From Macrostomum lignano (lineage: Eukaryota), in the NCBI GenBank assembly GCA_002269645.1, contig NIVC01002978.1:1-33682 (forward strand): a stretch of 33,682 nt of DNA, given 5' to 3'. The notes under the pieces were generated by a model. That model did no database searches and had not been told where the DNA came from. It worked only from the letters and a program-made list of their open reading frames with translations. Position numbers and translations under genes: made by a program. How positions within the stretch are numbered: the first letter of the stretch is position 1; each line of letters begins with the position of its first letter. Positions 1 to 33,682 of the stretch are shown piece by piece.

Positions 1-60
1 TAATAAATTGGTATCTGCAGTTTCGGTTCGGTAATTCAATAAAGTCCTGGGCTTCTGTCT

Positions 61-776
61 TCACTCAAGCCGGAACTTGACCCAGTCGGCGCTCGTCTCG
101 ATCTCCGCCTCCACCTGAGCGTCGGTGAACAGCAGCAGGCGGCAGGCTCTCAGCTTGCTGTTGTACAGCACGTGTCTGCAGATGGCGTCACTCACAGCGG
201 CTGCAACGCACTCAAAATCGCTGCTCACATTCGGCACATCGGTGAAGCAGTACTCGGAGTTGAAGCTCTCTCGCCTGAAGGCAGTGGATCTCCAGACGCC
301 GTCAGTCGGCGGTCGGGAGTCTCCCACGAACTCGCAGGCGAACCGAAGTTCACCGTGCAGGGAAAGTCAGCCAAGTACCTGCCGTTGTGCAGTCGGAGGC
401 AGTCGGAGTTGAGTCCGCCGGTTGGTTGAGCGCCACTAAACAGGCTGCCGTCCTCGGGAAGATGCCGTTTCCGTTGACCCTCTTGCCAGCCGTCTCTGCT
501 CCGGTTTCTCTCGTTTGCAAAGTCGCTCAGCCCGACCCACAGATTGCAGCTGCAGCTGGCGCGGGGATGCTGGCACTCCGAAACAGCTGGATGGAGCTGT
601 GCGAGTTGACGAGCTCGCCTCGATCGATGCGCACTGCCGATTGGCTGAGCACCAGCTGTAGCTGTGAGCTGTGCTCTCACGAACAGGCACAGACCGGCCT
701 GCATGGTGAACGGTGCGGGACACAGCAGGGCCTGCGACTGCAGCAGCTGGCAGCTCAGCAGCAGCAGCAGCAGCAT
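61..776 (-). pseudogene. Secreted C-type lectin + PAN/apple-like protein, paralog 1, frameshifted
   Basis: Homologous end to end with the intact copies at 10340, 18150 and 20188 (MLLLLLLSCQLLQSQ...WVGLSD...EYCFTDVPNVSS...ADWVK). Six small indels versus those copies (~675 +2, ~620 -1, 560-590 +2, ~483 +1, ~455 +2, ~342 -1; net +5, 716 bp versus 711). Sequencing error cannot be excluded. Confidence 0.8.
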
Positions 777-1729
777 TGATCGTCAAGAATGAATCTAAAT
801 GTTTTGTTAAAATATGTGGTTTGCTCGTAGAGTGAGGCCTTCTCTATATGCATGCTCTACATGTAGTAGTTGACTCGCGTTAAATAGCCTTCAGAGCCAT
901 CCTGTAAGCAACTCTTTGTGAGCACAGCTCTGGATCTCTTTGTTTTTATAGCTGTTACCCTCAGTATCACACTGCTTTATCTTAAAAAATAGGTGACTGC
1001 CAACTTTCTCGCTAGATATTTGGCTACTCTCAAGTTTTACCTGCTTTTCTGTTTCAGCACAGTTTGCTTTCCTCTACTTTTTGCAGAGCGGGCGTGAGAG
1101 CAAGCTGAAAGCTTTATAACGCTGTCAACAGTCCATTTTCTATCCTCCATCATGCCACTCTCTGTGGTTTTTGCTTTCTATTCGTTTTTTGGATATCCAA
1201 AAGACACCTGTAAATCAACAGTGCAATAGGATTTATCCGTTCAATGGACCTATCAATAGCAGTGCTAGCGGTTTGGTCAAACAAAACAGGTAAGAAGCCT
1301 GACAGCTTAAATTTTCGCCTACGGACCTTTTCGCTGCCCTCAGGCTTTGATAACAGAAAAAAATTAAGCCAGAAGAACGCACTTACTTAGACCTGGAGCT
1401 GGCAACTCAGCACTGGGGGCTAGGGAGGCCAAAAAGCCTGCAACCCACCACCCCAACCACATGATGAATTGGGTGGTGGGTTGAAACAGACTGTGTGGAT
1501 AGGCATAAAACGCTGCAGCCGATTGTCTGGCGTTCTCGCTGGTTCACCTGTGGTTCACTGGTTTACTTGCCAGGTAGCTCCAACACAGACCAATCCATGG
1601 CCGAATGCGCTGGGGATGCTGTGTATTGGCGTGAATCGCCAGCCTGTTGCGTTCTCGCACCGCCGGTTGAAGCTGAACATCCCGCAGTAGCTTCCTCGTC
1701 TTCTCCTTCATTGCTGTGATGACGTGATG

Positions 1730-2291
<562 letters not shown>

Positions 2292-2371
2292 TAGTAAGCT
2301 TCGGCTTTGTCGTCGCATTCTACTGCTGGATAATTGCTCTTAACCGTGACTCCCAGCTGACGAAGAAGTTC

Positions 2372-2372
<1 letters not shown>

Positions 2373-2413
<41 letters not shown>
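2373..2413. repeat. (CTG)n microsatellite
   Basis: Direct reading. Confidence 0.95.
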
Positions 2414-2414
<1 letters not shown>

Positions 2415-2847
2415 ATGTCTTATTGTGCCAGCAGTTCAACAGAGTCGTTCAAAATTAGCCGCCATTCGCTGTCAGTCAACAATTTTTCTCGCTTTTTAGC
2501 GCGGTGCTCCGGGGCATCAAGCTTGTAGTGGAAGTCGTGCATCTACGAGCGGAATTGATGTGAATGCAATGTTCAAACAATTACATTCGACAGGTCTTTT
2601 GACAGTCGCATCTAGATACCAATGTAAGGGCAATGCAGATTGGGGTCATACTCGACATACTGTTCAATGTAGCGGATGCATTTGATCATCGCTTCGGCAT
2701 GATTCCGCACTTTGCCAATGCTTGTGCAATCGGCAGACAGCTGTGTCAGGCAGTACCTGAAGTTGCCGTGATGTTTACGCTGTCTTGCGGAGAATGTCTT
2801 CTCGGACAAGCTCCTGTACCTCGGCAGCAGTTGCTGCTTTAGCGTAT

Positions 2848-2882
2848 TCTCTCTCCAGATTCTCTCTCTCTCTCACTCTCTC

Positions 2883-2936
<54 letters not shown>

Positions 2937-3930
2937 TCTGCACGCGCGTCCCGAGGTCAGCTATGCTGCGAGGGACGGGAGCGCTAGATGCGCCCCAACC
3001 TGCGAAAGAAGGTCGGTAATCGCTCTCGCGTCCGCCAGAAGGGCATCTTGCTCGCCGGGGCGGGCCGCGAAACCTCTTGGACAGTCATACAGGATGTGTT
3101 GCTCGGTGTCACGTGCTCCGCAGTCCGGGCACATGTCGGAGTCGGACAGGCCGAGCCGGAATCTGGTGGCGGCGGCCAGGTTGCTGCAGCCGGCACGGAG
3201 CTGGTTAACCAGGACCTCCAGTCTCCTCGGGAGGCCTGGTAGTCTTGGCGCTGTTGCTGCGCTGGCCCGCCAAGATACTGTGTAAGGCTGCCTGGGAGTC
3301 AGTAAAGATGTCGATACTTTGGTGTTGTCTGGTGTTCTGAATGGCCAGCAGGATGGCTTGTAGTTCTGCCTGGGTGCTGCTGTAGATGTTCCCTGCTGCG
3401 CTGGTGACGACCCGGCCCCAGGATGGGGTGATGATCACCGCTGCACTGGTGCCGTCCGAGGTGCCGCCGGCGGCCGAGCCGTTGGTCCAGGCGCTAGCCG
3501 GGTGGGAGTCGCGCTCCTCGAGGTACCTCAGTGCTGTCGCACTGCGGAGGCTCCGGGGCTGGCTGCGGCTGCACTGCGTTGCCAGATTGAGGTCGAAGTT
3601 GAAGGCTTCATGGGTCAGCCATGGTGGCTGTGACTGCGGTGCGGCTCCTAGTAGAGCCGTTAAGTAGTCCATGCCGGTCGAGCTCTTGGCTAACGCGGCG
3701 CCAGCAGCCACGGTGCTCTCGCTGGTAGTCAAGGAGGACGGTGACGGTGTCCTTTGGATCTCTCGGTAGTCTCTGGTGGCTTTCAAAGGCTCGGTTTTTT
3801 AGTCGCGGCCGGGTGTCCTTGATGGCGACCTGGAGTGCAGGTGTATCCTGCAGGAGGCGCAGGATTCTTTCTCTGAGTGTCGCGCTGCACTGGAGCACCT
3901 GGAGCTGGAGCTTTCCAGACTGCTGTTGTT
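2848..3930 (-). mobile_element. 5'-truncated degenerate non-LTR retrotransposon, I group (Ingi/Nimb-like): RNase H remnant, CCHC knuckle and (GA)n tail
   Basis: Minus strand reads PPW...AWTNGSAAGG...SSTQAELQAILLAI...IDIFTDSQAAL (RNase H). In another frame it reads LPRRLEVLVNQLRAGCSNL...CPDCGARDTEQHILYDCP (C-terminal CCHC), stop near 2960, followed by the (GA)n tract at 2848-2939. Several frameshifts. Confidence 0.85.
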
Positions 3931-4853
3931 TTTGCTTATTCGGGGTTTGGGTCTGACCGTCGCAGGGATGCCTGAGCACACGTGAGTCGGACATTGTGCT
4001 CTTATATCAATATTTTGGAATAAAATATTGGTGCAAACTATTCTTCGTGAAAAGGTATTAACTACACTGTGGTGACATTTAAAAAAAAGTCCTCTCAATG
4101 ACACTCTAGCTGCTCGTGTGGACACCTGTGGCAGCTGTTGAGGCTGACGATGCTACGCGCTTCAGCAGCGGATGCCCATGAGCTGGCGATGCTGGCGCTG
4201 ACATCCTCATCGTCGGCGTCAGCGCGGCGGCGGTTGATGGTGAATGGAACAATGACGACTCAGCGCTGCGCCTCTTGGGAGCGTCGACGGCGCCGTAGCA
4301 TCATGCAGGCTCAAATCTTCAAAAACGCCGGTGACCTCGTCAGCGACATCAGCAGCGGTTGCGCTTCCGCTTCTTCTTGGATAAGTGCTGCATACTGGAG
4401 GCGTTATATACTCGTATTCAGGAAAAGTGCTGCTAAGTTAGGGACGGGTTGTTTTTGTTAAAAAGCCGAGACCTTAGGATATACCATGCTCGCCAATTTT
4501 AGCATCAATTTTACGCCTCTATTGGCTTCTATTATGGGGGTTGGTTTTCGATGCTCTGTATTGGCCGATGACAAGGTCACTTGTATACAGTCTAGGGTCA
4601 TCCCCCGTTTATATTTAGCTCGTTGGTATCGAAATAGAAAGCATGGGGGATAGCCCGCTAACTGATTAAAACGCGCGCGCGCGATCATCAATTGAAGGCA
4701 GAATGCAAGTCAGTCAGCCAGCCAGCCAGCCAATTCTTCAATCTATGGTTAGTAAAGTTAGCTATTCTCTTGCTTGCGAGTTTTGATCATTTCACGCATT
4801 TCACCCAGTCTCTCTGCTTGGTTTGATTGTTTCTACGTTTAATTGGATTGGAT

Positions 4854-6585
4854 GGTCACATCACCTTAGTGACTGGTGATGTGACCTCTACTGGTGTTAT
4901 GACCTCTACTGGTGTTTTGACCTTAGGAACTGGTGATGTGACCTTGGGGACTGGTGATGTGACCTTGGGGACTGGTGATGTGACCTTGGGGACTGGTGAT
5001 GTGACCCGACTGACTGGTGATGTGACCACGTTGACTGGTGATGTGACCGCGTTGACTGGTGATGTGACCTTGGTGACTGGTGATGTGACCTTGGTGACTG
5101 GTGATGTGACCTTGGTGACTGGTGATGTGACCTTGGTGACTGGTGATGTGACCTAGGGGACTGGTGATGTGACCTTGGTGACTGGTGATGTGACCTTGGT
5201 GACTGGTGATGTGACCCGACTGACTGGTGATGTGACCGTGGTGACTGGTGATGTGACCACGTTGATTGGTGATGTGACCCGACTGACTGGTGATGTGACC
5301 GTGTTGATTGGTGATGTGACCCGACTGACTGGTGATGTGACCGTGTTGACTGGTGATGTGACCCGACTGACTGGTGATGTGACCCGACTGACTGGTGATG
5401 TGACCCTGTTGACTGGTGAAGTGACCCGTTGACTGGTGATGTGACCTTAGTGACTGGTGATGTGACATCTACTGGTGATGTGACCTTGGTGACTGGTGAT
5501 GTGACCTTGGTGACTGGTGATGTGACCTTGGTGACTGGTGATGTGACCTAGGGGACTGGTGATGTGACCTTGGTGACTGGTGATGTGACCTTGGGGACTG
5601 GTGATGTGACCTTGGTGACTGGTGATGTGACCGCGTTGACTGGTGATGTGACCCTGCTGACTGGTGAAGTGACCCCGTTGACTGGTGATGTGACCTTAGT
5701 GACTGGTGATGTGACCTCTACTGGTGATGTGACCTTGGTGACTGGTGATGTGACCTTGGTGACTGGTGATGTGACCTTGTGACTGGTGATGTGACCTTGG
5801 GGACTGGTGATGTGACCTTGGGGACTGGTGATGTGACATCTACTGGTGATGTGACCTTGGTGACTGGTGATGTGACCTTGGTGACTGGTGATGTGACCTT
5901 GGTGACTGGTGATGTGACCTTGGGGACTGGTGATGTGACCTTGGTGACTGGTGATGTGACCTTGGGGACTGGTGATGTGACCTTGGTGACTGGTGATGTG
6001 ACCGCGTTGACTGGTGATGTGACCCTGTTGACTGGTGAAGTGACCCCGTTGACTGGTGATGTGACCTTAGTGACTGGTGATGTGACATCTACTGGTGATG
6101 TGACCTTGGTGACTGGTGATGTGACCTTGGTGACTGGTGATGTGACCTTGGTGACTGGTGATGTGACCTTGGTGACTGGTGATGTGACCTTGGTGACTGG
6201 TGATGTGACCTTGGGGACTGGTGATGTGACCGCGTTGACTGGTGATGTGACCCTGTTGACTGGTGAAGTGACCCCGTTGACTGGTGATGTGACCTTAGTG
6301 ACTGGTGATGTGACATCTACTGGTGATGTGACCTTGGTGACTGGTGATGTGACCGCGTTGACTGGTGATGTGACTGTGGTGACTGGTGATGTGACCGTGG
6401 TGACTGGTGATGTGACCCTGTTGACTGTTGATGTGACATTGTTGACTGGTGAAGTGACCCCGTTGACTGGTGATGTGACCTTAGTGACTGGTGATGTGAC
6501 CTCTACTGGTGATGTGACCTTGGTGACTGGTGATGTGACCTCTACTGGTGTTTTGACCGCTAAGACTGGTGATTTGACCTCAACT
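4854..6585. repeat. 21-bp minisatellite (GTGACTGGTGATGTGACCTTG) with 18-bp variants, ~1.7 kb
   Basis: Constant core ACTGGTGATGTGAC with a variable ~6-nt segment, roughly 80 units. Confidence 0.97.
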
Positions 6586-6733
6586 ACCGATCAAAAGCAG
6601 TTGCGCTAAATGAATTCAGCTACACATTTCTCGAGCGAGCGCAGCGTTTCCCAGAAAAAAAATTTGTTTGTTGTTAGAGTTAGGGTTAGGTTTAGGGTTA
6701 GTGAGGGGGAGGGGAGGGTAGAGATAGAATGAT

Positions 6734-6830
<97 letters not shown>
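6734..6830. repeat. (GGCA)n tetranucleotide microsatellite
   Basis: Direct reading. Confidence 0.95.
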
Positions 6831-7025
6831 AGATTAAAAGCAATTTAACAGAATTATATAATTTTGCTTATATATTCACACTATGGTATTTATTTCAGTA
6901 GTAGACAATGCATAGTTTATTTTATATGTATATATATAGGTATCATACTCCTACTCTTCTTTCTCCTCCTCCTCCACCACAGCAGTCATCCTCATTTTCT
7001 GCACTATAATTTCGAAGAGCAAGTG

Positions 7026-7242
7026 TTGATTTATTTTTAGTATATTTACTATAAATAGATGCGGGTTCGTCCCTTAGAGAATTGATTCGATTTCTCGCTC
7101 GCTCGCTCGCTCACTCACTCGATAGTCTATGGTCAATCAGTCTTCTTGTAGCTTTAGTGACGAGCCAGCATGTATTTCTAGTATAGATTCTTTAGGGACG
7201 AACCCGCGGCTATTTATAGTAAATATACTAAAAATAAATCAA
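7026..7242. mobile_element. Nested MITE-like fold-back with ~56-bp inverted repeats
   Basis: TTGATTTATTTTTAGTATATTTACTATAAATAG..GCGGGTTCGTCCCT at 7026-7082 mirrored at ~7187-7242 with few mismatches. Confidence 0.7.
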
Positions 7243-7549
7243 TTATTGTCACACTGCGGATAAGCTCGTGTCTGCCCTTGCCCTGTCCAGACGAATAGAC
7301 GGACGGACGCCCCCCTAACCCTAACCCTAACCAACCTAAGCATAACGTTAGATGGATTAGAGCAGCGCGCGTTCAATGTTAAGTAAACAATAGTCTATGG
7401 TTGGTTATACGAGACTGAATGATACCGCGGATGGATGAATGGATGGATGACAATCGACACTAGTACTTTAGTCTATGGTAATCTATCTATGTTAGATAGT
7501 TTATGTTTGTCTCTGTCTCTAATACCGCTGTTAATCAAACCAACCAACC

Positions 7550-7951
<402 letters not shown>

Positions 7952-8374
7952 AAACAATAAACACTAGTACTCATTTAGCGCAGCATATAGTCATATAGCT
8001 AATACATACATACATACCGATTGACTGACTGGCTAACTAACCCACCCAATCTACCTATTACTATAAATATCCCACCCCAACCCAACCACTTACCTGTCAC
8101 AGCCAAAATTAATTTTTGGGAAACGCTGCGCTCGCTCGAGAAATGTGAAATTTCTCTAAGTGTCAAAATTTTTTTGACTTAGAAAATTTTCGCGCTGAAA
8201 AAAAACTTTTTTCTTCTGGGGATGCTTGCTTTCTGGGTGATGATTGCTGCTGTCTAGATCTCGGGTGATTGCTCGCTGTCTAGCTCTGGTGGATTGTAGA
8301 GATGAGCGGAGAGTGAAGAGAAGCGAGAGTAGAATTGATAGAGGATAGAGATGGAAGAGTTGAGATAAGAAATT

Positions 8375-8902
8375 TGGGGATGCTATCTATTTGGGGGATG
8401 CTATCTATCTTGGGGATGCTTGCTATCTGGGGGGATGCTTGCTATCTGGGGGGATGCTTGCTATCTGGGGGATGCTTGCTATCTGGGGGATGCTATCTAT
8501 CTGGGGGATGCTTGCTATCTGGGGGATGCTATCTATCTGGGGATGCTATCTATCTGGGGGATGCTTGCTATCTGGGGGATGCTTGCTATCTGGGGGGATG
8601 CTTGCTATCTGGGGGATGCTTGCTATCTGGGGGATGCTATCTATCTGGGGGATGCTTGCTATCTGGGGGATGCTATCTATCTGGGGATGCTATCTATCTG
8701 GGGGATGCTATCTATCTGGGGGGATGCTTGCTATCTGGGGGATGCTTGCTATCTGGGGGATGCTTGCTATCTGGGGGATGCTATCTATCTGGGGGATGCT
8801 TGCTATCTGGGGGATGCTATCTATCTGGGGGATGCTATCTATCTGGGGGATGCTTGCTATCTTGGGGATGCTTGCTATCTGGGGGATGCCTGCTGTCTGG
8901 GA
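8375..8902. repeat. 18-bp minisatellite (CTATCTGGGGGATGCTTG / CTATCTGGGGGATGCTAT)
   Basis: About 29 units in two alternating variants; G-run length varies from 4 to 6. Confidence 0.95.
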
Positions 8903-8929
8903 GATGAATCTTCTTCATACTAATCTCCT

Positions 8930-9495
8930 GCAAAACGGCTCTTATAAGCCGCAGTGTGTCAAAATGGCTCCCATAAGCCACAGTGTGTCAAAACGGCTCC
9001 CATAAGAATCTACGAATCTCGTATAAGAATCTCGTATATATCAAAAGCGCTCACGCAAAACGGCTCCTATAAGCCACAGTATGTCAAAACGGCTCACATA
9101 AGAATCTAAATCAAAAGCTATCATGCAAAATGGCTCCTATAAGCCGCAGTGTGTCAAAATGGCTCCCATAAGCAACAGTGTGTCAAAACGGCTCCCATAA
9201 GAATCAATGGCTCGTACAATTTGGCTCCCAAAAGCCGCAGTATGTCAAATCGGCTCCCATAAGCCGCAGTATGTCAAATCGGCTCCCATAAGCCGCAGTG
9301 TGTCAATTTGGCTCCCATAAGAATCAGTATGTCAAAACGGCTCCCATAAGCCGTAGTGTGTCAATTTGGCTCCCATAAGCCGCATTCTGTCAATTTGGCT
9401 CCCATAAGCAACAGTGTGTCAAAACGGCTCCCATAAGAATCAATGGCTCGTGCAATTTGGCTCCCATAAGCCGTAGTGTGTCAATTCGGCTCTCG
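8930..9495. repeat. 29-bp minisatellite (GGCTCCCATAAGCCGCAGTGTGTCAAAAT), interrupted
   Basis: Period 29 measured at 9131/9160/9189; inverted copies at ~9645-9690. Confidence 0.9.
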
Positions 9496-10339
9496 ATTAT
9501 AATTGGCTGTCTATGGTATGTACAATCTAGCGAGGAAATCTATCACGAGGGTCGTTCGTGATCAATATACATGTATTCTATGGTCTATGGGGAGCGGGAA
9601 TCCGAAATGCGCTAGGGAAATAAAAAAAACGAATGTATTAGCCTTAGGGGAGCCATTTTGCATAGACGGGAGCCAAATTGACATGAATTTTGTCTATGGC
9701 CGAAAGACTAGTCTTTAAGGCTAGCTAAAGCTATATATTGTAACACGACGAAGTGTGCATTTAACAGCATAGTCTATGGCCAAACTGTGGTAATCCTCTC
9801 TAGCTCTCCTCTATGTTTCGCTCTTCTCCTCTCCTCTTCAACGCGCACCTAACGCAACTGCAACCTCTTGTCTATGTGCTTTATTAATTATGCACTTGAT
9901 ATACAAATTACAGAATCTCCTATTTTAATTCTGATTATTATTGGAGATTTTACTAAATCGTTTCAAAGGTACATAATTCTTGAAGATGAAATTTCTCCAG
10001 AATTGGAGAAAATGAATTTGGGGTCAATGCCGCAGAGAGAATGGAACGGTGATGAGGGTTAATTGTGCCACTTTGTCGAATTTAGGCCCATAAAAGTCAC
10101 CAATTTACGCACTAAAATCTCGCAAACCTCCGCTATGGCAAATTGTCGTCAGAACCGTTAAATAGAGCTTCATGTTAAATAAACGAACAAAGTTCTGTCC
10201 AATTATTGCAAGCAGTTCGAGCCGGCTTAATGTGTGGGTAACTTTCCAAGTTTCCATTAAAATTGTAAACACCAACGAAAAAAGACACTGTCAAAGCTTT
10301 AATTTAGCCAGTATTCAGTATGCTGTCGAGCTAAGCTGA

Positions 10340-11065
10340 TCACAGCATTTTAAGTTTGACCCAGTCGGCGCTCGTCTCGATCTCCGCCTCCACCTGAGCG
10401 TCGGTGAACAGCAGCAGGCGGCAGGCTCTCAGCTTGCTGTTGTACAGCACGTGTCTGCAGCTGCCGTAAATCATAGCGGCTGCAACGCACTCAACAGCGC
10501 TGCTCACATTCGGCACATCCGTGAAGCAGTACTCGGAGTTGTAGATGGCTCTCTTGAACGACACTTTCTTCCAGTTGGCAAACCTCGGATCCGCAGAGGG
10601 GTCCTTGTACTCGCAAGCGAATCCAAAGTTTAATTTGCAATTGGTGTCTTTGAGCAGTCCGAGTTCGTTCATCCGAATGCAGTTTTCAACAGCAAGTCCT
10701 GATGGTTCGTTTGAGGGAAACAGACTTTCGGGACTGGCGAAGCCGTTTCCGTTGACCCTCTGCCAGCCGGCTCTGCTCCGGTTTCTCTCATCGGCCAGGT
10801 CGCTCAGGCCGAGCCACAGCTGGCAGCTGCAGGATGAGCTGATGCCGCTGCGATTGAGCGCCAGGATGGAGCTGTGCGAGTTAACGAGCTCGCCTCCGAT
10901 CGATGCGCACTGCCGATTGGCTGAGCACCAGCTGTGGCTGTGAGCTGTGCTCACGAACAGGCACAGACCGGCCTGCATGGTGAACAGTGCGGGACACGGC
11001 AGGGCCTGCGACTGCAGCAGCTGGCAGCTCAGAAGCAGCAGCAGCAGCAGCTGCTTCATTGACAT
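10340..11065 (-). CDS. Secreted C-type lectin + PAN/apple-like protein, paralog 2, intronless, 241 aa (or 239 aa from ATG at 11059)
   Basis: Leu-rich signal peptide. CTLD hallmarks CP..F....C, W..A...C...GGEL, LWLGLSD, W..VNG, EPS, ENC, KDTNC, FACE. C-terminal S.VEC...C..VLYN....C.L pattern typical of PAN/apple domains. Confidence 0.88.
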   Translation of the reverse strand: MSMKQLLLLLLLSCQLLQSQALPCPALFTMQAGLCLFVSTAHSHSWCSANRQCASIGGELVNSHSSILALNRSGISSSCSCQLWLGLSDLADERNRSRAGWQRVNGNGFASPESLFPSNEPSGLAVENCIRMNELGLLKDTNCKLNFGFACEYKDPSADPRFANWKKVSFKRAIYNSEYCFTDVPNVSSAVECVAAAMIYGSCRHVLYNSKLRACRLLLFTDAQVEAEIETSADWVKLKML

Positions 11066-11605
11066 TTACGCTAATGGATTGGGTATCGATCTGTCTGTCG
11101 AAGTCCAATAGTTTGTAGTCGTTTGTGACGCCAGCAAACGGCTTTACCAACACTAACGTCCTTGCTCTGTAAAAGTCCAAATAGCCGGTGCTGTCAGTGC
11201 GGCTGCTTCAATTTTACCTCTTTCGCTATTGCTAGTTAAGTAGTCTCGTCTACTAATTACGATGTTAACTTCTAGTGGTCCTTGAGTCTACTCATCTCTC
11301 TATGAGAGAATCGTTTGAATCTTCATCACGCGGTGGCACTGCATTTGTGCCTCAATTATTTTGAAAATTTCTAGACGGACTTGAGTCGTACAAGTAGCTC
11401 ATATTGAGTAAATCTTCTTGTCACCAAGACTCGGCGAATCTCTTTCCATTAAAGATTGTTACCTTTCAAGTCGGCGGGACTTTTTAATGAGCTGTTTGTT
11501 CACAATTATTACGTGAAAAGCTCTGTCTGTCTGACACTTTCAGATACTTCGCCGACTCTACCAGAAACTTGACAGCTGTCGGCTCTTTTTACCAAGCAGA
11601 CATTT

Positions 11606-11985
11606 CCCAAGGCATTAACCCAAGGCATTAACCCAAGGCATTAACCCAAGGCATTAACCCAAGGCATCAACCCAAGACATTAACCCAAGGCATTAACCCA
11701 AGGCATTAACCCAAGGAATTAACCCAAGGCATTAACCCAAGGCATTAACCCAAGGCATTAACCCAAGGCATTAACCCAAGGCATTAACCCAAGACATTAA
11801 CCCAAGGCATTAGCCCAAGGCATTAACCCAAGACATTAACCCAAGACATTAACCCAAGGCATTAACCCAAGACATTAACCCAAGACATTAACCCAAGGCA
11901 TTAACCCAAGACATTAACCCAAGGCATTAACCCAAGGCATTAACCCAAGGCATTAACCCAAGGCATTAACCCAAGGCATTTAACC
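11606..11985. repeat. 13-bp minisatellite (CCCAAGGCATTAA), ~29 units
   Basis: Direct reading; GG/GA variant units. Confidence 0.96.
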
Positions 11986-12353
11986 CGACAGACAAGACGG
12001 ACCCAAACAGACATTTTAGCACCAGTCTTTGCCCGTTAAGGATTAGACAAATTTCAGTTTGAACAATTTCAACCTAATGGAATAAAGGGGTATTAGTACT
12101 ATCTAGTAGTAACTCTTTTACAGCCTATGAATTGAACACGCTAGTAGCTAAATGTACAAGATAACAGGACAGGCAGTGACGAGCAACAACAAGCAGAAGA
12201 TAGAGCAAAATAGGACCCAGCTAAACCAGTCTTTATCTTCCGAAAGCAGTCAATTGCGATAACAGCGCGCGACTGAAAACAATTATAAACGCTAGAGCTA
12301 GCTGTTGAAGTGTGCGCCACGCAGTCACCCCAGAGCCCAGACAACTCGCAGTC

Positions 12354-13489
12354 ATGAGCTACAAGCTGTACTACTTCGACGGTCGCGGACGTGGAGAAAT
12401 TATCCGTCTGGTCTTCGCAGCCACTGGGGTCGATTTCGAAGACATTCGATTCGATTTGGAAGAATGGGAAAGCAAGTACAGGGCGATCTCGCCTACGGGC
12501 TTGTGTCCGTACTTGGTCGACCCGGTGACCGGGAAAACGCTGGTGCAAAGTGGCGCCATCGCCAGACTGCTGGCTGCGAGATTCGGCCTGGCAGCCAGCG
12601 ATGACCAGGAGTTCTACAGAGTTGAGAGAATCCTGCACCAGGTTAGCGCTTCGGGGTTCAACCATAAGTAGGAAATTTTCTTACAAACTACTGACAAAAC
12701 AGTAGCTTTTCAAACCATAAATTTTTTTTCTGTGGCTGTTAAATAGAGGGGTTGAGGCCTAGTGGTTAGGGTGTCGGACTTACAACTGAAAGGTCGGGGG
12801 GTTCGCTTCAGTTCACTCAGCTATAAAATGGGTGCCAGCATTGGCTGGGGTCATTGAGAGTGTGTGTGGCGACCCCCCAGTCCTTGGACTGAACAGCCGT
12901 ACGCAGCCTTCAGATGCGCTGCGCAAATAGCTGCGGCTGAGCTGTCGGTTGCACATCTGTATTATTGCAGGTGTAATAAATTAAAATTATATTTTTATTA
13001 TGAACTGTCCATTGAGCTTTGAGCTTTAGTTCGTTTAATTAGGTCAATTGAACGAGCCTTCGTCAATCAAATATCATATTAAAAAGATTTACTAGTATAA
13101 AAGCTAGAACCTTTGCTCCGTTCCCCTACACCGAAAAGCTCACGGACATCGAGAACCTCGCCATCGACATACTATTTGGCCCGGAGGAGAAGCGTCCAGC
13201 TTTCAAGAAGGAATTCCTGGAGACCAAGGCGCCTTACCATTTCGGCATCCTGGCCGGGTACCTGCGGGAGGCCTCCGACTCGAAGTTCGCCGCAGCTGGA
13301 AAGAGCCTCACCTTGGCCGACCTGGCCCTTATCAACCTGATCGACTTCATGGAGTTCATCGGCCCCGAAGCCCAGGAGCTCGCGGCCGGCTTCGCGGAGT
13401 TCGCCGCCCACCGGAAGCACGCGCTCGAGTCGAACAAGAAACTGGCCGACTATCTGGCCAACCGGAAACCGGGAGCGCTGCCGTTCTAG
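12354..13489 (+). CDS. GST: Glutathione S-transferase, sigma-like (GST1); exons 12354-12641 and 13139-13489; 212 aa
   Basis: [19 protein letters not shown]...EEW...P..L.P....LVQSGAIAR...Q | LTDIE...GKSLTLADL...DYLANRK. Phase-0 GT-AG intron; exon 2 is open to TAG at 13487-13489. Confidence 0.93.
12748..12900 (+). mobile_element. tRNA-derived SINE fragment, family B, in GST1 intron
   Basis: A-box-like GGCCTAGTGG and B-box-like GGTTCG, followed by CACTCAGCTATAAAATGGG resembling conserved SINE central domains. Shares ACTGAAAGGTCGGGGGTTCG with 24683-24784. Confidence 0.65.
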
Positions 13490-13758
13490 AGATCTAGAGA
13501 ACGAGCCGAGTTCGGAGACAAAGCTTATAATCATTTTTCAAATAATTAATTTTCATGGACAACTACAGTAGAAGGGCGCCTACGCTCGATTTCTAAGAAA
13601 TTCGAATTCTAGCGTCCTAACTTCAACTTCAACTGTCCATTTTAGTTACAAAACAAGCCAATCTACTGTAGCTGCATGACATAGAGGCGTTTGTTAGTTT
13701 GACGTATATATCTGAACGTTGTTATCAAATCATTTGCGGAAATACATAGGAAACGTTT

Positions 13759-14126
13759 TTTATTATTATTATTAGAGGCAGGGGGGTTGTGTGCACCCTG
13801 GCGCACTTTAAGCGACATAGGCACACAACCGGCGAGAGGCATTACTGCCCATTCCGCCGACTCCCCTGAGCAGGCATACAAGCGCGCGGATACGTACGCA
13901 GGCACACACTCACACAGGAGTGTACAGCGGCCCTAACTTTATATTATCGTTAGGCATGTACACTTCACTGCGCCTTGGGGGGTTGGCTCTCAAGGCCGTT
14001 AATTGCACAAGCAGAGCCAAGCCGAGATTCCAATTCAGCCCCAAATTAATGTGACTGCACTTGGAATCGAGCCTGGGTCGCTGGCACACCAGAGCAGCTG
14101 CGCTACCGCTGGGCTACGGCCCCCCT
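13759..14126 (-). mobile_element. Full-length tRNA-derived SINE, family A, with (TAA)n tail and 12-bp TSD
   Basis: Head GGGGCCGTAGCCCAGCGG...GGCTCGATTCC, tail TAATAATAATAA; flanked by direct repeat TAGGAAACGTTT at 13747-13758 and 14127-14138. Three more copies in the window. Confidence 0.92.
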
Positions 14127-14672
14127 TAGGAAACGTTTGCTAATGACTTAAATCGAAACTTAAGTACCGTAGTTAAAAAATTTAATCAGAACTACCAACC
14201 ATTATCAGCGTCAATTAAGGGAGATTAGAGGAATGCAGTCTTACAATAACTTGTATTTTAAAATATTCCACAACAAATCTATGCTAAACAGTACTAGCTA
14301 TAGTGGCCTCCACGTGTTTGGGTGAAATTGCGGTCAGATTTTTTACTTTTGCGGCAAAAATAAAAAGAGAAAACGCACACCCTGCATGTGCAGTTTGCAA
14401 CAGCTGCTTAGTTTAGTGCTTCCTCGCGAGCAAAACAGCTTACGAGTACTAACGAACTAGTTACTTCAAGGCTGAGCAGTGTGCAAACTCTATCCCATAC
14501 CCCGGACTCAGTGTAGCATTTTATAAAAATTCCCCGAAGTGCGGCTTTCACTTCTGTTTCATTGGTACCTATAATAACAGATAGATGCAGTAGACGCATC
14601 GAATTAAAGAGACCGAAACTATTTTTTCCAAGGAAAATACATTTTGTCACCAGTTCCCGCAAGGCGATCTAC

Positions 14673-16697
14673 ATGATGAGCTACAAGCTGTACTACTTCG
14701 ACATGCGCGGCAGAGCGGAAGTCATTAGGCTTGTGCTCGCTGCGGCAGGCGTCGAGTTTCAGGACATCCGGTTCAGCAGAAACGAATGGATGGCCAAGTA
14801 CAAGGCGATGGCGCCAACCGGAGTAGCGCCCTTCCTGGATGACCCGGTGACAGGTAGCACGCTGGTGCAGAGCAATCCCATAGCTGCCCTGCTGGCTAAG
14901 AGGTTCAACTTGATGAGCAGCGATCCATTTGAGTGCTACCTTGTGGATCGATTGATCTATCAGGTGAGTACATATATACGAGTACATGAACTCTAGAACA
15001 GCTGGAGGTCGGCAAACTCCCTCTATTTCGCTGAGACTTCACAATAGCAATCCGGCCCGCTCAAGGTTTGTTTCTCTTCTCAGCTCTGTTACTTTTGTAG
15101 CTACCCCCTGAGGCAACAAAAGTTTGTCCACCCTGCGGAACATTTGTCGAAAAATTCGTGTCTTCAGGCTATACCGACGCAAAATTAGCGAAGAAACCGT
15201 ATCAAGATGCATTATCATCTCATCAGACTTCACCTTCTTTTGAAATAATATTTTTGATTGCCTGCATCAGCGAGTGCAACAACAATATATTATAATAGTC
15301 TTTATTCTACACAATGTCTTAGCAGACGGACGCTCTCGCATGTGAGCTAAAGCAAGGTTCTCTTCCATATACCTATCTGTTGTCAAATTGCTCTACAGTT
15401 CGATACAACGGTGCATAGGGTAAAATTGAACAGCAAATGAAGTTAAACAAGCGCATTCTATTAGCACTGAGCATTTTGAAACAGCTGTTCTGCACTACTA
15501 CGAGTATGCATGATTATTGTGCATGTGTGCATGATGCATGAGACACAATAATAGCCATTAGTTTTGGCCATTATTCAACAGTTGCACCCGCTATTCATAT
15601 TTACCACAGGTACGAAAAATTCATCACGTGACTGCCTTCCCCACGTATTCAACTCTCTTTTTTATCTTAGCATCCGCGTGAAATAAGGAAGGGTAGATCG
15701 TTCAGTATGTTCATGTAGCTGGGCTGAATAATGATACAGGTTTCGGGCCATTCTTTAACTACGACGTATGCTACACACTGCATAGGTGCCATTGTTTCAC
15801 ACTTATTTCACGCTAATGCAACCATAAGGCTAGAGGTTTGATACATGATAAACATCGGGAAACAGTCACGTGATAAAATTTGTGTACATTGGGGAGTAAT
15901 CTGTGGAATAATGGCCAAAACTAATAGCTATTGTGTCTGGATGAAAGTATATCTATGCAATGACACCTGCGCTTGGCACCTGCGTGAGTCGAAATTGCTT
16001 CAATCAATTTTAAAATGTGTCTGTACATTGATTTGAGCAATCTTTAACTCGCGGAGCTAAACAATTTCCAGTTCAGATTACCGATTTCCAACATTCAGAT
16101 TAACGATTTCTAACGTTCAGATTATTGATTTCCAACATTCAGATCAGATTACCGATTTCCAACATTCAGATTACCGATTTCCAACATTGAGATCAGATTA
16201 CCGATTTCCAACATTCAGATTACCGATTTCCAACATTCAGATCAGATTACCGATTTCCAACATTCAGATTACCGATTTCCAACATTCAGATTACCGATTT
16301 CCTACATTCAGATTACCGATTTCCAACATTCAGATTACCGATTTCCTACATTCAGATTACCGATTTCGCCGAAGAAGCAATCGCTCCAGCGCTGTACGGC
16401 CCTGCGGGGAGTCGAGAAGCTGCCAAGCAGGAGTTCCTCGAAGCCAAAGGACCGCGCCATTTTGCCAGCCTGGTGAAGTTGATGCAGGACTCCGGCGGTA
16501 GCGGTGGATTCGCCGTTGGAGACTCGCTCACTTTAGCTGATCTGGCCATCATCAACCTGCTTGACTTCGTTGACTGCATGGGACCGGAGGCGCGCCGCCT
16601 GATGTCCAGCTTCCCTCAGCTGGCAGCTCATCGCGAACGCGTTCTGGCATCGAACAAAAACCTTGCCGCTTACATTGCCAATAGGAAAGGCTATTAA
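14673..16697 (+). CDS. GST: Glutathione S-transferase, sigma-like (GST2); exon 1 14673/14676-14963, canonical exon 2 16356-16697
   Basis: [19 protein letters not shown]...NEW...LVQSNPIA...YQ|GTGAGT, at the same intron position as GST1. Exon 2 ITDFAEE...FAVGDSLTLADL...YIANRKGY*. Confidence 0.92.
16067..16367. repeat. 22-bp minisatellite (CAACATTCAG|ATTACCGATTTC) spanning the GST2 intron/exon 2 junction
   Basis: 13 AG|ATT junction copies; three 27-bp variants carry an extra ATCAG. Confidence 0.95.
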
Positions 16698-16810
16698 ATA
16701 GTTGTTTTAAACATTTGCGTAACTGCATTGTGCAGGATTTTGGCTGTGAATTGATTAAAACAATTAATTGCCAGCGATTTAGGTTAGGTGAAAGTTACGT
16801 TTTAGGTTAC

Positions 16811-17500
16811 GGGGCCGTAGCCTAGTGGTCCAGCGCGGCGCTCTGGTGTGCCAGCGGCCCAGGCTCGATTCCAAGTGCAGTTACATTAATTTAGGGCTAA
16901 ATTGGAATCTCGGCTTGGCTCTGCTCGTGCAATTGACGCCCTTCAAGGCCAACCCCCAAAACACAGTAAAGTGTACATGACTAACGATAAATAAAGTTAG
17001 AGCCGCTGTACACTCTTGTGTGAGTGTGTGCCTGTGCGTATGACTGCGTACGTATCCTTGCGCTTGTGTGCCTGTGTTGTTATTTTGGAGTCGATTTGTT
17101 TAACTTTAGGATGAGCAACGGAAAAAACAAACGATAGGCACGAAAGGCCTTGCACGGTCAATATATTTTGTATTAAAAAATGGTGAGTGAAAATTTGGGG
17201 GGTGGGGGGGGCTAGGTAGGCTAGGAGAGAGATAAGAAGGGTAGGAAAACGGGGGGAGGCGGCAAAGCGCACAAACAGAGGGGGGTGGTTTGAAAGCGGC
17301 AAATAAATCGATATTAGGCTAAACAACCACCACCGTACACACAGGTACATATGCACTGAATGAATGAGTAAATGAATGAATTCCGCGACAGCCTGCTCAG
17401 GGGAGTCGGCGGAAGGGGCAGCAATGCCTCTCGCCGGTTGCGTGACAGTGTCGCTTAAAGTGCGCTGGGATACGCACAGCCCCCTGCCTCTAATAAAGAA
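16811..17500 (+). mobile_element. SINE family A copy interrupted by a solo LTR
   Basis: Colinear with the 13759-14126 copy over 16811-17074 and 17391-17500. Confidence 0.88.
17075..17390 (-). mobile_element. Solo LTR (316 bp), BEL/Pao- or Copia-like
   Basis: TG...CA termini (TGTTG...CGACA) and a 5-bp TSD GCCTG at 17070-17074 and 17391-17395; the empty site is shown by the other SINE copies. Confidence 0.75.
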
Positions 17501-18149
17501 GAAAATTGCCAACTGAAACGACCGAGTCCGCGATGGACTTTTTAAGCATAAAAAGTGAGTTAACAATTTAAATAATGCATTCAATAGTGATTATACGTTA
17601 TTTAAACAACTATTGCACCAAAAGGTATGGAAAAATTAGCAAATTTCAGTTCAGTCTATCAACTATTCGATCCGAAATTTGTTTCTGATGTTTCTGATAT
17701 GCCACTTAAGTCTGGCAAGCCATCAGGCTGTTGAAAAAAGATTAAACATCCTACACAGTTGTGAAGCATCACTCGAACTCGAGAGCAATCCAGTGGTAGC
17801 ATCAAAACAGAAATTCTCGCACTTCTATCACGAAACTGCGAGAATGTTTATTTAGCTTGCTAATCGCCCAATCGCAGCTCGGTCAGAAAAGCAATTCTTC
17901 TCGAATCATTCAGCAATTTGAAGCTTAAGAACATCTTCGACACGGATGCCACAAGAACTCTTGAGCAGAGAGAGCCTGAGACAGTTTCAACACTTCAATG
18001 CAACAGACAAATAAAAACGACACCACAATTGTTTTAAATACCTAAAACTCGAATTAAAAAACCGTATACTGTTTTAACTCTGCTTTGGAGATTAGCTTAG
18101 CCGCAGTAAATTTAGCTACAGAATACGTTACCGGATCTGTGAGTCAGCC

Positions 18150-18860
18150 ATGCTGCTGCTGCTGCTTCTGAGCTGCCAGCTGCTGCAGTCGCAGGCCCTG
18201 CCGTGTCCCACACCGTTCACCATGCAGGCCGGTCTGTGCCTGTTCGTGAGCACAGCTCACAGCCACAGCTGGTGCTCAGCCAATCGGCAGTGCGCATCGA
18301 TCGGAGGTGAGCTCGTCAACTCGCACGGCTCCATTCTGGCGCTCAATCGAAGTGGCATCAGCTCATCCTGCGGCTGCGACCTGTGGCTCGGACTGAGCGA
18401 CCTGGCCGATGAGAGAAACCGGAGCAGAGCCGGCTGGCAGAGGGTCAACGGAAACGGCTTCGCCAGTCCCGAAAGTCTGTTTCCCTCAAACGAACCATCA
18501 GGACTTGCTGTTGAAAACTGCATTCGGATGAACGAACTCGGACTGCTCAAAGACACCAATTGCAAATTAAACTTTGGATTCGCTTGCGAGTACAAGGACC
18601 CCTCTGCGGATCCGAGGTTCGCCAAATGGAAGAAGGTGTCGTTCAAGAGAGCCATCTACAACTCCGAGTACTGCTTCACGGATGTGCCGAATGTGAGCAG
18701 CGCTGTTGAGTGCGTTGCAGCCGCTATGATTTACGGCAGCTGCAGACACGTGCTGTACAACAGCAAGCTGAGAGCCTGCCGCCTGCTGCTGTTCACCGAC
18801 GCTCAGGTGGAGGCGGAGATCGAGACGAGCGCCGACTGGGTCAAGTTCTATTTGGTCTGA
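18150..18860 (+). CDS. Secreted C-type lectin + PAN/apple-like protein, paralog 3, intronless, 236 aa
   Basis: Same motifs as paralog 2; intact ORF. Confidence 0.9.
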   Translation: MLLLLLLSCQLLQSQALPCPTPFTMQAGLCLFVSTAHSHSWCSANRQCASIGGELVNSHGSILALNRSGISSSCGCDLWLGLSDLADERNRSRAGWQRVNGNGFASPESLFPSNEPSGLAVENCIRMNELGLLKDTNCKLNFGFACEYKDPSADPRFAKWKKVSFKRAIYNSEYCFTDVPNVSSAVECVAAAMIYGSCRHVLYNSKLRACRLLLFTDAQVEAEIETSADWVKFYLV

Positions 18861-19425
18861 TTGATCTGGCAACACTACTGAACTGACGAGTTTGAGACGA
18901 AGCGATGTTAAAAAATTAATTATGATTTTTACTATCGAAATTTTCGACTTACCCCAAATTTGTCCCGAACTCTTGCTAAGCATCGATGCAAGAAAGAATT
19001 TCTAGTAGGCTGCATGGAGTTTTAAGAGGGTCTTGGATTGAAGATTCTAGATTGTTTTTTCGTGCATCTTTATTGTCGTTGAGTCTTCTTATATAATTTA
19101 TCTCAATTTCAGTGAGGCCCTAGCTTAGGCTGGTGAGGAGAGAGAGTGGAGAGTTATGATGAGAGTTGCATTTTTGACCAGTGGCCACTTGTTAGCTACT
19201 GGTTTCGGGATGGAAACTGTAACATGTTGCCGAGTGTGTGCGAAATCTTGGTTTTTCAATTAGGAACACGCTCGGGAATAAACAGGCCGTTGATTTTTAA
19301 GTCGTGCCAAAACTATCTTCGGAGAGATTGGGAAGGACAGCTCGTTCTATTAAAAAACCATCAGAGGCTGTATATTAGCTGCTAAGGCCTCATTTATACA
19401 TGTTCGATAATAAATCTAGTGAGAA

Positions 19426-19579
19426 GGGGGCCGTAGCCCAGTGGTCGAGCGCGGCGCTCTGATGTACCAGCGGCCCAGGCTCGATTCCAAGTGCAGTCGC
19501 ATTTAATTGGAGCTCAATTGGAATCTCGGCTTGGCTCTGCTTGTGCAATTAACGCCTTTGAGGGCCCACCCCCAAGGCG
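19426..19579 (+). mobile_element. SINE family A, 3'-truncated copy
   Basis: Matches the first ~150 bp of the other copies, then stops abruptly after CCCAAGGCG. Confidence 0.85.
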
Positions 19580-19790
19580 AGGATTGCCCCTTCTGCCTCT
19601 CCGGTGTCGAGAATGCGGAGCACTTCTTCTGTGAATGGACTCCCCGAAGGGGACCGCACTCACTACCGAATCTCCCTGCGTGACACCGCAGCACTAGCTG
19701 CCCGTGGTCGCCAGGGGTTGGCAAAATGGGCGGCAACGCCTCCCCACTGTATCCGGACGCCCGGAACCCTCCTAAGTAAAGTAAGTCAAG
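19580..19790 (+). mobile_element. Probable LINE 3'-end fragment (zinc-knuckle remnant and (AAGT)n-like tail)
   Basis: Reads DCPFCLSGVENAEHFFCE (CxxC...E..EH...C-like) and ends TAAGTAAAGTAAGTCAAG. Confidence 0.55.
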
Positions 19791-20187
19791 ATGTTTACCG
19801 GGTCTAAGTTTGAATCACTCGAACTTGAGAGCAATCCAGCTGCAGCACTAGAGCTGCAATTCTCGTCCTTCTGTCACGAAATTGCGAGACTGTTTATTTG
19901 GCTTGCCAATCATCAATTGCTGCTCTGAGCAGCTTCTTCACGAATCATGCAGCAATTTGAAGCTAAAAACATATGCGGTACAGATGCCACAAGAACTCTT
20001 CAGCAGTGAGCGCCTGAGCGAATGTCAACACTTTTAGAAACAGGCTAATATTTTTTTATAATAAACTTTCTAAATAAGTAAAACTCTAGCTCCAAAAACC
20101 GTATACTGTTTTGCCTTTGCCGTAAGGGTTAGCTTAGCCTCAGTGAATTTAGCTACAGAATACGTTTACCGGATCTGTGAGTCATCC

Positions 20188-20898
20188 ATGCTGCTGCTGC
20201 TGCTGCTGAGCTGCCAGCTGCTGCAGTCGCAGACCCTGCCGTGTCCCGCACCGTTCACCATGCAGCAGGCCGGTCTGTGCCTGTTCGTGAGCACAGCTCA
20301 CAGCCACAGCTGGTGCTCAGCCAATCGGCAGTGCGCATCGATCGGAGGTGAGCTCGTCAACTCGCAGAGCTTCATCCAGGCACTGAATCGCAGCGGCATC
20401 AGCTCATCCTGCAGCTGCCAGCTGTGGCTCGGACTGAGCGACCTGGCCGATGAAAGAGGCAAGAAGAGAGACGGCTGGCAGAGGGTCAACGGAAACGGCA
20501 TCGCCAGTCCTGAAAGTCTGTTTCGCACAAGCGAACCATCAGGAGGTGCTGATGAAAACTGCATTCGGATGAACGAACTTGGACTGCTCAGAGACACCAG
20601 TTGCAACCGTAACTATGGATACGCTTGCGAGTACACACATCCCTCTGCGGATCTGAGGTTCGCCAAATGGAAGGTGTCGTTCAAGAGAGCCATCTACAAC
20701 ACCGAGTACTGCTTCATCGATGTGCCGAATGTGAGCAGCGCTGTTGAGTGCGTTGCAGCCGCTATGAGTGACGCCAGCTGCAGACACGTGCTGTACAACA
20801 GCAAGCTGAGAGCCTGCCGCCTGCTGCTGTTCACCGACGCTCAGGTGGAGGCGGAGATCGAGACGAGCGCGGACTGGGTCAAGTTCTATTTGGTCTGA
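20188..20898 (+). CDS. Secreted C-type lectin + PAN/apple-like protein, paralog 4, intronless, 236 aa
   Basis: ATG at 20188 aligns with paralog 3; the longer GTG-started ORF in the track is not supported. Intact to TGA. Confidence 0.9.
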   Translation: MLLLLLLSCQLLQSQTLPCPAPFTMQQAGLCLFVSTAHSHSWCSANRQCASIGGELVNSQSFIQALNRSGISSSCSCQLWLGLSDLADERGKKRDGWQRVNGNGIASPESLFRTSEPSGGADENCIRMNELGLLRDTSCNRNYGYACEYTHPSADLRFAKWKVSFKRAIYNTEYCFIDVPNVSSAVECVAAAMSDASCRHVLYNSKLRACRLLLFTDAQVEAEIETSADWVKFYLV

Positions 20899-21349
20899 TT
20901 GATCTGAGGCTTTGAGACGGAGCAATGTTGAAAATAAATGATGATTTTAAATATCAAACTTTTCGCTTGATCCCAAATTTGTTCCGAGCTTTGTCTTAAA
21001 CATCGATGCAAGCAAGAAATTTCTAGTAGGCCGGCAGGAGTTTTAAAGGAGTCTTGAAGAAGATTCCTTTAGAGGCTTCATATTAGAATACTTAGTCGAT
21101 GCTTCGTCAACTTAATCAAGGATGGATTATCCGGTAGGTAGTTCCGTTAGAAAGTTTTAAGAAATCTTGGTTTTTCAATTAGTTTTTATGGTCAGGAATA
21201 AATGGGTCGGTGATTTTCAAGTCGCGTCCAGGATGGGCCTCGGAGAAATCGGGAAGGACAGCTCGTTGGGTTGAAAAAACAGCCGAGCTGTATAAAAGTA
21301 TGGCTGTTATGGCCTCATTAGTATGTTATACAATAATGGATAGTGAGAA

Positions 21350-21711
21350 GGGGACCGTAGCCCAGTGGTCCAGTGCGGCGCTCTGATGCGCCAGCGACCC
21401 AGGCTCAATGCCCAGTACAGTCACATTAATTTGGGGGCTAAATTTGACTCTCGGCTTGGCTCTGCTCGTGAAATTGACCCCTTTGAGGGCCAACACCCAA
21501 GGCACAGTGAGGTGTACATGCCTAACGATAAATAAAGTTAGGGCCGCTGTACACTCCTGTGTGAGTGTGTGTCTGTGCGTATCCGCGCGCTTTTGTGCTT
21601 GCTCAGGGGAGTCGGCGAAATGGGGGCAGTAATGCCTCTCAACGGTTGTGTGCATGACAATGTCGCTTAAAGTGCGCTGGGTGCATACAACCCCCCCCCC
21701 CTGCCTGTAAT
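21350..21711 (+). mobile_element. SINE family A, full-length copy
   Basis: Colinear with 13759-14126; shares its 5' junction with the 19426 copy. Confidence 0.9.
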
Positions 21712-22908
21712 CTGAAAAGGGAATTGTAAGGCTACGAGTACAATAGAATAAATAATAGACGATAACTACTCGTATTTTAGTAAATCAAGTTGCAAAATGA
21801 TTAAATTTTCCTAAAATAGAGACTTTACTGCAGTTCGAGTCATTCTCACTTGAAGCTTTACAGAAGACAAAAAAATCAGGTATAGCTTGGGAATGGAAAG
21901 TGACCTAGCTAGATTGTTATTTGCATATCGCCAGGCAAACCTTTTCTACACGAAATGCACACAAGGTCAGCCCAAATCCCGATAAATGTCAACTGCTTTT
22001 CGAACCCTGTAAAACAGAAACACATGGCTTGTAACTTCTCTATACATTTTCTTCCCTGAAATTTTCTGCTTCCGGAACAGCAGACTGCACGGGAAGAGAA
22101 AAGAGATAGATTGCAGTAGACGATGAACGAAACGAAGTGGTGGAAAATCCCCCAACGCGCTGCTGCATCACATACAAATGCTGACTAATCGTCCCATATA
22201 GTTTTCGCGCGTCGAGTGTGTCTCTCTGCAGGGAGGAAAAATTCGGGCAGAGGGCTCGCGCGCGCAGTTCCCGGTAACCTTTCCACCGATCTTGCGCCCA
22301 GGTAAGCAAGCCGCGAGCCCCTGGGGTACAGGGAGAAGGGAATGCCGAAAGATGGCGAATCCGATCGATAGAAAAGAGGCTGCAGAGCGCCATCATCGAT
22401 TGGGAACGGGATGTGCGGTGCCGGCGCCTCTCCATCCCTGTCTTGAATTCTGGGCCTGCCATTTCGAAGTTGCGGAATGCCATGGACCAGGTATAGCCGG
22501 TGCAGTTCGCAGTCGACATTTCCTAATGCGTGCTGGGTCGAATCCCTTCCCTCACCCACCCCCTCCCCTACAGATGCGGAGGTGCGCCGGTCGGGCAATT
22601 ACATGCAAAGTTCTGCGCAGCCCTTTCAGGGATCTGTTGAATCACTTTTTAGGTCTGCCCCGCAGAGCGGTCGAGTGGACTAGGAAGGGGGGGGGGTTGG
22701 TGGAAAGCGGACTGCCTAAAGCGACTTTTGGGATAAAAGAAACGTTCTGGTGGCCGATTTCTGGTTACCTCCACTTCCTTCACACGATCGCCGTCATAAG
22801 TTTTTGATATCTCTGCTCTTGCCTGCACCCGCTGCACAAACCTTCGCTCTAGGATTCCATTGTTGGCGACGTCATTCATTGTAAGGAACTGACTCTCCTT
22901 AGCTAGCT

Positions 22909-24543
<1,635 letters not shown>

Positions 24544-24682
24544 GCGGCTTCACCATATCGATCTGCAATTGGGGTGTTGGGAAATGTTCTGCAGAATTTT
24601 ATTAGCTAGTTTAATTTAACGACTATTTTTGGGATAGGATAATAACTAATAAATAATAAATAAGCGATTACAACTACCCCTA

Positions 24683-24784
24683 TTGGACACAAGGACACAA
24701 ATCGTTCCGGGTGTTGAGTCGAGAATCGAACCCCCGACCTTTCAGTCGTGAGTCGTACGCTATATACCAATAGGCTACAACCCC
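24683..24784 (-). mobile_element. tRNA-derived SINE head, family B
   Basis: Minus strand GGGGTTGTAGCCTATTGG...ACTGAAAGGTCGGGGGTTCGATTCTCG...TTTGTGTCCTTG; related to 12748-12900. Confidence 0.65.
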
Positions 24785-26659
24785 ATAGGATGGTTGTGCA
24801 AATATTGTTTTTCGGCAGTAACTCAAAAACATATTGGGAGGACGAATAGTTTCTTCCAAAGAGAAATTTACTAGACTATGCAACGCATTCAATATTTATC
24901 AACTCATTTTGCAAGACAAGTTTTACTAATAGATTTGATTGATCGACCACCATCACCGTGGCTAACACATCCCTATGATCCTTGGCCCGATATCATGCAG
25001 ATTTTCAGCAGAGCATATTGTTGCTTTTTTATCGCTTATTATCATCTGGCTAGCAAAGTACATACGCTCATTTAGCACTCCCGGGAATTATCCTTTTTTG
25101 AGCAGCACAACCTGTTAATTGTAAGCCTATTTTTGTGGTTGTTGTCTAACTTACGAGAATTTGCTTTTGCACACATTTCTGGCACATACTTACGCTTCTG
25201 CATGGTTGCAGAACTTTTTCGAATTATGTTTTTTAAAGTTCAAATCAATCCTAACGACCCACATTTTAATACGCTAAACCTTTAGACGTGAATTATTTCA
25301 AACCCATGAACACACTAGCAACAGATAAGCTTGTTAGTGAAGTTAATTTTGAGAAACTGCAGTTTTAACAAAAATCTATCTATTTTTTTTCAATTGTTTG
25401 TGAAACCTTTGATATACTTTTGACTAACTCGTATCATTCAGCAGTATTGGCTCGCTTTTCAGCTTGTGCCTTGCCCTTCGCCCAGCTGCCCCCATATCTC
25501 CTGTTGTTAAGTATTTATTATAAACAACATTCTACTATATATAAACATAGAATATTTAGCAGTTCCTCAACACGCACTGTCATAAACCATAAATAGAATT
25601 CATCAAAACGACCTCCAGCTATCGGAATTCAAGGGTTGTTGCATTCCACAAGATGACCAGCTAATTGAAGACAAAAGTGTTTTAAAAAGTGCGGACTGAG
25701 CTCTGAGAAGTGTGAAGTGCCACTTCCATTTATAAATCATCGAGTCATTAAAATAATGAAGAATACCAATACTACGTCCGTCTAAACAACACGGAGATCC
25801 AATACAAAGCGCAGCATTTCTTTGAGCTCAGTTGCGTACAGTCTTTCGTTAGACCAGTCCCTTCCTCAGGCTTGCAACTTGTGCTGGTGTGTGTGTGTGT
25901 GTTTGTTTACATGTTTAAGCTTGCAATTGTACTGAAGAAGGTACCTGTGTTGATTTTTTAATATCGACTGTTCGCGATAAAGTTGACCAATGTTGCGCCG
26001 CTGTTGCACCGCCTTGTCACTACTGATTAGTACTACTGTAAGTGAATTAATTCGCGTTCTATTTGAAAAGAAAAGTTCTGCTTTTCGGAATGGTTTAGTT
26101 TTTTTTTTAAGTAGGTGGCGATCGGCTGCAATATTTGCGAGACAGAGGTCGATTTTTTCAACTTTCACTGTTTCTGCTAGACACTACTCCGTTGAGTCCG
26201 ATACAAGGATGCTATAAATGCTCTTCGCGATGCACATTGTTTTTTTTCTATTCAGAATAGCTTAGTTACCAAACATATCGCTACAAATCCTCGCAACGAT
26301 AACCTTTGCTTTATGTTCGCTTTCATTAATTAGACTCTGGCTCTCTGGCTAGCTATAATTACTTAGCTAAAATTTGTTTTGTCGTGTATCCACCCGACAC
26401 CCGTGCAAGCACTCCGAAAGTTACAAAAAACACTAATACCGACGTTTCCTGTAGCATGCTTTTAGACATTCAAAATAATATATTATATATTTATATTGAA
26501 TAAATTGTTTTTCTATACGAGAACAATCAATAAACGTGTTTATTAAGTTGGATATCTACTAATCGTTAATACAGCCTTCATTTTACGCAAATAAAAGCTG
26601 CCGATTGTGCTCAGTTTAATATTGAATATAAGCGATTTCCTGCTTTGTTTCATTTACCG

Positions 26660-26890
26660 TGGCCGCGACTAACTGGTGAATAAATACGTTTCTGTAGTCT
26701 ATGGCCGCGACCAGCTGGGGAATAAATACGTTTCTGTAGTCTATGGCCGCGACCAGCTGGGGAATAAATACGTTTCTCTAGTCTATGGCCGCGACCAACT
26801 TGATATAAATACGTTTATCTAGTCTATGGCCGCGACCAACTTGATATAAATACGTTTCTGTAGTCTATGGCCGCGACCAACTGGGGAATA
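26660..26890. repeat. 41/42-bp tandem repeat (GTCTATGGCCGCGACCA.CT.G..ATAAATACGTTTCTGTA), ~5.5 units
   Basis: GTCTATGG at 26697, 26739, 26781, 26822 and 26863. Confidence 0.93.
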
Positions 26891-28445
26891 CGTATATGGT
26901 ATCACCCCCATGGATTCATTTATTTGGTCGACAGAGTGGCTGAGGGCTGCATTCATTGGCTTGGCCATGGATGTGATATCCCTTGTTTGACTGACCTAGA
27001 GTCAAATTCAGTAGTCTATAGCTAGTAGAAAACCAAGAAGAAAAAAAGAAGAGTAGAGGAAAGCGAGGACTAGACGCAAGGAAGGAGACGACAAATTTCT
27101 TTCACTGTATAAATACGTTTCATTTTAAATTTTCACTTTTAATTTTTAATCTGATGCAACTACCGCGTACATAACAGGCAACAGAAAAGAATACCTGTTG
27201 CTTAGTTGCTTGAAGTGGATTGATTAGGTAAAAATGAGAGCTGTGTAGAAAATATGAGCGTACCATATTAAGATCCTCCAGTTTTTTCAGTGTCACTTTA
27301 ATACTCATACATACAAAACGAGTAATCATTTGTTTGCAGTATCCAAGGGCGCCAGCACCAAGGGGGCAACACCCTGTGTGAGCATGTCTGCGTACAGTAT
27401 TGACGCGCTTTTATGTTCTCAGGATCGAGCTTCAGCGGAATGAGTGGCAGAATCGCCTCAGTGCATACTGGTTGTGAGACGATGTCGTCATAAATCATCC
27501 CATTTCGATACAAAATCATTACAGAGAGGTTTAGCAACGCGAAGTCCAAAATCAACATGCATATACATATTAGATCGGGGATGAAGAAGAGAGCACAGAT
27601 ACTATAACCCTAGATAGTTCACTCTTGTTTAGATTTTTGCAACTACTCTTTGGTTAGTAGCGTGAACGAACATGGATGTGTCAAACGATCTAAAAATAGG
27701 TAGCAAAAGTGATGTATTGTCATTTTCGTGTCAGCTTAATCACGAAATCACCCATACATGTAAGCTTTCAAAACATCAAAGTTGAGTGCACTCCCATTAT
27801 GGTCAAAACGAAGGAACTTGAGGGCTTAAGAGTTGGAGCTTCAACAACAGGTTGATAACTGTTTCATTTATAAGCAAAACACATGCATGACAACAGCTCC
27901 AGCATTCGACTGCTGACAGCAGTTTCATGTATAAGCAAAATATGACAACAGTTTCAGGTAGAAGGGAAGCATTCTCTGCTATAAGTATGCGCGGTAATAA
28001 ACAACAATCAACGTGCACCCGTAGGCACAGCAGTGCCTTGCGTCAAAATTCATTTTTGGAGCAACTAGCAATTTTTCTTGCCATGCGCACGCCGACGCTC
28101 ACCCAAAGAGTAGACACTTTTTTGAGCCATAGACTATGACACAAAAAATGGCTTAACTCAGTGCAGAGTGAAATATCTAGTGTTTTATTATCTGTGGAAG
28201 AGAGTGCAATTGGAAAAACCCAGAGACTATTAGAATTAAGACGAACACTTCTAGGGGCAACGGTCAAAATATCGTCCCGCTTGGAAAGAAGCCGATCATG
28301 CGATCGGTGGCCAGACAAAAATGAGAAAAAACGCCAGTCACGTGATTCTCCCAGATTCTCTGACGTCGGTAGACCCGCAGGCCCGCATGCCAGGTGGTAA
28401 CCTGATACCTTGCAGTCGTTAGTACCACCAGCTTAATGCTATTTA

Positions 28446-28868
28446 TTACATCGAAACTATAAAGTACAGCAAAGGCCACAACGCATTGCCTGGAACCAAA
28501 AGAAACGACCCATAATAAAAATACTTCCTTCTGTTTTTATGACGCAAAACAATCATGGCAAGAATCAGGCCGAAAATGCCGCAAAAGAAGGCGCAGATTA
28601 ATAACGCAGCGTCGGCAATGCGCCATCCGCCGTTTCTAGCTCGATATTTATCGTAGGCAACCAAACCAAAGGTGAACACATTCTTTAGGATTAGGTAGGC
28701 AGCCATGAAAATAGCGAGGTCGATGCGCGACAGATTGGCATATCTTCCATACAGGGCAACTGCAACGTAAACTGCAGCGCATGGCCAAACGGCCTGTTGT
28801 GCCTGACGGAAACTGCCGGGACCAATCAAGCTTTTGAGTGTGTTGTCTCGTCGTGCAGGTTGCGGCAT
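28446..28868 (-). CDS. DUF1294/YsdA-like multi-pass membrane protein, copy A, intronless, 140 aa
   Basis: Family signature recognised by eye: F.LVAYDKYRARNGGWRIADAALL..AF..G.FG...AM...RHKNRRKYF, between hydrophobic helices. Confidence 0.78.
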   Translation of the reverse strand: MPQPARRDNTLKSLIGPGSFRQAQQAVWPCAAVYVAVALYGRYANLSRIDLAIFMAAYLILKNVFTFGLVAYDKYRARNGGWRIADAALLICAFFCGIFGLILAMIVLRHKNRRKYFYYGSFLLVPGNALWPLLYFIVSM

Positions 28869-29584
28869 TATGCTGAAGCATGCGAGTCAGATCAGAATTT
28901 ACTGCATCAATCAACTTATCTAGCCAACAAAAACTGCATGGCTAACTAACGACTGGAAAAACCGCTACTGAACCAATGTGGAGTCCTTACACAACAGAGC
29001 TCGCTGTTTTGGATTTGCAGTCTTAAATGAAAACGTCCCTTCTAATCGTGGGGCATGTACACACCGGGTAGTCTAATAGTCGAGACTCAAACACTATATT
29101 GATAAGCAATTCAGTGCCTAGTAACTGTAGAAGTATTTTACTACCTGATGGAAACGGTACCTAGGCCAAGAAGCAATAAGATAAGCTATCAATTTTATTA
29201 AACCAAAACAAAGTCAGATTCAAATTTTTTTTACTATTCAAGGATTAACAGATTACTTTTTGTTTATCTCTGTTTAACAGAGTACTTGTTTTAATACCAT
29301 ATATGTTTTCTCAAAGAAAAAACAAAAAGTTCAAGTAAAGTATTATCCTTGCACCATACACCATACGCTTAAAATGAGCCAAAATCAATTCAACTTTACC
29401 ACCAGAAAAACGACTTAGAATAAAAACTTGAAGATTTAAATTTTTTTGCTTTCAAATCGATTAGAATAGTAAAAAAATCGAAGTGTTAAACAGTAAATTC
29501 CGCTTAAATAGGTAAATTTGCTCGAATGATTCCACCGTACAACTGTCTCAAAAACTTTCTAACCCAAGTTACCTACTGACATCA

Positions 29585-30097
29585 TCAATTCAAGGTTGTC
29601 TCATTCCATCCGGCCGGACGGAGAATGTGAACGAATAGGCTATCAATGAGTGCAGTAGCATTGATAGCATTTGTAGCATTCGTCATGACCAGCGAGCCGG
29701 GAAGACCGATTGGAACTACTAAGAAAGCAATCAGTAGCCAAGCAGCATTGATCGGCACAAAAATTAGCAAGCAGATGATAAACTCGCCCTTTCTAACCTT
29801 GTGACAGCAAATTATCATAGCTAAGATGATGCCGAGGAAGCCGCAGTAAAAGGCGCACAGATACAGGGCCGCTTCTGCAACGCGCCAACCTCCCGATTCC
29901 GACTGAGATTTATCAATGAAAGTGAGGATAAATGTGAAAAGTGTCTGAAAGCCAAAGTAGACACCAAGTAGAATGGCCAGCTCATTGTGTGACAAACCAG
30001 CAAACTTGCCAACAATAGCAACTGTGACGAAAATTCCGGTGAACAGGACCACGAGTATGGAGCACTGGCAGCAGGTTCCGGGTTTGCAGCAGGCCAT
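29585..30097 (-). CDS. DUF1294/YsdA-like membrane protein, copy B, intronless (start MACCKP at 30097; alternative upstream ATG at 30124)
   Basis: IDKSQSESGGWRVAEAAL...G..G...AM...HKVRK. The ATG at 30097 is shared with copy C. Confidence 0.78.
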   Translation of the reverse strand: MACCKPGTCCQCSILVVLFTGIFVTVAIVGKFAGLSHNELAILLGVYFGFQTLFTFILTFIDKSQSESGGWRVAEAALYLCAFYCGFLGIILAMIICCHKVRKGEFIICLLIFVPINAAWLLIAFLVVPIGLPGSLVMTNATNAINATALIDSLFVHILRPAGWNETTLN

Positions 30098-30653
30098 GCT
30101 TAGTAGACTGACTGGAACATGCATTTCAGTAGGGCCGTACTTTATTAGTAAAGAAATTATATAGTAACAAATGATACTAAATGAAGCAAGTATTGGTTTT
30201 GTTTGAGGTTGGACTCGAATTTGTGCTTATAGTTGCATTTTCTGCATGTATTTATAGCCAAAATCGACCATTTTGTATAAAGCACTAAATTGAGTTTGCT
30301 ATAAACAAATTACGAAAGATACATTTATGGGTGCTACCTCAAACGGAACACACACCTTTGCTTCATTTGGAACTACGAAGTCTGGAAAATGAGATACGCT
30401 CGTATTGGGAATTTAGTGCTAAAAGCAGAGAAATTCCCATCTTACTACGGCATTTTAATAGGGAACCAAAAGAACTTAGCGTCTTGTTTAAACTAGCTAC
30501 ACTGTAAATTAAAAGTAGACCAAAAGTGGCCGGTTGTCAGTTCACAGTGAGTGGCCAAGAATGTCCGAATAGCGCGTACGTCTGAATACTTAGGCCAAGA
30601 AGCGTCCCAGAGTCGTTGACTCGTTGCAGGTAACACAGGTGAAATTGGAAGGA

Positions 30654-30943
30654 AGTGACTCTAGACGACTCTAAAAGGACAGATGTCACAGTAAAAGTCG
30701 AGAGTCAACTTGAGGCGTTTTATTGTCTGCGACTCTGAAACGACTCTGGCGCGCTTCTGCATGTATAACGACTCTGGAGACGTAGAGTCTTATCTGAGGC
30801 GTGCAGTTAAGCGCTCACGACTCTTGGATAGCTTTTTCGCGTTTGTGCCTCAAGTTGCCCTCAACAGTCGCCTCTCCATCGCATTGCAGTCGTTTGAGAC
30901 GTTACCAAGTGACAAGAGTTGTCCCAGAGTCGCTAGAGTCACT
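30654..30943. mobile_element. MITE-like element with ~18-bp inverted ends AGTGACTCTAG(A)CGACTCT; paralogous copy at 33269-33603
   Basis: Left 30654-30672, right AGAGTCGCTAGAGTCACT at 30926-30943; multiple internal GACTCT/AGAGTC motifs; no clear TSD. Confidence 0.5.
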
Positions 30944-31384
30944 AGTGAATTGTGATTTTTATCACCGTTACGGCTTGTTAAAAATATGGGCGGGAAATTA
31001 TGAATAATTTTGTATTCCAAGTCCAGAGCTACTCTTATTACCAAAAGGCTATCAATATATTGAATAAAAATAATCAGAGTCAAAACATTTTTGTGTATTC
31101 AAATATTAGAGTACAGAAGATACGAGCCAAGCGTATATTAATTAGGGTTTGCGTAAATCTTAACAGACATTAAAGTTCAAACGTAGCTTTTTTGAGAACA
31201 CAAAATCCGTATGCTTAAAATAGGATCCAAATTTTAAAAAGAATTAAACTATTTTGTAACAAACACTTGTTATGTAAAGATTCTAAAATCGTCCAAAACA
31301 TTAAACATTATTGGATTTATTCGGATCAGTCGATGTTGAAGCAGCATACAGTAAATTTTGTAAATAGGTTAAACTAAAATACGC

Positions 31385-31544
31385 GCGCAACCTTGGGAAT
31401 CACTCGGCCGTTTCTATTGGCAACACACACACACATGTAAGTCGCTATTGGCTGAGAGCAGTCACGTGACTACTATTCTGTCCAATAGCGACATACATGT
31501 GTGTGTTGCCAATAGAAACGGCCGGGTGAATCCCAAGGTTGCGC
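31385..31544. repeat. 160-bp near-perfect palindrome centred on AGTCACGTGACT
   Basis: The arm GCGCAACCTTGGGA.TCAC.CGGCCGTTTCTATTGGCAACACAC...ATGTA.GTCGCTATTGG is mirrored on the right. Confidence 0.9.
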
Positions 31545-31628
31545 ACAAACATGGTAATTTTTTTTTCAATTTTTCAAAAAAATTTTCAACTCGAGTTGAA
31601 ACTATCAATTCAAAGTTAATGTCTCTTT

Positions 31629-32172
31629 CTATCCGGCGGCGGGGAAAATGTGAGCAAATAGGACACCAGAAGCATTGATATGATGTACAGCATTTTCAGC
31701 ATTGTCAAGGAGAGCAGTAGCATTGATAGCATCTGTAGCATTTGTAGCATTGGTCATGACCAGAGAGCCAGGAAGACCGATCGGAACTACTAAGAAAGCA
31801 ATCAGTAGCCAAGCAGCATTGATCGGCACAAAAATTAGCAAACAGGTGACGAATTCGCACTTTTTAACCTTGTGCCAGCAAATTAGCATGGCTAAGATGA
31901 CGCCAAGGAAGCCGCAGTAAAATGCGCACAGATACAAGGCCGCTTTTGCAACACGCCACCCTCCCGATTGTGCCTGGCATTTATCAATGGAAGTGAGGAT
32001 AAATGCGAGAAGCGTCTGAAAGCCAAAGTAGACGCCAAGTAGAACAGCCAGCTCATTGTGGGACAAACCAGCGAGCGAACTTGGCAAAAACAGCGACTGT
32101 GACAAAAACTCCGGTGAACAGGGCCAAGAGTATGGAGCACTGGCAGCAGGTTCCGGGTTTGCAGCAGGCCAT
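31629..32172 (-). pseudogene. DUF1294/YsdA-like copy C, frameshifted by a 4-bp duplication
   Basis: MACCKPGTCCQC start at 32172. AGCG is duplicated at 32070-32077 versus copy B; the downstream frame is open to TAG at 31629-31631. Confidence 0.78.
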
Positions 32173-33682
32173 GCTTAGTAGACAGATTTTGCATGCATTT
32201 CAGTAGGGCCGCAAATTATTAGTAAAGCAAGTACTGGTATGAAACAAATGACACAAAATGAAGTAAGTATCTGTTTTGTTTGAGCTGCACTCAAAATTGG
32301 TCGCTATAGTTTTACTTTCTGCACAAATTTAGCCAAAAATGACTATTTTGTATAGCACTAAATGGAAGTTCTGCTATAAACAAATTTGGTTAAGAAAACT
32401 GACACTTATGGGTGCTACCTTAAACGAAATACACACTTTTAGCTTTGTGTTTTATCCCGGCCTTGTAGCCATTCAGTCTTTGAATTTATGCTTCTTGTGT
32501 CTCGGCTCCCATCACTCTCAGTGGATTGGTGTCCTGAAGAATGAGTTCGTCCCGAATCGGGGAAAACCGGCTGAGTCCGGTGGTCCCTTTGCTCCTTGTG
32601 CTCCTCACCAACCCCTTGGCCTGGGCTTATTAGAGCTGGATACTGAAAAAGCTTTGAGGCTCGCAGCCCTATAGGAGAGGTTCTTGGCCACCTGATGGAG
32701 ACTCGCCCATCGCAATAAGCTGTCCAGACTCGCTCCAATAACTTAGCCTTTTCCGTAGACTCGGTCTTTCCGCTCTCGGACCGCTACTCAGATATTCCAA
32801 GCTTATTAGAGCCGGGTAGTGAAATGCCCTGTGGCACTGTGGGTTGGCGGTGTCTTAGTCTATAGGCTTGGGTTACGATGCTCGTAGTAGCATCCAATAA
32901 GGCTTTACCAGGCCTTGAGTTCTGGTCCCAATCTGGGCCTCTCGGGCTTCAGCCCTTGGTAGTAGGGCCCCCTACAAAATCCAGCGCAGAGCCCTTCTCT
33001 GGGCTGATCCGCGGTTGCCCCGAATTCCAATCCCGTTTAACAACAAAGCAGAGAACTTGCTGTCTCACTAAGAAATTTTTATAGAGAATCAAAAATTGGC
33101 GTCTAGTCTGAACTAGTTACACTGTAAACTGAAAGTAGACGAAAAAAGTGGCCGGTTGTAAGATGACAGTGAGTGGCCAAAATGTCCGAATAGCTCGTAC
33201 ATCTGCGTATACTTAGGCCAAGAAGTGTCCCAGAGTCGTTGCAGGTAAAACAGGTAGAATAGGAAATAAGTGACTCTAGGCGACTCTAAGAGGACAAGAT
33301 GTCACGGTAAAATTCAAGAGTAAACTTAAGCGGTTTTAATTGTCTGCGACTCTGGGGCGCTTCTGTAGGTATAATGGCTCTGGGCCGTTGAGTCTCATCT
33401 GAGGTGTGCCACAGTCGCTGTAGAATCACTGAGTTGCGTCAAAAGCGCATCAGCGTCACTTTATGAAAAAATAATCGCACACATTTCGCATTTATAACAG
33501 CTCTATTTAACTGTTATAAATACAGCTAGTTAGTCTCTGTCGCATTGCAGTAGTTTAAGACGCTAACAAGTGAGAAAGTTATCCCAGAGTCGCTAGAGTC
33601 ACTAGTGTCGTGAGTTTTTTGCGATTCTTGTCACAGTTACGGCTTGTTACAAACATGGGCGGATATTAAGAGTATTTCGGTA

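What the first reader, a model, noticed from the sequence alone, without database searches (positions are those of the whole stretch)
16067..16367. Minisatellite made of a splice acceptor: 13 tandem 3' splice sites ahead of GST2 exon 2
Seen: the unit is the intron end plus the first four codons (...TTCAG|ATT ACC GAT TTC). AG|ATT starts occur at 16077, 16099, 16121, 16148, 16170, 16197, 16219, 16246, 16268, 16290, 16312, 16334 and 16356, plus AG|ATC at 16143, 16192 and 16241. Only 16356 gives a GST colinear with GST1. Starts 16290 and 16197 are in frame and open (+22 and +53 aa inserted at the junction). Starts 16077, 16143 and 16170 are in frame but hit stops (TAA 16101, TGA 16188); the rest frameshift. 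The first site follows unique intron sequence with a branch-like GCTAAAC and pyrimidines. Known: the spliceosome usually takes the first AG after the branch point. Inference: either GST2 is being silenced by VNTR expansion, or repeat number modulo 3 and acceptor choice act as a tunable on/off or isoform switch for a detoxification gene.
Basis: partly seen in the sequence, partly recalled or inferred. Interest (0 to 1): 0.82.

Follow-up and report, generated by a model that had tools for sequence, protein, structure and literature searches.

The report
Tandemly repeated splice acceptor in flatworm GST

Summary
At 16072-16367 a 22/27-nt minisatellite repeats the last about 10 nt of GST2 intron 1 plus the first four codons of exon 2 (I-T-D-F). 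Two upstream AGs (exon starts 16057 and 16072) were missed.

The window is a whole contig of the Macrostomum lignano DV1 assembly. Two other contigs carry the same locus, one with an identical 13-unit array and one with 15 units, so it is not an assembly artefact and it is a true VNTR.

Only the 3'-most acceptor (16356) yields a sigma-class GST. The in-frame +22/+53 aa products would interrupt helix alpha4 next to an invariant Asp.

GST2 is an old, normally evolving duplicate with all family-invariant residues, yet it is annotated in none of the three copies. No transcript-derived protein was found. That absence is weak evidence, because the annotation filtered out repeat-overlapping transcripts.

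Best reading: a slippage-born, boundary-spanning minisatellite. It is the acceptor-side mirror of the known donor-side cases (F7, CBS, IFI6, ABCA7), and it probably dilutes productive splicing. The "modulo-3 switch" idea has no support. Silencing remains a serious rival. RNA junction counts would decide.

The parts
12354..12641 (+). GST1 exon 1 (comparator paralog; 96 codons, phase-0 donor CAG|GTTAGC)
   Evidence: Translation. The product with exon 2 is identical to PAA54046.1 (P0017), found by exact look-up. Pfam GST_N.
13139..13489 (+). GST1 exon 2, with a single unrepeated acceptor (AAAAG|CTCACGGACATC = L-T-D-I)
   Evidence: TRF finds no array here.
14676..14963 (+). GST2 exon 1 (96 codons; an extra in-frame ATG at 14673; donor TATCAG|GTGAGT)
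   Evidence: Identical in all three genomic copies. Pfam GST_N.
14964..16071 (+). Unique part of GST2 intron 1 (whole intron 14964-16355 = 1392 nt)
   Evidence: The average M. lignano intron is 1.1-1.4 kb (PMC5730564).
16042..16076 (+). Presumed ancestral acceptor context: branch-like CTTTAAC (16042-16048) and GCTAAAC (16056-16062), ATTTCC (16064-16069), CAG (16069-16071), TTCAG (16072-16076). It now feeds the first pseudo-acceptors (starts 16072 and 16077).
   Evidence: Sequence. Branch-point scan: CTTTAAC lies 24 and 29 nt from the two AGs.
16072..16367 (+). Minisatellite. Thirteen ATTAnnGATTTC starts (12 full units of 22 or 27 nt plus the terminal 12 nt that continue into exon 2). Each unit = about 10 nt of intron end + AG + 4 codons (I-T-D-F).
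16108..16114 (+). TTCTAAC in unit 2, the best branch-point consensus match in the region (6/7 to TACTAAC). The first usable AG downstream gives exon start 16143, which runs into TGA at 16188.
   Evidence: motif match only; function is inferred.
16354..16355 (+). Authentic (exon-adjacent) acceptor AG, preceded by the slightly more pyrimidine-rich F-type unit (TTTCCTACATTCAG)
16356..16697 (+). GST2 exon 2 (113 codons + TAA); GST C-terminal domain
   Evidence: Intact in all three copies. AF2 model pLDDT 93.3.
16371..16377 (+). GAAGAAG, a purine-rich enhancer-like motif 16 nt into exon 2, just past the repeat. It is a candidate reason for preferring the last acceptor.
   Evidence: Sequence. The role is inferred from general knowledge of purine-rich exonic splicing enhancers and was not tested.

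Best explanation
This is a boundary-spanning minisatellite that arose in place in intron 1 of a sigma-class GST gene of Macrostomum lignano.

Origin (inferred). A segment of about 22 nt, made of the last ~10 nt of the intron plus the first 12 nt of exon 2, was duplicated in tandem by replication slippage or unequal exchange. This was probably seeded by the direct repeat ATTTCC that flanks the ancestral acceptor (16064-69 and 16084-89). The array then expanded to 13-15 copies.

Geometry (shown). The 3'-most copy stays continuous with exon 2 and is the only productive acceptor. All other copies are pseudo-acceptors inside the intron.

Asymmetry with donor-side arrays (inferred). The ancestral branch-point and pyrimidine context now sits in front of the first pseudo-acceptor, about 280 nt from the real one. 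The real acceptor keeps only the exon-side context. The units themselves supply a branch-like TTCCAAC 29 nt upstream of each next AG.

Most likely reading. The array is a neutral to mildly harmful by-product of the very high tandem-repeat turnover in this genome. GST2 is still spliced at 16356 in a useful fraction of transcripts, and some splicing is lost to non-productive pseudo-acceptors. It is not a regulatory device.

Shown: structure, in-situ origin, copy-number change between genome copies, a single productive acceptor. Inferred: slippage origin, splicing outcome.
For: - Structure and frames.
- In-situ origin: the unit occurs nowhere else in the window. Its 12 exon nt encode I97-T98-D99-F100, homologous to GST1 L-T-D-I, and D99 is invariant in 16 of 16 homologs.
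- Real and mutable: three contigs of GCA_002269645.1 carry it. The patterns are ABCADAEAAFAFG twice and ABCAADAEEAAFAFG once. Two whole-unit indels lie in a 1.2-kb stretch that has no substitutions.
- Repeat-rich background: 16.5% of the window and 15% of the genome (PMC5730564) is tandem repeat.
- GST2 is a long-maintained gene. It is sister to (GST1 + an ortholog from another sample) with 96/95 support and a normal branch length. It keeps all 18 family-invariant residues, has an intact ORF in all three copies and gives a confident GST fold.
- The last acceptor has the best local pyrimidine content (9/11 against 8/11) and sits next to the GAAGAAG motif.
- Donor-side precedents mostly use the exon-adjacent site (PMC1557585).
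- M. lignano cis-acceptors carry little information beyond CAG (PMC8629364). Intronic CAG arrays in human cells attract only about 1% of splicing (PMC10614865).
Against: - There is no RNA evidence of any kind. No protein above 57% identity to spliced GST2 exists in the 5.8-billion-protein collection. Only the window's own unspliced ORFs match.
- GST2 is not a called gene in any of the three contigs.
- The ancestral branch-point context and the best branch-point match (TTCTAAC) both feed non-productive acceptors.
- The array RNA is unstructured (z = +2.9), so nothing masks the pseudo-sites.
- Low exon divergence between copies is regional and not exon-specific, so recent purifying selection on GST2 is not shown.
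Confidence: 0.5

Rival explanations
1. Silencing, or a nascent pseudogene. The spliceosome uses the ancestral branch point or the TTCTAAC in unit 2 and takes the first usable AG (exon starts 16072/16077 or 16143/16148). Nearly all GST2 mRNA would then encode a truncated protein of 100-111 aa (N-terminal domain only) or frameshifted products. GST2 would be effectively dead, although its exons have not yet decayed.
For: - The ancestral branch-like motifs CTTTAAC and GCTAAAC lie 11-29 nt upstream of the first two AGs. The best consensus match, TTCTAAC, lies 29 nt upstream of start 16143.
- The 5'->3' first-AG rule is established knowledge and is restated in PMC3048548. Typical branch-to-AG distance is 19-37 nt (PMC10078293).
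- GST2 is unannotated in three copies and absent from UniProt, NCBI and Logan-derived proteins.
- There is no exon-specific conservation between copies.
Against: - All three copies keep both exons fully open with only 1-3 substitutions, although the power of this test is low.
- Each unit offers its own branch-like motif at 29 nt, so the upstream branch point is not obligatory.
Confidence: 0.33
2. Unit number (modulo 3) together with acceptor choice would set GST2 on or off, or produce insert-bearing isoforms, as an evolvable regulator of a detoxification gene.
For: - Unit lengths (22 and 27 nt) are not all multiples of 3.
- Copy number does differ between genome copies, by +22 and +27 nt.
- A-type units contain no stop in any frame, so long open insertions are possible.
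Against: - Stops in units 2 (TAA) and 5 (TGA) truncate any product from the first six acceptors, whatever the array length.
- The variable units are internal. The five terminal unit starts are invariant.
- The inserts would split helix alpha4 next to invariant D99 and contain prolines.
- If 16356 is used, array length is irrelevant to the frame.
- A neutral origin is sufficient in a genome that is 15% tandem repeat.
Confidence: 0.05
3. The reiterated TTCAG sites serve as spliced-leader trans-splice acceptors. Because the M. lignano SL ends in AUG, this would give SL-exon 2 mRNAs that encode a protein with only the C-terminal domain.
For: About 30% of M. lignano genes are SL trans-spliced. The top motif at trans-acceptors is [T/C]TNCAG, and the SL sequence ends in ...TTGCATG (PMC8629364). 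The units end in ATTCAG or GTTCAG, one mismatch from that motif.
Against: A good cis donor (CAG|GTGAGT) lies upstream in the same transcript. By the outron rule quoted, this favours cis-splicing. None of the units matches the motif exactly. A C-domain-only GST has no known function. No transcript evidence was found.
Confidence: 0.03
4. Assembly artefact: the array or its length was produced by mis-assembly of long noisy reads.
For: The assembly is PacBio-based and highly repetitive. Raw reads could not be inspected.
Against: Three separately assembled contigs (NIVC01002978.1, NIVC01003418.1, NIVC01000010.1) carry the array with the same ordered unit variants. Two are base-identical across 296 nt. 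The third differs only by two whole units.
Confidence: 0.02

Closest known systems
Donor-side boundary-spanning minisatellites: human F7 IVS7 37-bp VNTR, CBS intron 13 31-bp VNTR, IFI6 (6-16) intron 2, LMNB2, PDGF (PMC1557585) and the ABCA7 intron 18 25-bp VNTR (PMC5954066)
   Same: A polymorphic minisatellite whose terminal unit spans an exon/intron border, so that an exact copy of the splice-site consensus is reiterated many times inside the intron. The authentic site is the exon-adjacent one. The pseudo-sites are potentially functional, and using them shifts the frame or inserts sequence.
   Different: Here the 3' splice site (acceptor) is reiterated, not the 5' site. In donor arrays the authentic site is also the first one met 5'->3' and it keeps its exon context. 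In this acceptor array the authentic site is the last one. It has lost the ancestral branch-point and pyrimidine context to the first pseudo-site. The organism is a flatworm with low-information acceptors and SL trans-splicing. Usage of the sites is unknown here, whereas it was measured in the human cases.
Expanded CAG repeats acting as arrays of splice acceptors (PMC10614865)
   Same: A tandem repeat supplies many consecutive AG acceptors. Splicing into the repeat depends on repeat number and can place repeat sequence in several reading frames.
   Different: That unit is 3 nt, not derived from a real splice junction, and pathological on expansion. Here the unit is 22/27 nt and is a copy of a genuine acceptor plus conserved codons.
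NAGNAG and other short-distance tandem acceptors; acceptor slippage at CAG CAG in casein genes (PMC3048548)
   Same: Neighbouring AGs compete under the first-AG-after-branch-point rule. The pairs CAG TTCAG (starts 16072/16077) and TTCAG ATCAG (16143/16148, 16192/16197, 16241/16246) are 5 nt apart and could compete in this way.
   Different: NAGNAG sites are 3 nt apart and preserve the frame. Here the spacings are 5, 22 and 27 nt, and most choices shift the frame.
Length-polymorphic repeats next to acceptors that tune splicing (for example the NARS2 GTTTTTT repeat, which changes branch-point-to-AG distance; about 9,500 human 'spl-TRs', PMC10078293)
   Same: Tandem-repeat length near a 3' splice site can change splicing efficiency quantitatively.
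   Different: Those repeats do not themselves contain copies of the acceptor. No length-splicing relationship has been measured here.
Sigma-class glutathione S-transferases of flatworms (Schistosoma 28-kDa GST, PDB 1u3i/1oe7; Fasciola sigma GST 2wb9)
   Same: GST2 aligns end to end (E = 2.5e-29 to 1u3i). It has GST_N + GST_C_3 domains, the N-terminal Tyr, and a confident GST fold.
   Different: About 35-40% identity by eye in the printed 1u3i alignment (not computed). GST2 is a Macrostomum-specific paralog with no annotated product.

Membership tests
Boundary-spanning splice-site minisatellite (F7/CBS/IFI6/ABCA7 type) | Tandem array of 10-100-nt units | tested here: met
   TRF period 22 (and 49), 12.8 copies, score 408-432. 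Units of 22 and 27 nt.
Boundary-spanning splice-site minisatellite (F7/CBS/IFI6/ABCA7 type) | A terminal unit spans the exon/intron border, so the splice-site consensus is reiterated in the intron | tested here: met
   The last unit = CTACATTCAG|ATTACCGATTTC, continuous with exon 2. There are 12 further copies upstream. It is the acceptor, not the donor, that is reiterated.
Boundary-spanning splice-site minisatellite (F7/CBS/IFI6/ABCA7 type) | Copy number is polymorphic | tested here: met
   13, 13 and 15 units in three contigs of one assembly. Whether these are alleles or duplicated chromosome copies was not resolved, and population polymorphism was not tested.
Boundary-spanning splice-site minisatellite (F7/CBS/IFI6/ABCA7 type) | The exon-adjacent site is the one normally used; pseudo-sites are silent or minor | not testable with these tools
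   No RNA reads or cDNA were available. Protein collections hold no spliced GST2 product.
Sigma-class GST | Thioredoxin-like GST_N domain plus helical GST_C domain | tested here: met
   Pfam PF02798 (33.8 bits) and PF14497 (57 bits), both above cut-off. AF2 pLDDT 93.3 with the beta-alpha-beta-alpha-beta-beta-alpha N-domain and a helical C-domain.
Sigma-class GST | Catalytic N-terminal Tyr and conserved GSH-site residues | tested here: met
   Y7, P52, Q65-S66 and D99 are invariant in the 16-sequence alignment and present in GST2. Enzymatic activity was not tested.
Sigma-class GST | Closest solved structures are sigma-class enzymes | tested here: met
   Top PDB hits are 1u3i, 8bhz, 1oe7 (schistosome 28-kDa GST) and 2wb9 (labelled sigma class), E = 2.5e-29 to 2e-25.
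NAGNAG tandem acceptor | Two acceptor AGs exactly 3 nt apart that give an in-frame one-codon difference | tested here: not met
   AG spacings are 5, 22 and 27 nt.
Contingency locus / phase-variable repeat (on-off by repeat number modulo 3) | A change in repeat number changes the reading frame of the expressed product | tested here: not met
   With the productive acceptor the array is intronic. With the first six acceptors, stops in units 2 and 5 end translation whatever the length. The units that vary are internal.
Contingency locus / phase-variable repeat (on-off by repeat number modulo 3) | Expression state switches with repeat length | not testable with these tools
   No expression data.

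The most novel reading that the evidence does not exclude
The acceptor array is a heritable, fast-mutating 'rheostat'. The number and type of units would set what fraction of GST2 pre-mRNA reaches the single productive acceptor, or how much N-domain-only product is made. Array length would then tune GST2 dosage between individuals or between the duplicated chromosome copies of this neopolyploid flatworm. This would be a natural acceptor-side counterpart of the F7 system, and it would also show whether 3' splice-site choice follows scanning from the branch point or exon definition.
Probability: 0.07. Interest if true: 0.75.

Novelty: new variant of a known kind. Interest (0 to 1): 0.4.

Why it matters
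Minisatellites that reiterate a splice donor are classic natural models for 5' splice-site selection (F7, CBS, IFI6, ABCA7). In my limited literature searches I found no described equivalent in which a genuine acceptor plus its first codons is reiterated 13-15 times.

Such an array sets two rules of 3' splice-site choice against each other:
- First AG after the branch point. This favours the upstream, non-productive copies, which inherited the ancestral branch-point context.
- Exon-side definition. This favours the last, productive copy.

M. lignano has established transgenesis and natural length variants (13 and 15 units), so the question could be tested directly. For the organism itself the stakes are modest. 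GST2 is one of several sigma-class GST paralogs, and the array may simply mark a duplicate on its way to being lost.

Tried and rejected
1. Transcript evidence through protein collections. I searched with full spliced GST2, with exon 1 alone and with exon 2 alone, and did exact look-ups of four candidate spliced products. Only the window's own unspliced ORFs (P0016, P0019) came back. This cannot separate 'not expressed' from 'not sampled': GST1 also has no Logan-derived member, and the GenBank annotation filtered out repeat-overlapping transcripts.

2. Selection test from the three genomic copies. Exons at first looked more conserved than the intron. Mapping the differences showed that the whole stretch 15404-16611 has no substitutions between the window and L001. 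The conservation is therefore regional, and I dropped the claim of recent coding constraint.

3. RNA structure masking the pseudo-sites. The array folds worse than all 100 shuffles (z = +2.89). Rejected.

4. Dispersed satellite that landed on the junction. The unit is found only in the array, and it contains homologous, conserved codons. Rejected in favour of in-situ duplication.

5. Recursive or secondary splicing to remove the array after an upstream choice. A-type units contain no GT, and the only GT is in unit 2 (CGTTCA) in a poor donor context (sequence). Rejected.

6. tRNA and Rfam scans of the window found nothing.

7. A species-specific acceptor weight matrix was not built, because too few annotated introns were at hand. 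I relied on the published motif (CAG) and a simple branch-point and pyrimidine scan, which is only indicative.

8. Literature searches for acceptor-side boundary minisatellites returned only donor-side cases and the CAG-expansion case.
Full report
**What the sequence is.** The window is the complete 33,682-bp contig NIVC01002978.1 of the Macrostomum lignano DV1 assembly GCA_002269645.1. M. lignano is a free-living flatworm. It carries two tandem, two-exon sigma-class GST genes on the + strand.
- GST1 (exons 12354-12641 and 13139-13489) is the annotated protein PAA54046.1.
- GST2 (exon 1 14676-14963, colinear exon 2 16356-16697) is not annotated.
- Both have a phase-0 intron after codon 96. The GST1 junction is Q|LTDI and the colinear GST2 junction is Q|ITDF.
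- Both products match Pfam GST_N and GST_C_3 above cut-off.
- GST2's nearest solved relatives are the schistosome 28-kDa and Fasciola sigma-class GSTs.

**Check of the observation.** TRF reports an array at 16072-16367 (period 22, 12.8 copies, score 408; higher-order period 49, score 432). The consensus 22-mer occurs 12 times at up to 3 mismatches, only inside the array, against 0 expected by chance.

Corrections:
- Two further AGs precede the array, giving exon starts 16057 (GAG) and 16072 (CAG). The first AG after GCTAAAC is therefore 16070-71.
- The 16192 site is a GAG.
- Units are 22 nt or 27 nt (27 = an extra ATCAG), in the order A B C A D A E A A F A F G.

**It is real and it varies.** The assembly holds two more copies of the locus.
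- L003 (NIVC01003418.1) is 98.9% identical over 6 kb and has a base-identical array.
- L001 (NIVC01000010.1) is 93-97% identical. Its array has 15 unit starts (A B C A **A** D A E **E** A A F A F G), that is, +22 and +27 nt.

Three independently assembled contigs with the same ordered unit variants argue strongly against an assembly artefact. Between the window and L001, the stretch 15404-16611 has no substitutions but two whole-unit indels. The array therefore changes faster than point mutations accumulate. The DV1 line has extra large chromosomes, and its assembly contains 180 Mb of blocks at least 95% identical (PMC5730564). I could not tell whether the three copies are alleles or duplicated-chromosome copies.

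**Origin.** The 12 exon nucleotides in each unit encode I97-T98-D99-F100. They are homologous to GST1's L-T-D-I, and D99 is invariant in all 16 aligned homologs. The unit occurs nowhere else in the window. The array was therefore made in place, by tandem duplication of a segment that straddles the intron/exon border. It was not made by a satellite landing there.

The ancestral acceptor is flanked by the direct repeat ATTTCC (16064-69 in the intron, 16084-89 in the exon). This is a plausible seed for slippage (inference). The 5' units (B, C) are the most diverged and the 3' units the most uniform.

The background is very repeat-rich. Tandem repeats cover 16.5% of this window and 15% of the genome.

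**What each acceptor would give.** Only 16356 yields a GST (209 aa).
- Starts 16057-16099 and 16143/16170 end at the TAA of unit 2 or the TGA of unit 5, giving 100-114 aa. This is independent of array length, because those units are present in all copies.
- Starts 16197 and 16290 are open and insert 53 or 22 aa. The equivalents in L001 insert 62 or 22 aa.
- The AlphaFold model of colinear GST2 is confident (pLDDT 93.3, pTM 0.90). It places the junction Q96|I97 in the middle of helix alpha4 (residues 84-110), three residues before invariant D99.
- A proline-containing insert of 22-62 aa at that point is unlikely to leave a working enzyme (inference).
- All premature stops lie in the last exon, where EJC-dependent NMD does not act (established knowledge for vertebrates; unknown for flatworms).

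**Which acceptor is likely used? This is unresolved.**

Signals favouring the upstream pseudo-sites:
- The unique intron sequence with branch-like CTTTAAC (16042-48) and GCTAAAC (16056-62) lies 11-29 nt from the first two AGs.
- The best branch-point match in the region, TTCTAAC (16108-14, unit 2), lies 29 nt from start 16143.
- The array RNA is unstructured (z = +2.89), so nothing hides these sites.

Signals favouring the authentic site:
- Every A-type unit offers TTCCAAC. Its own AG is only 7 nt away, which is too close, and the next unit's AG is 29 nt away. This is within the typical 19-37 nt range (PMC10078293). So the last AG has a usable branch site.
- The last acceptor is preceded by the F-type unit with one more pyrimidine.
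- It lies 16 nt upstream of a purine-rich GAAGAAG in the exon. Its possible role as an enhancer is an inference.

M. lignano cis-acceptors carry little information beyond CAG (PMC8629364). Sequence alone therefore cannot decide.

**Is GST2 a live gene?**

Long-term, yes:
- In a maximum-likelihood tree GST2 is sister to (GST1 + P0002, a transcript-derived GST from another sample) with 96/95 support. Its branch length (0.37) is comparable to theirs.
- It keeps all 18 family-invariant residues.
- Both exons are open in all three copies.

Recently, unknown:
- The low exon divergence between copies is shared by the adjacent intron.
- No gene is called at GST2 in any of the three contigs.
- No spliced or partial GST2 product exists in the protein collections.
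- That absence is weak evidence. [quoted passage not shown]

**Interpretation.** I commit, at about 0.5, to a neutral or mildly harmful boundary-spanning VNTR. It leaves the exon-adjacent acceptor in use but diverts part of the splicing to dead-end sites.
- The main rival, at about 0.33, is that upstream sites dominate and GST2 is effectively silenced.
- SL trans-splicing into the array gets about 0.03, and an assembly artefact about 0.02.

**Comparison with what is known.** Minisatellites whose first unit spans an exon-intron border and reiterates the donor are well documented in human F7, CBS, IFI6, LMNB2 and PDGF (PMC1557585) and in ABCA7 (PMC5954066). In those genes the exon-adjacent site is used exclusively, or together with the nearest one or two pseudo-sites.

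The present array meets the structural criteria of that class, but on the acceptor side. This changes the logic. The authentic site is the last one, not the first, and it has lost the ancestral upstream context.

Partial acceptor-side precedents are:
- expanded CAG repeats that act as acceptor arrays (PMC10614865);
- NAGNAG-type slippage;
- repeats that alter branch-to-AG distance.

My searches found no described minisatellite made of a genuine acceptor plus its codons. These searches cover open-access text only.

**Verdict.** The structural interpretation is correct, and the functional interpretation is unproven. The 'switch' version is disfavoured. I rate it as a new variant of a known kind and of moderate interest, mainly as a natural test bed for 3' splice-site selection in an organism that can be made transgenic.

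Noticed in passing
window 10340-11065 (-), 18150-18860 (+), 20143-20898 (+), 225-776 (-, degenerate): Four copies of a single-exon gene for a secreted C-type-lectin-like protein (signal peptide; Pfam Lectin_C, E = 6.7e-5). Copies 10339-11049 and 18151-18861 form 711-nt inverted repeats (97% complementary) that bracket the GST1-GST2 pair with 7.1 kb between them. This arrangement could promote inversion or gene conversion of the GST block.
   Followed up: partly
window 13759-14126 (element on - strand), target-site duplication TAGGAAACGTTT at 13747-13758 and 14127-14138: A 368-nt tRNA-derived SINE-like element (tRNA-like head GCCGTAGCCCAGCGGTAGCGCAGC...GGCTCGATTCC, (TAA)n tail) is inserted between GST1 and GST2 with a 12-bp target-site duplication. 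It is present in the window and L003. The site is empty in L001 (around 11354-11367). Related copies lie at 16811-17074 (114 nt past the GST2 stop), 19427-19575 and 21351-21711. ARAGORN calls no tRNA.
   Followed up: partly
window 11606-11986: A 13-nt minisatellite (CCCAAGGCATTAA x29, 95% matches) ends 368 nt upstream of the GST1 start codon. The corresponding array in L001 appears to have a different length (about 350 nt against 381 nt). This is a possible promoter-proximal VNTR of the annotated paralog.
   Followed up: no
window 4863-6541; 1730-2292; 7550-7951; 8376-8906; 9040-9492; 23066-23600; 26660-26890: Nine arrays of at least 200 nt make up most of the 16.5% tandem-repeat content. The 21-nt x81 array is open on both strands (HITSHQG... 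on the minus strand, TGDVTLV... on the plus strand). The (ATC)n array lies in a 290-aa minus-strand ORF (1544-2416) that is mostly poly-Asp and has no Pfam match. Whether either is coding is unknown.
   Followed up: no
window 3205-3786 (-): An ORF with RNase H / RVT_3 matches (E = 2.7e-7). It is probably a retrotransposon remnant.
   Followed up: partly
window 14964-15100 vs L001 12231-12330; L003 intron: Right after the GST2 donor, L001 carries an extra AT-rich stretch of about 73 nt (indels of 58 and 15 nt). L003 has a 52-nt deletion elsewhere in the intron. The intron length is therefore 1392, 1515 and 1340 nt in the three copies, independent of the array.
   Followed up: partly
window 16497 and 16499 (GST2 exon 2) vs L003: One codon differs at two positions (GGT in the window, AGC in L003; Gly->Ser in the GGSGG loop). 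It looks like a single templated or slippage event within the GGC GGT AGC GGT micro-repeat and not like two independent substitutions.
   Followed up: no
window 12642-13138 (GST1 intron) vs L001: The GST1 intron is far more diverged between the window and L001 (8.5% substitutions, plus 58- and 105-nt indels) than the GST2 gene (0-0.9%). This points to strongly heterogeneous divergence, or to gene conversion, along this 5-kb locus.
   Followed up: partly
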